Origin: Micavibrio sp. UBA7657
GTDB lineage: Bacteria > Pseudomonadota > Alphaproteobacteria > Micavibrionales > Micavibrionaceae
Reading direction: 5' to 3'
Assembly (NCBI GenBank): GCA_002483465.1
Contig: DLHX01000018.1
Location: 5,285 to 69,284 of the forward strand
Length of the DNA stretch: 64,000 nt
Below are positions 1-64,000 of the stretch, one piece after another. The position numbers were made by a program, and so were the translations under genes. The notes under the pieces were generated by a model that saw nothing but the letters and a program-made list of their open reading frames with translations, was not told where the DNA came from and did no database searches. How positions within the stretch are numbered: position 1 is the stretch's first letter; the number at the start of each line of letters is the position of its first letter.

Positions 1-557
1 CCGATTGCCGCCGCCTGATTTCTTTCCCGAAAGAACGGGAAACGCTCATGGATTTTGCTTCGCAGATACTGGAGCAGGAAATCGGCGCAAAAAATATCGA
101 TTACATCGCAGGCGGTGAAACAGCAGGCATTCCTTACGCCGCCTTTCTTTCGCAGAAAATGCAAAAGCCAATGCTTTATATCCGGAAAAAACCAAAAGGT
201 TTCGGTCGTATGGCGCAGATCGAAGGTCATATGGAAGATGAAGGCAAAAAAATTGTCCTCATCGAAGATGTCCAGAATTTCGGCACCAGTGTAAAAATCT
301 TCATCGACGCTCTGCGCGCGGCTAATGCCGTTATCGAACACCTGCTCGTCATCTTCAGCCACGGCCATGAGAGCAGCGCCCGAAACATGCAGGAAATGGA
401 CGTAAAGCTGCATGCCCTGTGTACCTGGCGCGATGTTCTGGACGCGGCCCGCGAAGACGGCTATTTTGATAGCGAGACTTTGGCGTCGGTCGAATCCTTC
501 CTGAACGATCCCGAAGGCTGGGACAAAAATAAATCCTCAACCGTTTCCTCATCATGA
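1..557 (+). CDS. pyrE: orotate phosphoribosyltransferase, 5' end outside window
   Basis: The frame is open from the window edge (..DCRRLISFPKERETL precedes the Met at 48). PRTase motifs DYIAGGETAGIPYA and KIVLIEDVQNFGTS are present. The stop overlaps the nadK start (ATGA). Confidence 0.8.
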   Translation, partial: DCRRLISFPKERETLMDFASQILEQEIGAKNIDYIAGGETAGIPYAAFLSQKMQKPMLYIRKKPKGFGRMAQIEGHMEDEGKKIVLIEDVQNFGTSVKIFIDALRAANAVIEHLLVIFSHGHESSARNMQEMDVKLHALCTWRDVLDAAREDGYFDSETLASVESFLNDPEGWDKNKSSTVSSS

Positions 558-1321
558 AAATTGCATTTCATTCCTCGAAAAAGCCGCGCGCGCAAAAAGC
601 TCTTGAAGAACTCAAGGGCCGGTACGGCAATGCCGATCCTGCAGACGCCGAGGCCATTGTCGTCATCGGCGGTGATGGCACTATGCTCCGCGCCCTGCAC
701 GCTTATGTCGATCACGCGGCTCCCCTTTTCGGCATGAATCTTGGCACGCTGGGTTTTCTTTTGAACAAGCACATGGTCGACAATCTCGATGGGCGCATAA
801 GCGTTGCGACCCGCTTCGTCATTCACCCCTTGCAGATGGACGCCATCGATAAGGACGGCAAGCCACATTCCGAAGTCGCCTTCAACGAAGTCTCATTGCT
901 ACGTGAAAGCCACAACTCGGCTAAAATCCGCATTCATATCGACGATAAGGTGCGCGTACCGGAGCTTGTCTGCGACGGCGTTATGGTTTCCACGCCGGTC
1001 GGCAGCACGGCCTATAACTCATCTGCCGGTGGACCAATCCTGCCGCTTGATGCCAACGTTCTACCATTAACGCCGATCAGCCCGTTCCGCCCGCGACGCT
1101 GGTCGGGTGCGCTGATCCACAACAAACATGAAATCCGTTTCGAGATTTTAAAGCCGGTGGAGCGCATGGTTTCCGCGACGGCAGATTCCAAAGAAGTCCG
1201 CGATGTGCGCGAGGTTGTCGTGCGCGAGGCACGCAGCATCTCCAAAACGCTGCTGTTCGATCCTGATTATTCCCTGGAAGAGAGAATCTCGCGCGAGCAG
1301 TTCGCGAACGAAACCACCTGA
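554..1321 (+). CDS. nadK: NAD kinase
   Basis: Motifs VVIGGDGTMLRA, GTLGFL and STPVGSTAYNSSAGGPI. Confidence 0.9.
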   Translation: MKIAFHSSKKPRAQKALEELKGRYGNADPADAEAIVVIGGDGTMLRALHAYVDHAAPLFGMNLGTLGFLLNKHMVDNLDGRISVATRFVIHPLQMDAIDKDGKPHSEVAFNEVSLLRESHNSAKIRIHIDDKVRVPELVCDGVMVSTPVGSTAYNSSAGGPILPLDANVLPLTPISPFRPRRWSGALIHNKHEIRFEILKPVERMVSATADSKEVRDVREVVVREARSISKTLLFDPDYSLEERISREQFANETT

Positions 1322-1323
1322 TC

Positions 1324-1367
1324 GTCATCCCCGGCAGCGAGACGTAGTCGAGCGTGAACGGGGATCC
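1324..1367. repeat. palindromic intergenic element (GTCATCCCCG ... CGGGGATCC)
   Basis: A 7-bp terminal inverted repeat ATCCCCG/CGGGGAT encloses about 25 nt. The GTCA../..TCC termini resemble the shorter hairpin family elsewhere in the window. Confidence 0.45.
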
Positions 1368-1407
1368 AGCCTATAATCGCCGCGAAGCGGCCAGCCGATA
1401 AAAAGAT

Positions 1408-1433
1408 GGACCCCCGCTCAAGGCGGGGGTGAC
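1408..1433. repeat. REP-like hairpin (GGACCCCCGC-TCAAG-GCGGGGGTGAC); likely also the purC terminator
   Basis: 7-bp G/C stem CCCCCGC/GCGGGGG. It shares ATGGACCCCCGC...GCGGGGGTGACA with the copy inside ileS. On the minus strand it is followed by CTTTTTAT, just downstream of the purC stop. Confidence 0.7.
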
Positions 1434-1440
1434 AAAGAGG

Positions 1441-2301
1441 TTAATGTTTTCTCGGCTTTGAAGGCTTGATTTCGCGGAGCTGTCTTTCGCGCGCCAGGTC
1501 ATTCTCGATGACGCTCAGTTTTTCAGCCGCCTGCTCATCCAAACCGCCAGCCTTCATAATGCCGCCCTCGGGGATGAGGCCCAGTCTCTGCGCGATATAC
1601 TGATAACCTTCAACGAGATCGCCGAGATCAAAACGGAAGCGGTCTTTGTCGAGCTTTTCACCCGTCTTCATGTCCCACAGGCGGCAATTGTCAGGTGAAA
1701 TTTCATCCGCGAGAATGATATACAGTTCGCCGTGCTCACCCCAGATACGTCCGAACTCCAGTTTGAAATCCACGAGCTTCAGCCCGATGCCTGCAAACAG
1801 CCCGTTCAGGTAATCGTTGACGCGCCATGCCATCGCGACCATTTCATCCAGCTCATATGGATCAGCCCAACCAAATGTAATGATATGGTCTTCGCTAACC
1901 ATCGGATCGCCGAGCGCATCTTTCTTGTAGTAAAATTCAACCAGCGGACGACCGAGGAACGTGCCCTCTTTGATACCGAGGCGCTTGACCAGCGATCCTG
2001 CTGCAATATTTCGTACGACGAGTTCAATCGGAATAATCTCAACTTTCCGCACAAGTTGCTCGCGCATATTGATCGAGCGGATGAAGTGCGTCGGGATTCC
2101 AATCGATTCCAGCTTGGTCATCAGGTGCGCGGAAATGCGGTTGTTCAACACGCCCTTGCCCGCAATCACGGCATGTTTAACGCCATTACCCGCCGTCGCG
2201 TCATCCTTGAAATACTGGATGACGGTGTTGGGGTCCGGGCCCTCGTACAAGTTCTTGGCCTTGCCCTCGTAAATAACTCTGCGTCGCGTCATGGAAAACA
2301 T
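1441..2301 (-). CDS. purC: phosphoribosylaminoimidazole-succinocarboxamide (SAICAR) synthase
   Basis: N-terminus [40 protein letters not shown] Shine-Dalgarno before the first ATG. Carries a roughly 30-aa C-terminal tail. Confidence 0.93.
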
Positions 2302-2412
2302 CTTACCCTTCCCTATATCTCCTTATATAGCATTGCATTTTACATGATTCCAATGCTACAAATCGTGCACTTTTCACTATTGTATGGAAAAATCAGGGAG
2401 ACGAGGCAGAAC

Positions 2413-2742
2413 ATGGCAAAACTTAACGACCGCGAAAATGCTTTTGAAAACAAATTTGCACACGATGAAAAGCTGAATTTTAAGATAGATGCACGTTGCG
2501 CCAAGCTTTTCGGGCTCTGGGCCGCTGAAAAACAAGGACTTTCCGCCGATGCGGCCCTCAGCTATGCAGGCGATATTATCAGCGCCAACATCGAAAAACC
2601 CGGTTTTCAGCATATTATGCCCAAAATCAAAGCGGACCTGGCGGCTAAAGGGGTCGAAATTACAGACCATGGCCTTCAGTCCGAATTGGAGAGGATTCGC
2701 GAAGACGCGAAAGACCAGATCCTCGACGAAAGCGGCGTATAG
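2413..2742 (+). CDS. DUF1476 / zeta-subunit-like F1-ATPase inhibitor
   Basis: MAKLNDRENAFENKFAHDEKLNFKIDARCAKLFGLWAA.. matches the Paracoccus zeta subunit pattern (RE.A.E.KFAHD.ELNFK..AR). The part of track ORF 1732-2742 upstream of this ATG is antisense to purC. Confidence 0.8.
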   Translation: MAKLNDRENAFENKFAHDEKLNFKIDARCAKLFGLWAAEKQGLSADAALSYAGDIISANIEKPGFQHIMPKIKADLAAKGVEITDHGLQSELERIREDAKDQILDESGV

Positions 2743-2752
2743 CCTCAAATTT

Positions 2753-2781
2753 AAAAGCCCCGGCAAAACCGGGGCTTTTTA
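2753..2781 (+). terminator. rho-independent terminator
   Basis: AGCCCCGG-CAAAA-CCGGGGCT hairpin followed by TTTTT, 11 nt after the stop of the zeta-like gene. Confidence 0.75.
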
Positions 2782-3039
2782 TTTCCTGTTCAACCCGCCA
2801 TCCGGATCTATTTCCTGTTGAAAATCATGTTTTCAGAGGGCGTCCGCTGGCTGTTGTTTTTTAAAATTGATATCTGATTCCTAGACCAATGTCGTCGGCT
2901 TTCCAAGCTTAAAATGGTCTCGCAGCTCATTTTTTTAAAATTTTGTAACAAAAAGCAACCATGGATCGTAATATAGTTTCATGTGAATTCAGTTTCCGGC
3001 TCCTTGTTTTTACCTAAAAACATGCCCAGAGTGTTAATT

Positions 3040-3267
3040 ATGAATGCCAGCACCCTCCAGACTCTTATTCTGAACGCTCTTCCGGGCGCGCAGGTTAGCG
3101 TCGAGGATGTGCGCGGTGATGGCGCGCATTACACGGCCACGGTTGCCGCCACAGCTTTTGCGGGCAAGACCCGCGTGCAACAGCACCGCATGGTCCATGC
3201 CGCGCTAAAAGGCCACGTGAATAATAACGTCGCCGTTGCAATTCAAACGGTCGTTGCGGAGAAATAA
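3040..3267 (+). CDS. bolA: BolA family protein
   Basis: MNASTLQTLILNALPGAQVSVEDVRGDGAHYTATV..FAGKTRVQQHRMV is the BolA signature. The track ORF starts at a GTG at 2983; ATG 3040 (or 3022) fits family length better. Confidence 0.8.
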   Translation: MNASTLQTLILNALPGAQVSVEDVRGDGAHYTATVAATAFAGKTRVQQHRMVHAALKGHVNNNVAVAIQTVVAEK

Positions 3268-3600
3268 ATGGCTCTCATGCAAAGAGCCATGTTTGAGCGC
3301 ATCGAACGCGAACTCGCATCTCATAACGTGGTTCTTTATATGAAAGGCACGGCGGCTTTCCCGCAATGCAGCTTTTCCGCCTTCATCGTGCAGGTTCTTT
3401 CACAGGCAGGCGTGCAGTTCCGCGATGTCGACATCCTCGGCGATGGTGAACTGCGCCAGGGTTTGATGGATTTTGCCGAGTGGCCGAATTTTCCGCAGCT
3501 TTATATCCGCGGTGAATTCATCGGCGGCGCCGACATCGTACGGGAAATGGCGCAGAGTGGTGAATTGCAGGCGCTGTTCGAAGATCGCGGCGTACTTTAA
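3268..3600 (+). CDS. grxD: Grx4-type monothiol glutaredoxin (active site CSFS instead of CGFS)
   Basis: VVLYMKGTAAFPQCSFS...WPNFPQLYIRGEFIGGADI. The ATG directly follows the bolA stop (classic BolA-Grx pair). Confidence 0.88.
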   Translation: MALMQRAMFERIERELASHNVVLYMKGTAAFPQCSFSAFIVQVLSQAGVQFRDVDILGDGELRQGLMDFAEWPNFPQLYIRGEFIGGADIVREMAQSGELQALFEDRGVL

Positions 3601-4727
3601 ATACGCGTGACCTTGCTATCGCGGTACAAATTGCATGATAAAATCAGGCCAAAGCCGATCATCGCGGCAAGCATCGCCGTACCGCCGTAAGATACCAGCG
3701 GCAACGGCGCGCCAACCACGGGAATCAATCCCATCACCATCGCGATATTGACGAAAACATAAATCGAGAAATTGAAAGTCAGCCCGAACGCGAGGTAACG
3801 CCCGAAATTGTGGCGGGCGCGCAATGCAATCCACAACCCGTACCAGATAATCAGGCCGAACAGCAGCAGCAACGCCACGCCGCCCGCCAGCCCCCACTCC
3901 TCAGCCCAGAGCGTAAAAATGAAATCGGTCTGTTTTTCAGGCAGGAAATCCAGGTGGCTCTGCGAGCCGTCGAGAAATCCCTTCCCCTTTAAGCCGCCGG
4001 ACCCTAGCGCTATTTTCGATTGCGTGATGTGATAGCCCGAACCCAGAGGATCACTCTCCGGATTCAAGAATGTCAACACCCTCTGGCGCTGGTAATCATG
4101 CATGAAATGCCATCCGATCGGGATGGCTCCCGCTACCGCCGCCGCGGCGCCGATAAAAATCCAGAGCGGCGCTCCGGCGACGAACACCATCGCCGCGCCT
4201 GCGAAACTCGTCATCAGCGCAGTGCCGAGATCAGGCTGCAGCATCACAAGTCCGACAGGCGCCCCGATCAGAAGCGCAGGTACAATTAGAAAACTCAGCC
4301 GTTTTATATCCTCCGACGTTGCAGCATGAAAATAGCGCGCCAGCGTCAGAACCAGCGCGACCTTCATCAATTCCGAGGGCTGAAGTTTCATGAAGCCGAG
4401 ATTAATCCAGCGCTGCGCGCCCATGCCGATATGCCCCATGATCTCGACATAAACCAGCAGGATAAAACCTATGCCATAAAGCCACCACGCGAATTTAAAC
4501 CACCAGCGCACATCGATAAGCGCAATGATCAGCATCCCGAAGAAAATCACCGAGAAGCGCTGCATCTGATTTTCGGCCCATGGCTCGAAGTTCCCGCCCG
4601 CTGCGGAATAAAGTGCGGTGAATCCGATACAGGCCACGGTTACAATGAGCGCTATAAACGCCCAGTCGAGATTTTTCAGCTTGTGAATGATTCCCTGCTC
4701 GGACTGTAATATAATCGATTTAACCAT
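3597..4727 (-). CDS. rodA: SEDS peptidoglycan glycosyltransferase RodA
   Basis: FtsW/RodA/SpoVE family polytopic protein immediately downstream of mrdA in the mre operon. Confidence 0.92.
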   Translation of the reverse strand: MVKSIILQSEQGIIHKLKNLDWAFIALIVTVACIGFTALYSAAGGNFEPWAENQMQRFSVIFFGMLIIALIDVRWWFKFAWWLYGIGFILLVYVEIMGHIGMGAQRWINLGFMKLQPSELMKVALVLTLARYFHAATSEDIKRLSFLIVPALLIGAPVGLVMLQPDLGTALMTSFAGAAMVFVAGAPLWIFIGAAAAVAGAIPIGWHFMHDYQRQRVLTFLNPESDPLGSGYHITQSKIALGSGGLKGKGFLDGSQSHLDFLPEKQTDFIFTLWAEEWGLAGGVALLLLFGLIIWYGLWIALRARHNFGRYLAFGLTFNFSIYVFVNIAMVMGLIPVVGAPLPLVSYGGTAMLAAMIGFGLILSCNLYRDSKVTRI

Positions 4728-4736
4728 GGACGTTTC

Positions 4737-6620
4737 CTATATCGGCTCCTTGGCCTTGATTTGGGCCGCGGGCGCCGGGGCGCTCTGGACCGCTACAGGC
4801 GTGCCTGCAGGATTGCGCTTTTGCACTTCCACAAGCAAATCTCTTGCAATCGGCGCCGCCGTCAATGCGCCCCCAACTCCGTGCTCGACCACAACAGCAC
4901 AGGCATAAACCGGCTTGTCCAGCGGCGCATAGCCGACGAACAGGGCATGGTGCCGCTCGCGCCATGCGAGGTCTTCGTTTTTAACCCCTGATGCGCGCTG
5001 CTGCATTGTAATTCTTCTGACCTGCGCCGTCCCGGTTTTACCGGCATAAGCGAACTCCGGCGGATCTTTCACGCGCGAGCCATAGGCCGTGCCGCGTTCA
5101 TGGTTAACCACCTTGTTCATGCCCTGCATCATGAGCTTGAGATGCGCATCCGGAACTTTCATTTTCGGCCATTTCTGCGGTGCCGGGCTTTTATCGCCGA
5201 CATACCCCGTAATCTGCGGCTTCACTTCATAACCGCCATTCACCAGCCGCGCCGTCATCACCGCGAGTTGCAACGGCGTCGTCAGGAAATATCCCTGCCC
5301 GATCGCGTTGACGATGGTTTCGCCCGGCTGCCATGTTTCATTAAACCTGGCTTTTTTCCAGTCGCGCGTCGGCACCAGACCGGGGCGTTCTTCCGAAAGG
5401 TCAAACCCGAAATTTTTTCCAAGACCGAACTGGCTTGCCATTTCTGAAATTGCGTCGATGCCCATTTCATTCGCCATCTGATAGAAAAAAACGTCGCATG
5501 ATTTCGCCAGCGCGTCCGACAAATTCACATAGCCGTGCCCGCCTTTTTTCCAGCAGTGAAAACGCCCCTTGCCGAGAATGTAATGGCCCGGGCAGAAAAC
5601 AGTGCGGTTCGTGGTTATTTTACCGGCTTTCAGACCTGCCAGAGCCGTGATCATTTTGAACGTTGAGCCTGGAGGATATTGCCCTGCAATAGCCTTGTTC
5701 GTCAGCGGGAAGCCGGGATTGGCCAGCAATTCCTCCCACAGCGCGGCGGAAATTCCGCGTGAAAAAACATTCGGATCGAAAGCCGGGTAAGATGCGAGCG
5801 CATAAACCTCCCCCGAATGCACATTCATCACCACCGCCGAGGCGCTTTGCTGCTCCGATAAACGCTTCTGTGCGAAACGCTGCAACTCACCATCGATTGT
5901 TAACATTACGCGTTCGCCCGGAACGGGATCGATACGCTTGAGCTCGCGCACCTCACGACCGACCACGTTCACCTCGACATCGGAAGATCCCGCCTTGCCG
6001 CGCATCGCGAGGTCGTGGGTTTTCTCGATGGCGCTTTTGCCGATTTTAAAACCGGGAACGCTAAGAAGCGGGTCGCTCGTCAGTTCATTTTTGTTCACCG
6101 CGCCGACATATCCAATGAGATGCGCCGTCGCTTCGCCAAGCGGGTAGCCGCGTATCTCGCCTACATTGGTCGACAATCCGGGCAGGTCCGGCAGATTAAC
6201 CTCGACCTTCGCCACTTCTTCCCAGCTCAGATCATCCTTGATCTCCAGCGGCACGTATTTCGGGCTTTTCTTCGCCTGCTTCAGGACTGTCTGGATGCTC
6301 GATTCCTCGACATCGATATATTTCTGCAACGCACGTAGTGATTTTTCGAGGTTCTCCGCCTGCTCGGGAATAATCAGCACACGAAAATTCTGGTTGTTGA
6401 CGGCGAGCGGCACGCCGAACCTGTCAACAATCTGTCCGCGCGTGGGCGGCAATATTTTTGTATTGATCCGGTTTTCATCCGAAAGCGTTTTATAGCGTGA
6501 GCCCTGCGCGATCTGCAGCCATGCCAGTCGACCGCCGAGTACAACAAGAAACGTGCCCTGTGCCGCGCCGACAAAAAAGGCGCGGCGTGTGAATTTTTCG
6601 TTGTCGGATGAGCGTTTCAT
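4737..6620 (-). CDS. mrdA: penicillin-binding protein 2 (elongasome transpeptidase)
   Basis: STFK and KTGTAQ motifs, N-terminal membrane anchor, position between mreD and rodA. Confidence 0.93.
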   Translation of the reverse strand: MKRSSDNEKFTRRAFFVGAAQGTFLVVLGGRLAWLQIAQGSRYKTLSDENRINTKILPPTRGQIVDRFGVPLAVNNQNFRVLIIPEQAENLEKSLRALQKYIDVEESSIQTVLKQAKKSPKYVPLEIKDDLSWEEVAKVEVNLPDLPGLSTNVGEIRGYPLGEATAHLIGYVGAVNKNELTSDPLLSVPGFKIGKSAIEKTHDLAMRGKAGSSDVEVNVVGREVRELKRIDPVPGERVMLTIDGELQRFAQKRLSEQQSASAVVMNVHSGEVYALASYPAFDPNVFSRGISAALWEELLANPGFPLTNKAIAGQYPPGSTFKMITALAGLKAGKITTNRTVFCPGHYILGKGRFHCWKKGGHGYVNLSDALAKSCDVFFYQMANEMGIDAISEMASQFGLGKNFGFDLSEERPGLVPTRDWKKARFNETWQPGETIVNAIGQGYFLTTPLQLAVMTARLVNGGYEVKPQITGYVGDKSPAPQKWPKMKVPDAHLKLMMQGMNKVVNHERGTAYGSRVKDPPEFAYAGKTGTAQVRRITMQQRASGVKNEDLAWRERHHALFVGYAPLDKPVYACAVVVEHGVGGALTAAPIARDLLVEVQKRNPAGTPVAVQSAPAPAAQIKAKEPI

Positions 6621-6626
6621 AACGGC

Positions 6627-7181
6627 TTACCTGCCCTTGGATTTAAGGGTAAACCCGCTGCGGGGCTCTGGCAGAATCTTATGCGTCAGATGTAGCAGCG
6701 TGGAAATCAGAGGGAACAGTGCGCCGCCGAGAAGTATTGAAAATGCGAGTTGCTGCAGCGGTGGCCAGACACCATTGAGCATTCCAAAAATCATCCACTG
6801 CATGAGGCCGCTGACGATGCTGACGATCATGAAACCAATCCAGATCATCAAATAAGACTGTCCCATTAAAAAACGGCGCTGGTCTGTGACCACCCATTGC
6901 ACTATGACGAACACAAGCGCACTCACGCCGACGGCTCCGATGCCGCTTATGAGATCGACCAGAATTCCGGCACTAAAAACCAGCCACGCGGGGATGAGCG
7001 TGGGCCGGTAAATCGCCCAGTAATAAATCGCCATAAGTAAAAGCGGCGCTTTGATGGAACCGGTGACCGGAAATGAAAATGAAATGATGCTGAAAATCAG
7101 CAACAGCGCCATAAGGCTGTATGGAGCGATGAGTCTTGCGCTCGCCTCGGCGCGTTCCGACCATGTGGAGAAATATCCCAT
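6627..7181 (-). CDS. mreD: rod shape-determining protein MreD
   Basis: 184-aa polytopic membrane protein between mreC and mrdA. Confidence 0.8.
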   Translation of the reverse strand: MGYFSTWSERAEASARLIAPYSLMALLLIFSIISFSFPVTGSIKAPLLLMAIYYWAIYRPTLIPAWLVFSAGILVDLISGIGAVGVSALVFVIVQWVVTDQRRFLMGQSYLMIWIGFMIVSIVSGLMQWMIFGMLNGVWPPLQQLAFSILLGGALFPLISTLLHLTHKILPEPRSGFTLKSKGR

Positions 7182-7207
7182 GCGGCTAATTTACCTGAAA
7201 CGGGGGA

Positions 7208-8083
7208 TTAATCCAGTTCTCCGCCGGGATTTCCGCTGCGTAAATTGGGGTCTTCGTTGCGGTCGACGATCCGCACATGAACCAGGCGATCAAAATTCGC
7301 GAAAAGCTGGACCTTATAGACACCGTCCTGACCGACCGACACGCGTCCGACCGGCAGGCCATGCGGGAAAATACCGCCATATCCGGAGGTTATAATGCGC
7401 GAGCCGTTCTTGATTTCGCTGCCCGGCGGCAGGTGTAAAAGCACCGGGTTTACCGTGTTCTGGCCAGCCAAAATCGCGTGCTGGCTGCTATCCTCGACCA
7501 GAACAGGCACGCGGCTGTTGATGTCGGTCACTAGGAGGACCCGCGAAACGCCACGCCCCGATTCAATCACACGGCCAATGAGCCCTTCGCCGGAAATCAC
7601 GGCCTGCCCTTTTGCCGCGCCGTCTTTCGTGCCTGCCTCAACCAGCAAACTTTTTACGAACGTACTGCCAGCATCAGCGAGAATGCGCGCGGTGATGAAA
7701 CGGTTTTCAGGTTCGATCTTCACATGCAGAAGATCGCGCAACGATTTATTTTCAGCTTCGAGCTGCAATGCCGTCTGATACCATTCGCGCAGGCGGACAT
7801 TTTCCTGTTCCAGCCTGGCATTATGCGCCTGCAATTCCGAAAGACCGGAAACATCGCGCACGAACAGAGCGGCTGATTGCAGCGGCCTGCTGATCGCGCC
7901 AAGCGCTGGGCCAAGAATATCTGTCACGCCTGAACGCACAGCGCTGATGCCTTGCGGATTGACGGCGGAAAAAAACAAGGTCGCGATAGCGGCAAGAACA
8001 AAAATGAAAGAGACAAATCCCCCGCCCGCGAGAGGCAGAGGCGAGATACGTGAAAGGCTCTTTGACCAGGTACGGCGTTTCAA
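7208..8083 (-). CDS. mreC: rod shape-determining protein MreC
   Basis: N-terminal anchor, coiled-coil (LQAHNARLEQENVRLREW), then beta-rich domains. Lies downstream of mreB. Confidence 0.88.
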   Translation of the reverse strand: MKRRTWSKSLSRISPLPLAGGGFVSFIFVLAAIATLFFSAVNPQGISAVRSGVTDILGPALGAISRPLQSAALFVRDVSGLSELQAHNARLEQENVRLREWYQTALQLEAENKSLRDLLHVKIEPENRFITARILADAGSTFVKSLLVEAGTKDGAAKGQAVISGEGLIGRVIESGRGVSRVLLVTDINSRVPVLVEDSSQHAILAGQNTVNPVLLHLPPGSEIKNGSRIITSGYGGIFPHGLPVGRVSVGQDGVYKVQLFANFDRLVHVRIVDRNEDPNLRSGNPGGELD

Positions 8084-8207
8084 TGGAATCCCGTTATTAT
8101 TCGAATAATCTTCTTAATTTACGACTAAAGAAGATCAGGGGTGAACGCAAGGTCCAGTCTTTATTTTACCGCAAAAAAGCCCCTAAAACAAACCACAAGC
8201 GGGTTTA

Positions 8208-9260
<1,053 letters not shown>

Positions 9261-9429
9261 TCATACCCGCCTTACACGCGCAAGCAGGATTCTGCTTACA
9301 TTTCGTGGTTTTTAACGGGCAACAGGCGTTACCGGAAAATCATGCTAGAAATTCTTCAGGCTGTTACCTGATCATAGCACGAAGGGAATGAAGAAAGGGT
9401 AAGAGATTTGGTAAAGGCGATTATATGCC

Positions 9430-9555
9430 TTAGCCCTGGCGCGCCTTGCAGCGAGGCTTCATTTTATTGATGACGTAAACCCTGCCCTTGCGGCGCACAA
9501 CGCGGCAATTGCGGTCTCTTTTCTTAAGCGTTTTCAGCGAGTTTACGACTTTCAT
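9430..9555 (-). CDS. rpmJ: 50S ribosomal protein L36
   Basis: Not in the ORF track because it is under 60 aa. The reverse-strand translation is [41 protein letters not shown] (42 codons), the alphaproteobacterial L36 pattern. Confidence 0.9.
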
Positions 9556-9742
9556 GTTATAGCCCTGCAAATGATGTAAAAAAGCTTGCGGACACTAGCG
9601 TTTCGGGTTCAAGTTTGTCAAGCATATCTCTAAGTTGATCATTGATTTCAGTGTAGAACCTGCTCATTATTAACCAATTACTAATATATTGTTTGTCATA
9701 ATCTTATGAAACAATTAATAAAAACGGGGACATACACTAGCA

Positions 9743-10966
9743 ATGGCGTCGGCAATCCCAACCAAGAAGGCTTTTAAAAGCGGTGAAGTGATCATGCGCC
9801 AGGGCGACCCTGGCGAGAGTGCCTATATTATTGAGAGCGGCCGCGTTGAAATCCTGGTTACAGGCCGCAACGGGAAGGTCCAGAATGTAGGCACGCGCGG
9901 CCCCGGCACAATGATCGGCGAGATGGCGCTGGTTGATAACGCCCCCCGCACCGCCACAGTGCAGGCCGTCGAGAATTGCGTCCTGCTTGAAATCACCAAG
10001 GAAGATTTTTCAAACCGCCTGCAGAAGGCCGACCCAATTTTGCGCATGACGTCGCAGGTCATCCTTACCCGTTACCGCGATACCCTCACCCGTGCTGAAA
10101 TCAGCAATGAAAGCAGCGGATGGCCACCGGTTGAAGCACAGGAACTCACCTATGCCGGACAGACGGACGCAATTGAGAGTGTCAAGATCGCCAACGACTT
10201 CCGCACAGCGCTGGAAAAAAAGCAGCTCGCGCTGCATTACCAGCCGATCATTGATCTTCAAAAAGGCAAGGTCTCGGGCTTCGAGGCTCTTATGCGCTGG
10301 AACCATCCCGAGCGCGGCTATATTTCTCCCGGTCTTTTCATCCCAATCGCCGAGCAATCCGGTTTAATCGTCGATGCCAGCCGCTGGGCGCTGCGCGAGG
10401 CCTGCATGGCACTGAAGCGCATCGAAAGCCGCGCGGGATTTTCGAATGAACTTTCCATGAGCGTGAATTTCTCGAGCACTGATTTCGCCTCCGAGGATTT
10501 CATCGACACCATTTATACAACGATCAGCGAAACCGATGTGGATCCCAATTTCGTTCATCTTGAAATCACCGAGCGCCTTCTGATGGGTCAGCCGGATAAT
10601 GCCAAGGACACCCTCCTGATGTGCCGCAAGGCCGGCATCGGTATCTCCATCGACGATTTCGGCACCGGCTATTCGTCACTCAGCTATCTTCATTACTTCC
10701 CCATTGATACGCTCAAAATCGACCAGAGTTTCATCCGTGATATGCAGAAGAATGAAAGCAGCATGGAGCTGGTGAAATCGATCATTGCGCTCGGCAAGAA
10801 TATGAAGATGCATGTCATCGCCGAAGGCGTCGAAAGCAAGGATGAAGCAAAAGTTCTGCGCGATCTGGGTTGCGATTTTGCACAAGGCTATTATTTTGCA
10901 AAACCCATGAGCGAGACCGACATCACGAAATTCGTGAACGAACAAGGCCGCAAAATAAACGTATAG
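9743..10966 (+). CDS. cyclic-nucleotide-binding (CAP_ED) domain fused to an EAL c-di-GMP phosphodiesterase
   Basis: The N-terminus carries GDPGESAYIIESG...IGEMALV..APRTATV. The EAL domain carries all catalytic motifs: EALMRW, SVNFS, EITE, DDFGTGYSSL, KIDQSF, EGVES. Confidence 0.9.
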   Translation: MASAIPTKKAFKSGEVIMRQGDPGESAYIIESGRVEILVTGRNGKVQNVGTRGPGTMIGEMALVDNAPRTATVQAVENCVLLEITKEDFSNRLQKADPILRMTSQVILTRYRDTLTRAEISNESSGWPPVEAQELTYAGQTDAIESVKIANDFRTALEKKQLALHYQPIIDLQKGKVSGFEALMRWNHPERGYISPGLFIPIAEQSGLIVDASRWALREACMALKRIESRAGFSNELSMSVNFSSTDFASEDFIDTIYTTISETDVDPNFVHLEITERLLMGQPDNAKDTLLMCRKAGIGISIDDFGTGYSSLSYLHYFPIDTLKIDQSFIRDMQKNESSMELVKSIIALGKNMKMHVIAEGVESKDEAKVLRDLGCDFAQGYYFAKPMSETDITKFVNEQGRKINV

Positions 10967-13207
10967 CTATTTGGATTTCGCGATATAAACGCCGTCCCAT
11001 TTGGACGGCTTGTTTCTTATCAATTCAACGATGCGGGCTTTATACATGTCGTAGAAATGCGCAAGGCCGAAGTTCTGGACCTTGGCTGCCTCCTCCGCAT
11101 TTTTCATTGCCGCTTCAAAATTGCCTTTCTGATAGGCCTCGATCATCCTGTCATGGACTTCGCGAAGCCTGGCGTAATTATCATTCGCCGTGAATTTATC
11201 ATCTCCAAGCAGCGTGTATATCCGCACGGGTTGGGAGCGCCCCACCACCTGCAACACATCCAGCTCCAGCCCTGCAAAATCTTTGACGCTGCTCCACGTC
11301 TTTTCACTGATAAGAATGTTCACCTGGTAGGCCTTGGTCTGGCTTTCAAGCCGCGAGGCAAGATTGACCGTGTCGCCAAGGACCGAATAAGCGAAGCGTT
11401 GTTTCGATCCCATGTTTCCTACCGCGCACATCCCGGTATTCAGTCCTATACCTGTCTTGAGAAGTGCCGGCACTTTCCCCTGTTCTTTTGCCCTGGCTTC
11501 CAGCACGGCATTAATCGGCTCCAGCGCCGCCTGCATGCCAAGCGCTGCCTTGCAGGCGTGCCGCGCATGGTCAGAGTCATCGAGCGGCGCGTTCCAGAAT
11601 GCCATCATCGCGTCGCCGATATATTTATCGATCGTGCCGCGATTCTGCATCACGAGATCCGACATCGGCGTTAGGAAATCGTTCATGAGCTGGATCAGTT
11701 CCTCCGGTCTCATTCCTTCGGAAATAGACGTAAATTTGCGGATATCGGTAAACATGACCGTTAACTCACGATTTTCACCGCCGAGCCGCAATTTGTCCGG
11801 GTTTGCTGTTAGCTCTTTCATAAAATCCGGCGAGATATAAAGGCCGAACGCCTGCCGCACGGCGCGGCGCTCTTTCTCCGTCCTTAGATAAGTGAGAATC
11901 GTCGAAAGCATAAAAATCGCCAGCACGCAGAATGACGGATAGGTAACGTCGATCAACAATCCATAAGCACTAAAGGCGTATGAACCGATAAAAATCGCTG
12001 CCGTAATGACGAGAATGACGGTCATCGCCTGCGCAACCGCACCGATGAAGGACGAAAAAATAATAATGAACAGGCCTATGGCAAAAATCGAAACTGCTTC
12101 CGCGCCCTCTGCTTCGATCGGGCGGCTCAGATATTTGCCCTGCAGAATCTGATCAATAATATTAAGATGAACTTCGACGCCCGGAATAAATGTGTCAAGC
12201 GGTGTCGAACGGATATCCTTGAGACCAACGGCGCTGGTACCAATTAAAACAATCTTCCCGTTTATTTTTTCCGCAGGGTACGTTCCTTCCAGAATTGAAT
12301 GTGCTGGTATGTACCATTCGCGGTCAGATTTCGCAAAATGGACTAGAAATTCACCACGCGCATTCGTGGGAATTATTTTCTTACCTTTACCAAGCTCAAT
12401 CTCTTCCACACCAAAGCGGCGCGCATCAAGTTTAGCGTAGCGCTCATCCGCCAGCTTCACCGTGCCCCCGCGCTCACCCTCATAAATCCTGATTGCTTCA
12501 AGCGCGAGCGAGGGATAGATGCTCGTGATATTCGAACCCAGGCGTTTGTGCGCCACCAGCATTGGCACGCGGCGTATGATACCGTCCGTGTCGGTTGAAA
12601 CGAAGAAGCTGCCATTGCCCGCGCTGTCCTTGCTGATTTCCTTGAGATTGGTTGTTGCGCCCGCGAGGTTTGGCACAAAGCTCTCAAGATTTTTTCCCCG
12701 AAAAACACCCTTCTGAAACGGTATCTTGTCGGTGTTTTCATTCGTGAATGAAAAACCTGTGACCACATTGCCCGCATTTTTTATTGCCTCACCAAACAGG
12801 ACATCATTATTCGGGATACTGTGAATATTCTGCACGACATCGGCAAATTCCGGCAGGTTACCCAGCTTCTCAGCGATAAAAGACGGCGAACTCCGGTCGG
12901 GTTCGGAAAAAACGATATCAAAAACGATGACTTTTGCGCCCATGCCTTTAAGTTTCGTCACGAGATCGGCCATAACATCGCGCGGCCACGGCATCTGACC
13001 GATTTTTCTTAAAGAAGCTTCGTCAATATCGATGATTACGGTGTCATTAGATGGAACACGGGGCTCCATCATGTTGTAATTGTCGAAGGTGAAGTTACGG
13101 ATCTGCTCGCGCCAGCGCGTATTCGAAAAACTGAACGCTATGGAAACGCAGAGCAGCGTCAGAAGCAGAGAAGTCTGGAACCAGCGGTTTGTCAGGAGGC
13201 TTTCCAT
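10967..13207 (-). CDS. CHASE2 sensor / class III adenylate-guanylate cyclase
   Basis: Periplasmic CHASE2 domain (IIDIDEASL..GQMPWPRD), a transmembrane block, then cyclase motifs VMFTDIRKFTS, KYIGDAMMAFWNAP and GLNTGMCAVGNMGS. The start is 7 nt downstream of the hlyD-like stop. Confidence 0.9.
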   Translation of the reverse strand: MESLLTNRWFQTSLLLTLLCVSIAFSFSNTRWREQIRNFTFDNYNMMEPRVPSNDTVIIDIDEASLRKIGQMPWPRDVMADLVTKLKGMGAKVIVFDIVFSEPDRSSPSFIAEKLGNLPEFADVVQNIHSIPNNDVLFGEAIKNAGNVVTGFSFTNENTDKIPFQKGVFRGKNLESFVPNLAGATTNLKEISKDSAGNGSFFVSTDTDGIIRRVPMLVAHKRLGSNITSIYPSLALEAIRIYEGERGGTVKLADERYAKLDARRFGVEEIELGKGKKIIPTNARGEFLVHFAKSDREWYIPAHSILEGTYPAEKINGKIVLIGTSAVGLKDIRSTPLDTFIPGVEVHLNIIDQILQGKYLSRPIEAEGAEAVSIFAIGLFIIIFSSFIGAVAQAMTVILVITAAIFIGSYAFSAYGLLIDVTYPSFCVLAIFMLSTILTYLRTEKERRAVRQAFGLYISPDFMKELTANPDKLRLGGENRELTVMFTDIRKFTSISEGMRPEELIQLMNDFLTPMSDLVMQNRGTIDKYIGDAMMAFWNAPLDDSDHARHACKAALGMQAALEPINAVLEARAKEQGKVPALLKTGIGLNTGMCAVGNMGSKQRFAYSVLGDTVNLASRLESQTKAYQVNILISEKTWSSVKDFAGLELDVLQVVGRSQPVRIYTLLGDDKFTANDNYARLREVHDRMIEAYQKGNFEAAMKNAEEAAKVQNFGLAHFYDMYKARIVELIRNKPSKWDGVYIAKSK

Positions 13208-13214
13208 ACGCCCC

Positions 13215-14534
13215 TCACCGCTCCGTGAACGCTTTGTCGCGGGCTTTTAGCACGGGCTTCAGCAGATATTCCAGAATGGTCCGCTTGCCCGTGATCACTT
13301 CCGTCTGCGCGACCATGCCGGGCGTGATCGGCAATGGATGCTCAGCCGTTCCGAGGAAATTCCGGTCGGTATGCACTTCAATTTCAAAAAACACGTTGCC
13401 CTGATGATCGGTGACGCTGTTCGCGCCGATACGCACCAGCTTGCCGTCCAGCGCGCCGTATTTCTGCGAGTCATAGGCCGTAACCTTTACCTTCACATCC
13501 TGCCCCGGGCGGATGAACGCGATTTCATCCGGCGGCACGCGTGCGATGATTTTCAGCTCGTCATCAACCGGCACGATTTCCAACAATTTCATCGCCGGCT
13601 GAATGACGCCGCCGATAGTTTTGACTGCGATACTGTTGACGATACCGTCGACGGGGGAACGCAGCTCTGCGCGGTCGACGCGGTCGCCAAGAGTCTTGAG
13701 GCTTTCCTGCAGCTGCGAAATCTCGGTTTCAACACCGTTGAGTTCACCCAGCGCCTGCGAACGGAACTTATCGGTCTGGTTTTCGCGCTCTTTTTTCGCC
13801 GATTGCACCTCTGATTCCAGTGATTTCTGGCGCTGGCTCTCGGCATTGATCTGGCCGCTGATATCGCTGAGCTCGCGCTCGAGCTTCATCTGTTCCATTT
13901 TCGAGACTGCGCGCTTTTCCACCATACTGCGTGTGAGCTCAAGCTCTTTCTGCAGATGCCTGCGGCTCTCCGACAACCCGCCGACCGTAGCTTTCACAGC
14001 TGATAGATCCGCGCTGGCTTTATTAATGCGGTCTTCAAGAATGCCGTAGGAATTTTTCAGCTCCTGCTGCCGCGATTCATAAAGTGCTTTTTCATTGGCG
14101 GCAATGTCGGAATTTTTTTGCACGATATCCTGCGGCACCACGAATTCCGATCCGTTCGCTTCGGCCAACAGGCGGGCTTTTTTCGTGCTGAGGCTCAGAA
14201 ATTTTGCCTCGGTGCCGCCTTTTTCGGAGGAAAACTGCACGTCGCTGATCCGCAGCAGCACTTCGCCTTTTTTAACCTGCTGGCCTTCTTTCACCAGGAG
14301 TTCGCCGAGGATGCCGCCCTCGAGACTCTGCACCGTCTGCACTTCCTGCGAAGGCACCACCTGTCCCTGGCCGTGCGTGATTTCCTCGATCTGCGACACG
14401 CCCGCCCAGACCAGCAGGAACAGCACCAGCGCCATGATCGAAAATAGCATCGCCATCACCGGTGCGGCGGGACGCATGTGTGTCGCGGCTTCCAACTCGG
14501 CCATAAAATCCGTGTCGCGCACATTATTTGTCAT
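13215..14534 (-). CDS. HlyD-family type I secretion membrane fusion protein
   Basis: N-terminal anchor, long coiled-coil, C-terminal beta-barrel (..VTAYDSQKYGALDGKLVRIG..). ATGA overlap with the ABC gene. Confidence 0.9.
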   Translation of the reverse strand: MTNNVRDTDFMAELEAATHMRPAAPVMAMLFSIMALVLFLLVWAGVSQIEEITHGQGQVVPSQEVQTVQSLEGGILGELLVKEGQQVKKGEVLLRISDVQFSSEKGGTEAKFLSLSTKKARLLAEANGSEFVVPQDIVQKNSDIAANEKALYESRQQELKNSYGILEDRINKASADLSAVKATVGGLSESRRHLQKELELTRSMVEKRAVSKMEQMKLERELSDISGQINAESQRQKSLESEVQSAKKERENQTDKFRSQALGELNGVETEISQLQESLKTLGDRVDRAELRSPVDGIVNSIAVKTIGGVIQPAMKLLEIVPVDDELKIIARVPPDEIAFIRPGQDVKVKVTAYDSQKYGALDGKLVRIGANSVTDHQGNVFFEIEVHTDRNFLGTAEHPLPITPGMVAQTEVITGKRTILEYLLKPVLKARDKAFTER

Positions 14535-16702
14535 CGCGGCACCTCGACTTTGCCCGCCTGCAGAGCTTCAAGCACGCGGTCACGCGGCCCGTCCATGATG
14601 ACTTTTCCCTGGTCCATCAGGATCAACCTGTCGACGAGCGGCAGCATCGCCTGCTTGTGTGTGATTAAAATCAGCGTTCGGCCTTCGATCTGGTTCTGGA
14701 TGTAATTCCTGAAAGAGTCTTCCGCCTGCACATCCATCGCATTCGTCGGCTCATCGCAAACCATGATGGCAGGATCCAGCAACATAGCGCGCGCCAGCGC
14801 CACGGCCTGCCTCTGCCCGCCGGACAACCCCTGTCCCGCCTCACCGACCGGCGCGTCATAGCCCATCGGATGGCGTGCGATAAATTCATGCACTCCGGAA
14901 ATCTTTGCGGCTTCAAGAATGGCTTCTTCCGTCGCGTGCGGCACGCTGGCGGTAATGTTATCGCGCACTGTGCCGCTGAAGAGCACAACATCCTGCGCTA
15001 TATAGGCCATGCGGCGGCGCAAATCGGCAGGGTCGATCTGGCGGTAATCTGTGTCATCGGCAGAGATCGTGCCTTCATCCGGCTCATACAAATTCATCAT
15101 CAATCTTGCAATGGTACTCTTGCCCGAGCCTATACGTCCGATAATACCGATCTTCTCGCCTGCATTGATCGAGAAAGAAACGTTGTCGAGGACTTTTCTT
15201 TTTACCTGGGGGTATGAGAATGACACTTTCTCGAAAGTGATCTTGCCTTTAAGATCCGGGCGATGCAGGAAACGTTTTTCCGGCGGGCGCTCAACCGGCT
15301 GGCTCATGATGTTATCGAGAGTCTTCAGCGAACTACCCGCCTGGTGATAGCGCGTCATCAGATTGGCGATGCCACCGATTGGGGCCAGCGCACGGCCACC
15401 GAGAATAACAGTCGCGATCAATGCGCCGATGCTGAGATCGCCCGCCTGCACCATGTACATCCCCGCGAGCACAACGACGACTGACGCAATCATCTGCACG
15501 AAGGCTGCGATATTGACGCCAAGACCAGACCAGAAGCGTGAATCCTGCCCGTGAGCCGCGCTCTGTCCGACATATTCGGTGTAACGCGCGCGGAAACGGC
15601 CATCAGCTCCGGTCGCCTTCACCGTTTCAAGCCCGTGAATGGTCTCAACCAGCAGCCCATGCTTGATTTCCGCGCTACGAATTGCATTCCTGACATGGGT
15701 TTTCAGCTTGAATTGAATCGCAAGCCCGACAAGCACAACAATTAGCATCAACGCGACAAGAATAAACGCCAGCCCGCCGCCGAAGTGGTACACGACGAAC
15801 AGGAAGAAAATTGAAAACGGCAGGTCAACAAGGACGGTGATCGTCGCCGATGTGAAAAAATCACGCACCGAGTCAAATTCACGCAGCATGTTGGCGAAAA
15901 CGCCACTTGAGCGCGGACGCCCGGCGAGGCGCATATTCAAAACATGATCATAGATCCGTCGCGCGGCGATGACGTCGATGCGCCTGCCCGCAAGGTCGAT
16001 CAGGTATGCGCGCAGTGTCCGCATGATGAAATCAAAAACGAAAATCGTCAGCGCGCCAATGCCCAGTGCCCAACCTGTCTCAATCGCATTATTCGGGATC
16101 ACCCGGTCATAGACATTCATAATGAAAATCGGGCTGGCGAGCGCGAAGAGATTGATAAATACCGCGCCCAGCAACGCCGCGCTGTAAATACTGCGGTTTT
16201 CACGCACCAGGCTCCAGAACCAGTGACCCGAAATTTCATCCTTGTGCGCAATTGCGGCAGGATCATTAAATTCTGCGCGCGGGTGAATGAAAATCGCATA
16301 GCCTGAATAATCATTATCAAGATTTTTCAGCGGCACGTCCCGCACCGATCCCGTTTCAGGGATATAAACGCGCACGTCCTTGCCTTTTCTTTCGAGAACC
16401 ACCAGCGCGTGATTATTCTCAAGAATGAGAACCGCAGGCAGAACGGCATTCGGGATAGATTCGGGTTTTGCGCGTTTAACAACCTGCGCCTTCAGGCCCA
16501 TGCGCTCCGCCGCTTCGCAAAACAGCGCCGGGCCCATATTTTTCTCATCGTAAGGAAGGCCCGCCGTTACCGCCTGTGCCGAGCGCGCGTGGCCAAAATG
16601 CGCCGTAAGAAAAACAAGACATTCCAAAAGCGCGTCGATCTCTGCCCCTTCTGCGCGGGGTGTGCTCAATTTTTCTTTTCCGGCTGGTTTATTTTTGTTC
16701 AT
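14531..16702 (-). CDS. type I secretion ABC transporter with N-terminal C39-type domain
   Basis: Walker A GRIGSGKST and signature LSGGQRQ, six transmembrane helices, and an N-terminal roughly 130-aa peptidase-C39-like domain (LLECLVFLTAHFGH ... NNHALVVLE). Confidence 0.9.
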   Translation of the reverse strand: MNKNKPAGKEKLSTPRAEGAEIDALLECLVFLTAHFGHARSAQAVTAGLPYDEKNMGPALFCEAAERMGLKAQVVKRAKPESIPNAVLPAVLILENNHALVVLERKGKDVRVYIPETGSVRDVPLKNLDNDYSGYAIFIHPRAEFNDPAAIAHKDEISGHWFWSLVRENRSIYSAALLGAVFINLFALASPIFIMNVYDRVIPNNAIETGWALGIGALTIFVFDFIMRTLRAYLIDLAGRRIDVIAARRIYDHVLNMRLAGRPRSSGVFANMLREFDSVRDFFTSATITVLVDLPFSIFFLFVVYHFGGGLAFILVALMLIVVLVGLAIQFKLKTHVRNAIRSAEIKHGLLVETIHGLETVKATGADGRFRARYTEYVGQSAAHGQDSRFWSGLGVNIAAFVQMIASVVVVLAGMYMVQAGDLSIGALIATVILGGRALAPIGGIANLMTRYHQAGSSLKTLDNIMSQPVERPPEKRFLHRPDLKGKITFEKVSFSYPQVKRKVLDNVSFSINAGEKIGIIGRIGSGKSTIARLMMNLYEPDEGTISADDTDYRQIDPADLRRRMAYIAQDVVLFSGTVRDNITASVPHATEEAILEAAKISGVHEFIARHPMGYDAPVGEAGQGLSGGQRQAVALARAMLLDPAIMVCDEPTNAMDVQAEDSFRNYIQNQIEGRTLILITHKQAMLPLVDRLILMDQGKVIMDGPRDRVLEALQAGKVEVPR

Positions 16703-18071
16703 CCGACAACGGCGCCGTCAAAAACGCGCCCCCGGCCGGTTTTTGCGGTGAAGCCTGGGCGGTTTCCACGTTTAAAGACTCCTGCAGCCGCCCCATACCG
16801 GCGAGAAGCGCATAACGCGCAGCCATAACCCTGAAACCACCGTTCATTTTCTCGAGATGCGCGGTGAAAAGCTGATTGTCCGATTGCATCAACTGCAGCA
16901 GCGTAATGCGTGCGCCCTCGAACTGGACGTTATAAGTACCGAACAAGGTTTCATTCAACCCGACGCGCCGCTGCTGACTATCGGCCTGCTGCAAAGAAGC
17001 CGCATATTCCGCATAGCCAAGCCTGATAGCACGCTCAATCTGGCGCTCCATCTCCTGCGTTTTCGACGCAGCTTCTTTTTTCTTAAGTTTTTTCTGCTCG
17101 ATACGCGCCATCTGCGCGCCGCCGGTTTCAAATTCCCAGTTCACCCGCACGACTGCACGCGCATCCGTCACTTCGCCGCCGATCTCGTCATCTTTCTCGC
17201 TCTCGAGATAGGACAATTCGCCGTCGACATCGGGATACAGGCCCGCCTTCTCGGCTTTTGCATCGTAATCCGCCGAGTTCAGCATCAGCGCCGCAGATTT
17301 CAAAGCCGGGTGATTGGCTCTGGCAAACTCAATCGCTTCGTCGGCGCCGGTCGGGATCAGGTCAACACGCGGCACAGGCGGCTGGAGCTCACCGGACGGC
17401 ACGCTGCCTGTCAGTTCGGCATAATAGGCTTCTGCCATCCTGACCTGGCCTTCATATTCCGCAGTCATGTTATCGAGAATGACGCCGATATCGCGCGCCT
17501 GCTGGTATTCGGCTTCGTCCGCAGCGCCTTCATCCACCATATCCTTGATACGCGCCTGGTAATCGGCGACTTTTTTCGAATGCGAAACCATCATCGACAA
17601 GCCTGTACGGGCGCGCAGTAAATCCACATAAGCCTGCGCAACGCTGAACGACAAGCGCTCGGTCACATCGGCAATGTTCATCTTCGCGGATTCAATTTTT
17701 GCCTTGGCGGATTCAACGCGGTTGCCGGTTTCGGAGGCATCGTAAATCATCTGGCGCGCGGTGAATGCGCCTTCCCAGTAATTGGAATAAGCCGCGCCGC
17801 GTGTGGTGGTCAGACCACGGCTCGTGCTGTTGTCGCCGTAAATGCGTCCGCCCTGTCCCGTAATGCCGATGGTAGGAAAATATCCTGAACGCTCTTCGCG
17901 CTTTTGTTCTTCTGCAAGGCTCGACCCGACTTTGGCCGTCGTAACGCTTGGATGATTTTGCAACGTGGCCTGTACGGCCTGCTCCAGCGTTTCCGCATGC
18001 AGATCCGTCACCGGCACAAACGCGGCGACGCCCATTAACAAGGCAGGAAATAGAAACTTGCGAAACTGCAT
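16689..18071 (-). CDS. TolC-family outer membrane channel
   Basis: Signal peptide plus a duplicated TolC repeat architecture. First gene of the T1SS operon. Confidence 0.88.
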   Translation of the reverse strand: MQFRKFLFPALLMGVAAFVPVTDLHAETLEQAVQATLQNHPSVTTAKVGSSLAEEQKREERSGYFPTIGITGQGGRIYGDNSTSRGLTTTRGAAYSNYWEGAFTARQMIYDASETGNRVESAKAKIESAKMNIADVTERLSFSVAQAYVDLLRARTGLSMMVSHSKKVADYQARIKDMVDEGAADEAEYQQARDIGVILDNMTAEYEGQVRMAEAYYAELTGSVPSGELQPPVPRVDLIPTGADEAIEFARANHPALKSAALMLNSADYDAKAEKAGLYPDVDGELSYLESEKDDEIGGEVTDARAVVRVNWEFETGGAQMARIEQKKLKKKEAASKTQEMERQIERAIRLGYAEYAASLQQADSQQRRVGLNETLFGTYNVQFEGARITLLQLMQSDNQLFTAHLEKMNGGFRVMAARYALLAGMGRLQESLNVETAQASPQKPAGGAFLTAPLSDEQK

Positions 18072-18272
18072 AAACGACCGGAAGGGGCCAAGAAACTTAA
18101 AAGGATTGGAAGGAAAGTGAATCAGAACTTATATCATTGAATCTAAAGAAAATCGGTCGCGTATTCAAGCGCGATCCCGTACAAGTTGTGCACTATCCCG
18201 CCCAGCCCTTCACAAGCCGGGGAAGTTGGTGCATCTTCAAGGGGTTTCAAGCCGATTCCGGAGTTAAAAATC

Positions 18273-19406
18273 TTGGCGCTTAGCATTGCAATCATTAAAG
18301 AAACTGCGGAATTTGAAACCCGCGTCGCGGCCTCGGCGGAGACCGTTAAAAAGTTGATCGCGCTGGGCTGCTCCGTGATTATAGAAAAAGGCGCGGGCGA
18401 AGCCTCTTCTATTAGCGATGAAATGTTCCGCGAGGCAGGCGCCGCTATGGTTGCACAGGCCGCAGAAGCAACCCGGAACGCCGATATCATCCTGAAGGTT
18501 CAGGCGCGTGAAAGCGATTTGGGCGGTCTAAAAAAAGGGGCGCTGCTGATCGGCCTCATGTCGCCGCACAATAATGAGAATTTCGTCAAAAAAATTGCTA
18601 GCGCAAACGTCAATGGATTTTCCATGGAGCTTGTCCCGCGTATTACACGGGCGCAATCTATGGACGTTCTTTCCTCGCAATCAAATTTAGCCGGTTACAA
18701 ATCCGTTTTGGATGCTACCGAATATTTCAACCGCGCCTTCCCGATGATGATGACGGCGGCTGGCACCGTTCCGCCTGCGAAAGTCTTCGTCATGGGCGCG
18801 GGCGTTGCAGGCTTGCAGGCTATAGCCACCGCGAAACGTTTAGGAGCGATTGTTTCCGCAACCGACGTACGCCCCGCCGCCAAAGAGCAAGTTAAATCGC
18901 TCGGCGGCTCGTTTATTGCCGTTGAAGACGATGAATTCAAGCAAGCCGAAACCACGGCGGGTTACGCGAAGCCAATGTCACCTGAATATCAGGCGAAACA
19001 GCAAAAACTTGTCGAAGAGCATATCGCGAAACAGGATATCGTGATTACAACAGCGCTTATCCCGGGGCGCGCTGCGCCGAAACTCATTACTGAATCGATG
19101 GTGAAATCGATGAAGCCCGGCTCCGTCATCGTCGATCTCGCAGTCGAAAGCGGCGGTAACTGTGCGCTCTCGAAAGCAGGTGAAGTCGTCAACGTGAATA
19201 ATGTTTCCATTCTCGGCCATAAAAATGTACCGGGCCGCATCGCAGGTAACGCTTCGGCGCTTTACGCAAAGAACCTGCTCAATCTTCTCACGCTCATCGT
19301 TAAGGATGGCGTACTAAACATCAACTGGGATGACGACATCATCAAGGGCATTGCCCTCACCCGCGACGGCGCAATTATTCACCCGTTATTTACGGAGAAG
19401 AAATAA
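18273..19406 (+). CDS. pntA: NAD(P) transhydrogenase subunit alpha part 1
   Basis: [17 protein letters not shown]..; [35 protein letters not shown]. The TTG start at 18273 has GGAG 9 nt upstream and matches family N-termini; the track ORF begins at an upstream TTG at 18186. Confidence 0.9.
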
Positions 19407-19696
19407 TGGAATTCCTCATCACAGGTTTTACCGTTTTTGTTCTTACATGTTTCGTCGGCTATCACGTTGTCTGGCGCGTAACGCCAGCGCTGCATTCGCC
19501 GCTGATGGGTATTACCAACGCGATTTCATCCGTAATCATCGTCGGCGCGGTCATCGCCGTGGGCGCTTCCAGCGGCGGATTTTCGACATTCATGGGTTTC
19601 CTCGCCGTCGTGCTGGCCTCGGTCAATATTTTCGGCGGTTTCATCATTACGCGCCGCATGCTTGCCATGTTCAAGAAGAAGGATAAAGCGTCATGA
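19406..19696 (+). CDS. NAD(P) transhydrogenase subunit alpha part 2 (membrane)
   Basis: 96-aa three-helix membrane protein between pntAA and pntB. TAATG overlap. Confidence 0.88.
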
Positions 19697-21093
19697 TCGC
19701 CACCTTCGCCCCGCTTGCCTATCTTCTCGCCGCCGTGCTGTTTATTTTTGCGCTGAAAGGCCTGTCGCACCCCGAATCCGCACGGCGCGGCCTTACTTAC
19801 GGCATGATTGGCATGGGCCTCGCCGTTCTTACGACGCTCGCGTTGCTTGGACTGCCCGATCTCAAATCCTACGGCATTATTATTGCCGGTATCGCCATCG
19901 GCGGCGGTATCGGTGCCTACATCGCAAACAAGATTGCGATGACAGCGTTGCCCCAGCTCATGGCCGCATTTCATTCGCTTGTCGGTCTTGCTGCCGTTTG
20001 TGTCGCAGCCGCCGCGTTCTACAATCCCGAGGCCTATCACATTGGTTATCCCGGCGCGATTTATCTGCAGAGCCTGATCGAAATGTCGCTCGGTCTTGCT
20101 ATCGGCGCGGTCACGTTCACCGGCTCGATCATCGCGTGGGGAAAATTGCAGGGCACGATTTCCGGCAAGCCTGTCGTGTTTAAGGGTCAGCATGCGCTTA
20201 ACGCCCTGCTCGGTGTTGCACTTGTCGCACTGGTCGTTGCACTATGCGTAACGCAAAACCCGGTTTTCTTCTGGGGCATTGCCGCCGTGTCGTTGCTGCT
20301 CGGTGTATTGCTGATCATCCCTATCGGTGGCGCCGATATGCCCGTGATTGTCTCCATGCTGAATTCCTATTCCGGCTGGGCGGCGGCGGGTATCGGCTTC
20401 ACGCTGCACAATAATCTCCTCATCATCACGGGCGCGCTGGTGGGCGCATCGGGCGCCATCCTCTCCTACATCATGTGCAAAGGCATGAACCGCTCATTCT
20501 TCAATGTGATCCTCGGCGGTTTCGGCGGCGAGCCGTCGGCGGGCGCAGGCGTCAGCATGGACGGCAAATCCGCCAAAATCGGCGCGGCGGAAGATGCCGC
20601 CTATATCATGAAAAACGCGTCAAAAGTTGTGATCGTACCCGGCTATGGCATGGCGGTCTCGCAGGCCCAGCACGCATTGCGCGAAATGGCTGATATTCTC
20701 AAGAAGGAAGGCGTCGAGGTAAAATACGCCATCCACCCGGTCGCGGGCCGCATGCCCGGTCATATGAATGTTCTGCTTGCTGAAGCCAACGTTCCTTATG
20801 ACGAGGTCTTCGAAATGGAAGACATCAACCGTGATTTCGCGCAGGCTGACGTCGCCTATGTCATCGGCGCGAACGACATCACAAATCCATCCGCTAAAAA
20901 CAACCCCGGCTCCCCCATTTACGGCATGCCGATCCTTGACGTTGAAAAGGCTAAAACAGTTTTGTTCATCAAGCGCTCGATGGGTTCGGGCTATGCCGGT
21001 ATCGACAACCCGCTTTTCTTTGCCGACAACACGATGATGCTGCTGGGCGATGCCAAGGCGATGACCGAGTCGATCATCAAGGCGCTTGAATAA
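19693..21093 (+). CDS. pntB: NAD(P) transhydrogenase subunit beta
   Basis: Polytopic N-terminus plus a C-terminal NADP(H) domain ([33 protein letters not shown]). Confidence 0.95.
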
Positions 21094-22040
21094 TGCCGAT
21101 TGTTGTCCCCGAGCTTGAAGAGCGTTTCCTAGAACCTCCCGGCTGGCAATGGGGCACCTTTAAAAATAAGCAAGGCTGCAGCCTCCGTTTTGGTTTTATC
21201 TCCCCAAAAAAACCTGTCGCGATTACAGTGCTTCTGCCCGGTCGCAACGAATATGCCGAGAAATATTTTGAAGTTGCGCGCGACCTTCTTAAAAATAATC
21301 TCGCTGTCTGGATTCTGGAGTGGCAGGGTCAGGGGCTTTCTCAACGTTTTATTGAACACTATCCGCAGCGCTGCCATTCCCGCGCATTCATCCGCCATGC
21401 CGACGATCTACACGCATTCATAGAAGCACATATCAAACCGTCAGGCACGCCGATCCTGATGCTCGCACATTCCATGGGTGCGAATATCGGCACACGTTTC
21501 CTGCATAAATATCCCGGTGTCTTTGCCGCTGCGGCGATGACTTCGCCCATGTTCGGCATCCCGGCGGTCAGCAAAATTCCTGCCGCAGCGGTTGTATCTT
21601 TCGTTCTTTCTCTCCTCGCAGGAAAAAATTACGCCTTCGGCCAGAAAGACTGGAGCGAGGACGAAAGCGAGAGCGACGCTGTTTTGTCCTTCGATCCCGC
21701 TCGCTCGAAGATTTACCATGCGTGGCTGCGTGACAATCCTGAGCTGCGGAACGGCGGTGCGACCTTCGGGTGGGTTTATAACGCGCTTGCCTCGTGCCGG
21801 TTCCTGCAGCGTCCCGGCGTCATGGAATCAATCCGCACACCCTGCCTGATAGGCGTCGCAGGCAAGGAAAATATCGTCGATAATAACGCTATTCGTATTG
21901 CGGTATCCCGTCTGCCACGCGTACGCCTGCTGGAACTGCCCGAATCGGGGCATGAAATCCTTATGGAGCGCGACGACACCCGCAACCAGTTCCTCCGGGC
22001 CTTTTTAGTGCTGGTCAGGGAGAACTTGAAAACCGCCTGA
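21093..22040 (+). CDS. alpha/beta hydrolase, lysophospholipase-like
   Basis: LLPGRNEYAEKY and the nucleophile elbow AHSMGA. TAATG overlap with pntB. Confidence 0.65.
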   Translation: MPIVVPELEERFLEPPGWQWGTFKNKQGCSLRFGFISPKKPVAITVLLPGRNEYAEKYFEVARDLLKNNLAVWILEWQGQGLSQRFIEHYPQRCHSRAFIRHADDLHAFIEAHIKPSGTPILMLAHSMGANIGTRFLHKYPGVFAAAAMTSPMFGIPAVSKIPAAAVVSFVLSLLAGKNYAFGQKDWSEDESESDAVLSFDPARSKIYHAWLRDNPELRNGGATFGWVYNALASCRFLQRPGVMESIRTPCLIGVAGKENIVDNNAIRIAVSRLPRVRLLELPESGHEILMERDDTRNQFLRAFLVLVRENLKTA

Positions 22041-22082
22041 GAACAAGGCAAAATAAGGAACGGATTGAGAAAAGCGGGATTC

Positions 22083-26034
<3,952 letters not shown>

Positions 26035-26049
26035 AATGGGCCCATAAAT

Positions 26050-26880
26050 TTAATCAGGTTTGAAAATGGAATCGATCGTGCGGTCAACGAAGTCGCGGTT
26101 CTCAAGAATGCGCTTGCGCTGCTGGTCGTCTAGCAATTCAAACGAACGCTTGTACCAGACGCTGCCGGGGTAATTATAACCAAGCACCGCTGCGATATTC
26201 GTGGCCTCTTCCTTAAGGCCGAGGGATAAGTAAGCCTCTACCAATCTATGTAGCGCCTCCGCCACGTGTGTCGTGGTCTGGTAATCTTTCACGACCGTTC
26301 TGAAGCGGTTCATTGCGGCGTTCACATGTCCGCGGTTCAGGTAATAACGCCCGATTTCCATTTCCTTACCCGCAAGGTGGTCAAGCGTCAGGTCGCGTTT
26401 CAGCGTCGCATCGCGCGCATACTGGCTCTCAGGGTAGAGACGCACGAGCGTCTCCAGCGCCTTCAAAGCCTCTTCCGTCATTTCCTGATCGCGCGCAACG
26501 TCGGAAATCTGTTCGTAATAGCAAAGCGCCTTCAGGTAATAGGCGTAATCGATATCCTTGCTGCCGGGGTGCAATTCGATGAAGCGGTCAAGCGCGAGAA
26601 CGGCCTCGTCGTAACGCTGGTCGAGATAGGATGAATAAGCCGACATCAATTGCGCCTGTGTCGCCCATTGCGAATACGGGTGCTGGCGCTCGACTTCCTC
26701 GAAATATTTCGTCGCGGTGTCGTACTGCCCTTCGTCCATGGCGGTTGCGGCCTGATTATACAGGACGTCGACGGGCTTTTCCGTTTCGAACTTATCGTCC
26801 TTGTCTGATGAACACGCGGCCAGCGCCGTGATCATAAGCAGCATCAGGAAATAACGGCTGAAAGGACTGGTCTGGCGCAT
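26050..26880 (-). CDS. bamD: outer membrane protein assembly factor BamD
   Basis: Lipobox LAACSS followed by TPR-like repeats. Conserved position next to lpxC and recN. Confidence 0.85.
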   Translation of the reverse strand: MRQTSPFSRYFLMLLMITALAACSSDKDDKFETEKPVDVLYNQAATAMDEGQYDTATKYFEEVERQHPYSQWATQAQLMSAYSSYLDQRYDEAVLALDRFIELHPGSKDIDYAYYLKALCYYEQISDVARDQEMTEEALKALETLVRLYPESQYARDATLKRDLTLDHLAGKEMEIGRYYLNRGHVNAAMNRFRTVVKDYQTTTHVAEALHRLVEAYLSLGLKEEATNIAAVLGYNYPGSVWYKRSFELLDDQQRKRILENRDFVDRTIDSIFKPD

Positions 26881-26993
26881 TCGAACTCCGCAAATTTTGT
26901 GAGTTTCCAGTTTAGTTTATATTTCGCGGCAAGCCAGTGAAAAAGCGGGTTTTCACCGATTTTCAGTCACGGGAATCATGAATTTATGAAAAA

Positions 26994-27887
26994 TTAGGCG
27001 GCCTCGAGGGCGCGGGCTTTCGGGATGACGACATCCTGCAGCTCAATCACCTCGAACGCGTCCTGGCTCGCGAACAGCTTGCGGAGGACAGCATTGTTCA
27101 TGGCATGGCCAGCCTTGACGCCTTCATAGGCACCGAGGACAGGAGCACCCGCGAGATACAGGTCGCCGATAGCATCCAGCAGCTTGTGCCGAATGAATTC
27201 ATTGCTGTGACGCAGGCCTTCCGGGTTCATGACCTTATCCTTGTCGAGAACGATGGCGTTATCCAGTGAGCCGCCGCGTGCCAGACCGGCTTTTCTCATC
27301 ATCTCGACCTCATGGAAGAAACCGAACGTGCGCGAGTCCGCGAGATCATGACGGAAATTACCATTCAGCAGCTTGATCTCATAACGCTGCCGACCGATAT
27401 CCGGGTGATCGAAATTGATCTCGCCCGCGAAAATAAATTCTTCGGCGGGTTTCAAGGTGACAGTTTTGTCACCTTCTTCAACCGTAACTTCTTTCAAAAT
27501 ACGAATGGCGCGGCGGGGCGCGTTTTGAGCTGCGATACCTGCCTTGTCGATCATGTCGACGAAAGGTTTTGAACTGCCGTCCATGGCGGGCACTTCAGGT
27601 CCGTTCAATTCAATAAGGATATTATCAATAGCGCAGCCGCGCAGGGCGGCCATCAAATGCTCGATCGTGCCGATGCTGGCACCGGAGCTATTGGAAATAA
27701 CAGTGCAAAGGCGTGTGTCCGTTACCTTGTCCCAGAGGGCAGGTATGCGGTTGTCGCCCTGAAGGTCGGTGCGCACGAATACAATACCGTGGCCTGCAGG
27801 GGCGGGTTTCAGGGCGAGATTAATCGCCGCGCCTGAGTGAAGGCCGGTTCCAGCTGTCGTGGTCTCTTTTTGAATAGTGTGTTGCAT
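26994..27887 (-). CDS. lpxC: UDP-3-O-acyl-N-acetylglucosamine deacetylase
   Basis: GTGLHSG..; IEHLMAALRGCAIDN. The ATG at 27887 is preferred over the track's upstream TTG at 27956. Confidence 0.93.
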   Translation of the reverse strand: MQHTIQKETTTAGTGLHSGAAINLALKPAPAGHGIVFVRTDLQGDNRIPALWDKVTDTRLCTVISNSSGASIGTIEHLMAALRGCAIDNILIELNGPEVPAMDGSSKPFVDMIDKAGIAAQNAPRRAIRILKEVTVEEGDKTVTLKPAEEFIFAGEINFDHPDIGRQRYEIKLLNGNFRHDLADSRTFGFFHEVEMMRKAGLARGGSLDNAIVLDKDKVMNPEGLRHSNEFIRHKLLDAIGDLYLAGAPVLGAYEGVKAGHAMNNAVLRKLFASQDAFEVIELQDVVIPKARALEAA

Positions 27888-27985
27888 CAATACCTTAGTG
27901 CATGCAGTTGTATTAATTCTTACGCTAAAATATAGGAAATCCCTGCATTGCAACAAATCACAGATTGTTGCCCTCTGTTACAGAA

Positions 27986-28012
27986 CGAAAAAAGGCCCCC
28001 GAAGGGGCCTTT
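27986..28012 (-). terminator. rho-independent terminator after ftsZ
   Basis: AAAGGCCCC-TTCG-GGGGCCTTT hairpin followed by TTTTTT on the minus strand, 18 nt after the ftsZ stop. Confidence 0.8.
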
Positions 28013-28029
28013 AAAGAAAGTTTGAAACC

Positions 28030-29802
28030 TTAATTCGCCTGGCGTCTCAGGAAGGCCGGGATGTCCAGCTCATCATCAGCCTGCGCGCGGGGCCTTGCAG
28101 CCGGGGTATCGATATTGAGACGCCCCTGCGACGGACCTTGCGGCAGTGCTCCGCCCATTGAGGGCTGCGAGCGTGGCGGCGCGGCGCGTTCACGCGGCGC
28201 AACCTCCTCGCGCATCCCTTCGAGATGCTGCTGAACCGTTCCGGTAATGCGCTCGAACAACGAAGGCGTGCGTTTGCGGTCCGTGTTCGGAAGCTTCGGC
28301 GGGTTGAGCTGGATGCCGCCGCGCGATGTCGTCGTCTGCGCGTAAGATTGCGGTGATGGCGGCGTGTAGGCTTGCGGCGACATCAGGGAAGCAGCCGGAT
28401 CAATGCCGCCCTCAACCGGTTTCGGCGGGATAAATGCTCCCTTGTACCGCTCACCGTGCAGCGCGGTATTCTGAGGTACGCTCAGGGCCTGCTGCGGCTC
28501 CATTGCCACGGCGAATTCACGCTGCTCATAGATTTCCAGTTCGGGGTCGACCGCAGCAGATGCAATCGCTTCCTGCTCGCGCGCATACGCGACAACAGGC
28601 GCAATACCTGGCGCCGCAACCGGCGGCGCGGTAATGCCGCGAATGTTACCGGCGGCGGAATAAGCCGGCGGCGCATTAAGCTGCGCAGCCGGGGGATAGG
28701 TGCGGCTTGTCGCAACGGGTTGCTGTTGTTGCTGGCTTTCGGTCTGCGGTCTGGCGCGCTCGAGGCCCGCCTTGCCGACAGCATTGATTTTGTTCGTGCC
28801 GCTGCCGCCGCGTGTTTTCTGCATGGCTTCCTTCTCGATGCCGGTGGCAACGATGGAAACACGCATGACGCCTTCGAGCGATTCATCAAATGTAGCGCCG
28901 AAGATAATGTTGGCGTCGGGATCGACTTCATCGCGGATGCGGTTACAGGCTTCATCCACTTCGAACAAGGTCATGTCATAGCCGCCGGTGACATTGATGA
29001 TGACGCCGTGCGCGCCCTTCATCGAGATATCGTCCAGCAGCGGGTTGTTGATCGCGGCTTCGGCGGCCTGCACGGCGCGCTTGTCGCCCGTACCTTCGCC
29101 GGTGCCCATCATCGCCTTGCCCATTTCCATCATGCCGGTGCGGATATCGGCGAAGTCGAGATTAATCAGGCCCGGGCGCACCATCAGGTCGGTGACGCCG
29201 CGCACGCCAGATTGCAGAACACCGTCCACCATGCGGAAGGCTTCGGCAAAACCGACCTTCTCATTCGCCACGCGGAACAGGTTCTGGTTCGGAATCACAA
29301 TCAGGGTGTCGACATATTGCTGCATTTCGTCGATGCCGCTGTCGGCCATGCGCATACGGTGCGTGCCTTCAAAATGGAATGGCTTCGTTACCACGCCGAC
29401 TGTCAGGATTCCGCGCTCGCGGCAGGCCCTAGCAATCACAGGAGCCGCACCGGTGCCGGTGCCGCCGCCCATGCCGCAAGTTACGAACGCCATGTTCGCG
29501 CCCTCAACATGCTTCAGCACGTCTTCTAGTGATTCTTCAGCAGCTGCCTTACCGATCTCAGGTTTAGATCCTGCACCGAGGCCGCCCGTGACATGGGCGC
29601 CGAGCTGTATCTGGCGCTCCGGCGGGCAGAGGGTGTTTTCAAGAGCCTGGGCGTCTGTGTTGCAGACCAGGAATTCGCATCCTTCAAGGTTAGAGGAGAT
29701 CATGTTGTTGACGGCGTTCCCGCCCGCGCCTCCCACGCCGATGACGATAATCTTTGGCGATAGCTTCTGAGCTGTTTTCGGCTGCATTTTGATATTGATC
29801 AT
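28030..29802 (-). CDS. ftsZ: cell division protein FtsZ (long Pro/Ala/Gln-rich linker)
   Basis: [13 protein letters not shown] tubulin signature and C-terminal DIPAFLRRQ peptide. GGGGG Shine-Dalgarno 5 nt before the ATG. Confidence 0.97.
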
Positions 29803-29916
29803 TTTGGCCCCCTTGTCGGGTTTTGAACGGGTTACAAAGCTGAAGGACAGCCTCGTGGTAGGAATTGCGAAAAGTTTATGGGAGTTCTGAAAGGCAGAAA
29901 AGCAGAAAAGCGAATT

Positions 29917-30088
29917 GATTCAGGAGTTTTACGCAGCTTTGTGCTTCTTTCATGCTATCCGGGCCTGACAAAAAGATTCAAGGAAATTCGCTAAATGACT
30001 CATTTGATTCAGTTTTTTGAATCACTCATCTACATATAGAAGAGTTCACAGGCTTATACACACAATATTGTGGATAATTCGGCGATTC
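29917..30088. promoter_or_regulatory. cluster of six GANTC (CcrM-type methylation) sites in the ftsA-ftsZ spacer
   Basis: GATTC 29917, GATTC 29975, GACTC 29997, GATTC 30006, GAATC 30019, GATTC 30084. Confidence 0.4.
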
Positions 30089-31356
30089 TACCAATTCTCG
30101 CGCAACCACAGACGGGCGCGCTCCCAAACGCTTCCCGCTTCGGCCTGCTCCATGATCGTGGCGGGCATTTCATCGGCGCGCTCAGAGACATAAGTCAGCA
30201 ACCCGGCGGCGGTTGAAAAGGCCGGGCCGCTGACGGCATCGGGCAACCCACTGAGACGAATGGGCCGGCCCATGCGGACCTGCTTGTCCATGACGTGCTG
30301 GGCGATATCGCGGAGACCCGCGATCTGCGATGCGCCGCCGGTCAGAACCACGCGGCGGCCCAGCGCAGGCCCGAGACCGCTGTCATGCAACCTTGCCCGC
30401 ACCAGTTCGAAAATTTCCTCAATGCGTGGTTGTATAATGCCAACAAGCAGCGAGCGCGGCACGTGGTTCGGCTGATGGCGCTCATCTTCGCCTAACCTTG
30501 GCACATCAATCAGTTCGCTTTCGTCATGGCCTGCGCCCAGCGCGCTGCCATATAAAACTTTCAAACGCTCGGCATCGACCAGCGAGGTCGTCAGCCCGCG
30601 CGCGATATCGCTCGTAACGTGCTGACCGCCGACGGGGATGGCATCGCTGTAAATGATGGAGCCGCCATGGAACACGGCATAAGACGTCACGCCGCCACCC
30701 ATATCAATAAGCGTGCAGCCTAAATCCATCTCATCTTCCACGAGACATGCCAGTCCCGACGCGTAAGAGGAGGTGCAAAACGCCGAGATATCTAAATGTG
30801 AGCGATCGATACAGGTCGCGATATTCCGCAGCGCCGACATATCGCCCGTTACCATGTGGATATCGACGCTCATATTCTGGCCAAACATACCGCGCGGCTC
30901 ACGAATACCTTCATGCCCGTCAATGTGATAATTGATCGGCACCGTGTGAATGAGTTCGAAATCATCGCTCATGACGTTTTCCTGCGCCTTGGCGAGCGCG
31001 CGGCGCACATCGTTGTCGGTAATTTCGTGTCCAGCAATTTGTAAATCTGCCCGGTGCGCGTGTGAAACCGCGTGCACGCCCGGCAAATTCACGACAACCT
31101 CGCGCAGAGGATACCCCTTCATGACGCTTGCCGCCATGTTCTCGGCGGCGTGTACCGTCTGGCGGAGGACATTCTCGGCGGCGTTCAAATCCGTGATCGT
31201 ACCGTTCTTGACGCCTTTCGAGGCATGATGCCCCACACCCAGCACCTCGAACCCACCCTCATTGTCGGCAACGCGCCCGATAAAGCACGTGATCTTGCTG
31301 CTGCCGATATCGAGGGCAGCGAGGAGAGAACCTCTGGGTTTGTGTTTGTGCTTCAT
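30088..31356 (-). CDS. ftsA: cell division protein FtsA
   Basis: Actin-fold protein (LDIGSSKITCFIG; IDMGGGVTS) between ftsQ and ftsZ. Confidence 0.95.
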   Translation of the reverse strand: MKHKHKPRGSLLAALDIGSSKITCFIGRVADNEGGFEVLGVGHHASKGVKNGTITDLNAAENVLRQTVHAAENMAASVMKGYPLREVVVNLPGVHAVSHAHRADLQIAGHEITDNDVRRALAKAQENVMSDDFELIHTVPINYHIDGHEGIREPRGMFGQNMSVDIHMVTGDMSALRNIATCIDRSHLDISAFCTSSYASGLACLVEDEMDLGCTLIDMGGGVTSYAVFHGGSIIYSDAIPVGGQHVTSDIARGLTTSLVDAERLKVLYGSALGAGHDESELIDVPRLGEDERHQPNHVPRSLLVGIIQPRIEEIFELVRARLHDSGLGPALGRRVVLTGGASQIAGLRDIAQHVMDKQVRMGRPIRLSGLPDAVSGPAFSTAAGLLTYVSERADEMPATIMEQAEAGSVWERARLWLRENW

Positions 31357-31370
31357 GTGTTGATATAGTG

Positions 31371-32222
31371 TCAGATATTGCTGCCGGCCTTGGTACTTGC
31401 CTGGTAGTCCTGCGCCGCCCCGGGCGCGGGTTCAACGATCATACGGCTCTCTTCGCGTAGATCAACAGAAAGAATATCTTTTTCTAATAACCCCTCTTTT
31501 TCCACGGCTTCCGCCAGTTTCCGGAGGGCCAGCCCCGTTTCCCCTTCGGGCAGTTTGGCGGTAATATCATCCCGGAACACAAGATCCCAGCGCCGCCCGC
31601 CGATCCATTTCGCGGCCTTTACGCGGGACATGATCTGCGGCTCGGCCTCGAGGTTTTTGACCAGTTCGGGCGCACGCTCCGGTGCCCCCTCGCCCATAAC
31701 AATGACCAGATTTTTAAACCGCCCGAGATTTTCGCGGGTGATCGGCTTACCCTTCTCGTCCAGCAACTCCAGCGTGCCGCCTTCCTGCCAGAGCGCCAGC
31801 GGCTTTTTCTCCGTCAGCCCGACATAAATCGTATCCGGCAGGCGGCGCTCGACATGCGCATCGCGTATCCAGTTAATTCTTTTGATCTGCTCCTGCGCTG
31901 CAACGGGGTCGAAAGCGAATAACGGGTCGCCTTTTTCTGTAGCGATGATCGCTTTCAGTATCTCCGGGTTCGTATAAACACGTCCCTCGACCATAATATT
32001 CTGCACGGAAAAACCAGCTTCCGAAGTTCCCTCATGCACCTGCGCCGCCAGCCAGTCGCCGGTCCGGGTCGCGCTGCCGCTCAGGAAAAACCACGACCCT
32101 GCCCAAAAACTCAGACCCGCAATCGCCAGCGCGATGCCGAAACGTTTGAGCCATGGCATCAGCACGGAAAGCGGCCCCTTGCGCCGCTTGTTACCAGTGA
32201 ATTTGCTTTTATAGGTGGCCAT
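31371..32222 (-). CDS. ftsQ: cell division protein FtsQ
   Basis: Single transmembrane helix plus POTRA-like domain. Position between ddl and ftsA. Confidence 0.85.
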   Translation of the reverse strand: MATYKSKFTGNKRRKGPLSVLMPWLKRFGIALAIAGLSFWAGSWFFLSGSATRTGDWLAAQVHEGTSEAGFSVQNIMVEGRVYTNPEILKAIIATEKGDPLFAFDPVAAQEQIKRINWIRDAHVERRLPDTIYVGLTEKKPLALWQEGGTLELLDEKGKPITRENLGRFKNLVIVMGEGAPERAPELVKNLEAEPQIMSRVKAAKWIGGRRWDLVFRDDITAKLPEGETGLALRKLAEAVEKEGLLEKDILSVDLREESRMIVEPAPGAAQDYQASTKAGSNI

Positions 32223-33454
32223 TACAGCTGTCTCCGGAACAGACGCGCATCGACAGGGACAGAATCTTTCGGGAAATTTCTTTTTCTGCGTTCTTCAATC
32301 GCCTCTTCAATCAGCGCCGTCAGCAATTCCGAGAACAGTTTCGGCTCGGGTGCGGCCTCCCACAGGAAATAACCGATCGAGCCGGGCCACGGGTTGACTT
32401 CGTTCAACCAGATTTCGCCGCTCTTGGAATCACCGATAAAATCAATACGCGGCGCGCCGGTGCCATCCAGACCTTCATACATCTGCACCGCCCAGCGGCG
32501 GATATTTTCCTCGGTTTTCGCATCGAGCATCGGGTTGATTTCGCGTGTGAGCGACAGCATGCCCTGGCTTGCCTGTCCGGGCTGCTTGCTACCGCCCTTT
32601 TGGCCTTTTGTGCCGCCAGATAAATATTTCTTTTTGAAATCGAGCAGCTCTTCGTTGTTTTTCGGACGTTCGATGGCCGATGTCTTCACGCTGCCGAATG
32701 CCTTCGTCACCGCGACATTATATTCGACCATATTGGGAACGAACGGCTCAACCACCGCCACCTCGTCAAATTCAAAAATCGACGGCAGGCAGGCCGCGAT
32801 TTCTTCGGCGTTCGTTGCCTTTGCTACGCCGATGGAGCTGCCCAGATGCGCGGGCTTAACAATGCATGGAAAACCTATATTTTTTTCGCGCAGCGTCTCT
32901 TCAATTTTGCCGCGCGCGATCATGTACCCTTCTGTGGGCCGTTTCAGCACCGCGCAAGGCAGAACCGGGATGCCAATCCCCTGCATCGCTTTTTTCGTCG
33001 CAGCCTTGTCCATCAGGACGGATGAAGCCAGCGTTCTCATGCCTGCATAGGCGACGCCCGCCATTTCAAACAGGCCCTGCAGATTGCCGTCCTCACCAAA
33101 CAAGCCATGGAAGGATGGAATGGCCACATCGAATTCAATCGTCTTGCCGCCGCTGAACAGCCCGGTTTTCTTGGGCAGCAACCGCCCGGTTTTCCCCGCC
33201 GTGACATCCAGCGTCACTTCCTGCGTCTGCGCCCGGCTGTTGGCATGGAGCATATAATTCTCGCGCTTCCGCAAAACATCGCCGGTCAGCCACACGCCGT
33301 CCGGGGTGATATAGACCGGGAAGGCTTCGAACTTCGGATCTATCGCCCCCAGAATCTGCAGACCGGTCACCACCGAGACATCATGCTCGGGCGAGCGGCC
33401 GCCAAAAAACACGGCGATGCGTTTTTGAGATTTTATTCCTTTTTGGGATTGCAT
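32222..33454 (-). CDS. ddl: D-alanine--D-alanine ligase, long DdlA-like form with an extended loop
   Basis: IAVFFGGRSPEHDVSVVTG, FHGLFGEDGNLQGLFEMAGVAYAG and NEVNPWPG. At 410 aa it carries a Gly/Lys/Gln-rich insertion (SGGTKGQKGGSKQPGQASQG). Confidence 0.85.
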   Translation of the reverse strand: MQSQKGIKSQKRIAVFFGGRSPEHDVSVVTGLQILGAIDPKFEAFPVYITPDGVWLTGDVLRKRENYMLHANSRAQTQEVTLDVTAGKTGRLLPKKTGLFSGGKTIEFDVAIPSFHGLFGEDGNLQGLFEMAGVAYAGMRTLASSVLMDKAATKKAMQGIGIPVLPCAVLKRPTEGYMIARGKIEETLREKNIGFPCIVKPAHLGSSIGVAKATNAEEIAACLPSIFEFDEVAVVEPFVPNMVEYNVAVTKAFGSVKTSAIERPKNNEELLDFKKKYLSGGTKGQKGGSKQPGQASQGMLSLTREINPMLDAKTEENIRRWAVQMYEGLDGTGAPRIDFIGDSKSGEIWLNEVNPWPGSIGYFLWEAAPEPKLFSELLTALIEEAIEERRKRNFPKDSVPVDARLFRRQL

Positions 33455-33505
33455 GATTTTACTATTCGTCCGGGCGTGCTATGACAGTTACGGCAACATT
33501 AAAGC

Positions 33506-34306
33506 ATGAAAAACATAGTGATTAAAGATAATTTGGCCACGCCAGTGACGTCACTCATAAGCTCTGAAAGCCTTGGGAAAAAGGATTCTCCCGTGGTGGT
33601 CTGGGGGCATGGCTGGGGCCAGAGCCGCAAGGCCTTCCGTCCGCTCGCTGAAGGGCTTGAATCCTTCGGCACCCATATCCTTGTTGATTTTCCCGGTTTC
33701 GGTGACAGCCCCATGCCGCTCGAACCGTGGGGCACAGCCGAATACGCCGATGCTGTCGCCGAGTTCCTGAGACAAAATTCAAACGGTCCTGTCATCTGGG
33801 TCGGGCATTCATTTGGGTGCCGTGTGGGCCTGCAACTGGCCTCGCGCCACCCTGATCTCATCTCGGGGCTCTTCTTAATTGCCGGTGCAGGATTAAAGCG
33901 TAAGCGCCCGTTATGGCAGGACATTTATTTCAAAACGCGCACTCTCGTTTTTAAAGTTTTGAAGAAATTTATTCCTCTCGGCCTGTCCGAAGACTGGCTC
34001 CGCTCCAAATTCGGCAGCACGGATTATAAAAATGCCGGGGCGCTGCGCTCCATCCTTGTCAAAACCATTGGCGAGGATTTATCAGATGTGGCGCGAACCG
34101 TTTCCTGCCCCACAGCATTAGTGTACGGCATGAACGACACCGAAACCCCTCCCGAAATCGGACAGAGACTGCAGAAACTCATCCCCGGCGCTGAACTGAC
34201 CATTCTTCCCGGGCAGGACCACTACAGCGTCCTCGGCGAAGGACGCCACCAGGTCGCGCCTTTACTCAAGCAATTCATGGAGAGAATAGATGCCCGTATT
34301 CGCTAG
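33506..34306 (+). CDS. alpha/beta hydrolase
   Basis: VVWGHGWGQS, DFPGFGDSP, and the nucleophile elbow GHSFGC. The 3' end overlaps the next gene by 17 nt. Confidence 0.8.
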   Translation: MKNIVIKDNLATPVTSLISSESLGKKDSPVVVWGHGWGQSRKAFRPLAEGLESFGTHILVDFPGFGDSPMPLEPWGTAEYADAVAEFLRQNSNGPVIWVGHSFGCRVGLQLASRHPDLISGLFLIAGAGLKRKRPLWQDIYFKTRTLVFKVLKKFIPLGLSEDWLRSKFGSTDYKNAGALRSILVKTIGEDLSDVARTVSCPTALVYGMNDTETPPEIGQRLQKLIPGAELTILPGQDHYSVLGEGRHQVAPLLKQFMERIDARIR

Positions 34307-35882
34307 CACACTCGGCCTTCTTTTGGTTTATGCCGCATGGCTTGCCTTCGCGACGAAGCGCACATCGACTTATCTCCATATCTACCAGCAGGAGGAATAT
34401 GACAGCGGGCGGTTCCTGCGCTGGATGGCGCGTAGTGGCGCCATCGACACGCGCTTTACGCTCGTCCTTCTCATCATCGACGCTTTCTGGCTGCTGTTTC
34501 CCTCGCCCTGGTACATTTTCCTGTTTTTCATAGCCTTTGCCGCCGCCGCCGTCCTTGAGGACGATCCGCGTCATGCCGCGAAAAAGAAACTTGTCCTCAC
34601 GCCGCGCGCACAGCGTATTCTGTTCCTGACGGTTGTGCTTTCCGCCCTGATGGCGACATGGTTCCTCGTCTTTTACTTCCCGTTCTTCTGGATTTTGAAC
34701 GTGCAACTCATCCCGTTCGTCATGCTGGTCGCCAATCTCGCACTCACGCCTTATGAGAATCACGTCCAGAAAAAATACTGGGATCAGGCGCACCGGAAAC
34801 TCGTCGATCTCAAGCCCGTCACGGTGGGTATTACCGGCTCGTTCGGCAAAACATCGGTTAAACATATCCTCGGCCATATCCTGAAAACCCACGCGCCGAC
34901 GCTCATTACACCGGGCAGCGTCAATAGCCCCATGGGCGTGACACGCATCATCCGCGAACAGCTCGAGGACAATCATAAATTCTTTGTCGTCGAGATGGGC
35001 GCTTACGGTCCCGGATCGATCGAACGCCTTTGTCGCCTTGCACCGCCAGACATGGGCATTATCACCGCCGTCGGCCATGCGCATTACGAGCGCTTCAAAA
35101 CCATTGAAACAGTTGCCAAGGCAAAATTCGAACTGGCTCAAGCCGTGCTCGATAAAAAAGGCAAAATTATCACGCACGAAAAACCGCTCGATATCGAATA
35201 CGCGAAAATTAAAACCCGCGAGAACCGCAGCAGCTTCATCATCGTCGGCGAAACGCCGGTAAGCGATGCGATCATTGAGCGCGCCGAACAATTGCCCGAG
35301 GGCCTGCGGGTTTTTATCCGCTGGAACGGCGATAGTTACAGACTGGAGGCGCCGCTTTACGGCCTGCACCACGCGCAGAACATGGCGCTGGCCTTTACTG
35401 CCGCCGTCACCTTGGGTATTCCCGCCGAAAACGCCGTCACCGCGCTCAAATCCGTGCCGCAGATCACGCACCGCCTTGAAGTCAAAAGACCCGGCGACGG
35501 CACGACGCTCATCGACGACGCCTTCAACTCCAACCCTGTCGGCTTCGCCTCGGCGCTCGACCTCCTGCCCGTGCTCGGACGGCAGGGCCGCAAAATCCTC
35601 ATCACGCCCGGCATGGTCGAGCTCGGTGAGGCACACGCTGAAGAGCATGAAAAAATTGGCAAGAAGGCTGGTGAAATCTGCGACGTCATTATCATCGTGC
35701 AGGGCAAGCGCATCCCGACCTTCATGGAGGGCGCGCGGGCGACCGGCAGCACGAAGACCTTCATCGAAGTCGATACGTTCCAGCAGGCGAATGCGTGGCT
35801 TGATCAAAACCGCAAGGACGGCGACGTGATTTTAATTGAAAATGATTTGCCGGATCTTTATGAGCGGAAACTGAAGATCTAG
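34290..35882 (+). CDS. MurF-family Mur ligase with an N-terminal polytopic membrane domain
   Basis: Residues 1-150 hold about four hydrophobic helices. Then come the Mur ligase P-loop GITGSFGKTS, GSVNSPMGV, VVEMGAYGPGSI, AVGHAHYERF, the C-domain DDAFNSNP and PGMVELGE. GGAGAG Shine-Dalgarno. The strand is opposite to the rest of the dcw cluster. Confidence 0.85.
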   Translation: MPVFASTLGLLLVYAAWLAFATKRTSTYLHIYQQEEYDSGRFLRWMARSGAIDTRFTLVLLIIDAFWLLFPSPWYIFLFFIAFAAAAVLEDDPRHAAKKKLVLTPRAQRILFLTVVLSALMATWFLVFYFPFFWILNVQLIPFVMLVANLALTPYENHVQKKYWDQAHRKLVDLKPVTVGITGSFGKTSVKHILGHILKTHAPTLITPGSVNSPMGVTRIIREQLEDNHKFFVVEMGAYGPGSIERLCRLAPPDMGIITAVGHAHYERFKTIETVAKAKFELAQAVLDKKGKIITHEKPLDIEYAKIKTRENRSSFIIVGETPVSDAIIERAEQLPEGLRVFIRWNGDSYRLEAPLYGLHHAQNMALAFTAAVTLGIPAENAVTALKSVPQITHRLEVKRPGDGTTLIDDAFNSNPVGFASALDLLPVLGRQGRKILITPGMVELGEAHAEEHEKIGKKAGEICDVIIIVQGKRIPTFMEGARATGSTKTFIEVDTFQQANAWLDQNRKDGDVILIENDLPDLYERKLKI

Positions 35883-36760
35883 CGCTCCCCAACAATATTA
35901 ATTTCCCAGCGCAGGTTGATGCCAAGCTGTTCCTTTGCGCGGCGGCGAATTTCCTCGCCGAGATTCTCTAAATCGGCTGCAGTAGCATCGCCCGTATTAA
36001 TCATAAAATTCGAATGCATCGGCGACATCTGTGCCCCGCCGATCTTCAATTCGTGACCGCCGACTTTCTGTACGATTTGCCATGCCTTCAATTCGCCGGA
36101 CGGATTGGCAAAAGTCGAGCCGCCGGTTTTCTCGCGAATAGGCTGCGTCTCGTTGCGCTTGGTTTTAATTTCATTCATCCGCGCCTTGACGGTTTCATAA
36201 TCCTCACGCCTGCCCTTGAAAATCGCGCTCGTAAAAACCGCGCCTTTTGGCGGGTCGGTGTGGCGATAGGTCATGTGCAAATCTTCCGGCACAAATTTTT
36301 TGATCTCACCCTGCCGCGTCACGGCGTTGATTCCGGTTAAAACATCCTTCACTTCCGTGCCGTATGCGCCAGCATTCATGCGCAGCGCGCCGCCGACGCA
36401 TCCCGGGATGCCCGATAAAAATTCCAGCCCGCCGATGCCTGCTTTCACCGCCGCCGCTGCAACCGATCCGTTCAGCGCGCCCGCGCCCGCCTCGATATAA
36501 TCGCCAAGGACTTTAATCTCCGAAAATTCCTTGCCGAGCTGGATGGTCAAGCCGCGAATGCCGCCGTCGCGGATGATGGTGTTGGCGAGCCCGCCGAGCA
36601 CGGTCACTTCACCGTCATGCTCTTTCAAAAATTGCGCGAGTTCATCGGCGTGAGCCGGGCGCAACAACTGGTCCGCATTGCCGCCGCAGCCGAACCAGCT
36701 TTCTTTGCCGAGGGGAAAATTTTCAAGAACCTGACCAAGCATCTGCTCTTTATTCATCAT
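35879..36760 (-). CDS. murB: UDP-N-acetylenolpyruvoylglucosamine reductase
   Basis: MurB FAD-binding and C-terminal motifs (..WFGCGGNAD.., GGLANTIIRDGG, GSTFANP). The ATG at 36760 is preferred; the track's 36832 start would overlap the upstream ORF by 83 nt. Confidence 0.9.
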   Translation of the reverse strand: MMNKEQMLGQVLENFPLGKESWFGCGGNADQLLRPAHADELAQFLKEHDGEVTVLGGLANTIIRDGGIRGLTIQLGKEFSEIKVLGDYIEAGAGALNGSVAAAAVKAGIGGLEFLSGIPGCVGGALRMNAGAYGTEVKDVLTGINAVTRQGEIKKFVPEDLHMTYRHTDPPKGAVFTSAIFKGRREDYETVKARMNEIKTKRNETQPIREKTGGSTFANPSGELKAWQIVQKVGGHELKIGGAQMSPMHSNFMINTGDATAADLENLGEEIRRRAKEQLGINLRWEINIVGER

Positions 36761-37199
36761 TGATGACTGCATATTCACCATCGAGTGTGAAATTGGCGTT
36801 TTCTTTAAGAGTGCAATCGTTTTTATACCCACTCTTTAAATGTGGCCTTAAGCCTTTCTTCTCAATTTTTATAACTATTTTATTTTTTATGAAAGCAAAA
36901 GCCCACAATCCATCATCATCCACATTAGGCAATTTATTTTCAAAATCCCCTAAATAAGATTGCGAATTCTTAATGATTTCCTCAGGATCTGAATAAGGGG
37001 ATAAAATACAAACTGTATCCCAATCATAATTTGTAACTTCGGCCAGATACACTTTTGAGGAAGATTTAAATTTTTCGTTCGTTTTATTCCAAAAACTATT
37101 CGTTAGTTCTGAAATTATAATGGAAAGAAAAAATCCGGCAATCATTAAACAAGGAACACCAAACAATATTCCAAATAGCCATAGAAAAAAAATTCTCAT
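36750..37199 (-). CDS. hypothetical membrane-anchored protein (AT-rich insertion)
   Basis: N-terminal hydrophobic anchor FFLWLFGILFGVPCLMIAGFFLSIII plus a roughly 115-aa soluble domain. Two sampled lines are 28% and 35% G+C. The start shares a base with the murC stop (TAATG). Confidence 0.6.
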   Translation of the reverse strand: MRIFFLWLFGILFGVPCLMIAGFFLSIIISELTNSFWNKTNEKFKSSSKVYLAEVTNYDWDTVCILSPYSDPEEIIKNSQSYLGDFENKLPNVDDDGLWAFAFIKNKIVIKIEKKGLRPHLKSGYKNDCTLKENANFTLDGEYAVINDE

Positions 37200-38641
37200 T
37201 ACGCCGCGTTGCCTTTGGAACGAGCGAAAAGCGGCTCAAGCTCGCCGGGGAGCGCGTAGGCCCAATAGGTGATATCCCCCGCCCCTAAACAAATCACGTA
37301 ATCGCCCGGCTGCGCCATTGACGCCACGCGCCGCGCGAGCTCTTCCTTGCCGGAAAGCGGCAACACATGACGGTGGCCGTGTTTTCTAATGCCTTCAATC
37401 AGCGAATCCCGGCTCGCGCCGTCAATCGGCTGCTCGCCCGCCGTATACACATCGGCGACGATCACGCTGTCCGCTTCATTAAAACAGGTGCAGAAATCCT
37501 CGAACAAATCATGGAGCCTCGTAAATCTGTGCGGCTGCATGACGGCGATCACGCGCCCGCCATTTTCCGCCACCATCATACGCGCGGTTTTTAAAACCGT
37601 TTCAATTTCCACCGGGTGATGCGCGTAATCGTCAATCACCGTCACGCCCGCCGCCTCGCCGGTTTTCGTGAAACGGCGTTTGACGCCCGTAAACCCGGCC
37701 AACGCTTTTTTCATCACCGGCGGCGCCACCTGCATCTCGCAGGCAATCGCCAGCGCAACGAGCGAATTCTGCACATTATGATGTCCCGGCATCGGCAGAT
37801 GCACATCCTTCAGAACCAATTCCTTATTTTTGTTCAGCCTTGGCGCAAAGGTCACATCGAATAAACTTCCATTCGCACCGCTGCGGATATTCGACGCGTG
37901 CACATCGGCTTGCGGGTTGAAACCGTATGTAATCACTTTACGGTCCTGGATCGTGGGAATGAGCGCCTGCACTTCCGGGTGGTCCATGCACAAAACCGCA
38001 TAACCATAGAAGGGAATGTTATGAATGAACTGGCGGTAGGCTTCCTTCACCTTCTCGAAATCACCGTAATGGTCAAGGTGTTCGGGGTCGATGTTCGTCA
38101 CCACCGCAACCGTCGCCGGCAAATGTGTGAAGGTACCGTCGCTCTCGTCGGCCTCCACCACCATCCACTCGCTTTTGCCGAGGCGGATGTTGTTGCCGTA
38201 GGCATTAACGATGCCGCCATTGATGACGGTCGGATCGAACCCTGCGATTTCCATCATCTGGCCGACCATCGATGTCGTCGTCGTTTTTCCGTGCGTGCCC
38301 GCCACCGCGACCGCTGATTTCAATCTCATCAGTTCCGCCAGCATCTCGGCGCGGCGCACGATGGGAATATTTTTTGCGCGCGCAGCCTTCAATTCTGGAT
38401 TGTCGTTTTTTACGGCGGAGGAAATCACCACGGCGGTGACGTCGCCGATATTCTTCGCGTCATGGCCGATGAAAATTTTAATGCCGCGCTCTTTTAATCT
38501 TTTAACATTTGCGCTCTCGGATAGATCCGACCCCTGCACCGCGTAACCAAGCACGGATAAAATCTCGGCAATCCCGCTCATGCCGATGCCGCCGATGCCG
38601 ACGAAATGCAATGTGCCGATGTCTTCGGGCAAGCCCTTCAT
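37199..38641 (-). CDS. murC: UDP-N-acetylmuramate--L-alanine ligase
   Basis: [33 protein letters not shown] Shine-Dalgarno. Confidence 0.96.
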
Positions 38642-38675
38642 GGAGATTCCTTATTGCCTCTAAAATTCCTTTACT

Positions 38676-38700
38676 GTCACCCCCGCGAAGGCGGGGGTCC
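38676..38700. repeat. REP-like hairpin GTCACCCCCGC-GAAG-GCGGGGGTCC
   Basis: 7-bp G/C stem with a 4-nt loop. Exact (25/25) reverse complement of 53173-53197 inside ileS. Confidence 0.85.
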
Positions 38701-38707
38701 GGCAAAG

Positions 38708-39454
38708 TTACATAAATTTGCGCTTTTTGAAAACCCGAACATCCAAAGCTGTAAGATTAAACCACTCACCATTGAGATGTTTATCTTTGAATCTGTTATG
38801 CCAGTAAGTTTCTATTCCACTCGGATCATCTGTGCGTATGCTATGAATAGGTTCAATTTTTTCAGGCAATTGTATGCCAATCTCGTACTGGCGCCGATCA
38901 AGTGCCTTAGTACACCCAATTTTATAATTCTTTCCTGATTTCATAAGATAAACAAAACCAAAATCTTCCTGATCCCTAAAATCCTCAACATCCTCTTCTA
39001 CTGAAGTGGTATGCCCTGTTATTAGAGGCTCACAAATTTCTAATATGTCTTGGTACTCGTCAGGAGTTTGACGACAAAAATTCTTTACCGCCTCTATCAT
39101 GCTCTTTTTTTTGCCGAGGTTTTTAGCGAAGGTAGCGTAATCGGGAAAATGTTCATTACGAGCAGATTCTCGTTTGAATTCCACCTTCATAGGAAAATGG
39201 CCTAATGTTCTGATGAATGTAATAAGTTTTTCAATAAGAATATCTTGGCCATACGCTCCTTGAAATTGATTGGGCGTATAACCAGCTTCTGCCTGAACAT
39301 CGCTCCAACGATTCCAATCATTCCAAGCTTTTCCCAACCAATCATCTCGCTTGATGCCGGTAGCCTGAAAGAATTGGCCCATTCCTAAAGGCTTGCCACC
39401 ATTTTTTTCAGCGGTTCTTTTGATTTCGCTCAGAATGTGCTGTTTTTTATCCAT
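38708..39454 (-). CDS. GIY-YIG superfamily (T5orf172/MUG113-like) nuclease with two N-terminal homing-endonuclease-associated repeats
   Basis: C-terminus GFVYLMKSGKNYKIGCT..LDRRQYE...IHSIRTDD....E..WHNRFKDKHLNGEWFNL. The N-terminal half is two roughly 55-aa repeats (ILSEIKRTAEKNGGKPL..W..W......AGY and ILIEKLITFIRTLGHFPM...F). Two sampled lines are 33% and 38% G+C. Confidence 0.75.
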   Translation of the reverse strand: MDKKQHILSEIKRTAEKNGGKPLGMGQFFQATGIKRDDWLGKAWNDWNRWSDVQAEAGYTPNQFQGAYGQDILIEKLITFIRTLGHFPMKVEFKRESARNEHFPDYATFAKNLGKKKSMIEAVKNFCRQTPDEYQDILEICEPLITGHTTSVEEDVEDFRDQEDFGFVYLMKSGKNYKIGCTKALDRRQYEIGIQLPEKIEPIHSIRTDDPSGIETYWHNRFKDKHLNGEWFNLTALDVRVFKKRKFM

Positions 39455-39503
39455 CGCCGGAATATAGCATTATGGATAAAAATCTCAAATCTCTTAAATT
39501 GCC

Positions 39504-39528
39504 GGATGCCCGCCTGCGCGGGCATGAC
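39504..39528. repeat. REP-like hairpin GGATGCCCGC-CTGC-GCGGGCATGAC
   Basis: 8-bp stem ATGCCCGC/GCGGGCAT with a 4-nt loop. Same GGA..../....TGAC termini as the other copies, inverted relative to 38676-38700. Confidence 0.8.
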
Positions 39529-39556
39529 AATTATTGCACTTTAACGATTAAAGGGA

Positions 39557-40663
39557 TCAATCCCCCCAGCCACTCACCATCGCGGTGACCAGGTTGCCGA
39601 GCTTGCGCGCGGCGTCCGGTTTCCCGCAGCTTCTCGATTTTTCGGCCGCCCGGAAGAGAATGGAGGGATTTTGCAGGAAAGTCTCGATTCTTGCAAGCAG
39701 GGCCTCGGTGGTGAAACCGCCCTCTGCCATGACCCAAGCCCCGCCTGCATCGGCCACGGTTTCGGCATTCATTTTCTGCTGCTGGTCCTTATGATGTGGA
39801 TACGGCACGAAAATTGCCGGGCGGCCCGCCGTGGTGACTTCGGCCACCGTGCTGGCGCCCGAGCGGCCTATAATAAGGTGGGCTTTGGACAATTCCCCAG
39901 CCACATCGTCGAAGAATGACCTCAGATCGCACTTGATGCCCGCAACTTCGTATGTCCGGCGCACGGATTCAAGATCGTCATTCCGGCATTGCTGCACGAC
40001 ATATAGACGTTGACGGTATTCGGCTGAAAGTTTTGCCAGAGTCTGCGGCACGATATCGCTGAATACTTTTGCGCCCAGCGATCCGCCCATGACAAATATC
40101 CTGAGCGGCGTTTCGTGACCGAGATTGGGATAAGGCTGGGTGTAGAGCGCCGCGATGTCGGGACGTACCGGGTTGCCGGTGACAACCGAGCGCATGCGTT
40201 CGCTGTCATCCAACCCCTGAACCACGGGCAGCGAGAGCGCGATGCGCGCCGCCTTGCGCGCAAGGAATGCATTCGCATTACCGATGATGGCGTTCTGCTC
40301 ATGGATAATTGTTGGCACGCCCATTTTCTGCGCGGCATAAACCGCCGGGACAGATGGATAGCCGCCGAAACCGACCACCAGTTTCGGTTTCAGTTTCATA
40401 ATCAGCATCAGCGCCTGCCCGAACCCCATACCGAGATTGGCCGCACCCTTGATCTTGCCCATCGCGCCCGCCCCGAACGTACCGGAGCGCAGGACATGCG
40501 CGGGAATTTCACCGAACATATGCTGGTATTTCATGCCGCGCTCATCTGTAGCCAGTTCGATGCGGAACCCCCGCGATCGAAGGTCTTCCGCAAGCGCCTG
40601 CGCGGGCGTCATATGCCCACCCGTGCCGCCACTGCTGAGAAGAATGAGATTATCCTGTTTCAT
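39557..40663 (-). CDS. murG: undecaprenyldiphospho-muramoylpentapeptide beta-N-acetylglucosaminyltransferase
   Basis: GGTGGHMTPAQALA and the C-terminal GASTVAE motif. Confidence 0.95.
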   Translation of the reverse strand: MKQDNLILLSSGGTGGHMTPAQALAEDLRSRGFRIELATDERGMKYQHMFGEIPAHVLRSGTFGAGAMGKIKGAANLGMGFGQALMLIMKLKPKLVVGFGGYPSVPAVYAAQKMGVPTIIHEQNAIIGNANAFLARKAARIALSLPVVQGLDDSERMRSVVTGNPVRPDIAALYTQPYPNLGHETPLRIFVMGGSLGAKVFSDIVPQTLAKLSAEYRQRLYVVQQCRNDDLESVRRTYEVAGIKCDLRSFFDDVAGELSKAHLIIGRSGASTVAEVTTAGRPAIFVPYPHHKDQQQKMNAETVADAGGAWVMAEGGFTTEALLARIETFLQNPSILFRAAEKSRSCGKPDAARKLGNLVTAMVSGWGD

Positions 40664-41832
40664 GGCTGGTTCCCTGCCTCCAGAACACGCGCTTTTGATG
40701 ACATGCCTGCACGCGCGACGCTGCCCCGCGCCTGACGACGTGTCAATGCAAGCACCGCGCCCATTGAAAATCCGAGCGAGAGAATGGACGAGCCGCCGTA
40801 ACTGATGAAAGGCAGAGTCATGCCTTTCGCTGGCAGAATATTCATCGCCGAGCCCATATGCACCAGCGCCTGCAAACCGAACATCGTCAGCAAACCGCCG
40901 ACCGCCAGCACCGCGAACATATTGTCACTGGTCGTCAGGCGGTTAAGACCGCGCCACATGATAAATCCGAAAACCGCTATGATGATCAATACGAACCACA
41001 ATCCCATTTCCTCGCCCGCGACGGAAAAAATAAAATCGGCGTGTGCATCTGGTAAACCGCTTTTGACCGTACCCTGTCCCGGGCCGGTGCCTGCGATGCC
41101 GCCGTTCTGGAAGGCTTCCAGCGAGCGATCCACTTGATAGTTGTCGCCGCTTTCTGGTTTGAAGAATCTATCGACGCGGTAACGCACGTGTTCGAAGAAG
41201 AGATAAGCGCATCCCAAGCATGCCGCGCCGATAGCGCTAAAAATCGCGAGGATGCGGAAGCGAAAACCGGCGAGGAAAATCTGCGACGCCCAGATGCAGG
41301 TAACAACAATCGTCATACCGAGATCGGGCTGCAGCATCAATAATCCCACCGTCAGGAAGCAAAGGCCTGCCGCGATAAGGTTGCCCGGGAATTTCGCGTT
41401 CTCCTTCTGCCGCGACATGAACCATGCCGCGACAATGGCGAAAGACGGCTTCGCGAGCTCGCTGGGCTGTAGCGAAAAACCAAACAGATGAATCCAGCGC
41501 TGCGCGCCCTTGATCTCCACCCCGTGAAACAGCACGACGATCATAGCCGCAAGACTGGCAATGAATAGAATACTTGCCGCGCGCCAGATCATGCGCGGAC
41601 TGAGCATAGAAATACCCATCAGCAAGCCAAGCGCAGGCAGCAGCATCATGAGATGGCGTTTGAGGAAATGGTATGAATTGAGGCCAAGTGTTTCCGCGAC
41701 CGGCGGGCTCGCCGTACTGACCAGCACAATGCCGAAAACAATCAGCAGGATAAACGCCGCGAGCAGGCCGCGATCCACCGTCCACCACCAGCGGCCAAGG
41801 AAAGACGTATCCGTTCTTGAGAACATGCTCAT
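40660..41832 (-). CDS. ftsW: SEDS lipid II flippase/polymerase FtsW
   Basis: FtsW/RodA family protein between murD and murG. Confidence 0.93.
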   Translation of the reverse strand: MSMFSRTDTSFLGRWWWTVDRGLLAAFILLIVFGIVLVSTASPPVAETLGLNSYHFLKRHLMMLLPALGLLMGISMLSPRMIWRAASILFIASLAAMIVVLFHGVEIKGAQRWIHLFGFSLQPSELAKPSFAIVAAWFMSRQKENAKFPGNLIAAGLCFLTVGLLMLQPDLGMTIVVTCIWASQIFLAGFRFRILAIFSAIGAACLGCAYLFFEHVRYRVDRFFKPESGDNYQVDRSLEAFQNGGIAGTGPGQGTVKSGLPDAHADFIFSVAGEEMGLWFVLIIIAVFGFIMWRGLNRLTTSDNMFAVLAVGGLLTMFGLQALVHMGSAMNILPAKGMTLPFISYGGSSILSLGFSMGAVLALTRRQARGSVARAGMSSKARVLEAGNQP

Positions 41833-43148
41833 GCCGCCGCACTCTCCTCAAGGCCATTTACAATATTTGTAAAAACATCGCCACGTTCCTCGTAAGACGA
41901 AAACTGGTCGAACGACGCGCAGGCAGGCGCCAGCAGAACCGTCGCAGGCGCATTTTTCTGCGCGGCCACATGCGCCGCGCGCACGGCTGCATCCAGCGTT
42001 TTGTTTTTATGATGCGTAACATTGTTCTTTTGCATCCACGCAGCGAAGTCATCCATCGCTTCGCCGATCAGGAATGATTCCCGCACGCGCCCCGCCAGCT
42101 TCTCAAGCCCGCTCAGCCCGCCCTCTTTCGGCCTGCCCCCGGCGATCCAGTAAATATTGTCGTAGCTGGCCAATGCTTTCGATGCCGCCCCGGCGTTCGT
42201 CGCCTTGCTGTCATTAATATATGTAACATTATTAATAGTGCGCACCGGGAACTGGCGGTGCGGCAGGCCGGGAAAAGTCCGCATTCCAGCAAAAATCTCT
42301 TCTTCTGACAATGCCGCCGCGCTGCAGGCATGATAAGCAGCAATTGCGTTCTGCAGGTTGTGTTCACCCTTCAGCATCATATTGTCTTTAATTTTTTCAA
42401 CCTCGTCTTTCACCGAAAATGGAATGACGAGACGATGGCCCGCAGCCTTGAGCTGCTTCATGATTTTGCTTGAAGGATCATCATCGGAGCTAATGATAGC
42501 CACACCCTGTCCCTCAAACATTCGTGCTTTGGCTGCGGCGTAATTATCAAGATTGCCGTGGCGATCAATATGATCGGGCGTAATGTTCAGCAGCACAGAA
42601 ATTTCGGGACGGAATTTCGGACACAGATCAAGCTGGTAGGACGAGAGCTCCAGCACCACGAATGGCTTGTTTTTAATTTCAAGATCAAACACCGGCACGC
42701 CGATATTGCCTCCCATCACGGCCGGTCGTCCGCTTGTTTTAATAATGTGATGAATGAGCGCCGTCGTCGTCGATTTTCCGTTCGTGCCAGTAACCCCGAT
42801 CGTGCGGATATTGTCGTAGACGCGGGCAAACAGCTCGACATCGCAAATCACCTCTGTACCTGCAACCCTCGCAGCCTTTACCACGGAATGCGGCGCGGGG
42901 TGATTAAGCGGCACGCCGGGTGCTAATAATAAAAACGCGCATGGTTTTAAATTCGCCTCGTAAAGCTGCTCAATGGTCGCGCCAAGCGCGGCGGCTTTGC
43001 CCTGCGCCTTTTCATCGTCGTCCCAGGCGATGATCTCTGCGTCCACGCTTTTCAGCGCCCGTATAGTCGACAGGCCTGAGCGCGCAAGACCGAAGACCGC
43101 AATCGGGCGGCCTTTCAGTGTTTGCAGATACGCGGCAAGTTCTTTCAT
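41829..43148 (-). CDS. murD: UDP-N-acetylmuramoylalanine--D-glutamate ligase
   Basis: VFGLARSG N-terminal Rossmann fold, GVTGTNGKSTT. Confidence 0.94.
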   Translation of the reverse strand: MKELAAYLQTLKGRPIAVFGLARSGLSTIRALKSVDAEIIAWDDDEKAQGKAAALGATIEQLYEANLKPCAFLLLAPGVPLNHPAPHSVVKAARVAGTEVICDVELFARVYDNIRTIGVTGTNGKSTTTALIHHIIKTSGRPAVMGGNIGVPVFDLEIKNKPFVVLELSSYQLDLCPKFRPEISVLLNITPDHIDRHGNLDNYAAAKARMFEGQGVAIISSDDDPSSKIMKQLKAAGHRLVIPFSVKDEVEKIKDNMMLKGEHNLQNAIAAYHACSAAALSEEEIFAGMRTFPGLPHRQFPVRTINNVTYINDSKATNAGAASKALASYDNIYWIAGGRPKEGGLSGLEKLAGRVRESFLIGEAMDDFAAWMQKNNVTHHKNKTLDAAVRAAHVAAQKNAPATVLLAPACASFDQFSSYEERGDVFTNIVNGLEESAAA

Positions 43149-43158
43149 TATGATTTAT

Positions 43159-44244
43159 TCATCGCAATTTTAGCGTCGACAGGCCGATCAGCGCGAGAAT
43201 GAAAGCAATAATCCAGAAACGGATAACAACCGTAGGCTCTGACCATCCCTTTTTTTCGAAATGGTGATGGATGGGCGCCATGGCAAAGACGCGCTTACCC
43301 GTCAGTTTGAATGATACAACCTGAATAATCACCGAGACTGTCTCGAGCACGAACACGCCGCCGATAATCGCGAGCACCAGTTCGTGCTTCGTGATCACAG
43401 CAATGGTACCGAGCACACCACCCATCGCCAACGAACCCGTATCGCCCATAAAAATCATTGCCGGCGGCGCGTTATACCAGAGGAAGCCCATCGCCCCACC
43501 GATCAGCGCACCGCACAAGACCGCCAGTTCCCCAGTTCCCGGCACATAAGGAACATTGAGATATTCCGCGAAATCAGCGCGGCCCACGAGATAAGCGATC
43601 AGGCCGAAGCACCCGGCAGCAATCGCCACAGGTACAATCGCAAGACCGTCGAGGCCATCCGTCAAATTCACCGCATTGGATGAACCTACAACCACGAACA
43701 GCGCCCACGGCGCAAAAAACCAGCCGACATTAATAAAAAGCTCCTTGAAGAAAGGAATGGCGATATGAGTGCTGAGTGTATCAGGCATCGTCACCATAAT
43801 GCCGATCGTAGCGCTGAGGCCGATGATGAATTGCAAAAGAAGTTTCAGTTTTCCCGGCAGGCCCTTCGTATTTCTCTTGGTCAGCTTTAAATAATCATCG
43901 CCGAAACCGATCAAGCCGTATCCCACCATCACCAGCAGCGCATACCAGACAAAATTATTCGTCAGGTCGGCCCAGAGAAGTGTCGAGATCGAAACGGAAA
44001 TCAAAATCATCAGACCACCCATAGTCGGCGTGCCCGCTTTGGCAAAATGCGTTTGCGGTCCGTCGGTTCTGATGGGCTGCCCCTCTTTTTGTTTTTTCTT
44101 AAGCCAGCGGATCATCGCGGGCGCAATCAAAAAACAGATTACCAGCGCCGTCATGATCGCGCCGCCGGTTCTGAACGTGAGATAACGGAACAGGTTGAAG
44201 AAAAGAAATTCGTCGGCGAAGGGCGTCAGTAAATTATAAAGCAT
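43159..44244 (-). CDS. mraY: phospho-N-acetylmuramoyl-pentapeptide transferase
   Basis: [36 protein letters not shown]. The ATG at 44244 (residue 49 of the track ORF) is preferred; the upstream 48 aa are Arg/Cys-rich and overlap the preceding ORF. Confidence 0.95.
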
Positions 44245-44670
44245 AAGCTGTCTTTCCGCTTGGCATGACCCGCAGCGCCTCGATTGCAATTTTCTGGCGC
44301 GCTTTTTTGACGAACACGATGAAATCTCCCGGCGCCAACACCTCCGGCACGATCTTGTCCGTGCCCGGACTGCGTAAAATCTGGCCAATCACGTGATAAA
44401 CGTGGGAAACCGGCGTAATCGTCTTTGTCGTATAAACAACGTCGAGATTACCGATTTTACTCGGCATTGCCAACCGGGTCTTTTTAATGTTTTTGCGGCC
44501 GTCATGATCCGGCAGATAACCCTCCAGCATGGCTGTTTGCCGCCCGCCCCCGAGATCGATCAGGTTCCTGACCCGGAACACCGCGCAGGGCTCCTCGCGT
44601 TGCCTTTTGACACTGACGGTCACCGTCGGCGTCTTCAGGAAACTCCAGAAAGAGCGGTTATCAACGTTCA

Positions 44671-44674
<4 letters not shown>
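44234..44674 (-). CDS. hypothetical 146-aa protein occupying the murF slot; possible degenerate MurF C-terminal domain
   Basis: ATGA overlap with the murE stop and an 11-nt overlap with the mraY start; host-like composition. There is weak resemblance to MurF domain 3 ([18 protein letters not shown] vs ..LIDDSYNANP.SM.AAL..L; [11 protein letters not shown]....IEAL vs PGDVVLVKGSR..ME.VVEAL). Confidence 0.55.
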
Positions 44675-46111
<1,437 letters not shown>

Positions 46112-46119
<8 letters not shown>

Positions 46120-47830
46120 GGCCCTTCACCGTCACATATTGTTTCAACGATGCCGATAAATCTGTTTCTTCGTTCGCTTTTTCAGGCTTGATGCCAAGAA
46201 TGGCGGCCATTGAGGCCACAACCCGCGCCACTGCCGGCGCACCAACCCAGCCACCTGTTGCATATCCAAAACTTTTCTTCGTCGGCTTCGGCCCGTCGAT
46301 CACGATAAATATCGCGTATTCAGGTTTCTCAACCGGGAACACGCCAACGAAAGATGACAGTAACTGTGACTGGTCGTAGCCGCGTCCGCTCTGCTGCTCC
46401 GCCGTTCCCGTCTTGCCGCCGACGCGATAACCCGGCACATCGGCCTTCTCGCCGGTGCCCTCGGTTACAACAAGCCGCAACAACTGGCGCATGCGGTGGA
46501 CGGTCTGCGCCGAAACCACCCGTAGCGATTCATCCTGCGCGTTTTCCTCCGCCTTTTTATTGAGCACAAGATGCGGTGCCACGAGATAACCGCCATTGAC
46601 GATGGAGGACACTGCTGCCGTCATTTGCAGAGGTGTCGTCGCTATGCCGTGGCCGTATGATGCAGTTAAAGTGTTAATCTCGCGCCATGGGTGCGGCACC
46701 TGCGGCTTGCCCACCTCAGAAATTTCAAGATTCATTTTCTCGGTCAGGCCAAGATCGTCGTAAAAATCCTTCAGCCTGTCGGTGCCGACCGCCTGTCCCA
46801 TCATCGCCGCGCCGATATTTGACGAATACATGAACACTTCGGGAATCGTCAGAATACGATCCTCGGCGTGGTAGTCATTGATCGTGAATCTTCCGCGCTT
46901 GATCGGCTCGCGCGCATCGAAACTGGCGTTCATGCCGACATTGTGCGTCTCAAGAAACGCCGCGGTTGAAAAAATCTTGAAAACCGACCCCAGTTCATAC
47001 GTCCCGAGACTGACCCTGTTGAACATTTTCCTGCTGGTTTCATCAATTGCGCCATTGGGATCGAAATCCGGCAGCGACACCCCCGCGAGGACTTCGCCTG
47101 TATTCACATTCATTATAATCCCCGCGCCGCCCGCCGCGTGGAAATCATCGATCGCCTTGTCCATCTCCCGGCGCAGGGCGTGCTGTAACCTGACATCGAG
47201 CGTCAGCGCAACCGGCTTGCCTTCCAAGAGCAGTTGGTTAAAGCTTTTCTCGATCCCGGCGAGTCCCTCGCTCCCGGTGCCTGCATAACCAACGAAATGC
47301 GACGTTAGCGCTCCTTGCGGATAAACGCGGCGGTCTTCGTATTTAAACGCCAACCCCGGCTCGCCGAGTTTCAGTACTTCATGCTGCTCCTGCGGCGTCA
47401 GGCTGTATTTCAAATGAACGAAGCGCCCGCCTTTTTGAAACCGGCGCAGCGTCTCACCATATTCGAGATCGGGAAAAATCCGCGCGAGATTTTCCGCCGC
47501 CTTCTCCGCGTCGGAAATCAAATGCGGATCGGCATAGAGCGAGGCGGTCTTGATCGTGGTCGCCAGCAATTCTCCGTTGCGATCCGTGATGTCGGCACGC
47601 GTAACACCGCTTATAGCTGCCGCCTCTTCCTGCACCACGCCGTTATCAACCAACGCCGCCGGTTTTCCCTGAATGACCATTAAATCTACTGCGCGCGCTG
47701 CAAGAAACATATAGGCGAAAATGAAACATGCGCCCATCAGGACAAGCCGCCCGCGCGCGAGGTCAAGCGAGGAGCTTTTCTCGCCGATTAGCTTGATGGC
47801 ATGGCGGCGCGCCTGTTTTAGAAAAATCAT
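46112..47830 (-). CDS. ftsI: penicillin-binding protein 3 (divisome transpeptidase)
   Basis: SVFK, SSN and KTGTAE motifs plus an N-terminal anchor. Confidence 0.93.
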
Positions 47831-48264
47831 TCGCTGCCCTCTTTTGAAACTTGCTTCAGAAGATCGTCGAGGGATTTTTCTTTAGGGGGATTTTTTATAG
47901 GCGGCGGGGTGGGTTTTGCGGAGGGAACAGGCGTGAAGGAAACCGGTTGCGCCTGCATGGGGGATTCCACAGGCGGCTCGGTTTTTGCGGGAATTTCCGT
48001 GCCATCATTGGCGATATGGCCCGGGTCGGGAGGGGAAAGCTTGAGATATTGCCGCGCCAGCGTCTCGAGGCGGCCGGGGCTGTTGAGGAACGCCCACTCG
48101 GTTTTCAGGATACGTATGGAATCATTCTCGTGGTTAACATCAGCTGTGATGGCGGCAAGCTCAGCCTCGCTCTGCTGAACGTTTTGAGACGTTTGCAACA
48201 GCATCGATCCGGCCAGCACGGCCAGCGCGTAAATGAAAACCGTGCGAAGGCGGATTTTTTTCAT
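47827..48264 (-). CDS. ftsL: cell division protein FtsL
   Basis: Small bitopic protein with a coiled-coil and a Pro-rich tail, between rsmH and ftsI. Confidence 0.7.
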   Translation of the reverse strand: MKKIRLRTVFIYALAVLAGSMLLQTSQNVQQSEAELAAITADVNHENDSIRILKTEWAFLNSPGRLETLARQYLKLSPPDPGHIANDGTEIPAKTEPPVESPMQAQPVSFTPVPSAKPTPPPIKNPPKEKSLDDLLKQVSKEGSE

Positions 48265-49190
48265 GCCTCCCTCCTTATCCCAGCGCGCAGTTTCGCCGAG
48301 CGCGCACGTGGATTGTCACGGGCCTCTTCTTCCGAAGGCTGCACGGATTTTTTTGATTTTATGTCGAAAACCGGCGCTGTTTTTTCCGGCTGCACGAGCG
48401 AATGCCTTGAAACACCCGGCGCATTGCCGGATTTCTCGCGTAAGCAGTCCTTGACCATGGAATCTTCCAGCGAATGGAACGAAACAATAATCACGCGTCC
48501 ACCGGGATTAAGGATTTTTTCCGCTGCCCCGAGCGCGCGCTCCAGCTCGCCCAGCTCATCATTCACGACAATCCGCAACGCCTGGAAGGTGCGCGTTGCC
48601 GGGTCGATGTCATCGCCGCTGCGCGGCACGACCGAACGCACAACATCAGCCAGATCCGATGTCGTCTCAAATTTTTTCTCGCGGCGGCGCTCGATGATTG
48701 TTTTTGCGACACGGCGCGAGTGACGTTCCTCGCCATATTTATAAATTAAATCAGCCAGCTCACGTTCAGGCATCGAATTCACGATATCCGCCGCTGTTTT
48801 TCCACCGCTTGTATCCATGCGCATATCCAGCGGCCCGTCGAAACGGAAAGAGAACCCACGTTCCGCCTGGTCGAGCTGCATCGAGGAAACGCCAAGATCG
48901 AGAACGAAACCATCGACCTTTTCAAATCCCGCGCCTTTCAGCAGATCTTCCACATCGCCGAAGCAACCATGAAGGAAGACCAGCCGCTCGCCATATTTCG
49001 CTTTCAGGGTTTTTGCACGTTCCTGCGCGGATGGATCACGGTCAATGGCAATCACCGTGCAATCGGCGCCGTCGAGAAAAGCCTGCGTGTAGCCGCCTGC
49101 GCCGAACGTGCCGTCCACATAAACCTCGTCGTCTACGGGTTTCAGGTGGGCGAGCACTTCGTTCAGCATGACGGGAACATGGCTCATCAC
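48261..49190 (-). CDS. rsmH: 16S rRNA (cytosine1402-N4)-methyltransferase
   Basis: HVPVMLNEVL..VDGTFGAGGY..DLGVSSMQLD. Confidence 0.95.
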   Translation of the reverse strand: MMSHVPVMLNEVLAHLKPVDDEVYVDGTFGAGGYTQAFLDGADCTVIAIDRDPSAQERAKTLKAKYGERLVFLHGCFGDVEDLLKGAGFEKVDGFVLDLGVSSMQLDQAERGFSFRFDGPLDMRMDTSGGKTAADIVNSMPERELADLIYKYGEERHSRRVAKTIIERRREKKFETTSDLADVVRSVVPRSGDDIDPATRTFQALRIVVNDELGELERALGAAEKILNPGGRVIIVSFHSLEDSMVKDCLREKSGNAPGVSRHSLVQPEKTAPVFDIKSKKSVQPSEEEARDNPRARSAKLRAGIRREA

Positions 49191-49660
49191 GCACCGCCTT
49201 TCGGGATCGTCAGGCCCTGCACTTTAACCTGCGTGCGCGCATCCTCGCGGCGCTTTTTGAATGTCTTCGGGTTCCAGATCTGGAATTTTTTACCGAGCCC
49301 GACAAAATTCGCGCTTCCCTCGATCTGCGCGAAATCCATCAGCTCTTTCGGCAACACGATACGGCCATCGCCGTCGAATGGAAGCTGAACACTGTCGCCG
49401 AACACTGCGGTCGCGAGATCGTCCTGCAAATCAGAAAATAAATCGAAATGATCCAAACGCTGGCCGATCTCTTCCATGAACGACCATGAAAAACCCTCAA
49501 GCGCGGCGTGATGGTTCGAGCGGAACACGACAACGCCCTGGAAATTTTCCGACGCCAACGCCGAGCGGAATTGCGCCGGGACCGAAACGCGGCCCTTCTT
49601 GTCCACCTTGTTCAGATATGTCGAAAGAAACAAAGCCATGCCCGAATTCGTAACCTTCAT
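49187..49660 (-). CDS. mraZ: transcriptional regulator MraZ
   Basis: Duplicated SpoVT/AbrB-like halves (DKKGRVSVPAQFR and DGDGRIVLPKEL). Confidence 0.93.
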   Translation of the reverse strand: MKVTNSGMALFLSTYLNKVDKKGRVSVPAQFRSALASENFQGVVVFRSNHHAALEGFSWSFMEEIGQRLDHFDLFSDLQDDLATAVFGDSVQLPFDGDGRIVLPKELMDFAQIEGSANFVGLGKKFQIWNPKTFKKRREDARTQVKVQGLTIPKGGA

Positions 49661-49713
49661 GAGAGGAGTTTTTTCTCCACTTTATGTAAAAACTACCCCT
49701 GATCCGCCTCGAG

Positions 49714-49758
49714 ATGGAAGTTCATGGATATTTATGGGATAGCATGGGTTTTTATGGA
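49714..49758. promoter_or_regulatory. five phased ATGGR (TGGRN) direct repeats; candidate MraZ operator in the dcw promoter
   Basis: ATGGA/ATGGA/ATGGG/ATGGG/ATGGA start at 49714, 49724, 49734, 49744 and 49754 (exact 10-bp period). They lie 54-98 nt upstream of the mraZ ATG. Confidence 0.6.
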
Positions 49759-49831
49759 GCGTCAACGTAGCCACTGTCGCTCTCAGCGACTTATCCCCTG
49801 ATGGTTGAAATAAAAGGAAAAAACGGGCCTG

Positions 49832-49866
49832 AAATAAAGAAAGACCGCCCGTTTACGCGAGCGGCC
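49832..49866 (-). terminator. rho-independent terminator after rnpB
   Basis: On the minus strand, a GGCCGCTCG-CGTAAA-CGGGCGGTC hairpin (two G-U pairs) is followed by TTTCTTTATTT. Confidence 0.65.
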
Positions 49867-49875
49867 TTTCATAGA

Positions 49876-50237
49876 TACATCAGACGATCTGTAAGCCGGG
49901 TTCTGTCCTCTTGCGAGGGACGGCCATTCATCTGGGATGTCTGTTACCAGACACCTCGAGCGACCTACCCGGACTGCGGCGTGAAAATGCGCCTGTTAAG
50001 TCAATAACCTGCAGTCCCTATTTGGTCTTGCTTCCAGCGAGGTTTACCGTGCCGTTCCTGTTACCAGGAACGCGGTGGGCTCTTACCCCACCCTTTCACC
50101 CTTACCTGCAAGCAGGCGGTTTGCTTTCTGTTGCACTGTCTGTCGGCTTGCGCCGCCCGGGCGTTACCCGGCGCTGTATTTCCATGAAGCCCGGACTTTC
50201 CTCCCCTTGCGGAGCGGCCATCCGATCTTCTGACATG
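49876..50237 (-). ncRNA. rnpB: RNase P RNA, bacterial type A
   Basis: The reverse strand contains the universal blocks GGAGGAAAGTCCGGGCT, CAGTGCAACAGAAAGCAAACCGCC, GGTAAGGGTGAAAGGGTGGGGTAAGAGCCCACCG and ACAGAACCCGGCTTA. P1 pairs TCAGAAGATC with GATCGTCTGA. Ends are approximate. Confidence 0.93.
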
Positions 50238-50268
50238 CGGGGGAATATGGCGGAAACCGCCAAAAATA

Positions 50269-50988
50269 TCAAGTCTTTACGGTTTTCTTCAACCGGATCA
50301 AGGCTTCCAGCCGCGCGGCGCTGAGAAGGTCCGTTTTCAGCGGGTCTTCGTCCTCTTTGAATTTTTCCGGATAGAAATGCCGGTGATAGGCCTTCAGAAC
50401 TTCCTCGAACGGCGCTCTCGGGTCATAACCATAGGCCTTCAGGTGTTCGTGAAAAATCTTTTTGTCGTTCAACAGTTCCTTGGCAGCATTGAAATCCATC
50501 TCCCGGGAAAAGGCCCAAAGCCCGACAAACTCCTCGGCCAGCCGCTCCCAAGGGAATAACTCGCCCGGGTCTTCCTTGCGGCGCGGCGCGATGTCAGAAT
50601 GACCAAGCACGTTACAGGATTTGATTTTGTATTTCTGAATAAGGCCGAGGCAAAGCTCGATGACTGCATCGATTTGCTTATCCGGAAATTCCTTATAACC
50701 GAACTCGTGGCCCGGATTGACGATCTCGATGCCGATGGAATGCGAGTTCACGTCGACGATCTCATCCCAGTATGACGTGCCCGCGTGCCAGGCGCGCTTG
50801 TCTTCATCCACCAGCGCATGAAGCCGCCCACTCTCCTCGATGACGTAATGCGCGCTGACCTTACTCTCGGGATCACAGAGACGCTCCAGCGCTGCCTTGG
50901 CATTCTTCATGCCGGTGTAGTGCAGGATAATCAGCGAGGGTTTTGCCCCATGCCTGCGGTCGTCGAAATTGGTGGAGCCATGCTTCAT
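50269..50988 (-). CDS. N-acetylmuramoyl-L-alanine amidase (Amidase_2, AmpD-like)
   Basis: IILHYTGM..., SAHYVI.E.G......D...AWHAG, NSHSIGIEIVNPGH, GHSDIAP.RKEDPG. Confidence 0.82.
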   Translation of the reverse strand: MKHGSTNFDDRRHGAKPSLIILHYTGMKNAKAALERLCDPESKVSAHYVIEESGRLHALVDEDKRAWHAGTSYWDEIVDVNSHSIGIEIVNPGHEFGYKEFPDKQIDAVIELCLGLIQKYKIKSCNVLGHSDIAPRRKEDPGELFPWERLAEEFVGLWAFSREMDFNAAKELLNDKKIFHEHLKAYGYDPRAPFEEVLKAYHRHFYPEKFKEDEDPLKTDLLSAARLEALIRLKKTVKT

Positions 50989-51068
50989 GACTGAAGGGTA
51001 ACGCGGGGGCCACCCGTATTCAATACGCCTTGGCTTGTGAAGTCCCGGAACTATGTTAGTTTATAGCC

Positions 51069-51692
51069 ATGCTGAAAACCGCAAAAATACTGATTTTATT
51101 TATGTTTATCGCTTTGTTTGCGTCACCTGCGATGGCCGCAAATGGAAAGGATCTCATGGAGACGAAACCCGAAGGATACCCGGTCGCGATTTTCGCGGGC
51201 GGCTGTTTCTGGTGCACCGAGAGCGAATACCGCAGGCTGGACGGTGTATTGTTCACGCGCGTCGGTTATATCGGCGGCCACATGGACAACCCTAAATACG
51301 AAGACACACATGACAGCAAGAGCGGCCATGCCGAAGCGGTAGAAGTCACCTACGACCCGAAGAAAATTTCTTACCGCAAGTTGGTGGATTTTTTCTTGAA
51401 AGAAGCGCATGACCCGACGGAGTTAAACCGCCAGGGCCCGGATGTTGGCACGCAATACCGCTCGGCGATTTTCTATGCGAATGATGACGAGAAAAAAATC
51501 GCGCAGGACGCCATTGATGATTTAACGAAGGCAAAAAAATACGACAAGCCGATTGTGACGACGCTGGAGCAGGCCGGCACGTTCTGGCTCGGCGAGGATT
51601 ACCACCAGCAATATTTCGAGAAATACGAAAAGAAAACCGGCCAGCCGCATATTACGGACTGGCTGCACCGGCAGAATCGTAAGTCGGAGTAG
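51069..51692 (+). CDS. msrA: peptide-methionine (S)-S-oxide reductase, exported
   Basis: Signal peptide followed by AIFAGGCFWCTE and ..GHAEAVEVTYDP. Confidence 0.92.
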   Translation: MLKTAKILILFMFIALFASPAMAANGKDLMETKPEGYPVAIFAGGCFWCTESEYRRLDGVLFTRVGYIGGHMDNPKYEDTHDSKSGHAEAVEVTYDPKKISYRKLVDFFLKEAHDPTELNRQGPDVGTQYRSAIFYANDDEKKIAQDAIDDLTKAKKYDKPIVTTLEQAGTFWLGEDYHQQYFEKYEKKTGQPHITDWLHRQNRKSE

Positions 51693-51694
51693 AG

Positions 51695-52447
51695 CTACGC
51701 CGTCTCTCCTTTTTGCAGTTCTATAATTTTCTTGAGTTCTTCAATAGTGAAAGCAGGTCTTTTACGGTGAAGCATAGCATGACAGTTAGGACATACCGGT
51801 CGCAAATCCTTAATCGGATCAATTTGATATTCTTTGGCGACGGCAGAAAGCTCAATAAGATGATGAACGTGAATAAACTCTTTTCCTATTTCTCCAAAAC
51901 GAACCCGAAAATCAAAATTACACACTGCGCAAATATAATTATATTTTTTTATACATTCTTTTCGCGCATCGGCATTTCTTTCATACGCGTTGACCCATCT
52001 TTGTTTTTTTGCGCCTTCTGTAAATATTTTAGAATCTTCAATTTCATCAGGATATATACTTCCAGAAGCAACCCATTCTCCAGAGCCAGAAATTTTTCGG
52101 TAATGATTTAACAAGTTTTTTAAACCGGGCATTTTGCCTTTCGAAAAATTTCCAAAGTAATTAATATGAAGCTCAACCGACTGCACCGCTGATTTCAAGC
52201 CTGAAGATCCATAATCTTTTGAGATGTTTTCGAGGTAATATTCGACAGCATAAAGATTTAATGTACGCTTATATCCTCTACCCTTCATCATTAACTTAAA
52301 GTTATTGATATAAATGTTTGCGGAAACTTTAGTCATGCCTTGTTGATGCATTATTTCCAACGCATCAGATACTTTTGTCTTACCTGCATAAACCTGCTTG
52401 GCAAGCTCATAAAGTTCTTCAACGTGCTTTTCTGTGATGGTTACCAT
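51695..52447 (-). CDS. HNH endonuclease with an unrecognised ~165-aa N-terminal domain (AT-rich insertion)
   Basis: C-terminus YERNADARKECIKKYNYICAVCNFDF...FIHVHHL.....DLRPVCPNCHAMLH (COG3183-like HNH). Two sampled lines are 23% and 32% G+C. It lies 3 nt after the ileS stop, with 2 nt between its stop and the convergent msrA stop. Confidence 0.8.
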   Translation of the reverse strand: MVTITEKHVEELYELAKQVYAGKTKVSDALEIMHQQGMTKVSANIYINNFKLMMKGRGYKRTLNLYAVEYYLENISKDYGSSGLKSAVQSVELHINYFGNFSKGKMPGLKNLLNHYRKISGSGEWVASGSIYPDEIEDSKIFTEGAKKQRWVNAYERNADARKECIKKYNYICAVCNFDFRVRFGEIGKEFIHVHHLIELSAVAKEYQIDPIKDLRPVCPNCHAMLHRKRPAFTIEELKKIIELQKGETA

Positions 52448-52450
52448 TAA

Positions 52451-55306
52451 TTATGCCGCTTTCTGCTTCTGCTGCTTCACAGCCTCGGCGCAGCGGATGC
52501 AGAGTGTGGGATGCTCTTTGTTCTCGCCAACTTCCGGCAACACTTTCCAGCAGCGCCCGCATTTATCGCCTTCAGCTTTCTGAAAGGTCACTTTCGTTTC
52601 TGCAGCATTTTCCACAGTCGCCTGCGAGGTGATGCAGATTTCCGCCATGTCAATTCCATCAAGGCCCGCCGCCTCGATCACAGGGTGCGCTTCGAGCGAC
52701 GAGCCAATCGTTTTATCGGCACGCTTCGGCTCCAGCGTTGCGAGAACAGCCGAACGCACTTTCGAAATATTTTCCCATTTCACTTTCAGCGCATCGTTTT
52801 TCCAATCTTTCGGAATCTGCGGGAATGCGTGGAAGTGGATGCTGTCGCTATCCTCGAACACGCCTTTGGGGCGGTAGCTCCAGGCTTCTTCCGCCGTGAA
52901 GCAGAGGAGCGGCGCGAACCATGACGTGACGCATTCGAAAATATGCGCGATGACGGTGCGGCAGGCGCGGCGCTCGAATGACTCAGCCGCGTCGCAGTAC
53001 AAACGGTCCTTGCGGATATCGAAATAGAACGCTGACAATTCATTATTGCAGAAATGGTGGAGCTTGTTGGCGAGGCGGCCGTAATCGTGGCTTTGGATGC
53101 AACCCCGAACAAATTCATCCATTTCAGAGAGAAGATGGAGCATGTAACGCTCCAGTTCGGGAACGTCGGGATGGACCCCCGCCTTCGCGGGGGTGACATC
53201 GAGAGAAATTTTTTCCTGCGCGGTGAAACCATCCAGCGCGCCCAGCAAAAATCTAAACGTATTCCTGATACGGCGGTAAAGATCGCCGATGTTTTTGAGG
53301 CTGTCCTGACCGATGCGGACGTCTTCGGCGTAATCCGACGTCATCACCCACAGGCGCAAAATGTCCGCGCCATAAGTCTCCATGACCTTCAGCGGATCGG
53401 TGACATTGCCCTCCGACTTCGACATCTTGTAGCCTTTTTCATCGAGCACAAAGCCATGCGTCAGCACCGATTTGTACGGCGCATGCCCACGCGTGCCGCA
53501 AGATTCCAGGAGCGATGAATGGAACCAGCCGCGATGCTGGTCGGATCCTTCGAGATACATGTCGGCGGGGCTGCTCAATTCCTCGCGGTCTTCGGCGACG
53601 AACGCATGCGTGCAGCCGGATTCAAACCAGACATCGACGATGTCGAACACCTGGTTGTAATCCTCGGTGTCGTAATCGCCGCCGAGGAAATAGGACGCCG
53701 GGCGCTTCCACCACGAGTCGGAGCCTTCTGCTTCGAACGTATCCTGAATTTTTTTGAAGACATCTTCGTCGATCATCGGCTTGCCGGTGACCTTGTGCAC
53801 GAACAGCGCGATGGGAACGCCCCATGCGCGTTGGCGCGAAATGCACCAGTCGGGGCGCTGCTCGATCATTGACCGAATTCGTATTTCTCCTTTAGCAGGC
53901 ACCCATTGCGTGTTGCCGATGGCTTTCAAGGCGCGCTGGCGCAATGTCGTGCCGTCGCTGAATTCCCTGTCCATCGCGATGAACCATTGCGGCGTGGCGC
54001 GGAAGATCAACGGCGCCTTGGAGCGCCAGCTGTGCGGGTATTCATGGCGCATCGAACCCTTGGCGAGCAAATGCCCGGCCATATCGATTTCCTTGATGAC
54101 CGCGAAATTGGCCTGACCCAGTTCGCCCTTCTGCGTGTAGACCTCGAGGCCGGCAAAGAGCGGGATGTGGCCGCGGAACGTGCCGTCGTCATCCAGATTG
54201 TCGGTCATCTCGAGGCCGTTCGCGAGGCCGAGATTGAAGTCGTCAACGCCGTGGCTCGGCGCGATATGGACGAAGCCGGTACCGGTGTCTTCGGTGACGA
54301 AATCCCCGGCGAGCAGCGGCACTTCGAAATCATAGCCCTTGCCGTTCAAAGGGTGGTTAGTAATCGTGCCCGCGAAATCTTTGCCCTTGAACGAGGCAAG
54401 TTCAGCAAGTTCAGAAATTTTAGCGTCTTTCTTGACCTGCTCCGAAAGTTTTTTCGAAAGCAGAAGTTTCTCGCCGGTTTTCGCCTTGCTGCCTTCGGCG
54501 ACTGATTTCACTTCGTACAGCGCGTATTCCATGTCCGGGCCGTAGCCGATGGCGCGATTGGACGGCAGCGTCCATGGCGTGGTCGTCCAGATGACGAAAT
54601 TCGCGCCTTCCAGTTCCTTCTTCGACGCCTTCACGACCGGGAATTTCACCCAAACCGTGACGGATTTATGTTCCTTGTATTCGACTTCGGCTTCGGCGAG
54701 TGCTGTTTTTTCAACCGTCGACCACATGACCGGCTTCGCGCCGCGATACAGGCCGCCGTTGGATGCGAACTTATGAATCTCGCGCACGATGGAGGCTTCG
54801 GCGTGATTGGTCATGGTGAGGTAAGGGTTATCCCAGTCGCCAGCAACGCCGAGGCGCTGGAATTGTTTCGACTGGGTTTCGACCCAGCCTGCTGCGAATT
54901 TGCGGCATTCGTCGCGGAACTGGAGGATATCGACATCGTCCTTGTCCTTGCCCGCCTCGCGGTATTTTTCCTCGATCTTCCATTCGATCGGCAGGCCGTG
55001 GCAGTCCCAGCCGGGGACGTAAGGGCTGTCATAGCCCATCATCTGCCAGGAACGGACGACGACGTCTTTCAAAATCTTGTTCATTGCGTGGCCGATATGG
55101 ATGTTGCCGTTCGCGTAGGGCGGCCCGTCATGCAAGACCCATTTAGGCTTACCTGCTGATTGCTTACGCACCGTGTCGTAAAGCCTCATTCCGTCCCATT
55201 TTTTGACTGTTTCCGGCTCGTTTTTCGGCAGTTCGCCGCGCATAGGGAAATCCGTTTTGGGGAGGAAAACGGTATCGCGGTACTGGTCTTTGTTATCGGT
55301 GCTCAT
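52451..55306 (-). CDS. ileS: isoleucine--tRNA ligase
   Basis: HIGHAMNK and KMSKSEGN class I motifs, a CP1 editing domain, and a C-terminal Zn-ribbon CGRCW...CIRC. Confidence 0.97.
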   Translation of the reverse strand: MSTDNKDQYRDTVFLPKTDFPMRGELPKNEPETVKKWDGMRLYDTVRKQSAGKPKWVLHDGPPYANGNIHIGHAMNKILKDVVVRSWQMMGYDSPYVPGWDCHGLPIEWKIEEKYREAGKDKDDVDILQFRDECRKFAAGWVETQSKQFQRLGVAGDWDNPYLTMTNHAEASIVREIHKFASNGGLYRGAKPVMWSTVEKTALAEAEVEYKEHKSVTVWVKFPVVKASKKELEGANFVIWTTTPWTLPSNRAIGYGPDMEYALYEVKSVAEGSKAKTGEKLLLSKKLSEQVKKDAKISELAELASFKGKDFAGTITNHPLNGKGYDFEVPLLAGDFVTEDTGTGFVHIAPSHGVDDFNLGLANGLEMTDNLDDDGTFRGHIPLFAGLEVYTQKGELGQANFAVIKEIDMAGHLLAKGSMRHEYPHSWRSKAPLIFRATPQWFIAMDREFSDGTTLRQRALKAIGNTQWVPAKGEIRIRSMIEQRPDWCISRQRAWGVPIALFVHKVTGKPMIDEDVFKKIQDTFEAEGSDSWWKRPASYFLGGDYDTEDYNQVFDIVDVWFESGCTHAFVAEDREELSSPADMYLEGSDQHRGWFHSSLLESCGTRGHAPYKSVLTHGFVLDEKGYKMSKSEGNVTDPLKVMETYGADILRLWVMTSDYAEDVRIGQDSLKNIGDLYRRIRNTFRFLLGALDGFTAQEKISLDVTPAKAGVHPDVPELERYMLHLLSEMDEFVRGCIQSHDYGRLANKLHHFCNNELSAFYFDIRKDRLYCDAAESFERRACRTVIAHIFECVTSWFAPLLCFTAEEAWSYRPKGVFEDSDSIHFHAFPQIPKDWKNDALKVKWENISKVRSAVLATLEPKRADKTIGSSLEAHPVIEAAGLDGIDMAEICITSQATVENAAETKVTFQKAEGDKCGRCWKVLPEVGENKEHPTLCIRCAEAVKQQKQKAA
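53173..53197. repeat. REP-like hairpin GGACCCCCGC-CTTC-GCGGGGGTGAC inside the ileS coding sequence
   Basis: Exact reverse complement of 38676-38700. Translated in the ileS frame it reads VTPAKAGVH. Confidence 0.85.
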
Positions 55307-55495
55307 AGCACTTCAGTTCCTTGCATTAAGGTTTTGAATTTATACAAATTTTCGGGGGTCAGAACAAGTGCAGCCAGACAATACCCGGAAACCCGGCCTC
55401 TTTAGATAAGAGCCGGGACTATAATTCGGATAATGTCACGCTTCATGAACATGGCCGCACTATGCGCCAGCCCGGCGCAAAGGGCAACTAATACG

Positions 55496-56419
55496 TTAAT
55501 GCATGCCGGTCAGGACCAGGATGGCCGGGATATAGAACAGGGCAAAAACGGTGGTGAGCATGATGGTGGTCGCGGCCTTTTCCGGAACGATATCGAACTG
55601 GGCGGTGAAGGCGGCGATGTTGGCCGCCGGGGGCACGAGCGAGACGACCATAATCAGCATCAGGACCGGCTCCTCGAACATGTGGAAATACGCCCGGTCG
55701 GCGAGGATGAAGCCATAAGCCATCAGCGGCCAGATCACGAATTTGCCCAGCATAACCAGCGACAGAAATTTTGGCGCAAGGACGAGGCGCTGCAATTTCG
55801 AAAGCGCCGCACCGATAATCAGCATACCGAGAATGACATATGCGCCCTTGAAGTAAGTCCAGTAGGTTTTGAAAAGATCGGGCAACGGTACATCCATGAA
55901 ATTGATCAGCAGCCCGGCGCTGATCGCGTAGACGGATGGGAATTTTACGACCTTCAGCAGGCTTTCGCGCGCCGTGAATTTGCCGCGCGCGGCGATGTAA
56001 TAGCCAACCGTGGCCTCGTACAAAAGAAACCCGAGCAGCATGAACATATAAACGCCGACCCACCGGTCCTCGAACAACAGCAGGACAAGCGGCAGGCCAA
56101 AATAACCGGAATTGCCCATTGCCGTGCACATGGCCAGCAGGTTTGCGCGTGCATCGCCATAGACAGATTTTCCGACGCGGAGCATCACGTAACCGATCAC
56201 CAGCTGGATAAGAAAAGTAATGACAGGCAGCAGCGCATAAGCGGGCTTAAGTTCAAGATCCGCAACAAAACCGAACGCCACAACCGGTATACAAAGATAC
56301 ATGACGAGATTGGCCATTGTCTGCTTGTCGAGGCCGACATAACGGCCAACGAGAAATCCTGCGCCGATCAACAAGTAAAGCGGGAAAAGATTGGTGACGA
56401 GGTTGAGAAAAATTTCCAT
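55496..56419 (-). CDS. AEC (auxin efflux carrier) family transporter
   Basis: Ten-helix membrane protein MEIFLNLVTNLFPLYLLIGAGFLVGR.. . The ATG at 56419 is preferred (2 nt after the ribF stop); the track start at 56455 overlaps ribF. Confidence 0.8.
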   Translation of the reverse strand: MEIFLNLVTNLFPLYLLIGAGFLVGRYVGLDKQTMANLVMYLCIPVVAFGFVADLELKPAYALLPVITFLIQLVIGYVMLRVGKSVYGDARANLLAMCTAMGNSGYFGLPLVLLLFEDRWVGVYMFMLLGFLLYEATVGYYIAARGKFTARESLLKVVKFPSVYAISAGLLINFMDVPLPDLFKTYWTYFKGAYVILGMLIIGAALSKLQRLVLAPKFLSLVMLGKFVIWPLMAYGFILADRAYFHMFEEPVLMLIMVVSLVPPAANIAAFTAQFDIVPEKAATTIMLTTVFALFYIPAILVLTGMH

Positions 56420-56421
56420 GA

Positions 56422-57342
56422 TCAGATTTTCAGGACTTTCTGCACTTGTTCGCAATCGTCTTTCATCTGGGCTTTCAGTTCATCCACGGAATTGAATTTC
56501 GCCTCGCTGCGCAGACGTTTAACAGGTTGTACGCGCAGCGTCCTGCCGTAAATTTCGCGGTTGAAATCGAAAATATAACTTTCGACCTCGGCCTCGGGAA
56601 TTTCAAACATCGGGCGAATACCGATATTTACCGCCGCGCCATGCCATTCCTTTTCGCCTTCAATATTCACACGCGCGGCATAAACGCCGTAAGCCGGGTG
56701 GATCGTTTCGCCGAGCGCGAAATTGGCGGTCGGGAAACCGAGTTCGCGCCCGCGCTGGTCGCCCTTCACCACTTGGCCACGCACTTCCCATTCCCAGCCG
56801 AGCATCTTGTTCGCTTCGGCGATTTCGCCCTGCCTGAGCGCACGGCGGATAAGGCTGGAGGAATAAATCTGACCGGATTCATCGGCTACGCCGCCGATGG
56901 AGGTAACGGGAATGCCTGCGGCCTCGATATCCTTCGCCTCGCCTTTTCTTAACTGGCCGAAGCGGAAATCCTCGCCGACGATGACATGCGACGCCTGCAG
57001 ACCTTCTTTGAGAATATTTTTGACGAAATCCTCGGCGCTCTGGCTGGCGAAATCCCAGTCGAAATTCAGCGCGTATAAAATATCCACCCCGGCCTCTTCC
57101 AGCCGCCATGCCTTGGCCGCAGGGGGTGTGAGGCGTCCGGGTGGTTCATCAGGCCGGAACAGCCTTTTGGGATGCGGCTCAAAGGTCAGGACCGCCAGTT
57201 TTTTTCCGGCCTTTCTGGCTATGTGCCGTGCGTTGGCCAATAAGGCCTGATGCCCCCGGTGCACGCCGTCGAAATTGCCAATCGCAACGACCGCTCCGGA
57301 AGCCTCTGAAGGCAGATTTTTATACATTTCGTATATTTGCAT
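56422..57342 (-). CDS. ribF: bifunctional riboflavin kinase / FMN adenylyltransferase
   Basis: GNFDGVHRGHQAL, plus the riboflavin kinase half GDQRGRELGFPTAN. Confidence 0.94.
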   Translation of the reverse strand: MQIYEMYKNLPSEASGAVVAIGNFDGVHRGHQALLANARHIARKAGKKLAVLTFEPHPKRLFRPDEPPGRLTPPAAKAWRLEEAGVDILYALNFDWDFASQSAEDFVKNILKEGLQASHVIVGEDFRFGQLRKGEAKDIEAAGIPVTSIGGVADESGQIYSSSLIRRALRQGEIAEANKMLGWEWEVRGQVVKGDQRGRELGFPTANFALGETIHPAYGVYAARVNIEGEKEWHGAAVNIGIRPMFEIPEAEVESYIFDFNREIYGRTLRVQPVKRLRSEAKFNSVDELKAQMKDDCEQVQKVLKI

Positions 57343-57493
57343 AAGACTGCCTTGGGGTTATTCCGGGAGCGGGACGATTCCGACTCCAATTTTCTATTAC
57401 GGTGTGTAACCATGCCTCGTCAATGTCCGCATGGATAGTGGCAAAGAGGCGTATAAACCTCACAAATCATTCCAACACTTAAGGGAGAAACTT

Positions 57494-57880
57494 ATGGTTT
57501 CCAAGCAAACTCTGAATGTCCTGCTTGCCAGCGCGGTGGCGTTGACGGTTGCAGGCGCGGGCACAGCCCACGCCCAGGCCGAGAAAGAAAAATGCTACGG
57601 CGTTGTAAAAGCCGGGCAGAATGACTGCGCCGCCGCTGGCGGATCGCATGCCTGCGCGGGCTCCGCGCCGAGCGACAGGCTGGGCGATGAATGGGTTGCC
57701 GTGCCGAAAGGTCTTTGCGACAAGCTAGCCGGTGGTTCCGTAACGCCGCTTACGACGGCTGCCGCAACAGCGCCTGTTGAAGCCCCTGCCGGCACACCAG
57801 TTGAATCTGCGCCGTCCGTTGGCGCACCCGCCGAGACACCCGGAGCAGCACCGGGCGCCGAAGATGGTCACGCGCATTAA
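57494..57880 (+). CDS. DUF2282 (BufA1-type bufferin) RiPP precursor with a long Pro/Ala-rich tail
   Basis: AAGGGAG Shine-Dalgarno and a Sec signal peptide ending AHA. The core is EKCYGVVKAGQNDCAAAGGSHACAG....W..VPKGLC, with four Cys. Confidence 0.8.
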   Translation: MVSKQTLNVLLASAVALTVAGAGTAHAQAEKEKCYGVVKAGQNDCAAAGGSHACAGSAPSDRLGDEWVAVPKGLCDKLAGGSVTPLTTAAATAPVEAPAGTPVESAPSVGAPAETPGAAPGAEDGHAH

Positions 57881-58766
57881 TCATGAAAATAATTTGAATA
57901 AATTCCCACCGGCAACGTTACCAAGTCAGCCGGTGGGAATTGGACTTCGCTATCCTTATTACAAGGATGCTCTCGAAACTGATCTCGAACTAGGTTGGCT
58001 CGAGGTTCACCCGGAAAATTATTTCGGCGGCGGCACGCATCGTCACTTTTTGAGCGAGGCCCGCAAAAAATATCAACTCAGCCTGCATGGTGTCGGCCTT
58101 TCTCTCGGTTCGACGGATCCTGTCAGCGAAACGCATCTGCAAAGTTTCAAGGAACTGATCGAAATTTTTCAGCCCTTTAATGTTTCCGATCACGCATCCT
58201 GGAGCGCCAGCGGGAATGCGCATCTGAACGATCTCCTTCCCCTGCCCTATACGCACGAGACGCTCGATACGCTCTGCCTGAACATCACGCGCACGCAGGA
58301 ATTTTTAGGCCGTAAAATTCTTGTCGAAAATCCGTCCACCTATGTCGCGTTCGCCGAAAACGACATGACGGAATACCAGTTCATGAACCGCGCCGCCGAG
58401 ATGACGGGCTGTGGACTACTGCTCGACATCAACAACATCTACGTACAAGCGCACAACCACGGTTACGATGCGTGGGAATATATCGAGAATATAAACACGC
58501 GCCATGTCGGTGAAATGCACCTGGCAGGCCATAGCGAACATAAAACGACAGGCAAAACCATTTTGATCGACACACATAACCGTCCTGTGCGTGGTGAGGT
58601 GTGGGATCTCTATGAATTCGCCGTGCGACGTTTCGGCGCAATACCGACGCTAATTGAATGGGATCAGGATTTTCCCACACTTGATATTCTCGTTGCTGAA
58701 GCCGACAAGGCGCGCGCGATTATCCGCAACTTCGCAGAAGAAAGAATTCCGCATGCGGCTGAATGA
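57864..58766 (+). CDS. DUF692 / MNIO-family iron oxidase (BufB/MbnB-like)
   Basis: GIGLRYPYY...WLEVHPENYF...LSLHGVGLSLGS. The start was chosen at ATG 57864; the track's upstream extension overlaps the precursor. Confidence 0.85.
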   Translation: MVTRINHENNLNKFPPATLPSQPVGIGLRYPYYKDALETDLELGWLEVHPENYFGGGTHRHFLSEARKKYQLSLHGVGLSLGSTDPVSETHLQSFKELIEIFQPFNVSDHASWSASGNAHLNDLLPLPYTHETLDTLCLNITRTQEFLGRKILVENPSTYVAFAENDMTEYQFMNRAAEMTGCGLLLDINNIYVQAHNHGYDAWEYIENINTRHVGEMHLAGHSEHKTTGKTILIDTHNRPVRGEVWDLYEFAVRRFGAIPTLIEWDQDFPTLDILVAEADKARAIIRNFAEERIPHAAE

Positions 58767-59517
58767 AATCCAGACGCGTTTTAAGGGCATGATGCTGGCG
58801 CCGGAAACGGATGACGCGCTTGCGGATATTCTGGAGACGAGTGATATCCCGCTGACGCGCCGGATGGATGTTTACCGCAACAATGTCATGAGCGGTCTTG
58901 GCAATGCGCTGAGTGCTAATTTTCCGCTACTGGAAAAACTCGTGGGCCGTGATTTTCTTTCTTCGATGGTCCGCGCCTATATTGTCGCCCATCCGCCCAC
59001 CTCAGGCTGCCTCACTTTTTATGGACATGATTTCGATCAGTTTGTTGCAGATTTTTCGCCTGCTGCACATTTGCCTTACTTGGCAGACATGGCAAAACTG
59101 GAAATTCTCGGCAACCAGTCCTATCACGCGAAGGACGATGAGGCGCTGAGTGCACAAAATCTGGCGGATATCCCTGCAGACAGGCTGGAAGAGCTGGAAC
59201 TAAAACTCAGGGAATCCGTTTATCTTTTGCAATCGCCATGGCCATTACATGCAATCCGCGCATATTGTCTCGATGATAAAATGAACGCTCCCGATATTCA
59301 TTCAGGCGGCACATGTCTGCTTGTTCACCGCCTGCACTTCGATGTTGAAATCGTGGAAATTTCGGTAGATGAATATAAATTCCTGAATGCGCTGAAAGCC
59401 CAACCTCTTGGTCAGGCTGTTGTTGAAACATTAACCACATATCCAGATTTTGATTTTGAAAATACGTTGCAACGCTGTATGAAATTGCAGCTATTCCTTA
59501 AACCCGGAAAAAACTAA
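58753..59517 (+). CDS. DUF2063 protein (BufC-like RiPP partner)
   Basis: MRLNEIQTRFKG......RMDVYRNNVMSGLGNAL.ANFP. 14-nt overlap with the DUF692 gene. Confidence 0.8.
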   Translation: MRLNEIQTRFKGMMLAPETDDALADILETSDIPLTRRMDVYRNNVMSGLGNALSANFPLLEKLVGRDFLSSMVRAYIVAHPPTSGCLTFYGHDFDQFVADFSPAAHLPYLADMAKLEILGNQSYHAKDDEALSAQNLADIPADRLEELELKLRESVYLLQSPWPLHAIRAYCLDDKMNAPDIHSGGTCLLVHRLHFDVEIVEISVDEYKFLNALKAQPLGQAVVETLTTYPDFDFENTLQRCMKLQLFLKPGKN

Positions 59518-59519
59518 CC

Positions 59520-60062
59520 ATGCGTCCATTTTTAATATTGCTTCTTTCACTCATTTTCATCGCCGCCGACCAGGCCAGCAAGTGGTACGTGATGGAGCAT
59601 GTGCTCCGCCCCCACGCGGAAGGTGAAGCCGCCGCCCCGCCACCTGATTTCCTCGCATGGTATCAATCCGAGACCAAAACCCTGGCCCCAACCGAGTTGG
59701 CCGTTGCGTCTCATTTCAACTTCGTCAGCGTCTGGAACAAGGGCATCAGTTTCGGCATGTTCAACCAGCAATCCGATTTCGGACCGATGATTTTGATCGT
59801 GCTGGCACTGGTCATATCGCTGTTTTTCGTGGCATGGCTCTTTTATGGGCCTGATGGGATGCAGGAAATGGGCATTTTACTTGTCATAGGTGGGGCGCTC
59901 GGCAATGTCATAGACCGGGCCCGGTACGGAGCGGTCTTCGATTTCCTCGATTTCCACGCATTTGACTATCACTGGCCGGCCTTTAATATAGCCGACAGCG
60001 GTATTGTCATAGGCGTGGGCGTGCTTATATTGCACTCATTCCTTTATTCGAATAAATATTAA
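59520..60062 (+). CDS. lspA: lipoprotein signal peptidase II
   Basis: DQASKW, WNKGISFG, GGALGNVIDR, FNIADS. Confidence 0.93.
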   Translation: MRPFLILLLSLIFIAADQASKWYVMEHVLRPHAEGEAAAPPPDFLAWYQSETKTLAPTELAVASHFNFVSVWNKGISFGMFNQQSDFGPMILIVLALVISLFFVAWLFYGPDGMQEMGILLVIGGALGNVIDRARYGAVFDFLDFHAFDYHWPAFNIADSGIVIGVGVLILHSFLYSNKY

Positions 60063-60072
60063 GGGTCGATTT

Positions 60073-60594
60073 ATGAAGATAAAAATCATTCCTCTCCTGT
60101 TTGTCGCAACGATTGCCCTCGCCGGATGCTCTTCGGCCAAGGACAAGCTCGGCCTGACTAAGAAATCGCCAGATGAATTCGCCGTCGTCAAACGCGCGCC
60201 TCTTTCGATGCCGCCGAATTACACGTTGCGTCCGCCATCACCCGGTGCGCCGCGCCCGCAGGAGCAAAGCCCCGAGCAGGCAGCGCGTCAGACAGTCTTC
60301 GGCGCTGAAGGCCAGGCCGCCTATGAAGCACAGGCAACTGGCAACGATGCCACGTTCTTGAACAAGGCCGGTGCCGCAAAAGCCGACCCGTCCATTCGCC
60401 GGACAATTGACTCGGAAACGGCTGTCCTTAACGAGCAGGAAAAACCAGTCGTCAAACGTCTCCTTGGCATGGACAGCCCCGAGCAGGCACCCGCCAACGT
60501 GGTGAACGCCAAGGAAGAAGCGGCACGCCTGAAGAATAACAAAGAAAAAGGCAAACCGGTCACTGAAGGTGAAACGCCCTCCGTGGAGCAGTAA
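60073..60594 (+). CDS. DUF3035 lipoprotein
   Basis: Lipobox LAGCSS, followed by KKSPDEFAVVKRAPLSMPPNYTLRPP. Confidence 0.75.
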   Translation: MKIKIIPLLFVATIALAGCSSAKDKLGLTKKSPDEFAVVKRAPLSMPPNYTLRPPSPGAPRPQEQSPEQAARQTVFGAEGQAAYEAQATGNDATFLNKAGAAKADPSIRRTIDSETAVLNEQEKPVVKRLLGMDSPEQAPANVVNAKEEAARLKNNKEKGKPVTEGETPSVEQ

Positions 60595-62034
60595 TTGCAG
60601 CGCCAAAGCCGCATAGCTGTTTCACTGGCCGCGGCACTCTTGCTGGCAGTTCCCCTGTCCTATGCCGCTGCTAAAAAAGAGGCGATTAAAGAAGAAACGC
60701 CTGTCCGGCAGAAAATTTTCAACGCCGAAACATTCAAACTCGATAACGGTCTTGAAATCGTCGTCATTCCCAACCACCGCGCGCCCGTCATCACACACAT
60801 GGTCTGGTACAAAGTCGGCGCGGCGGATGAAGATCACGGCGTTTCCGGTGTTGCGCATTTTCTTGAGCATCTGATGTTCAAAGGCTCTCAAGGTTTAAAG
60901 CCCGGCGAGTTCTCGGAAAAAATCCGCTCACTCGGCGGCAACGACAATGCTTTTACCGGGCAGGATTACACCGCCTACCATCAATCGATTTCGGTCGACC
61001 AGCTTGAAACCGTCATGAAAATGGAAGCGGGTCGTATGCGCGGTTTAAATCCCCCGCTGGAACAAGTCGTGTCTGAAAACAAGGTTATCTTAGAGGAACG
61101 CCGCCAGCGCACGGACAATGATCCGCGCGCGCGCTTCGCTGAACAACTCAACGCCGCACTTTATATCAATCATCCTTACGGCAACCCTATTATCGGCTGG
61201 GCCGATGAAATGGCGGCGCTGACATGGGACAAATGTAAAGCTTTCTATGACCGCTGGTACGGACCGAACAATGCGATCCTCGTCGTGTCGGGCGATGTGA
61301 CCGGGCAGCAGGTTTACGATCTTGCGAAAAAGATTTACGGACCACTTAAGCCTGTTCCGTTGCCGGAGCGCGTCAGAGCCGCCGTTCCCCCACTGGAAGC
61401 GTCTGTAACAGTACGTCTTGAAGATGAAACCGTTCACCAGGCATTAGTGCAAAAGGCTTTCATCGTACCGAGCTATCATCAGAACGCAAAAGAATCCCTT
61501 GCGCTGCAGGTTCTTGAGGAGCTAATGGGCGGCGGGCCGACATCGCGCCTTTATAAAGCCCTCGTGGTCGAACAGAAAATAGCGACTAGTGCCGGGTTGT
61601 CTTATCAAGGCTCGATGTGGAGCGATGGCGATCTCGATCTCTACGCCAGCCCCCTGCCCGGTCAGAAACCGGAGGACGTCGTCACGGCACTCGATGAACA
61701 AATCAGGCTGCTGATTAAAAACGGCATTCCTGAAGCGGAACTCAGCGAAGCCCTGACGCGCATGCAGGCCGAAGCAGTTTACGCGCGAGACAGTTTGAGC
61801 GGGCCGGCGATGATTTTCGGTTATTCACTGGCGAGCGGCTCGACAATCGATGATGTTGAATACTGGCAGTACAATATTGCGGCGGTAACAGCTAATGATA
61901 TTTTGGCCGTGGCCAAAAAATATCTCGATCCTGACAATGCGCAGAAGCGTCCACCTGTGACGGGCTATCTCCTGCCCAAGGAAAAGCCACCGGAAACGGC
62001 ACTGTCCGCACCGGCTGAAAAGGCGGCACCATGA
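60595..62034 (+). CDS. M16 family zinc peptidase (active-site subunit)
   Basis: Signal peptide and HFLEHLMFKG (HxxEH). TTG start. Confidence 0.88.
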   Translation: MQRQSRIAVSLAAALLLAVPLSYAAAKKEAIKEETPVRQKIFNAETFKLDNGLEIVVIPNHRAPVITHMVWYKVGAADEDHGVSGVAHFLEHLMFKGSQGLKPGEFSEKIRSLGGNDNAFTGQDYTAYHQSISVDQLETVMKMEAGRMRGLNPPLEQVVSENKVILEERRQRTDNDPRARFAEQLNAALYINHPYGNPIIGWADEMAALTWDKCKAFYDRWYGPNNAILVVSGDVTGQQVYDLAKKIYGPLKPVPLPERVRAAVPPLEASVTVRLEDETVHQALVQKAFIVPSYHQNAKESLALQVLEELMGGGPTSRLYKALVVEQKIATSAGLSYQGSMWSDGDLDLYASPLPGQKPEDVVTALDEQIRLLIKNGIPEAELSEALTRMQAEAVYARDSLSGPAMIFGYSLASGSTIDDVEYWQYNIAAVTANDILAVAKKYLDPDNAQKRPPVTGYLLPKEKPPETALSAPAEKAAP

Positions 62035-63380
62035 GAATAATGCCCGCGCTCCTGATTTTATTCATCGCCTTCCCGGCTCATGCGCGGGACAAGGTGCTTG
62101 ATATCGAACAAGTCACTAGCCCCGGCGGCATCAAGGCCTGGCTCGTAGAAGACCACAGCGTACCGGTCATCGCCATGCAATTCGGCTTTCGCGGCGTCGG
62201 CGGCGCGTTAGACCCGGTCGACAAGCAAGGCCTTTCACGCATGCTGTCCAACACGCTGGATGAAGGTGCGGGCGAACTGGATTCGCAGACCTTCCAGAAA
62301 GAACTGCGCGACCTTTCGATTGGGCTGAGCTTCGGTTCGGACCGCGATGATTTTTCGGGATCATTAAAAACCTTGAGCCAGAACAAAAAGCGTGCCTTCG
62401 AACTCACGGCGCTCGCCCTTACAAAACCGCGCTTCGACGAGGAACCCGTCAAACGCATGCGTGAGGCGAACCAGAGCCGTATCCGGTCCTCGCTCACCGA
62501 TCCGGACTGGATGACGGCGCGGATCATGAACGACCGGGCTTTCGAGGGGCATGTTTATTCGCAGAATAGCGGCGGCTCGCTCTCGAGCCTTGAGAAAATC
62601 AGCCCGGAAGATTTGCGTGCCTTTCATAAAAATAATATCGGAAAAAATAACCTTGTCGTCGCCGTTTCCGGCGACATGACGAAAGAGGAACTGGCCACGA
62701 CACTTGATAATATCTTCGGCGACCTGCCAGACGTAAAACCGCCCGCACAAGCGCCGGACATCGCCCTGCAGAATGCGGGTAAAGTTTTTGTGTTCAAGCA
62801 AGACATTCCGCAAACAATCGTCGAAATGATGCAGCCCGGCATCGACCGCCATCATCCTGATTACCAACTCGCACAGGTTATGAATTTTGTTCTGGGGTCG
62901 TCGGGCTTTGGCTCGCGCCTGACCGAGGAAATCCGCGAGAAACGCGGCCTGACCTACGGCATTTACAGCTACTTCATCGACATGAAGCATTTCGACGGGC
63001 TGCAGGTTTCAACGTCGACCGAAACCAAAAATACTGCCGAAATGATTTCGCTGGTAAAAGTCGAATGGGAAAAAATGAAAAACGAGCCCATCAGCGAACA
63101 GGAACTTCAGGATGCTAAATCCTACCTTATCGGCTCTCTACCGCTCGGCCTGACTTCAACGGACGACATCGCGGGCCTCCTGCTTTCGTTGCAAATGGAT
63201 GAGATGCCGGTTGATTACCTAGAGCAACGCGAAGATAAAATCAAGAACGCCACGGCGGCCGATGTGCAGCGTGTCGCAAAAGAATTGCTCGATTCCAATA
63301 AAATGATCACGGTTCTGACTGGGAACCCGGAAAACATTGCCGGTTCCGTACCGATCGAGAAATTGCCCAATGTCGAATAA
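62031..63380 (+). CDS. M16 family peptidase-like protein lacking HxxEH
   Basis: Same fold and length as its neighbour but no HxxEH motif. ATGA-type overlap with the upstream gene. Confidence 0.82.
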   Translation: MRIMPALLILFIAFPAHARDKVLDIEQVTSPGGIKAWLVEDHSVPVIAMQFGFRGVGGALDPVDKQGLSRMLSNTLDEGAGELDSQTFQKELRDLSIGLSFGSDRDDFSGSLKTLSQNKKRAFELTALALTKPRFDEEPVKRMREANQSRIRSSLTDPDWMTARIMNDRAFEGHVYSQNSGGSLSSLEKISPEDLRAFHKNNIGKNNLVVAVSGDMTKEELATTLDNIFGDLPDVKPPAQAPDIALQNAGKVFVFKQDIPQTIVEMMQPGIDRHHPDYQLAQVMNFVLGSSGFGSRLTEEIREKRGLTYGIYSYFIDMKHFDGLQVSTSTETKNTAEMISLVKVEWEKMKNEPISEQELQDAKSYLIGSLPLGLTSTDDIAGLLLSLQMDEMPVDYLEQREDKIKNATAADVQRVAKELLDSNKMITVLTGNPENIAGSVPIEKLPNVE

Positions 63381-64000
63381 TCCGCAGCAATCGCGGGAAT
63401 GGAAAGCCCTGCAGGCGCACGCGAAGGCAATGAGCGACGTACACATGCGCGATCTGTTCGCGAAAGATTCCAAACGCTTTACCGCTCTTCATTTGCGCAC
63501 CAACGGCCTTACTTTCGATTACTCACGCAATCTCATTACCTCTGAAACACTGAAACTTCTTGTTGATTTAGCAAAGACGGCAGGCATTGCTTCCTGGCGA
63601 GACAGAATGTTCGCTGGCGAAAAAATAAATGTGACAGAGGGACGTGCATCGCTTCACGCGGCGCTGCGCGGCTCAGGCAATCCCTCGCTTAAAATCGATG
63701 GAGAAAATATCAAAGATTTTGTCCAGAAATCCCTGGCACAAATTGAATCGGTCAGCAAAAAAATTCGTAATGATAAAAATATCACCGATGTCGTTAATAT
63801 CGGGATCGGCGGATCGGACCTTGGCCCGCGCATCGTTTATGAAACGCTACAATCCTTTAATGACGGGCCGCGCGTGCATTTCGTTTCAAATGTCGACGGC
63901 GCGCGCATTACATCAGTTCTTAAAACCCTGAAGCCTGCGGGCACAGCTTTCATCGTGACATCGAAAACATTCACGACAATGGAAACATTAACAAACGCGA
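63370..64000 (+). CDS. pgi: glucose-6-phosphate isomerase, 3' end outside window
   Basis: Not in the ORF track because the frame stays open to the window edge. The translation is MSNNPQQSREWKALQAHA...GIGGSDLGP...FVSNVDG...SKTFTT.ET. Confidence 0.9.
   Translation, partial: MSNNPQQSREWKALQAHAKAMSDVHMRDLFAKDSKRFTALHLRTNGLTFDYSRNLITSETLKLLVDLAKTAGIASWRDRMFAGEKINVTEGRASLHAALRGSGNPSLKIDGENIKDFVQKSLAQIESVSKKIRNDKNITDVVNIGIGGSDLGPRIVYETLQSFNDGPRVHFVSNVDGARITSVLKTLKPAGTAFIVTSKTFTTMETLTNA

Follow-up and report, generated by a model that had tools for sequence, protein, structure and literature searches.

A putative membrane-anchored MurF of the Helicobacter pylori type, encoded alongside a DdlA-type ligase and an EstV-like hydrolase in the dcw cluster of a Micavibrio-like alphaproteobacterium

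Bioinformatics analysis of a 64-kb stretch of DNA (the window) from a Micavibrio-like alphaproteobacterium revealed a three-gene module that is very probably one and the same ancient module as ddl-estV-murF of Helicobacter pylori; its ligase would be the enzyme that adds D-Ala-D-Ala, and canonical murF would have been displaced. The module and the predicted domains of the ligase are located as follows.

32222 to 33454, minus strand: DdlA-type D-alanine–D-alanine ligase (long ddl), 410 aa, third gene of the module
33455 to 33505, no strand: intergenic spacer separating the divergently oriented ddl and hydrolase genes, 51 bp from the longest ORFs
33506 to 34306, plus strand: EstV-like alpha/beta hydrolase, 266 aa (longest ORF)
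34290 to 35882, plus strand: putative membrane-anchored MurF-type ligase, 530 aa
34290 to 34757, plus strand: predicted N-terminal membrane domain of the ligase, aa 1–156
34830 to 35405, plus strand: Mur ligase central (ATP-binding) domain, aa 181–372, PF08245, with the P-loop GITGSFGKTS
35469 to 35837, plus strand: Mur ligase C-terminal domain, aa 394–516, PF02875, with DDAFNSNP and PGMVELGE

Locus organization

The ORF coordinates and strands agree with the sequence-only reading in that the hydrolase–ligase pair, with a 17-nt overlap, is opposed to the dcw cluster, every other gene of which is found on the minus strand. The stop codons of the ligase gene and murB overlap tail-to-tail by 4 nt. 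The pair had been taken for a two-gene unit, but locus comparison revealed three genes, the adjacent ddl belonging to the same conserved unit. The spacer of 51 bp holds for the longest ORFs; on an identical contig, gene callers give a Ddl of 404 aa and a hydrolase of 253 or 237 aa, and with these later starts the spacer could be about 50–150 bp. A sigma-70-like scan of the spacer gave no match, which is uninformative either way.

Domain composition of the ligase

The ligase matches the Pfam families Mur_ligase_M (E-value, 3.6e-33) and Mur_ligase_C (E-value, 2.8e-10), and the N-terminal Mur_ligase domain (PF01225) was not detected in the Pfam search. Its top NCBIfam model is murF (TIGR01143), with 216.9 bits versus 67, 54 and 53 bits for MurD, MurE and MurC, respectively; the murF score is below the cutoff of 288.6 bits, and the match covers positions 65–403 of the 418 in the profile. 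All of the motifs previously read from the sequence (GITGSFGKTS, GSVNSPMGV, HAHYERF, DDAFNSNP and PGMVELGE) are present. At the residue level, GITGSFGKTS aligns with the P-loop of the A. baumannii and T. maritima MurF, while DDAFNSNP and PGMVELGE align with DDTYNANP (DDxYNANP) and GDIGELG (GDxxELG) of MurF. The top nine matches in a Foldseek search of the PDB with the ligase model are all MurF (E-values, 1e-22 to 1e-18), and the alignment spans only about 367 columns. When an HMM built from eight canonical MurFs was searched six-frame against the window, the ligase ORF was the top match (226 bits), starting at HMM position 102, and neither a second MurF-like stretch nor a domain-1 remnant was found in the 64 kb. 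In a neighbour-joining phylogeny, one of the checks proposed with the sequence-only reading, the clade of transmembrane (TM) ligases adjoins canonical MurF, with node support of only 37–50%. The catalytic domains of the ligase are of the MurF type, nearer to MurF than to other Mur-family ligases.

Canonical MurF, the UDP-MurNAc-tripeptide:D-Ala-D-Ala ligase (1gg4, E. coli; 4qf5, A. baumannii; 4cvm, P. aeruginosa; 3zl8, T. maritima), has central and C-terminal domains, a P-loop, Mg/ATP residues, and 'NxNP' and 'ELG' motifs that match those of the window ligase. The latter differs in that a predicted five-helix membrane domain takes the place of domain 1, the identity is about 24%, the score lies below the family cutoff, and the gene is not found between murE and mraY.

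By hydropathy, the N-terminal 155 aa of the ligase are hydrophobic, and no Pfam model matched this region. TM helices are predicted at about aa 4–22, 56–71, 75–89, 109–128 and 134–152, from hydropathy and the helices of the AlphaFold model (pLDDT 85.6). In 35 homologues, about seven Lys/Arg residues are found in loops 23–55 and 90–108 and about none in the turns. Hydropathy, the AlphaFold model and the Lys/Arg counts indicate a predicted topology with five helices, the N-terminus outside and the ligase part in the cytoplasm. The earlier proposal that some 150 aa with hydrophobic helices replace MurF domain 1 is borne out; its number of helices (roughly four) is not, as about five are predicted.

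Two of the loops, predicted to be cytoplasmic, are conserved, with the motifs 'LHxxQQEEY' (aa 29–37) and 'KKKLVxTxRAxR' (aa 98–109) and the invariant residues R24, H30, Q33, Q34, E35, Y37, K98-K100, T104 and R106. The motifs recur in many phyla, Firmicutes as well as H. pylori, and such strong conservation suggests that the role of the membrane domain goes beyond passive anchoring. A search of 1.84 billion representatives found the domain solely at the N-terminus of TM ligases, none of the 324 representative hits showing it in another architecture.

The Helicobacter pylori counterpart

The architecture had not been recognised as a characterised system from the sequence, but a precedent exists. 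H. pylori MurF (HP0740, 1485 bp) is an essential enzyme of peptidoglycan precursor synthesis (PMC6501431, PMC9448923, PMC9507126), and two of these sources report that it resides in the inner membrane and, at second hand, that it has four TM domains at its N-terminus (PMC9448923, PMC9507126). The name MurF of the H. pylori enzyme derives from annotation and essentiality. Literature searches found nothing on murF in Micavibrio, and nothing relevant in the generic literature on Mur ligases, TM domains and hydrolases, including papers on Lipocone and pseudomurein.

For the window Ddl, the top PDB match of the C-terminal half is H. pylori Ddl (2pvp), with 'LDFK.KYL' and 'NP.PGS' in common, and scanning of metagenome contigs with the 2pvp fragment led to an H. 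pylori locus (L096, on a contig of 1.69 Mb) whose Ddl fragment is 96% identical to 2pvp. There, ddl is followed by estV (NF058580; 326.5 bits, above the cutoff of 300), which overlaps by 14 nt with the gene of a 493-aa ligase; we take H. pylori EstV and Ddl to be HP0739 and HP0738, respectively. The Ddl of L096 passes the NCBIfam D-Ala-D-Ala ligase cutoff. Its ligase scores 152.9 bits on TIGR01143, under the cutoff, and, since the match covers profile positions 63–403 only, this protein is also without domain 1. Residues 71–522 of the window ligase were aligned with the L096 ligase by phmmer, and a clade of 22 TM ligases that includes H. pylori and three other Campylobacterota-like sequences was recovered in 100 of 100 bootstraps. 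Linkage of an EstV-type hydrolase and Ddl was observed in 34 of the 56 Campylobacterota-like loci.

Thus, in both H. pylori and the window, ddl occurs with genes for an EstV-type hydrolase and a ligase, which overlap by 14 nt in the former and 17 nt in the latter. Both ligases are without domain 1, have a hydrophobic N-terminus and share the loop motifs 'Q..Y' and 'K.LV.T.R.KR'. On the other hand, the two ligases are only 27% identical over 468 aligned positions, and the H. pylori protein has a shorter N-terminus and a divergent loop 1 ('LQWYHY' versus 'QQEEY' in the window). Moreover, ddl-estV-murF of H. pylori are found on one strand, whereas in the window ddl points away from the other two genes and the module is embedded in the dcw cluster, and the window hydrolase (99 bits) is below the EstV cutoff that H. 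pylori EstV exceeds. Judged from sequence, the window ligase belongs to the membrane-anchored type of MurF known from H. pylori.

Distribution of the module

In total, 87 loci were compared: seven contexts in which the proteins are the same or close relatives, and the top 80 among at least 596 genome hits. The hydrolase gene is located directly upstream of the TM ligase gene in 76 of the 87 loci, and ddl is detectable inside the fetched flank of the pair in 70. The co-occurrence analysis proposed earlier thus shows the pair, and ddl with it, to be widespread and tightly linked. The loci span approximately 10 phyla, and the taxa include Alphaproteobacteria, Acidobacteria, Bacteroidales, Clostridia, Bacillaceae, Chlamydiae, Poribacteria and Melainabacteria, among others.

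On contig L022, a full-length canonical MurF (TIGR01143; 333 bits, above the cutoff) is encoded three genes upstream of the hydrolase–ligase pair. The sequence-only reading would have been refuted by a pair that is widespread in genomes with an intact canonical murF and already has an assigned function; the pair is indeed widespread, and at least this one contig has both. The TM ligase type and canonical MurF are therefore not mutually exclusive, and hosts with large genomes, for example Labrys okinawensis and Pseudalkalibacillus, are likely to retain canonical murF as well.

A D-Ala-D-Ala dipeptidase (Peptidase_M15, VanX-like) adjoins the module in L014, L022, L035, L071 and L083, which represent four phyla.

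A mobile or plasmid-borne resistance cassette was considered and rejected, as tblastn of 72,556 plasmids returned canonical MurFs only (residues ~167–518) and no ligase of the TM type.

The murF slot between murE and mraY

The region in which canonical murF would be expected is organised as follows.

44671 to 46119, minus strand: murE, upstream flank of the murF slot (NCBIfam NF001124; 586 bits, above the cutoff)
44234 to 44674, minus strand: conserved 146-aa ORF in the canonical murF slot, its start overlapping the murE stop and its stop overlapping the mraY start
43159 to 44244, minus strand: mraY, downstream flank of the murF slot (Pfam Glycos_transf_4 and MraY_sig1)

Gene callers give mraY 361 aa on an identical contig, and the ATG at 44244 is probably its true start. 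The slot had been described as gutted; it is not empty, and a conserved ORF unrelated to MurF sits there, translationally coupled to murE and mraY through the overlapping start and stop codons. Its 124 homologues (112–180 aa), all unnamed, come from Micavibrio-like MAGs, and for many of them the recorded length of the longest contig equals that of a TM ligase homologue. No Pfam match was found for this ORF, and its AlphaFold model (pLDDT 60) has no Foldseek match at E ≤ 0.001. The possibility that it is what is left of MurF, or a domain 1 split off from it, was rejected, given an hhalign probability of 0.1 against canonical MurF and no Pfam, fold or canonical-MurF HMM match.

This small ORF, not murF, is found at the murE–mraY junction in 12 Micavibrio-like loci, and five Poribacteria loci have the order ftsI-murE-hydrolase-TM ligase-ddl-mraY, i.e., the whole module occupies the exact murF slot, so that the junction is without canonical murF in 17 related loci. 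It is most likely that canonical murF has been displaced by the module in this Micavibrio-like alphaproteobacterium, and we infer that the genome, of which the 64 kb and flanks were covered, has no MurF other than the TM ligase.

The acceptor substrate

Two roles had been put forward for the ligase, a membrane-tethered D-Ala-D-Ala-adding enzyme and a ligase acting on a non-UDP acceptor. The former is the best supported: in addition to the MurF-type domains and the lone MurF-like sequence in 64 kb, murF is gone from the murE–mraY junction in the 17 loci, and the ligase falls in the clade of H. pylori MurF. The ligase would then catalyse D-Ala-D-Ala addition onto UDP-MurNAc-tripeptide.

It is quite unlikely that the same addition takes place on a lipid-linked acceptor, either undecaprenyl-PP-MurNAc-tripeptide or lipid I/II without D-Ala-D-Ala. 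The TM helices would in that case hold the polyprenyl tail and the Lys/Arg-rich juxtamembrane loop the pyrophosphate, while the role of the hydrolase would be to cut back damaged or tetrapeptide stems for rebuilding. Such a function would fit the replacement of the UDP-binding domain 1 by a membrane domain with invariant cytoplasmic loops, the confinement of this domain to the TM ligase architecture and, as a repair role, the presence of a canonical MurF alongside on L022. There are also known ligases of this kind: MurT (with GatD) amidates lipid II, a lipid-linked substrate, and PgsB/CapB act in poly-gamma-glutamate synthesis, PgsB being membrane-associated. Like the window ligase, these proteins are without the UDP-binding N-terminal domain, and they use non-UDP substrates. 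However, their sequence affinity to the window ligase is very weak (20.5 bits on the MurT model, cutoff 800; 15.6 bits on the PgsB model, cutoff 222.7), far behind that of MurF, and no GatD or PgsC/PgsA partner is found in the window module. Furthermore, the TM ligase is apparently the only MurF in H. pylori, Poribacteria and Micavibrio-like genomes, and MraY looks canonical, which makes the same soluble substrate the simplest reading.

The D-Ala-D-Ala ligase

The window Ddl contains the Pfam domains Dala_Dala_lig_N and Dala_Dala_lig_C. In the module Ddl, the catalytic residues are conserved (68 homologues) and the omega-loop K-Y is retained, and the copies of Bacteroidales and Bacillaceae match S. 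aureus Ddl and DdlA (3i12/3q1k) at 1e-60 to 1e-66. By these comparisons, the module Ddl is of the ordinary DdlA type.

According to a further reading, canonical murF is located elsewhere and the module is an accessory one, building an alternative stem terminus or serving conditional Van-like remodelling, with the hydrolase stripping the normal terminus. Van cassettes (VanA/VanH/VanX) likewise cluster a Ddl-family ligase with hydrolases of the D-Ala-D-Ala branch, and L022, where canonical MurF and the TM ligase occur together, as well as the M15 dipeptidases that flank the module, would be in line with it. The same applies to the window Ddl itself, which has a Gly/Lys-rich insertion of about 17 aa after the omega-loop K-Y and reaches 228 bits on the NCBIfam D-Ala-D-Ala ligase models, under the cutoff. 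Nevertheless, this reading is very unlikely: the omega-loop K-Y and all of the catalytic residues are kept, the DdlA matches are as strong as 1e-66, and the H. pylori module Ddl passes the NCBIfam cutoff. Neither the window nor the sampled loci contain a VanH-like dehydrogenase, a racemase or a two-component regulator, and M15 dipeptidases adjoin the module in only 5 of the 87 loci and are absent from the window. Unlike Van cassettes, the module retains the omega-loop Tyr in its Ddl, has its own MurF and housekeeping neighbours, and takes the murF and ddl places inside dcw clusters.

The EstV-like hydrolase

The hydrolase has Pfam matches to Abhydrolase_1 and Abhydrolase_6, and its top NCBIfam match is NF058580, 'EstV family lipase' (98.8 bits; profile positions 15–226 of 230). 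As this score is under the equivalog cutoff of 300 bits, the protein is regarded as a relative of EstV, not an equivalog. NF058580 is likewise the top match of module hydrolases from three other phyla. The predicted catalytic triad consists of Ser102 (GHSFG), Asp211 and His239, in columns conserved in 71 homologues; the nearest PDB entry is BioH (2e-12), with which Ser and His align, and weak similarity to the OlsI esterase (NCBIfam) was also observed. Our guess is that the hydrolase, co-translated with the ligase, would trim or edit stem peptides or esters of the precursor. In Listeria, a ddl-murF-alpha/beta hydrolase arrangement was rejected as the same module, as its hydrolase is not EstV-like; we regard it as a coincidence or a separate case.

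The name lipase given to EstV in NCBIfam, together with the resemblance to OlsI and BioH esterases, could be taken to mean that the module acts outside peptidoglycan synthesis, as a membrane ligase that, partnered by an esterase, couples a peptide to a lipid or some other carboxylate. This is extremely improbable in view of the constant ddl linkage, the positions in dcw clusters, the MurF-type C-terminal motifs and the clade shared with H. pylori MurF.

Proposed pathway

In the preferred reading, that of a membrane-anchored MurF, the DdlA-type ligase would make D-Ala-D-Ala. The five-helix domain that replaces MurF domain 1 would anchor the TM ligase on the cytoplasmic side of the inner membrane, where the ligase would use ATP to activate the mDAP carboxylate of the MurNAc-tripeptide precursor and add the dipeptide next to MraY. 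The module occupies the ddl position of the dcw cluster, canonical murF having most likely been displaced.

There is a small outside chance that the membrane domain serves to handle substrate and not as an anchor, its invariant cytoplasmic loops binding the pyrophosphate of lipid-linked MurNAc-tripeptide or docking onto MraY, and that the universally linked EstV-type hydrolase edits peptidoglycan precursors. If so, this type of MurF would work on, or channel straight into, the lipid cycle, and the EstV-type hydrolase, so far only a 'lipase', would trim tetrapeptide or aberrant termini before D-Ala-D-Ala is added again.

Significance

MurF catalyses an essential and drug-targeted step in cell-wall synthesis. 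The present comparison suggests that the membrane-anchored MurF is not a curiosity of H. pylori but a monophyletic type distributed over approximately 10 phyla, nearly always encoded beside an EstV-like hydrolase and a DdlA-type ligase, and that at least two lineages, the Micavibrio-like alphaproteobacteria and Poribacteria, have had canonical murF displaced from their dcw clusters. The genomic linkage of EstV points toward peptidoglycan precursors, and not lipids, as its substrate. With regard to annotation, TM ligases do not reach the NCBIfam cutoff for murF, and their names vary between MurF and "Mur ligase family protein". Finally, whether inhibitors modelled on the canonical enzyme, domain 1 included, are applicable to Helicobacter and Campylobacter is now a testable question.

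Gene Organization of the dcw Cluster

ORF and Pfam annotation placed the dcw cluster of the window on the minus strand, in the order rsmH, ftsI, murE, a 146-aa ORF, mraY, murD, ftsW, murG, a MUG113/T5orf172 gene, murC, a 149-aa ORF and murB and, past two plus-strand genes, ddl, ftsQ, ftsA, ftsZ, lpxC, bamD, recN and ligA. The opposite-strand pair that the sequence-only reading had described between ddl and murB was recovered, with the same 17-nt overlap:

33506-34306, plus strand: alpha/beta hydrolase, 266 aa, between murB and ddl
34290-35882, plus strand: Mur ligase (TM ligase), 530 aa, overlapping the hydrolase gene by 17 nt, between murB and ddl

An identical TM ligase in the same gene order is found on JADKER010000001.1 (GCA_016717875.1). 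The stop codons of the ligase (plus) and murB (minus) genes share 4 nt tail to tail (35879-35882), so that transcription is convergent with no space for a terminator; relatives have gaps there, e.g., 66 nt in the comparison locus L006. The MUG113/T5orf172 (GIY-YIG-like) gene (38708-39454, minus; 248 aa), located between murG and murC, occurs only in the near-identical contigs L001-L003, is missing from an 86%-identity relative (L037), and looks like a recent mobile insertion within the dcw cluster. The 149-aa ORF (36750-37199, minus), which overlaps the start of murB and has a weak DUF6724 match (E-value, 4e-4), is likewise confined to L001-L003; in L037, murC directly abuts murB.

Catalytic and Membrane Domains of the TM Ligase

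Pfam analysis identified the Mur central and C-terminal domains in the TM ligase and no N-terminal Mur ligase domain. The murF model TIGR01143 was by far the best NCBIfam match (217 bits versus 67 for MurD, 54 for MurE and 53 for MurC), spanning profile positions 65-403 of 418 only and scoring below the cutoff of 288.6. The nine best PDB matches of an AlphaFold model (alignment of 35 homologues; pLDDT, 85.6) were all MurF, with about 367 aligned columns that represent the two catalytic domains only, and residue-level alignments revealed the MurF P-loop, Mg/ATP residues and MurF-type C-terminal motifs. The MurF-type catalytic domains recognized from the sequence alone were thus confirmed. In a search of the six-frame translation of the entire window with an HMM of eight canonical MurFs, the TM ligase ORF ranked first (226 bits; HMM positions 102-437), followed by MurE, MurC and MurD, and there were no further matches; hence, no remnant of domain 1 is present anywhere in the window.

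In place of that domain, residues 1-155 are hydrophobic, and AlphaFold modelled N-terminal helices at residues 3-34, 39-49, 54-69, 74-89, 105-121, 132-139 and 141-174. Among 35 TM-ligase homologues, loops 23-55 and 90-108 contain about seven K/R each, and the short turns 72-74 and 129-133 contain none. This distribution points to five transmembrane helices as the predicted topology, the N-terminus lying outside and the ligase domains in the cytoplasm. The replacement of the N-terminal domain by hydrophobic helices, as originally proposed, is therefore upheld, and their number is revised from about four to a predicted five. The two cytoplasmic loops are the best-conserved part of the membrane domain: R24, H30, Q33, Q34, E35, Y37, R41, D53, E90, K98-K100, L101, T104 and R106 are invariant, and the motifs "L.xxQQ..Y" and "KKxLVxTxRxxR" are kept across phyla. 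Pfam holds no model for this domain. Residues 1-170 served as the query of a full HMMER scan against 1.84 billion representatives; all 324 proteins matched carry the domain at their N-terminus and are either about 500-570 aa long or fragments, indicating that the domain is specific to the TM-ligase type.

A Conserved Three-Gene Module

More than 100 TM-ligase homologues (50-96% identity), named "Mur ligase" or MurF at the source, were found in Micavibrio-like and Rhodospirillales MAGs. Scanning one genome per species gave 596 or more loci; the 80 top-ranking ones, taken for context, belong to Alphaproteobacteria (including Labrys okinawensis, Blastochloris and Kordiimonas), Acidobacteria, Bacteroidales, Clostridia, Bacillaceae, Chlamydiae, Poribacteria, Melainabacteria and others. 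After labelling the ORFs of these 80 loci and seven earlier contexts by phmmer against the window proteins, the hydrolase gene was found immediately 5' of the ligase gene in 76 of 87 loci, and a long-form ddl lay inside the fetched flank in 70 of 87, either on the same strand after the pair (Firmicutes, Bacteroidales, Chlamydiae, Poribacteria) or divergent from it (Alphaproteobacteria, Acidobacteria). Based on this linkage, the ddl of the window (32222-33454, minus) is part of the module; the pairing suggested earlier stands, and its limit to two genes does not.

Conservation across the family extends to the hydrolase triad (GHSFG Ser, Asp211, His239) and to the catalytic residues of Ddl, among them the K-Y of the omega loop that is typical of D-Ala-D-Ala ligases. 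For module Ddls from Bacteroidales and Bacillaceae, matches to S. aureus Ddl and to the DdlA structures 3i12/3q1k had E-values of 1e-60 to 1e-66. Directly after the K-Y, about 17 additional residues rich in Gly and Lys (residues ~278-297) are inserted in the window Ddl; the sequence of this insertion differs from one module Ddl to another, and part of it occurs in H. pylori Ddl. The genes beyond the module are housekeeping genes (H+-PPase, RNase R, IleRS), not regulators, and no module copies on plasmids were found.

Two further arrangements were observed. In a Waddliaceae MAG (L050:9470-11557), one 695-aa ORF combines a hydrolase fragment (matching aa 98-209) with a TM ligase; either this is a genuine fusion, or the hydrolase gene has been frameshifted or degraded. 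In Listeria monocytogenes NZ_LR134399.1 (L095:2057-5386), ddl, a canonical murF and a gene for a 237-aa alpha/beta-fold hydrolase adjoin on one strand. The hydrolase does not resemble EstV (BLASTP E-value of 0.004 to the window hydrolase; weak BioH match only), and the arrangement is either coincidence or an independent association.

Relationship to Helicobacter pylori MurF

The top NCBIfam match of module hydrolases from four phyla was "EstV family lipase" (NF058580), at 99-137 bits, short of the cutoff of 300, and with almost full-length coverage. EstV is the H. pylori lipase, the gene for which is located between ddl and murF in that genome. A PDB search with the C-terminal half of the window Ddl gave H. 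pylori Ddl (2pvp) as the top match, the two having the module signatures "LDFK.KYL" and "NP.PGS" in common. Scanning metagenome contigs with a 100-aa 2pvp fragment retrieved a 1.69-Mb contig (L096) at 96% identity, L097 at 95%, and, at 61-70%, 78 remoter relatives that presumably belong to other Campylobacterota. On L096, three genes are consecutive:

ddl: NF002527, 402 bits, above cutoff
EstV gene: 241 aa, 326.5 bits, above cutoff
ligase gene: 493 aa (1485 bp including the stop codon), 14-nt overlap with the EstV gene

H. pylori murF is HP0740, of 1485 bp (PMC6501431). Its product is reported to be an essential enzyme of the inner membrane (PMC9448923, PMC9507126), with four N-terminal TM domains according to PMC9448923, which cites Blair et al. 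2018 for this. The L096 ligase matches TIGR01143 (153 bits) at profile positions 63-403, indicating that domain 1 is missing there too, and its N-terminus is hydrophobic, as in the window TM ligase, with which it can be aligned from residue 71 on ("KRNDKPLVFTPRVKRFF" facing "HAAKKKLVLTPRAQRILF"; "LQWYHY" of L096 facing "YQQEEY" of the window). The order ddl, hydrolase, TM ligase was found in 34 of 56 Campylobacterota-like loci with sufficient flank. In a neighbour-joining tree, all TM ligases, including that of H. pylori, form one clade (100/100 bootstraps), which adjoins the eight canonical MurFs at a node with just 37-50% support.

The window ligase belongs to the membrane-anchored type of MurF, the best-known representative of which is the essential MurF of H. 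pylori. The notion of an uncharacterised architecture finds no support, since the H. pylori enzyme is of the same type and has the same partners. Synteny, domain architecture, family relationships and the predicted topology are shown here; the first of the two earlier proposals, a membrane-tethered D-Ala-D-Ala-adding enzyme, is supported.

The murF Slot and Coexistence with Canonical MurF

Five Poribacteria loci are arranged as ftsI-murE-hydrolase-TM ligase-ddl-mraY, which places the module exactly in the murF slot. In twelve Micavibrio-like loci of the window type, the module lies at the ddl position, and murE and mraY are separated by a conserved ORF of 146-158 aa, in the window:

44234-44674, minus strand: 146-aa ORF at the murF position, in translational coupling with the flanking murE and mraY

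No murF was found at the murE-mraY junction in any of the 17 loci where this junction is visible. The slot, previously called "gutted", indeed lacks murF, but it is occupied by a conserved ORF. The 146-aa protein has no Pfam match, MurF similarity or usable fold match; its 124 homologues, all unnamed, are restricted to Micavibrio-like MAGs. For many of them, the longest contig listed equals in length that listed for a TM-ligase homologue, suggesting that the slot-ORF and TM-ligase genes share contigs. A role as a lineage-specific partner of the TM-type MurF or of MraY is conceivable. In a Hadza-gut alphaproteobacterial MAG (L026:14567-17409), mraY directly follows ftsI with neither murE nor murF between; the hydrolase-TM ligase pair lies upstream of the cluster at a distance of 3 kb and lacks a ddl within 10 kb.

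The earlier concern that the pair might be widespread in genomes with a canonical murF was borne out as to spread, and a canonical MurF does stand beside the pair on one contig of a 'Bdellovibrionales' MAG (L022:4434-11548; JBAZNY010000011.1), so the family is not strictly exclusive of canonical MurF. The genes, all on one strand, encode two Ddl units fused in tandem (810 aa), a canonical MurF of full length that passes the TIGR01143 cutoff (333 bits), an M15 D-Ala-D-Ala dipeptidase, an EstV-like hydrolase and a TM ligase, and a class A PBP gene follows downstream; both MurF types are thus neighbours in a cluster densely packed with genes of D-Ala-D-Ala metabolism. VanX/DdpX-like M15 dipeptidases also adjoin the module in Labrys okinawensis (L014:8386-9195), an Obscuribacterales MAG (L035:8129-8947) and two Pseudalkalibacillus genomes (L071:13071-13796, L083:13080-13805), in the latter followed by a class B PBP.

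These recurrent M15 neighbours, the invariant cytoplasmic loops and the linkage of a co-translated hydrolase, known only as a "lipase", to the ligase would also fit a lipid-linked acceptor or a role in precursor editing. We consider either alternative improbable. Most likely, the DdlA-type enzyme would form D-Ala-D-Ala, and the membrane-anchored MurF, putatively active as a ligase, would add it to the MurNAc-tripeptide, presumably on its UDP carrier, where the membrane faces the cytoplasm, beside MraY. In the window lineage, the module would have replaced canonical murF and ddl, the TM ligase presumably being the sole copy. This analysis adds several points, none of which was found in the literature searched: the breadth of the family, the loop motifs, the displacement of murF from the dcw clusters of two lineages, and the conserved three-gene module, which ties EstV to the D-Ala-D-Ala branch.

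Follow-up and report, generated by a model that had tools for sequence, protein, structure and literature searches.

A GIY-YIG nuclease gene nested in a dimer of CGTC-1 REP (NTS/SRM) hairpins in the dcw cluster of Micavibrio

Introduction

In the dcw cluster of a Micavibrio MAG, an AT-rich block that encodes a predicted GIY-YIG nuclease and is bounded by two inverted hairpins lies between murG and murC. The question raised by this locus is whether the gene and its hairpins belong together, and whether the nuclease is likely to act on the hairpins that enclose it. Hairpins of this type were described as CGTC-1 REPs by Di Nocera 2013 (PMC3733652), where they are equated with dRS3 of Neisseria and RPE-6 of Rickettsia, are noted to prefer intergenic DNA, and are recorded in hosts that include Micavibrio aeruginosavorus. 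The same hairpin was named NTS/SRM by Chenal et al. 2025, Nat Commun (PMC11893778), who described SsnA, a GIY-YIG nuclease that is flanked by NTS hairpins, binds them in single-stranded DNA, and cuts the adjacent single strand by nicking just 5′ of the hairpin. Ssn proteins were defined there as a family of site-specific single-stranded-DNA nucleases, and NTS-ssnA-NTS units were reported (PMC11893778).

Results

An AT-rich block separates murG from murC

The window, the stretch of 64,000 nucleotides that was analysed, includes a dcw-cluster region encoded throughout on the minus strand, in the order ftsW (40660–41832), murG (39557–40663), ORF248 (38708–39454), murC (37199–38641), ORF149 (36750–37199), and then murB. 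The whole murG–murC interval (38642–39556) measures 915 nt. It contains the AT-rich block (38675–39529), which has ~39% GC overall and 0.37–0.44 GC across its length, compared with 0.52–0.63 in the flanks. ORF248, with 39% GC and a GC3 of 34.5%, encodes 248 residues and carries the database annotation “GIY-YIG nuclease family protein [Micavibrio sp.]”. The block, the nuclease ORF, a promoter-like site, and the two inverted hairpins were all recovered where the first-pass annotation had placed them. ORF149 is another AT-rich insert in the same cluster, and has no hairpins; the murC–murB junction that it occupies carries unrelated small genes in different strains, with a GNAT-like ORF in the sister strain described below.

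The promoter-like site (39461–39488, minus strand) reads TTGAGA-16 nt-(TG)cTATATT, matches 10 of 12 consensus positions, has a TG preceding the −10 element, and ends 6 nt upstream of the ORF248 ATG, a spacing that implies a leaderless or very short-leader mRNA. The CTATATT −10 element is found at an unchanged distance from the ATG in three related loci (L130, L133, and L218), and the earlier proposal of a dedicated promoter with a leaderless transcript thus holds up as a putative assignment, relatives having conserved the promoter together with a leader that is short or missing.

The block is an insertion

Two loci of a sister strain (L239 and L240) encode a MurG protein 100% identical to that in the window, with 97.7% identity at the murG DNA level and about 98% identity for MurC. 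At both loci, murG and murC are separated by 22 nt that contain neither hairpin nor gene, which identifies the block in the window as an insertion. The cassette is present on all contigs of the window strain, and absent from the near-identical sister strain. Among more distant relatives, the murG–murC gap is 16 nt in L220, while L130 holds a different palindromic dimer at this position; the suggestion that the gene was inserted between murG and murC is thus borne out by an empty site in the sister strain as well as further afield. The difference between filled and empty alleles goes beyond the cassette itself, for it includes the intergenic DNA, the last 6 codons of murG, and ~50 nt at the start of murC. 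Local divergence thus adjoins the cassette, but similar diverged patches occur elsewhere in the same alignment. The L234 junction in sample ERZ28613981 may represent a third allele, with a breakpoint at the hairpin tag.

ORF248 is a predicted two-domain GIY-YIG nuclease

Pfam profiles assign ORF248 to MUG113 (PF13455; E 6e-14, 52.8 bits, cut-off 22.3) and T5orf172 (PF10544; E 9e-7, 29.8 bits, cut-off 20), and both profiles are matched by all 29 aligned family members. No match to PF01541 was found in ORF248 at E values up to 1, and no Y1 domain, the Pfam matches being limited to GIY-YIG-type families and HNH_repeat. Searches of NCBIfam, PADLOC, and PDB sequences returned no match, PADLOC thus giving no defence family, and the matches in PHROGs were limited to families of unknown function.

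The catalytic domain comprises residues 163–248 (38711–38968, minus strand), on the evidence of alignment, domain model, and Foldseek. Its model (pLDDT 90.4, pTM 0.80) has the beta-beta-alpha-beta-alpha topology of the GIY-YIG core. Among the seven best Foldseek matches to the PDB, six are Slx1 structures and the remaining one is the UPF0213 entry 1zg2; the best match has a probability of 0.99 and a TMq of 0.63, with weak E values of 0.05–0.8. With a pTM of 0.41 and mobile domains, the full-length model was unsuited to Foldseek, which returned nothing but noise. In the 29-sequence alignment, the invariant residues of the C-terminal domain include Y169, K178, G180, R188, E191, H204, E215, and E230-W231-F232. 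Within this set, Y169, the Y-K178-I-G180 block, R188, and E215 correspond to the GIY and YIG tyrosines, the arginine, and the glutamate in 29 of 29 sequences, and by analogy with characterised motifs of this kind they can be given catalytic roles. All family members are full length with invariant catalytic residues. Profile and fold searches thus agree with the initial identification of a GIY-YIG/T5orf172 nuclease.

The N-terminal region (residues 1–125; 39080–39454, minus strand) is presumed to be a DNA-binding module. It is all-helical in the AF2 model, with a pLDDT of about 90; the folded region at the N-terminus measures about 145 aa. The first-pass annotation had assigned two helical repeats to this half of the protein. 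In ORF248 itself, the HNH_repeat profile (PF18780) is matched below threshold, at residues 73–100 (E 0.018); at the family level, the repeat is significant in 20 of 29 members, at residues ~3–56 in some and ~66–111 in others, which supports an arrangement of two tandem homing-endonuclease-associated repeats predicted from these profile matches.

The boundary hairpins are CGTC-1 REPs

The flanking hairpins GTCACCCCCGCGAAGGCGGGGGTCC (38676–38700) and GGATGCCCGCCTGCGCGGGCATGAC (39504–39528) lie in opposite orientation. Each has an 8-bp stem (A..CCCGC / GCGGG..T); two of the stem pairs differ between the copies, in each case with compensation on the opposite arm. Folded as single-stranded DNA, they give −10.7 and −12.2 kcal/mol (z −2.3 and −3.4), the latter value belonging to the upstream hairpin TGTCATGCCCGCGCAGGCGGGCATCCGG (39502–39529, minus strand; z −3.35). 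The tag of this hairpin points outward to murG and its tail inward, and the CAA that follows it extends the inverted repeat with the other end to TCCGGCAA / TTGCCGGA. The downstream hairpin, TGTCACCCCCGCGAAGGCGGGGGTCCGG as read on the plus strand (38675–38702), lies 5 nt past the ORF248 stop codon with its tag outward to murC.

The published degenerate SRM search sequence has exactly three matches in the window (38675–38702, 39502–39529, and 53171–53198), compared with a mean of 0.07 over 30 first-order Markov simulated windows; the 25-mer consensus put forward in the first-pass annotation likewise has 3 matches in the window against 0.03 expected. The third match is a solo copy on the minus strand inside ileS, with 25 of 25 positions identical at 53173–53197, and it is read in frame as VTPAKAGVH, an insertion that adds nine residues in comparison with solved IleS structures. 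A fourth hairpin (1408–1433), with a 5-nt loop, lies immediately 3′ of purC. It forms the right unit of a gene-less dimer with outward tags (1324–1433) that lies between the gene for NAD kinase and purC; the dimer's left unit is GTCATCCCCG...CGGGGATCC with a 25-nt loop. The inverted arrangement, the copy in ileS, and the further copy 3′ of purC are thus all confirmed.

The same earlier reading had taken the hairpins for a REP-like family of their own. They instead belong to the known CGTC-1 REPs (= dRS3, NTS, SRM), which are present in many phyla: the 8-bp stem, 4-nt loop, unpaired (C/T)GTC tag, and CC-type, CC(A/G) tail are shared, as are the predominance of inverted pairs and the occasional in-frame intragenic copy. 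In the copy at 38679, C takes the place of T at the second stem position, and the tail reads CCG, not CCA. Rfam gave no match at the hairpins. The stem somewhat resembles type I-E CRISPR repeats, a reading rejected from the sequence alone, there being no array and no regular spacing. A consensus scan found no terminator at the hairpins, neither of which is followed by a T-run, and since that scan was empty the intrinsic-terminator reading was dropped.

Gene and hairpins are kept together at different chromosomal sites

Ten genomic contexts of the ORF248 clade (57–100% amino acid identity) were compared: murG–murC (the window), murC–murB (L130, L220, and L222), upstream of scpB (L134), between pepA and a radical-SAM gene (L221), between a PTAC-domain gene and adh_short (L218), and L133, L136, and L138. 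Twelve hairpins lie ≤130 nt from the gene ends in these contexts, as against 3 in the remaining 107,104 nt (binomial p 1e-17), and the GTCA tags point outward in 12 of 12 gene-adjacent copies. Hairpins are found on both sides in at least five of the ten contexts, and at least one hairpin in eight to nine, frequencies about equal to those of SsnA homologues (both sides 42%, at least one 71%; PMC11893778). The inverted repeat continues inward past the hairpin as TCCGGCAA...TTGCCGGA in several contexts. In related alphaproteobacteria, the gene and its two hairpins are thus kept together at different chromosomal sites, in line with the earlier idea that the hairpins are cassette boundaries that travel with the gene.

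The possibility that generic intergenic REPs or terminators gathered by chance in the two intergenic spaces created by an acquired gene has to be weighed here. The hairpin is common in many phyla, mostly at a distance from such genes, and REPs prefer intergenic DNA (PMC3733652). Chance juxtaposition is nevertheless strongly disfavoured: the hairpin, although ubiquitous, is strongly enriched around the ORF248 clade, its orientation is the same in every gene-adjacent copy across ten contexts, the relatives carry the gene together with hairpins, the inverted repeat runs beyond the hairpin, neither hairpin resembles a terminator, since the T-run is absent after both, and the other AT-rich insert of the cluster, ORF149, is free of hairpins.

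The gene is AT-rich and foreign in composition in all of its hosts. Clade genes have 32–41% GC inside loci of 42–60% GC, and their GC3 of 20–36% has not been ameliorated in hosts of 50–60% GC. This composition bears on a second alternative, in which ORF248 is a domesticated host factor, that is, a vertically inherited, non-mobile nuclease that works at the SRM hairpins of Micavibrio-like bacteria and modulates recombination or incoming single-stranded DNA, a role of the kind suggested for neisserial SsnA. In its favour, the dcw cluster accounts for four of the ten contexts (those of the window, L130, L220, and L222), among which the T5orf172 proteins are 63–74% identical, much as are MurC (63–74%) and MurG (68–70%); in addition, no member is truncated or has lost a catalytic residue, and the cassette is on every contig of this strain. 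Against domestication stand the unameliorated GC3, the presence/absence polymorphism between strains with 97.7% murG DNA identity, the use of the murG–murC junction here and the murC–murB junction in relatives, and the six contexts outside the dcw cluster, and we consider this explanation improbable.

The wider gene family and the hairpin at large

The hairpin linkage is a property of the ORF248 clade. In the wider family (44–50% identity, 79 metagenome loci) no such hairpins were found, and at least 9 members are integron cassettes with attC sites, as read by eye; there, the gene behaves as cargo. A survey of inverted repeats around all family members found strong flanking repeats at 13% of genes, compared with 0.7% of control genes. 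Most of this signal is contributed by the hairpin clade and by the integron cassettes, so that a rule of the gene always being nested in palindromes fails for the family as a whole. No close relatives were found in plasmids, where one 33% partial match was detected, and no homologue in 50,697 phage records; IMG/VR yielded only 5.

Conversely, the CGTC-1/SRM hairpin is a dispersed, multi-copy element with more than 119 loci in many phyla, mostly far from any ORF248-type gene. Of 139 pairs of neighbouring hairpins in 119 unrelated loci, 87 are dimers with outward tags less than 100 nt apart, which is the orientation found around ORF248. A T5orf172-like domain is encoded in none of the 119 loci, whereas ssnA-like genes, all of which match PF01541, lie beside or between hairpins in five. 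From these counts, general mobilisation of the repeat cannot be the work of an ORF248-type nuclease.

These distributions lend some weight to a third alternative, in which the T5orf172 gene would be a passenger, perhaps encoding a selfish or defence-type nuclease whose target has nothing to do with the hairpins, and would once have come to lie in a hairpin dimer. Dimer and cargo would be moved or exchanged by another agent, such as an SsnA-type nuclease encoded elsewhere or homologous recombination through neighbouring genes or the hairpins themselves. The partner of the hairpin that experiments have established is SsnA, and ssnA-like genes recur in hairpin loci; distant members of the ORF248 family are integrase-mobilised integron cassettes devoid of hairpins; the bases adjoining the cassette differ between filled and empty alleles, as expected for allelic replacement by recombination; and unrelated small genes occupy the neighbouring murC–murB junction in different strains. 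This explanation requires a coincidence, however: the one gene found within the hairpin dimer in ten contexts would happen to encode another GIY-YIG nuclease. Moreover, no ssnA-like gene was found in the window or in related loci totalling ~125 kb, which is only a minor fraction of a genome, an HMM of hairpin-associated ssnA-like ORFs had no match in the window, and PADLOC assigned no defence family. We regard the passenger explanation as possible but rather doubtful.

Discussion

We favour, with a probability of roughly 0.5, a reading of the block as an IS-like or homing-like cassette in which a GIY-YIG gene is nested in the spacer of a hairpin dimer and encodes a nuclease likely to act on its own hairpins. 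Such a cassette would consist of a free-standing MUG113/T5orf172 GIY-YIG gene with two N-terminal repeats and its own promoter, seated in the spacer of a CGTC-1 REP (NTS/SRM) hairpin dimer with outward tags. By analogy with SsnA, ORF248 would recognise its flanking hairpins or the hairpin dimer, and the resulting breaks would lead to recombinational repair that copies the cassette into other hairpin dimers or intergenic slots, or retains it there. The process would be homing-like and not transposition proper, since GIY-YIG enzymes are hydrolases whose cleavage passes through no covalent intermediate for strand transfer. On the SsnA precedent, ORF248 probably acts on its flanking hairpins, and we infer that a second GIY-YIG gene is unlikely to have entered the same hairpin bracket as a random passenger. 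The concentration of four of ten contexts in the dcw cluster, where the gene has diverged to the same extent as MurC and MurG, is a counterpoint to mobility, and could reflect long vertical residence instead of active movement.

The closest known system is NTS/SRM-SsnA. The hairpin is the same, the NTS being CGTCATTCCCGCGMAVGCGGGAATCYRG and the window copies matching the SRM search sequence, and so is the bracket of hairpin, gene, and hairpin, with outward tags and a gene of the GIY-YIG superfamily inside. The proteins are different. SsnA is a single domain of ~94 aa (cd10448/PF01541), whereas ORF248 is a two-domain protein that matches PF13455 and PF10544 but not PF01541, and hhalign aligned it with ssnA-like profiles over 31 columns around the GIY...YIG...R block, at a probability of 20%. 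ORF248 also has its own putative promoter between hairpin and ATG, while in the ssnA loci examined the start codon lies within a few codons of the hairpin. A single domain of ~90–150 aa and SRM flanks on both sides would be expected of an Ssn member; ORF248 shares the flanks but not the size or architecture. The cd00719 PSSMs are not known to include T5orf172 or MUG113. They were the basis of the Ssn survey (PMC11893778). Judged by its two domains, its different Pfam families, and the motif block as the sole shared element, ORF248 falls outside the Ssn family. The first-pass annotation had considered a GIY-YIG partner for a REP-like family to be new; SsnA is a precedent (PMC11893778), and what remains new is the involvement of a different, two-domain GIY-YIG family. 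For the CGTC REPs in the 2013 description, no associated transposase or nuclease gene was found (PMC3733652), in contrast to the nuclease gene inside the dimer here.

The REP/RAYT arrangement also has a single nuclease-type gene between inverted dispersed hairpins that form gene-less doublets as well. RAYTs, as HUH/Y1 transposases, belong to the IS200/IS605 family, and GTAG is the tag of the associated REPs; the ORF248 locus combines a GIY-YIG hydrolase with a (C/T)GTC tag, the hairpins carrying TGTC/CGTC and not GTAG. With neither a Y1 domain nor a GTAG tag, a RAYT (REPtron) reading was rejected. Integron cassettes resemble the locus in being short, promoter-poor or single-gene units bounded by a structured recombination site, but the window copy is bordered on either side by an SRM hairpin and has a putative promoter of its own. 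The integron-cassette reading was rejected since the flanks of ORF248 lack attC-type GTTRRRY / RYYYAAC cores.

The free-standing GIY-YIG/T5orf172 homing endonuclease genes (HEGs) of phages, such as those of the T4 Seg proteins and the T5orf172 HEGs of ICP1 (PMC10448857), share with ORF248 a nuclease domain joined to tandem small DNA-binding repeats (“beads on a string”), a position between essential conserved genes, presence/absence in close relatives, and locally diverged flanks. In contrast to these, ORF248 is chromosomal and in a non-phage context, its repeats are of the PF18780 type rather than CapR zinc fingers, and its constant neighbour is the hairpin repeat and no particular host gene. 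A free-standing HEG is expected to join a site-specific nuclease to a DNA-binding module of its own, and to occupy a conserved site in some close relatives and not in others; the predicted ORF248 nuclease conforms to this pattern.

The identity of the mover of CGTC-type REPs was open in 2013, and the discovery of SsnA in 2025 gave a partial answer. We tentatively raise the possibility that a second family of nucleases specific for CGTC-1/SRM hairpins was recruited independently in the ORF248 clade, and drives cassette homing in alphaproteobacteria without ssnA. If so, the added DNA-binding module would be put to use, and hairpin dimers might also be spread by the ORF248 clade; the CGTC REP class would gain a second autonomous element, and SRM dimers would be general docking sites for GIY-YIG genes. 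A second GIY-YIG lineage in the same bracket would show that the partnership between hairpin and nuclease arose more than once. The locus further shows that, in Micavibrio-like predators, small foreign genes use junctions within the essential dcw operon as variable slots. Related to SsnA by the catalytic motif only, and equipped with a presumed DNA-binding domain and its own putative promoter, the ORF248 lineage offers a natural comparison for the recognition of SRM hairpins, and, if active on them, this two-domain enzyme would join the hairpin-directed nucleases that are being developed as single-stranded DNA tools.

An AT-rich, polymorphic insertion between murG and murC

In the dcw cluster, ftsW (40660–41832, −) and murG (39557–40663, −) are separated from murC (37199–38641, −) by ORF248 (38708–39454, −), a gene for a 248-residue MUG113/T5orf172 nuclease, and by hairpins downstream (38676–38700) and upstream (39504–39528) of it. 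GC content drops to 0.37–0.44 over this block, compared with 0.52–0.63 in the mur genes, in agreement with the AT-rich block that the first-pass annotation described as parting murG from murC. Its proposal of an insertion with a definable empty site is likewise upheld. In a sister strain (loci L239 and L240) that shares its MurG protein sequence with the window and has murG DNA 97.7% identical and MurC about 98% identical, hairpin and gene are both absent and the murG–murC gap is just 22 nt; in the Micavibrio-like locus L220 it is 16 nt. The block is thus an insertion that is polymorphic between strains. In L130, also Micavibrio-like, the 93-nt gap holds a different palindromic dimer (3969–4063), an inverted pair with outward GTCA ends (tags), GTCATTGCGAG...CTCGCAATGAC, which has the same GTCAT/ATCCAG ends on another stem.

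Between the filled and the empty allele, the intergenic bases are unalignable, four synonymous changes fall within the final six codons of murG, and identity is 77% over the first 60 nt of murC, compared with 98–100% in the adjoining DNA. Such divergence would be compatible with recombination having brought the cassette in along with short co-converted flanks, an argument on which we do not lean, similar patches being present elsewhere in the alignment. The cassette is carried by all contigs of the window's strain that reach the junction, except at the contig end L234 (1–52; ENA ERZ28613981 scaffold_34232). There, the murC protein is identical to the window's, and unrelated AT-rich DNA, which matches no other compared sequence, lies to the left of GTGACAGTAAAGG, the exact outer edge of the downstream hairpin. 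Either the contig end is chimeric, or there is a third allele whose breakpoint coincides with the hairpin tag.

The murC/murB junction is a second variable slot. In the window, it holds ORF149 (36750–37199, −), a 149-residue ORF with a GC content of about 30% that is the second AT-rich insert in the cluster; its start coincides with the murC stop codon, it encodes an N-terminal hydrophobic helix, and it is followed by murB (−). No significant family match and no flanking hairpins were found for ORF149. The same slot holds the T5orf172 cassette in L130, L220 and L222, and in the sister strain a 181-residue GNAT-like ORF unrelated to ORF149 (L239 5087–5632). Within the dcw cluster, the stretch from murB to ddl holds, in opposite orientation, a 530-residue Mur-ligase-like gene (34290–35882, +) and a neighbouring alpha/beta-hydrolase gene, a pair kept in a Micavibrio-like relative (L130 7496–9852). 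The sole Rfam match in the window is a bacterial class A RNase P RNA (49876–50233, −; 322 bits).

The hairpins belong to a known, widespread repeat

The two flanking hairpins, the 25/25 copy in ileS (53173–53197) and a fourth copy just 3′ of purC (1408–1433; 5-nt loop) are all present where the first-pass annotation placed them, and its consensus has three matches in the window against 0.03 expected. The stem is 8 bp long, and two compensatory pairs distinguish the flanking copies from each other (CC/GG versus TG/CA). This hairpin was described by Di Nocera et al. 2013 (PMC3733652) as the CGTC-1 REP, with a stem of 8 bp, a loop of 4 nt and a CCA tail; it occurs mostly as dimers, and equals Neisseria dRS3 and Rickettsia RPE-6, and Micavibrio aeruginosavorus is a named host. 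Chenal et al. 2025 (PMC11893778) call it NTS/SRM, and their degenerate SRM sequence matches the window at precisely three sites, 38675–38702, 39502–39529 and 53171–53198 (0.07 expected). The idea of a local REP-like family therefore had to be abandoned: a scan with GTCAYSCCCGC-N4-5-GCGGGSRTCC, using one genome per species, returned at least 119 loci in Alpha-, Beta-, Gamma- and Deltaproteobacteria, Planctomycetes, Patescibacteria, Omnitrophota and other groups. Among neighbouring hairpin pairs in the 119 listed loci, 87 of 139 are arranged tags-outward less than 100 nt apart.

The copy within ileS (52451–55306), at 53171–53198 (−), is in frame and encodes VTPAKAGVH, and the window IleS has a 9-residue insertion exactly at the hairpin relative to the solved structures 8c9f and 1ffy; CGTC REPs within genes are already documented (PMC3733652). 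A gene-less tags-outward dimer (1324–1433), the left unit of which has an unusually long 25-nt loop, occupies the convergent spacer between an NAD kinase gene (554–1321, +) and purC (1441–2301, −). In Rhodopseudomonas pentothenatexigens (L028 5775–7310), compound units of a hairpin dimer and other hairpin types, without a nuclease gene, are repeated in tandem about every 310 nt.

A two-domain GIY-YIG nuclease

The GIY-YIG/T5orf172 identity given to ORF248 is confirmed by matches above Pfam thresholds to MUG113 (PF13455, E 6e-14) and T5orf172 (PF10544, E 9e-7). The family is large (1,518 proteins at E ≤ 0.001), and members from several phyla share about 50% identity along the entire protein. 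Both nuclease profiles are matched by all 29 aligned members, in which Tyr169, the YKIG block, Arg188 and Glu215 are invariant motif residues. The homing-endonuclease-associated repeat PF18780 is matched by 20 of the 29, at residues ~3–56 in some and ~66–111 in others; the N-terminal half is therefore assigned, from these family-level profile matches, as two tandem copies, as the first reading had it. The full-length AlphaFold model (pLDDT 87) has loosely arranged domains and gave no Foldseek match. Modelled alone, the C-terminal 89 residues (pLDDT 90, pTM 0.80) form a β-β-α-β-α core with best PDB matches, of weak E-value, to two GIY-YIG folds, Slx1 (probability 0.99, TMq 0.63) and the UPF0213 protein 1zg2.

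The gene and its bracket form one unit

Relatives of ORF248 with 57–75% identity, which with the window make up a clade of ten contexts, occupy the murC/murB junction in three Micavibrio-like organisms (L130, L220 and L222). In L134 the gene lies upstream of scpB, in L221 it is flanked by pepA and a radical-SAM gene, and in L218 by a PTAC-domain gene and an adh_short gene; L133, L136 and L138 provide three further contexts. A common plan is followed. In gene orientation, GTCA-stem-loop-stem-TCCGGCAA is succeeded by about 45 nt with a promoter-like TTGAGx-16/17-CTATATT ending 6 nt before the ATG, a site already noted in the window, and then by the gene, 4–17 nt, and TTGCCGGA-stem-loop-stem-TGAC. 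Both hairpins are present in at least five of the ten contexts; copies are truncated or decayed on one or both sides in L134, L136, L218 and L220, and in L222 the bracket is a different palindromic repeat.

The hairpins are ubiquitous, yet enriched around the clade, with 12 lying within 130 nt of gene ends compared with 3 in the other 107,104 nt (binomial p 1e-17), and the tag points outward in all 12. Chance juxtaposition of hairpins and gene, to which the ubiquity of the repeat might lend some credit, is effectively excluded. From the enrichment and the uniform tag orientation it follows that the ORF248-type gene occupies the spacer of a standard tags-outward dimer, and that the whole unit is inherited or moved together.

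A second palindromic family, with ACGGAG or CGCAGAG units, also brackets the T5orf172 gene, outside the hairpins in L220 (2690–2790 and 3560–3630) and in place of them in L222 (1100–1140 and 1880–1930); a repeat of this type is found in L136 (~320–410), in a 555-nt stretch upstream of the gene.

The copies of the nuclease in dcw clusters are 63–74% identical, the same divergence as for MurC and MurG, and a domesticated host factor might be considered. We regard this as improbable. All clade genes are AT-rich (GC 32–41%, GC3 20–36%) in hosts of 42–60% GC, and this persistent AT-richness argues for continued horizontal movement, despite the matching divergence.

Comparison with SsnA and the wider family

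The gene most consistently flanked by NTS hairpins is ssnA, encoding a 94-residue single-domain GIY-YIG protein (cd10448); its homologues are hairpin-flanked on both sides in 42% and on at least one side in 71% of cases, and the NTS-ssnA-NTS layout resembles an insertion sequence (PMC11893778). The SsnA protein binds this hairpin when the DNA is single-stranded, and its cut, made on one strand only, falls just 5′ of the hairpin (PMC11893778). The association is reproduced here: ssnA-like ORFs, all matching PF01541, occur in 5 of the 119 listed hairpin loci, and two of these five account for two of the only three tags-outward pairs there that are spaced 250–3000 nt. No T5orf172-like domain was found in these 119 loci. 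SsnA and ORF248 share the hairpin bracket and the nuclease superfamily, but ORF248 has two domains and matches other Pfam families, and membership of the Ssn family was rejected. An HMM built from the ssnA-like ORFs does not match ORF248, and hhalign aligned only a 31-column motif block (probability 20%). In L159 (322–1409), an ssnA-like (PF01541) gene comes immediately after a T5orf172 family gene, and the two are separated by a CGTC-like hairpin of another stem type (GTGGCCGGGCTTGGCCCGGCCATCC).

The Ssn survey used a protein set built from cd00719 PSSMs and RefSeq reference genomes (PMC11893778). The ORF248 clade is known mostly from MAGs. T5orf172 and MUG113 presumably fall outside the coverage of the cd00719 PSSM set, and in the literature searched we found no link between either family and CGTC/NTS hairpins.

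The wider family behaves as cargo. No hairpin was found in 79 metagenome loci of members with 44–50% identity, at least nine of which (L143, L146, L161, L168, L188, L191, L200, L209 and L213) are integron cassettes, each closely preceded by a GTTRRRY core and followed by a complete attC. Strong flanking inverted repeats accompany 13% of family genes versus 0.7% of control genes; contributing to this signal are the hairpin clade, integron cassettes and a small number of other palindromes (L139, L172 and L208). The main rival explanation, that the gene is a passenger and that SsnA or recombination moves the dimer around it, is considered less likely.

Mechanistic implications

In the best-supported reading, to which we assign a probability of about one half, the block would be an IS-like, homing-type cassette with a nuclease that recognises the hairpins bounding it. 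Action on its own hairpins is suggested by the specificity of the bracket and its conservation across sites, and because the sole other gene known in such a bracket encodes a hairpin-acting GIY-YIG nuclease. The homing-type reading is favoured since ORF248 is built like a free-standing homing endonuclease, similar to phage T5orf172 homing genes between essential phage genes (PMC10448857). As GIY-YIG enzymes hydrolyse DNA, spread would probably proceed via break-induced recombinational copying rather than strand transfer.

The first-pass observation thus holds, and so does its interpretation as regards insertion, GIY-YIG identity and bracket; the novelty claimed for the pairing of a REP-like family with a GIY-YIG partner does not, SsnA in its NTS/CGTC bracket having been described in 2025 (PMC11893778). 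What is new is that the bracketed partner comes from a GIY-YIG family other than Ssn, so that a general principle known since then, a GIY-YIG nuclease bracketed by CGTC/NTS hairpins, is met here in a different family.

Follow-up and report, generated by a model that had tools for sequence, protein, structure and literature searches.

A conserved remnant of MurF domain 3 in the murF slot of a Micavibrio dcw cluster that also encodes a membrane-anchored MurF-type ligase

MurF is regarded as an essential enzyme that is universal, soluble and built of three domains, and it is viewed as an antibiotic target; domain 3 of the Mur ligases is known to bind the incoming amino acid or dipeptide. Degenerate LytM factors are also known in cell-wall metabolism, where EnvC and NlpD activate amidases. 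The Mur ligases interact with one another, and MurC, MurE, MurF and MraY co-localise with MurG (PMC10214165). The window analysed here, i.e. the whole stretch of 64,000 nucleotides from contig DLHX01000018.1 of Micavibrio sp. UBA7657, contains a dcw cluster in the order mraZ-rsmH-ftsL-ftsI-murE-[relic]-mraY-murD-ftsW-murG-[foreign insert]-murC-murB, followed by a hydrolase gene and a membrane-anchored murF on the plus strand and then by ddl-ftsQ-ftsA-ftsZ. The sole gene separating murE from mraY is a 146-aa ORF (hereafter the relic), and the features of this region are as follows:

28030 to 49660, minus strand: dcw cluster (from the ORF list, Pfam matches and synteny in related loci)
44671 to 46119, minus strand: murE (NF001124, 586 bits; TIGR01085, 440 bits; all three Mur ligase Pfam domains)
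44683 to 44687, minus strand: GGGAG, a Shine-Dalgarno (SD)-like sequence 8 nt 5' of the relic ATG, within the 3' end of murE (read from the sequence)
44234 to 44674, minus strand: the relic, a stand-alone, non-catalytic MurF domain-3 remnant of 146 aa (from the ORF listing and homology)
44234 to 44244, minus strand: 11-nt overlap ATGCTTTATAA of the relic 3' end and stop codon with the mraY start (from the sequence)
43159 to 44244, minus strand: mraY, 361 aa, ATG at 44244 (PF00953 and MraY_sig1)

The ATG of the relic (44674-44672) shares the tetranucleotide ATGA with the murE stop codon TGA (44673-44671), and its own TAA stop codon (44236-44234) lies within the overlap with mraY, so that the lone ORF with its two overlaps reported in a preliminary description of this DNA is borne out by the sequence, as are the identities given there to murE and mraY by the matches listed above. 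A second in-frame ATG is present at 44671, and it is at this codon that the homologues begin (MNVDNR...). A longer, TTG-started mraY ORF from 44388 was considered and rejected, the homologues all being 360-361 aa in length. An mraY overlap of the identical 11-nt length was found at loci L001, L004, L005, L007, L013, L014 and L019 and in the P0196 genome; the C-terminal ..[HY]A[LV]-stop of the relic family is fixed because of this overlap with the mraY start, and the terminal xAL/xAV is common to the short and long forms of the family. The GGGAG upstream of the relic may, judging from its position, serve as an SD sequence. In base composition (GC 53.5%, GC3 66.7%) the relic falls close to the neighbouring dcw genes (GC 52-59%, GC3 59-71%) and is thus host-like, in agreement with the earlier assessment.

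These junctions bear on the possibility that the ORF is a coupling spacer only, which delivers ribosomes from murE to the mraY start while its peptide is inert. Such a spacer would fit with the family-wide conservation of both overlaps, with the weakness of the one SD-like sequence, GGAAAG, ahead of the mraY ATG, with a scan for promoters and terminators around the relic that found none on the coding strand, and with the C-terminal end of the peptide, whose xAL and K/R/E/G-rich tail follow from the overlap with the mraY start and from the purine-rich sequence upstream of it. However, a spacer has no need of amino-acid conservation, and yet dN/dS across the whole ORF is 0.05-0.28, comparable to that of murE (0.05-0.25), the membrane-anchored murF (0.04-0.23) and murD, with mraY at 0.02-0.07. 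Additionally, the 50 invariant columns of a 15-sequence alignment are spread far from both overlaps, IVPDVLAPGD, GRQTA and an N-terminal R..W..LK are retained down to 24-40% identity, and length stays within 142-171 aa across approximately 31 divergent clusters. On this evidence a spacer with an inert product is unlikely.

Close homologues of the relic (n=14) share 67-99% identity with it, and a relic profile retrieved 76 clusters at 50% identity from a library of 1.84 billion proteins, of which approximately 31 represent complete short forms. Homologues carry the name 'hypothetical protein' in their source records. Profile searches of contigs identified four loci in genome contigs and one in metagenome contigs, and since these scans gave few loci, the taxonomic breadth of the family rests on the protein searches and on record names. 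The absence of any Pfam or NCBIfam match, together with this naming of the records, is what would be expected of a decaying pseudogene or an annotation artefact following the loss or relocation of murF; against this, the ORF is intact across loci that have nearly reached saturation at synonymous sites (dS 1-2) and at which dN/dS is at most 0.28, and a single frameshifted or truncated copy (L012/P0009, 123 aa) stands against dozens of 50%-identity clusters, which makes decay or artefact very improbable. The 146-aa ORF is a protein-coding gene in its own right, conserved and under purifying selection.

The descent of this gene was evident from profile and pairwise comparisons. Alignment by hhalign of the short forms only with near-canonical alphaproteobacterial MurF returned a probability of 99.1% (E 1.2e-18) and placed relic residues 26-140 on MurF residues 370-491, while BLASTP of the relic against a canonical alphaproteobacterial MurF (P0207) gave 34% identity over 118 aa (E 1e-10); the resemblance to MurF domain 3 previously perceived by eye is therefore far beyond chance. 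Two sequence blocks had been put forward in support of that resemblance, of which the second stands in the register of L.PGDVVLVKGS..VVEAL; the first was off-register, since it actually aligns with MurF ..LALIDPGRGGRRIAVLGDMLELG, the position of DDSYNANP being taken by a different degenerate stretch. In the 1.84-billion-protein library the short-family profile matches the C-terminal ~110 aa of proteins of 347-491 aa, including the canonical P0207 (E 2e-4), and NF010693 identifies those long proteins as MurF (543, 324, 251, 211, 207, 174, 90, 61 and 42 bits). Similarly, many C-terminal fragments of canonical MurF with PF02875 are 32-38% identical to the relic. When the near-canonical alphaproteobacterial MurF profile was run against the six-frame translation of the window, the relic was the best match (E 2e-13) and no further murF was found. 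Searches of PDB with profiles of the short family (A1) or of a mixed alignment (A2) returned nothing relevant, and PDB MurFs were matched only by profile A3, which does not constitute independent evidence because canonical MurF fragments dominate it.

Compared with canonical MurF, the relic occupies the same slot from murE to mraY and shares the alphaproteobacterial signatures IDxG.GR..A.L, LA.P....DLVYT, IVPDVL.PGD and VEALR; it differs in being devoid of domains 1 and 2, and hence of the P-loop, and in missing DDSYNANP, GDMxELG and KGS(R). The alignment covers MurF 370-491 only and the motifs are replaced, just as the preliminary description had stated in reporting neither catalytic signatures nor a P-loop domain. 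In the relic and all short forms the substrate-side motifs of domain 3 have been replaced: VKRQREEP is present, GDMLELG is lost and VKGSxGS has become VKKARQ. The relic matched no NCBIfam model at E<=0.01 and no Pfam model at E<=1, and it lies below all curated HMM thresholds. Measured against MurF (TIGR01143/NF010693), it falls short in cut-off score, three-domain architecture, P-loop (GxxGKT/S) and domain-3 motifs, and its homology places it in the Mur ligase C-terminal domain superfamily although the PF02875 model stays below threshold. Since domains 1 and 2 and the domain-3 motifs are lost, the relic cannot be a ligase, and in two respects, namely its enzyme ancestry combined with missing catalytic residues and the purifying selection on its sequence, it has the character of a pseudoenzyme. 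The relic is thus the remnant of a native murF of alphaproteobacterial type from which approximately 300 codons, encoding domains 1 and 2 with the ATP P-loop, are gone.

Structure prediction did not mirror the sequence relationship. AlphaFold2 reached a pLDDT of 58 with 15 sequences and of 71.6 (pTM 0.63) with 36 sequences, and the latter model places strands at the positions of the first and last helices of MurF domain 3. A Foldseek search of PDB with this model (pLDDT 71.6) identified no Mur ligase, the best match having an E of 0.28 and a TM of ~0.2; of the profile and structure comparisons by which kinship with Mur ligase domain 3 was to be judged, that by hhalign was hence positive, and that by Foldseek yielded no match. 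The fold of the relic may have changed, or the AlphaFold2 model may be wrong, and, given the strength of the sequence evidence, the Foldseek result was not taken to refute the relationship. The same result, together with the empty PDB search using the short-family profile, is in line with an unrelated small protein having been inserted in the slot, without MurF ancestry. Such an origin is scarcely credible in view of the hhalign and BLASTP alignments, the intermediates that share the slot (see below) and the host-like composition.

For relic residues 1-25, which precede the aligned region, two readings were considered, neither of which is proven: they may be the retained original N-terminus of MurF, or they may be collinear with the junction of domains 2 and 3. 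An HMM built from the 24 N-terminal residues found no significant match among the long forms. In favour of the former reading, the motif [ILF]W[ST]x6[VIL]T, which was defined post hoc, occurs near the N-terminus of 32/54 short and 18/30 long forms (background 6e-5 per residue); in favour of the latter, DNRSFWSF of the relic is similar both to KNREFLSY in P0197 and to RNRTEW in the MurF of S. pneumoniae.

Intermediate forms occupy the same murE-x-mraY slot at loci L013, L017/L018 and L019 and in the P0196 genome, and they form a graded series from canonical MurF (491 aa) through proteins of ~425 aa with a dead P-loop and of 356-360 aa to the 146-aa stub. In P0196-P0203 the P-loop is dead and domain 3 is intact, and the forms of ~425 aa show further losses relative to the full-length MurF with a dead P-loop; catalytic motifs of the pseudo-MurFs were present in 0/14 and 0/6 cases. 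The full-length pseudo-MurFs, among them P0151, P0158 and P0175 (~425-437 aa) and P0196-P0203, share with the relic its slot and the 11-nt mraY overlap, and their C-termini match the relic profile (E 1e-21 to 1e-7), but in them domain 1 is still well conserved and domain 2 is present in degenerate form, whereas the relic consists of domain 3 only. As far as was found, the full-length pseudo-MurF proteins of related MAGs are undescribed, and a literature search on MurF pseudoenzymes, membrane-anchored MurF and Micavibrio murF returned nothing relevant. Synteny with relatives had been suggested as a means of finding intermediate states, and these forms supply them: an internal deletion of some 300 codons with preservation of frame and coupling, and the retention of a stand-alone domain, which had been offered as alternatives, are compatible and hold together, the latter in the light of purifying selection.

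The early stages of this series are relevant to a further possibility, namely that the relic is a ligand sensor in which domain 3 binds D-Ala-D-Ala or a UDP-MurNAc-peptide and tunes MraY or the anchored MurF according to precursor supply. Early-stage pseudo-MurFs have near-canonical domain-3 motifs (IDESxxASP, LGDMLxxG and VKGS) despite their dead P-loops, which suggests that selection acts first on domain 3, and the amino acid or dipeptide binding of this domain would provide the basis for sensing. This is opposed by the replacement of the substrate-side motifs in the relic and all short forms, and we regard a sensor as quite unlikely.

The window also encodes a second protein of the MurF type, between murB and ddl and on the strand opposite to the dcw genes:

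33506 to 34306, plus strand: alpha/beta hydrolase (PF00561 and PF12697; weak EstV/BioH-like matches)
34290 to 35882, plus strand: membrane-anchored MurF-type ligase of 530 aa (PF08245, PF02875, motifs and TM segments)

The two genes are co-directional and overlap by 17 nt, forming a two-gene unit that is conserved at loci L001, L004, L005, L007, L009-L012, L014 and L016. In place of domain 1, residues 1-153 of the ligase form approximately five TM helices without a Pfam family, and the family as a whole has 3-5 TM segments. Its best NCBIfam match is to murF (TIGR01143), at 216.9 bits below the cut-off of 288.6 and beginning at profile position 65, so that it departs from the MurF definition in the N-terminal domain 1 and in the curated cut-off score; its top PDB matches are all MurF (4QDI, E 1.5e-32). 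The catalytic motifs GITGSFGKTS, VVEMG, AHYERF, IDDAFNSNP and GMVELG are intact, and 104-120 of 120 relatives retain the motifs overall (P-loop 120/120, Mg-Glu 119/120, His motif 120/120, DDxYNxNP 120/120). The 530-aa protein is probably the functional MurF and the replacement enzyme. Of the 13 gene clusters that extend far enough, 12 contain both the anchored ligase and the relic, and the clusters with the anchored ligase include one with a long pseudo-MurF (P0175). In GCA_041443045.1, which has an early-stage pseudo-MurF, the dcw cluster contains neither a membrane-anchored murF nor ddl. An initial idea that the relic was the split-off N-domain of the membrane-anchored ligase was rejected, as every alignment leads to domain 3. 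The presence of a non-canonical MurF-type ligase in the same cluster would explain how the murF slot could decay.

With moderate confidence, we favour the reading that the relic derives from domain 3 of a native MurF whose catalysis was displaced to the anchored ligase, and that it has been kept as an adaptor and for coupling to mraY. The 530-aa ligase, encoded with the hydrolase, would have taken over catalysis and freed the native murF from catalytic constraint, following which domain 3 would have been retained for a non-catalytic role. The most likely such role would be that of a small adaptor docking onto components of the cytoplasmic and membrane machinery for precursors (MurE, MraY and/or the membrane-anchored MurF), which we infer from conservation, gene order and coupling. 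Through termination-reinitiation coupling, translation of the relic frame would also pass ribosomes that have finished murE on to the mraY start with its weak SD. A bolder and rather doubtful proposal sees in the relic an obligatory, non-catalytic subunit of a membrane-bound precursor metabolon, in which it would dock MurE and/or MraY to an anchored MurF whose UDP-binding domain 1 has been exchanged for the membrane anchor. The final cytoplasmic reaction and the formation of lipid I would thereby be channelled at the membrane, and the substrate of the anchored ligase might even be a lipid-linked tripeptide. If the metabolon were real, it would offer a natural separation-of-function system in which scaffold and catalysis of MurF reside in two proteins.

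In this Micavibrio-like clade of Alphaproteobacteria, the MurF encoded in the slot is a pseudoenzyme, here reduced to domain 3 alone and conserved as tightly as murE, and the sole MurF-type enzyme seen with a complete set of motifs is anchored in the membrane and has no domain 1. This arrangement hints that the relic plays a structural part in the synthesis of cell-wall precursors. Should the favoured displacement with an adaptor be correct, an essential cell-wall enzyme would have been displaced within its own cluster with intermediates surviving in related genomes, and there would be natural evidence for a selectable non-catalytic role of MurF, specifically of its C-terminal domain, which bears on the long-debated Mur-ligase/MraY complex and makes it testable. 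The anchored ligase would then represent a new architectural class of MurF with necessarily different substrate recognition. Furthermore, annotation pipelines label the relic 'hypothetical' and would call murF missing or misplaced.

Among known systems, the anchored ligase recalls MurT, the Mur-ligase-like subunit of the lipid II amidotransferase MurT/GatD, and the Mur-like amide ligase PgsB/CapB in having central and C-terminal Mur domains without a canonical domain 1, and PgsB also in being membrane-associated. It differs from both in that its score as MurF (4.5e-64) is far better than those as MurT (1.7e-4) or PgsB (5e-3), and in its MurF-type DDxYNxNP motif. The relic, for its part, may be compared with the assemblies of several Mur ligases and with the MurE-MurF chimera (Shirakawa et al. 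2023, PMC10214165), which lend support to a physical association of MurE with MurF and to gene adjacency as a sign of complex formation, and which provide the framework for an adaptor role. Those assemblies, however, comprise active full-length enzymes reported to be in contact via their central domains, and as the relic has no central domain, an interface other than that described there would be needed. A functional analogy is offered by EnvC and NlpD, in which the active site has likewise been lost and selection has kept the enzyme fold for contacts with other proteins of the pathway, although their fold and pathway step are unrelated to those of the relic.

The dcw cluster lies on the minus strand in the order mraZ, rsmH, ftsL, ftsI, murE, relic, mraY, murD, ftsW, murG, murC, murB, ddl, ftsQ, ftsA, ftsZ, where the relic is the ORF that occupies the murF slot.

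46119-44671, minus strand: murE
44674-44234, minus strand: relic, 146-aa ORF
44244-43159, minus strand: mraY

Re-reading of this region bore out the coordinates and features given in the preliminary description. The murE stop and the relic ATG overlap as ATGA (with GGGAG 8 nt upstream of the ATG), the mraY start shares 11 nt (ATGCTTTATAA) with the last codons and stop of the relic, and the host-like composition of the ORF (GC 53.5%, GC3 66.7%) is on a par with that of the neighbouring dcw genes. No promoter- or terminator-like site was found near the relic on the coding strand. The longest mraY ORF (43159-44388, minus strand, 409 aa) begins at TTG and would share 155 nt with the relic; since all mraY homologues are 360-361 aa in length, the ATG at 44244 is the real start.

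The source databases label the relic 'hypothetical protein', and Pfam and NCBIfam scans of it returned no match. Its origin was instead apparent from profile comparisons, as a profile of the short family (the stand-alone relic homologues) matches the C-terminal ~110 residues of 347-491-aa proteins with E-values down to 1e-21. The alphaproteobacterial equivalog NF010693 identifies them as MurF, at scores that form a gradient: P0207 (543 bits) is canonical and carries GITGSVGKTGTKEM, IDESYNASP and GDMLELG, while the remaining long proteins score 324, 251, 211, 207, 174, 90, 61 and 42 bits. The relic shares 34% identity with P0207 across 118 residues (pairwise BLASTP, E 1e-10), and when 41 short forms were compared with 11 near-canonical MurFs by hhalign, the probability was 99.1% and the E-value 1.2e-18, with relic residues 26-140 corresponding to MurF residues 370-491. 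Descent from MurF domain 3 (the C-terminal domain), as previously proposed by eye, is thereby upheld, and the notion that the ORF is an unrelated insert is contradicted by the hhalign result. In a six-frame translation of the whole window, the relic was the best match (E 2e-13) of the near-canonical alphaproteobacterial MurF profile, outscoring murE and the other Mur ligases, and this profile detected no murF besides the relic.

Within the alignment, a 12-residue relic segment corresponds to MurF ITLIDESYNASP, a 25-residue segment to AAFKVLALIDPGRGGRRIAVLGDMLELG, a 15-residue segment to LALPxxAAxVDLVYT, and a 17-residue segment...IAIEALRVM to IVPDVLxPGDVVLVKGS...VVEALRxL. The second block of the earlier by-eye alignment was in the right register, whereas the first was off by one structural element. 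All domain-3 substrate and catalytic motifs are replaced in the relic, in agreement with the earlier remark that the catalytic signatures are gone; the slot gene is non-catalytic.

The relic is nonetheless a conserved gene. Fourteen homologues (142-153 aa, 67-99% identity) were identified in alphaproteobacterial MAGs, and searching 1.84 billion cluster representatives with a profile yielded 76 clusters, ~31 of which are complete short forms of 142-171 aa. Every related locus retrieved (these include one Micavibrio sp. assembly and one 'Rhodospirillales' MAG) has a homologue between murE and mraY, and the mraY overlap is retained wherever the called coordinates show it. In one of these loci (L012, 10001-10432) the homologue is called as only 123 aa (P0009), although tblastn still aligns its full length; a frameshift or assembly error in that MAG may account for this. 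Pairwise Nei-Gojobori comparison with seven relatives, at synonymous distances up to saturation, gave a dN/dS of 0.05-0.28 for the relic, compared to 0.05-0.25 for murE, 0.05-0.19 for murD and 0.04-0.23 for the neighbouring Mur ligase. As these ranges are the same, the relic is not an ORF that arose by chance, nor is it a pseudogene in decay; its dN/dS contradicts the latter alternative. The slot gene is thus conserved at the protein level and overlaps translationally with both neighbours.

Additionally, nucleotide identity to the two closest relatives (L010 and L009) peaks at ~44080-44830, i.e. across the murE 3' end, the relic and the mraY 5' end (0.89-0.97 versus roughly 0.7-0.9 in the flanks), and relic dS in the same comparison is 0.21-0.25, versus 0.45-1.5 in neighbouring genes. 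The peak, which was not seen against the related locus L011, could represent a recombination tract or RNA-level constraint. Elsewhere, a 248-aa protein encoded between murG and murC (38708-39454, minus strand) carries MUG113/T5orf172 domains and a weak HNH-repeat match; its gene has a GC content of 39% (GC3 34.5%) against ~54% for the window, is missing from every relative, even one with a 98%-identical relic protein, and resembles a mobile, homing-endonuclease-like element inserted recently into the dcw cluster. A 250-aa protein with an HNH endonuclease domain (PF01844) is encoded between ileS and msrA (51695-52447, minus strand, GC 36%); ileS adjoins msrA directly in L001, and only ~100 bp with no called gene separate them in L014. 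This gene is a second low-GC foreign insertion.

The preliminary description had suggested that synteny in relatives be compared for intermediate states, and such intermediates were found as long, degenerate MurF relatives in the slot:

P0151, 434 aa, locus L013: between murE and mraY, with the identical 11-nt overlap
P0158, 428 aa, loci L017/L018: directly upstream of mraY
P0175, 437 aa, locus L019: in the murF slot, on a 2.33-Mb contig
P0196, 414 aa, GCA_041443045.1: in the murF slot, on a 746-kb contig

When aligned, these and related proteins form a reductive series. In the first stage the P-loop is dead and domain 3 is near-canonical (P0196-P0203, P0206); the second (~425-aa forms) lacks, in addition, the Mg-binding EMG...AHxExF region as well as the motifs of domain 3, with domain 1 strongly conserved; the third (356-360 aa) has an additional 45-residue deletion; and the fourth is the window's protein, which consists of domain 3 only. 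The P-loop, Mg-Glu and His motifs are present in 0/14 and 0/6 members of the two long groups, while domain 3 persists at every stage.

A probable replacement for the slot murF is encoded between murB and ddl, in a two-gene unit on the strand opposite to the dcw cluster:

33506-34306, plus strand: alpha/beta hydrolase with weak EstV/BioH-like matches
34290-35882, plus strand: 530-aa membrane-anchored Mur ligase, best family murF

The hydrolase gene overlaps the ligase start by 17 nt, and in the related loci examined except GCA_041443045.1 the two genes stay together and run against the direction of the other dcw genes; no Mur ligase with a hydrolase partner of this type is known to us. The anchored ligase matches TIGR01143 (murF) from profile position 65 with E 4.5e-64 (216.9 bits, below the 288.6 cut-off), and its best PDB matches are all MurF (top 4QDI, E 1.5e-32). 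Residues 1-153 contain ~5 hydrophobic helices and no Pfam family. Its 120 nearest relatives (519-558 aa, 50-96% identity) all carry the P-loop, the His motif, DDxYNxNP and 3-5 TM segments ahead of the P-loop; 119/120 also have the Mg-Glu motif. Its identity to the alphaproteobacterial-type MurF is only 27%, which is compatible with, yet no proof of, a foreign origin. Furthermore, of the 13 gene clusters long enough to include this position, 12 hold the anchored ligase together with a relic or pseudo-MurF (the window, L001, L004, L005, L007, L009-L012, L014, L016 and L019, the last with a long pseudo-MurF). The exception, GCA_041443045.1, carries the early-stage pseudo-MurF P0196 and a dcw cluster lacking both ddl and the hydrolase/ligase pair; its cluster runs murB-ftsQ, and in the 414-aa MurF encoded by its slot gene the P-loop is dead and domain 3 near-canonical. 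The gene of the anchored ligase is GC3-rich, and a 510-aa ORF on its opposite strand (34275-35807, minus strand; no Pfam match) is almost certainly its shadow ORF.

An AlphaFold2 model of the relic (36 sequences; 44237-44674, minus strand) reached a pLDDT of 71.6, with up to ~89 for residues 30-50, and placed beta-strands at residues 28-40 and 129-136. In the Mur ligase fold the homologous MurF segments are helices, namely the first and last of domain 3, which leaves two possibilities, an incorrect model or remodelling of the isolated domain. The Foldseek search proposed earlier as a check for a Mur ligase C-terminal domain retrieved no Mur ligase and no matching fold from the PDB (TM <= 0.26). 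Conservation within the short family is highest over the first 25 residues, and an HMM limited to the N-terminal stretch gave no significant match; the 25 residues may be read as collinear with the domain 2/3 junction (NR corresponding to the GR motif) or as the original MurF N-terminus (LW[ST]..VT).

In the proposed arrangement, D-Ala-D-Ala addition would be carried out by the anchored ligase, and the remnant would be retained for a non-catalytic role. A second function of its reading frame is probably in the translation of mraY, whose ATG lies inside the relic ORF behind only a weak GGAAAG. The conserved C-terminal xAL and basic tail of the family are by-products of this overlap. Over the alternatives that the relic is a pure coupling spacer or a ligand sensor, a role as adaptor in a MurE/MurF/MraY assembly is favoured, because selection on amino acids spans the whole ORF rather than just the overlap regions and because domain 3 survives each stage of decay. 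Overlapping or tightly abutting frames commonly serve the co-production of proteins that work together, which likewise favours an adaptor. So do the similar levels at which the MurC-F ligases and MraY are produced in E. coli, and reports that Mur ligases associate mutually and that MurC/E/F/MraY co-localise with MurG (PMC10214165).

In the searchable literature, we found no account of a MurF that is a pseudoenzyme, is reduced to a remnant of domain 3 alone or is anchored in the membrane. Compared with known systems, the relic shows homology to the C-terminal domain of Mur ligases, but falls outside MurF proper on every membership criterion; the most fitting description is that of a MurF-derived pseudoenzyme made up of a stand-alone domain 3.

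Follow-up and report, generated by a model that had tools for sequence, protein, structure and literature searches.

Short hairpins with an unpaired tetranucleotide tag were described as CGTC-tagged REPs (family CGTC-1) by Di Nocera, De Gregorio and Rocco (2013, BMC Genomics 14:522; PMC3733652). They consist of an unpaired 5′ CGTC tag, for which TGTC and CCTC are also accepted, an 8–9 bp stem, a 4–5 nt loop, and a 3-nt tail near CCA. The elements are mainly alphaproteobacterial, with Micavibrio aeruginosavorus, a member of a genus of obligate bacterial predators, as a named host; they commonly occur as head-to-head dimers and have no associated RAYT (PMC3733652). In-frame copies inside genes are known: residues 467–488 of the Erythrobacter litoralis IleRS, VTPAEAGVSPGHEQIPASAGMT (VTPAEAGVS..IPASAGMT), represent an in-frame CGTC-1 dimer, and TruB carries another in-frame copy at about the same place as in the genome studied here (PMC3733652). 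Different families filling one and the same linker in sister species were described in that work solely for recB of two Xanthomonas species (PMC3733652).

A second description concerns the NTS/SRM hairpins (SRM, Ssn-related motif) and the Ssn GIY-YIG single-strand nucleases of CDD family cd10448 (Chenal et al. 2025, Nat Commun 16:2388; PMC11893778). Ssn nucleases cut single-stranded DNA next to their cognate hairpin and affect transformation; transposition is not among the effects reported. Their single-domain genes, with SRMs on either side, encode approximately 90–100 amino acids. Only 2% of the NTS are located inside genes in N. meningitidis (PMC11893778). A third system comprises the Rickettsia palindromic elements, RPE. 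According to summaries (PMC10969869, PMC3733652) of the original work (Ogata et al. 2000, Science 290:347), these are selfish palindromic repeats inserted in frame into unrelated housekeeping genes at fold-compatible positions.

The DNA analysed here (hereafter, the window) is a stretch of 64,000 nucleotides from Micavibrio sp. UBA7657 (contig DLHX01000018.1), and positions refer to it unless a contig is named. A single hairpin element is located at 53171–53198 on the minus strand inside ileS (52451–55306, minus strand), the sole IleRS gene of the genome (one strong match), which encodes an isoleucyl-tRNA synthetase of 951 amino acids with PDB entry 8c9e as best match (E = 4.6e-235). The element reads TGTCACCCCCGCGAAGGCGGGGGTCCAT and comprises a TGTC tag, an 8-bp stem, a GAAG loop, and a CCA tail; on the plus strand, positions 53173–53197 are GGACCCCCGCCTTCGCGGGGGTGAC. 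The palindromic core (53175–53194) is formed by the GC-rich arms ACCCCCGC/GCGGGGGT at 53175–53182 and 53187–53194, separated by the 4-nt loop at 53183–53186. A preliminary description of this DNA had taken the 25-nt hairpin as the exact reverse complement of one next to a GIY-YIG gene, and the reverse complement GTCACCCCCGCGAAGGCGGGGGTCC was indeed found without mismatch at 38676–38700. The identical 25-nt core is present at C14:108699 and C16:43960, the latter being window position 38676. With up to three mismatches allowed, the 20-nt core occurred twice in the window and not at all in 100 dinucleotide shuffles. Folding of the element as RNA gave −21.7 kcal/mol (z = −3.96), a value reached by none of 200 shuffled sequences, in agreement with the stable ileS mRNA hairpin proposed earlier.

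Judged by its sequence, the ileS element is of a known kind, namely a CGTC-tagged REP, which is the same thing as an SRM. It shares with the CGTC-tagged REPs the tag, the 8-bp stem, the 4-nt loop, the CCA tail, the membership in a dispersed multi-copy family, and the occurrence of inverted pairs. The first stem pair of this B-type copy is A-T and the second is C-G, while A-T is found "almost invariably" at the first two positions of the published elements, a wording that allows exceptions (PMC3733652); in the A-type copies (ATCCCGGC) of this genome, both pairs are A-T. The tags of the other genomic copies are CGTC or TGTC. The element also fits the SRM search motif HGTCWYN(0-2)YYVSBRHN(0-5)WNVSBRGN(0-2)RNCYNB (Chenal 2025) and is similar to the NTS consensus CGTCATTCCCGCGMAVGCGGGAATCYRG, the changes in its stem being compensated. 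This motif gave 54 matches in the genome, the ileS copy among them, versus 4–11 in five first-order Markov controls. A BLAST census with 12 sub-consensus sequences revealed 96 element sites, and at least 11 inverted hairpin pairs approximately 65 nt apart were counted. A further family member is the intergenic copy GTCACCCCCGCCTTGAGCGGGGGTCCAT with a 5-nt loop at 1406–1433 on the minus strand (C16:6717 = window 1433). A looser hairpin scan (7-bp stem, ≤1 mismatch) yielded 290 matches that were largely due to chance and was replaced by the strict and BLAST censuses.

The earlier designation "REP-like" thus stands as far as a REP hairpin of the CGTC-tagged/SRM type is meant; a classical REP/RAYT reading was rejected, since the tag is TGTC rather than GTAG and PF01797 (RAYT, Y1_Tnp) was absent from the five genomes of the genus (G000, the genome studied here, to G004) in a search that detected it in six control genomes. 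With the REP/REPIN-RAYT systems, the system described here shares short GC-rich hairpins occurring as singlets and inverted doublets, and a nuclease gene that is bracketed by cognate repeats, with an own repeat subtype for each gene copy. It differs from them in the lack of a GTAG tag, in the absence of a Y1/HUH transposase gene (Y1_Tnp) from all five congeners, and in having a GIY-YIG nuclease as the associated enzyme.

The twin of the ileS hairpin, TGTCACCCCCGCGAAGGCGGGGGTCCGG (38675–38702, plus strand; its 25-nt core is the reverse complement of the ileS core), forms the left end of a nuclease cassette between murC (37199–38641) and murG (39557–40663), both on the minus strand. The right end is formed by the inverted partner hairpin TGTCATGCCCGCGCAGGCGGGCATCCGG (39502–39529, minus strand) with the tag outermost. 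Between them, a 248-amino acid ORF (38708–39454, minus strand) carries a C-terminal MUG113/T5orf172 domain that is GIY-YIG-like (Pfam PF13455, 6e-14; PF10544, 8.9e-7), which distinguishes this cassette from the Ssn genes with their PF01541 domain. Genes with a PF01541 domain are present as well: of seven small PF01541 (GIY-YIG) genes, six have a hairpin within 90 nt on either side, the two being inverted relative to each other, and every one of these genes has a hairpin subtype of its own. The bracketed single-domain genes encode roughly 95 amino acids, and their hairpin-gene-hairpin layout is that described for SRM/Ssn. A search of these small nucleases against NCBIfam gave no specific match, only sub-threshold TIGR01453. 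By analogy, the gene partner of the element is a putative GIY-YIG nuclease of the Ssn type; a GIY-YIG-based repeat system as such is not new, as it has already been published (Chenal 2025, Di Nocera 2013).

The ileS repeat unit comprises 27 nt (4-nt tag, 8-bp stem, 4-nt loop, 8-bp stem, 3-nt tail), corresponding to nine codons, and the reading frame is kept for this reason; with the 28-nt span given above, the length of the element amounts to 27–28 nt. Five of the six reading frames of the unit are free of stop codons. Therefore, the ileS reading frame remains uninterrupted and the element is translated, as initially proposed, giving V704–H712 (VTPAKAGVH) in frame after an aspartate; the surrounding ORF reads ..EKISLDVTPAKAGVHPDVPELERYML... 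The E. litoralis IleRS insert differs from this case in being a dimer at residues 467–488, in contrast to a singleton at 704–712. The peptide is situated in the linker that joins helix 667–690 and helix 717–739. An AlphaFold model of the protein (mean pLDDT 87) showed residues 691–716 as coil, with pLDDT values below 50 at 705–709. The insert is accordingly modelled as a floppy, low-confidence surface loop of nine residues after the KMSKS region, which is where a surface loop had been expected. Because the model places it in a low-confidence loop between two helices, the insert is most likely tolerated and neutral; it would then be without effect on IleRS activity, and the hairpin in the ileS mRNA would be without a regulatory role.

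Comparison with orthologues was used to distinguish insertion from ancestral sequence. The segment was missing from more than 100 other alphaproteobacterial IleRS proteins (25 genomes of the family and order plus 78 further species), which have 34–40 residues in an aligned segment where the protein studied here has 44. The insert-free congener G003 (91% identity) reads ..QEKIS-EKDYAKM-PELER.., and its linker EKDYAKM matches that of distant relatives such as L015 (ESDYAKM). From these alignments, the VTPAKAGVH segment is to be regarded as an insertion and not as ancestral protein sequence, in line with the suggestion made at the outset that a mobile palindrome had inserted in frame into an essential gene. 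That it could instead be ancestral IleRS sequence, palindromic by chance, is a reading favoured by the intact reading frame alone; it is refuted, beyond any serious doubt in our judgement, by the lack of the segment in every orthologue outside this organism, by the identity of its 25-nt core to intergenic copies elsewhere in the genome, and by its match to a dispersed family with 96 sites. Equally negligible is an artefact of assembly or binning, for instance a repeat-induced misjoin in a metagenome-assembled genome. Such an error is conceivable in a draft of 19 contigs, but the frame is exactly kept with ileS on both flanks, the 27-nt repeat is shorter than a read, and other in-frame elements were found at the same linker in three independent congener assemblies.

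The preliminary description had estimated that the protein is about ten residues longer at the hairpin. A longer linker was observed there, but the size of the gain depends on the reference: the GF-to-PELE linker comprises 21 residues versus 14 in G003 and most family members (+7 amino acids), the excess is nine residues relative to PDB 8c9e at exactly the insert point, and it reaches approximately ten relative to more distant Alphaproteobacteria. The net gain amounts to just 7–10 residues, the protein having lost part of the ancestral linker (EKDYAKM). Since the linker grew by only seven residues relative to its close relatives and EKDYAKM is missing, the sequences indicate that the event was not a clean addition and that it included a small deletion or replacement, or was followed by later remodelling. 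No target-site duplication was seen at the junctions in ileS and in the gene for a DinG-like helicase, the two sites at which it was sought.

Four of the five species of the genus, G000 included, carry different repeat insertions in the same ileS linker of approximately eight codons, and G003 keeps the ancestral linker. The inserts are single or double and belong to two families read in two frames; lengths of 27, 72 and 91 nt occur among them. This filling of one ileS linker by different elements in four of five congeners is what is new here; the kind of insertion itself was already known. The same pattern would also follow from one old insertion in the ancestor of the genus that either decayed afterwards or was replaced in situ by repeats of other families; in that case, the four alleles would not represent independent events. 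Such replacement could take place between hairpins with a common GTCAYCC head, through gene conversion or template switching. Two other genes favour this view: in ygfZ, a D-type singleton (G000–G002) and an A-type doublet (G003) begin at the same nucleotide (ATAyyGTCATCC), which looks like an in-place exchange, and a doublet in dxs has clearly been passed on by descent and shows decay at its site in G000–G003. The ileS inserts of G002 and G004, moreover, agree in junction, frame and family (F-type). The ileS tree, (G004,(G003,G001,(G000,G002))), speaks against a common origin, however, as the two F-type carriers are not sisters. In addition, the element heads are read in different frames (TGT CAT in G002 and G004, GTC ACC in G000), and the junctions differ by 6–15 nt between alleles. 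Finally, G003 keeps the EKDYAKM of distant genera, a segment that all filled alleles lack and that could not have been restored once lost. Taken together, turnover of a single old insertion is rather unlikely, albeit the most credible of the alternatives to separate insertions.

Recruitment of the hairpin for a function, either in the mRNA, by slowing translation or stabilising the ileS message, or in the protein, as a new loop contacting tRNA or a partner, would be compatible with its very high stability, with even lower folding energies for G002 (−56 kcal/mol) and G001 (−51 kcal/mol), and with the filled linker in four of five species. We consider this improbable, as the four inserts have no sequence, length or frame in common and hence no conserved peptide or RNA feature, disorder is predicted for the peptide, these elements also occur in unrelated genes, and G003 and more than 100 other species manage without an insert. 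A tolerated insert thus remains the preferred reading. Tentatively, and with the odds against it, true hot spots for hairpin elements may exist in the IleRS linker and likewise in loops of YgfZ and TruB, either because the elements are directed to certain DNA sites or because other families take the place of resident copies via breaks introduced by hairpin-specific GIY-YIG nucleases. A few ancestral codons seem to be lost with each event, an indication of copy-in rather than of simple cut-and-paste transposition.

The scan of all coding sequences called for in the preliminary description revealed in-frame copies in at least seven other housekeeping genes: dxs, the DinG-like helicase gene, ygfZ, truB, ispH, leuS, and a bioA-like gene. 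Three further candidates were dropped, C11:124050 for a spurious-looking antisense frame, C12:30223 for its position upstream of the likely argH start, and C15:245900 for a weak match. With ileS, at least eight housekeeping genes carry in-frame copies, in contrast to the small intragenic share of the NTS of N. meningitidis. The analogy to the Rickettsia elements drawn earlier turned out to be closer than proposed, as RPE-4 and RPE-6 of R. conorii have a terminal CGTC and are placed in the same superfamily (PMC3733652); it is through this shared class only that the ileS element is like RPE-4 and RPE-6. RPE-1, as far as the summaries describe it, is a different entity of approximately 100–150 bp with a conserved peptide of 30–50 amino acids, compared with 27–28 nt and nine residues here, and the RPE host is an obligate intracellular Rickettsia rather than a Micavibrio-like lineage.

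With high confidence, we propose that one unit of the dispersed CGTC-REP/SRM hairpin entered the coding sequence of ileS with the frame kept and is translated as VTPAKAGVH, tolerated and most likely neutral. The peptide occupies the flexible linker leading from the last helix after the KMSKS region to the first helix of the anticodon-binding domain. The elements may spread through single-stranded DNA, helped by the putative Ssn-type GIY-YIG nucleases, as the single-strand cutting reported by Chenal 2025 suggests. The five species, 7–25% apart, provide a natural series of one empty and four differently filled alleles of a loop in an essential gene. This series can be used to ask how CGTC/SRM hairpins enter DNA, with no target duplication seen and a few codons lost, whether Ssn-type GIY-YIG nucleases drive their spread, and how much insertion a synthetase linker tolerates. 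The peptides VTPAKAGV, CHPERSEGS, SSRRKPGS, and DPRLRGGD can serve in annotation as markers of repeat-derived segments. Heavy in-frame repeat decoration of housekeeping proteins, best known from Rickettsia, is also found in a Micavibrio-like lineage, and if the linker is a true hot spot, surface loops of essential proteins would evolve by the exchange of small repeat cassettes.

The single isoleucyl-tRNA synthetase gene of the genome (2.09 Mb, 19 contigs), ileS (52451..55306, minus strand), encodes a 951-aa protein (IleRS; closest solved structures 8c9e, E = 4.6e-235, and 1ffy) and carries a palindromic hairpin in frame, as the preliminary description had stated. Positions 53173-53197 of the plus strand read GGACCCCCGCCTTCGCGGGGGTGAC, and the exact reverse complement noted beside a GIY-YIG-like gene is indeed present at 38676-38700; the genome holds three identical copies of this 25-mer. 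With a 20-nt core and ≤3 mismatches, two matches were obtained in the window versus none in 100 dinucleotide shuffles. In the sense strand of ileS the complete unit is TGTCACCCCCGCGAAGGCGGGGGTCCAT (53171-53198), and the protein reads ..GFTAQEKISLDVTPAKAGVHPDVPELERYML.. around the encoded segment. The stable mRNA hairpin that had been proposed was recovered by folding prediction: a stem of 8 bp capped by a GAAG loop, with −21.7 kcal/mol compared with a mean of −11.5 for 200 shuffles (z = −3.96; equal folding in 0 of 200).

The ileS element has the build of the CGTC-tagged REPs (C/TGTC as the tag, a stem of 8 bp, a loop of 4 nt and CCA as the tail), a mostly alphaproteobacterial class with Micavibrio aeruginosavorus as a named host (Di Nocera et al. 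2013, PMC3733652), and it fits the degenerate Ssn-related motif (SRM) of Chenal et al. (2025, PMC11893778). This motif matched 54 times in the genome versus 4-11 times in five first-order Markov controls. About 70 perfect-stem GTCAyCC..GGrTC hairpins were counted, BLAST with 12 sub-consensus sequences gave 96 element sites, and at least 11 inverted pairs lie ~65 nt apart. Assignment to the GTAG/RAYT REPs was rejected, the Y1/RAYT transposase (PF01797) being absent from all five congeneric genomes while control genomes did give matches. The suggested analogy to Rickettsia palindromic elements holds for RPE-4 and RPE-6 of R. conorii, which belong to the same CGTC-tagged superfamily (PMC3733652); assignment to the RPE-1 type was likewise rejected.

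In IleRS alignments covering 29 related genomes and 78 further alphaproteobacterial species, no extra residues were found at the insert site outside the genus; a fixed alignment window contains 44 residues in the source IleRS versus 34-40 outside the genus. The congener G003 (91% identical) reads ..QEKIS-EKDYAKM-PELER.., a linker shared with distant relatives (e.g. ESDYAKM in locus L015) and therefore representing the ancestral, empty state, and the 8c9e chain has 9 residues fewer at precisely this position. Taken together, these comparisons show that the VTPAKAGVH segment is a lineage-specific, in-frame insertion into an essential gene, as had been supposed. The protein is longer at the hairpin, but the excess estimated at ~10 aa amounts to only 7 residues versus G003 and 9 versus 8c9e. 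The ancestral EKDYAKM was lost, so that by alignment the insertion is not a clean addition. No target duplication was visible at the ileS junction (alignment A2), and none at the junction of a second insert, CHPGESRDRGIDGNPAPASAG, found in a DinG-like helicase of the source genome and G003 only (alignment A6). Each of the two filled sites has lost 5-7 ancestral codons beside the element. As judged from these alignments, codon loss without target duplication is not the outcome of a simple cut-and-paste insertion.

The element comprises 27 nt, i.e. nine codons, and five of the six frames of the 28-mer are stop-free (TGA in one reverse frame only); this length and these frames would leave ileS intact. 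In an AlphaFold model computed from a 30-sequence alignment (mean pLDDT 87, pTM 0.78), the element-encoded residues V704-H712 fall within a predicted coil (691-716) between helices 667-690 and 717-739, with pLDDT <50 at residues 705-709, consistent with the loop position that had been anticipated. We take this linker to join the catalytic body after KMSKS to the helical anticodon-binding domain, as in class Ia synthetases. From the model, the insert is most likely a tolerated neutral passenger without effect.

Within the genus, the same ~8-codon stretch of ileS is occupied by a different insert in four of five species: a B-type singleton in the source genome (VTPAKAGVH, frame GTC ACC), a 72-nt doublet of related type in G001 (TPAQAGAHSDSRQQSMGPGLRRDF, same frame, GTCA head degenerated to GAA ACC), a 91-nt doublet of another family in G002 (CHPEWSAKHEVEGSKRDLSASDLRSFAQD, frame TGT CAT) and a singleton of the G002 family in G004 (CHPERSEGS, frame TGT CAT); G003 retains the ancestral linker. 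For the inserts of G002 and G001 there are 14 and 16 dispersed matches in their own genomes, including full-length doublets at 79-82% identity, and their predicted folding energies are −56 and −51 kcal/mol. The ileS tree is (G004,(G003,G001,(G000,G002))), G000 being the source genome. Since the ancestral allele is empty, junction positions vary by 6-15 nt and the elements are read in two frames, the sequences indicate at least two independent insertions; three or four are most parsimonious, a count that depends on a sample of five genomes and on a tree resolved only in part. Elements in the linker may also have been partly turned over in place, in line with ygfZ (L123, L124, L125 and L129), where a D-type singleton, in frame in the source genome and common to G000-G002, and, in G003, an A-type doublet occupy one codon and share their start nucleotide, a pattern that suggests exchange of repeat cassettes. 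At the equivalent place of ygfZ in genome G006, a decayed GTCACCCC..GGATGAC-like stretch is present. G004 IleRS (L005) also contains the in-frame peptide PLPQGEGRGEGVR near residue 450 of P0001, and SPLRGEGWGEG..PHPSPLPKGRGG lies upstream of dxs in genome G005 (L036); both seem to derive from a further palindromic repeat family. The G005 dxs frame stops early relative to its relatives (..GGFGSLVL*), which may reflect a frameshift or sequencing error.

Of the seven small GIY-YIG (PF01541) genes, six (~95 aa; C9:390045, C19:40146, C15:243542, C12:53787, C9:356291 and C15:207083, the last a pseudogene with 2-3 stop codons) have a hairpin on either side at a distance of no more than 90 nt; the two are inverted, their tags face outwards, and the hairpin subtype differs from gene to gene. 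The seventh (C10:62130) has neither hairpins nor the sequence motif common to the others. This architecture equals that of NTS-ssnA-NTS, in which Ssn proteins cleave single-stranded DNA beside the cognate hairpin (PMC11893778), and by analogy the six are putative Ssn-type genes. A 248-aa ORF with a GIY-YIG-like MUG113/T5orf172 domain, located between murC and murG in a cell-division/cell-wall gene cluster, is flanked by the twin of the ileS hairpin (38675-38702) and an inverted SRM partner (39502-39529); 38675-39529 looks like a mobile cassette with a nuclease branch other than the PF01541 Ssn-type genes.

In-frame CGTC REPs are already known, e.g. a CGTC-1 dimer at residues 467-488 of E. litoralis IleRS (VTPAEAGVSPGHEQIPASAGMT, PMC3733652), as is the hairpin-GIY-YIG nuclease link, published in 2025 (PMC11893778); for the genus-level hot spot in the IleRS linker and the ancestral codon loss per event, no published description was found. 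The genome-wide scan of coding sequences that had been proposed added, besides the helicase and ygfZ, in-frame doublets in truB (C11:5656, CHPERSEGS..SLSLRMT, the protein being 19 aa longer than 1sgv, with the insert roughly where the E. litoralis TruB REP lies, PMC3733652), ispH (C9:371592-371650, HCHSERSEES..GAQDDT, the protein ~19 aa longer than 4h4c) and, by repeat match only, leuS (C15:239272, CHPERSDAERHEVEGS..LRSAQDDS) and a bioA-like aminotransferase gene (C17:61763, VIASEAKQS..LRRDAPRND). The dxs gene (C9:377227-379206, L031; L032-L034 in G001-G003) carries a doublet of 24-33 aa (SSSRRKPGSG..DPVLQRDD) that is absent in other genera and common to four species by inheritance. Its stems have visibly decayed across these species (SSSRRKPGSG to SQPRRKPGP), and the dxs doublet thus presents a time series of a repeat becoming ordinary protein sequence.
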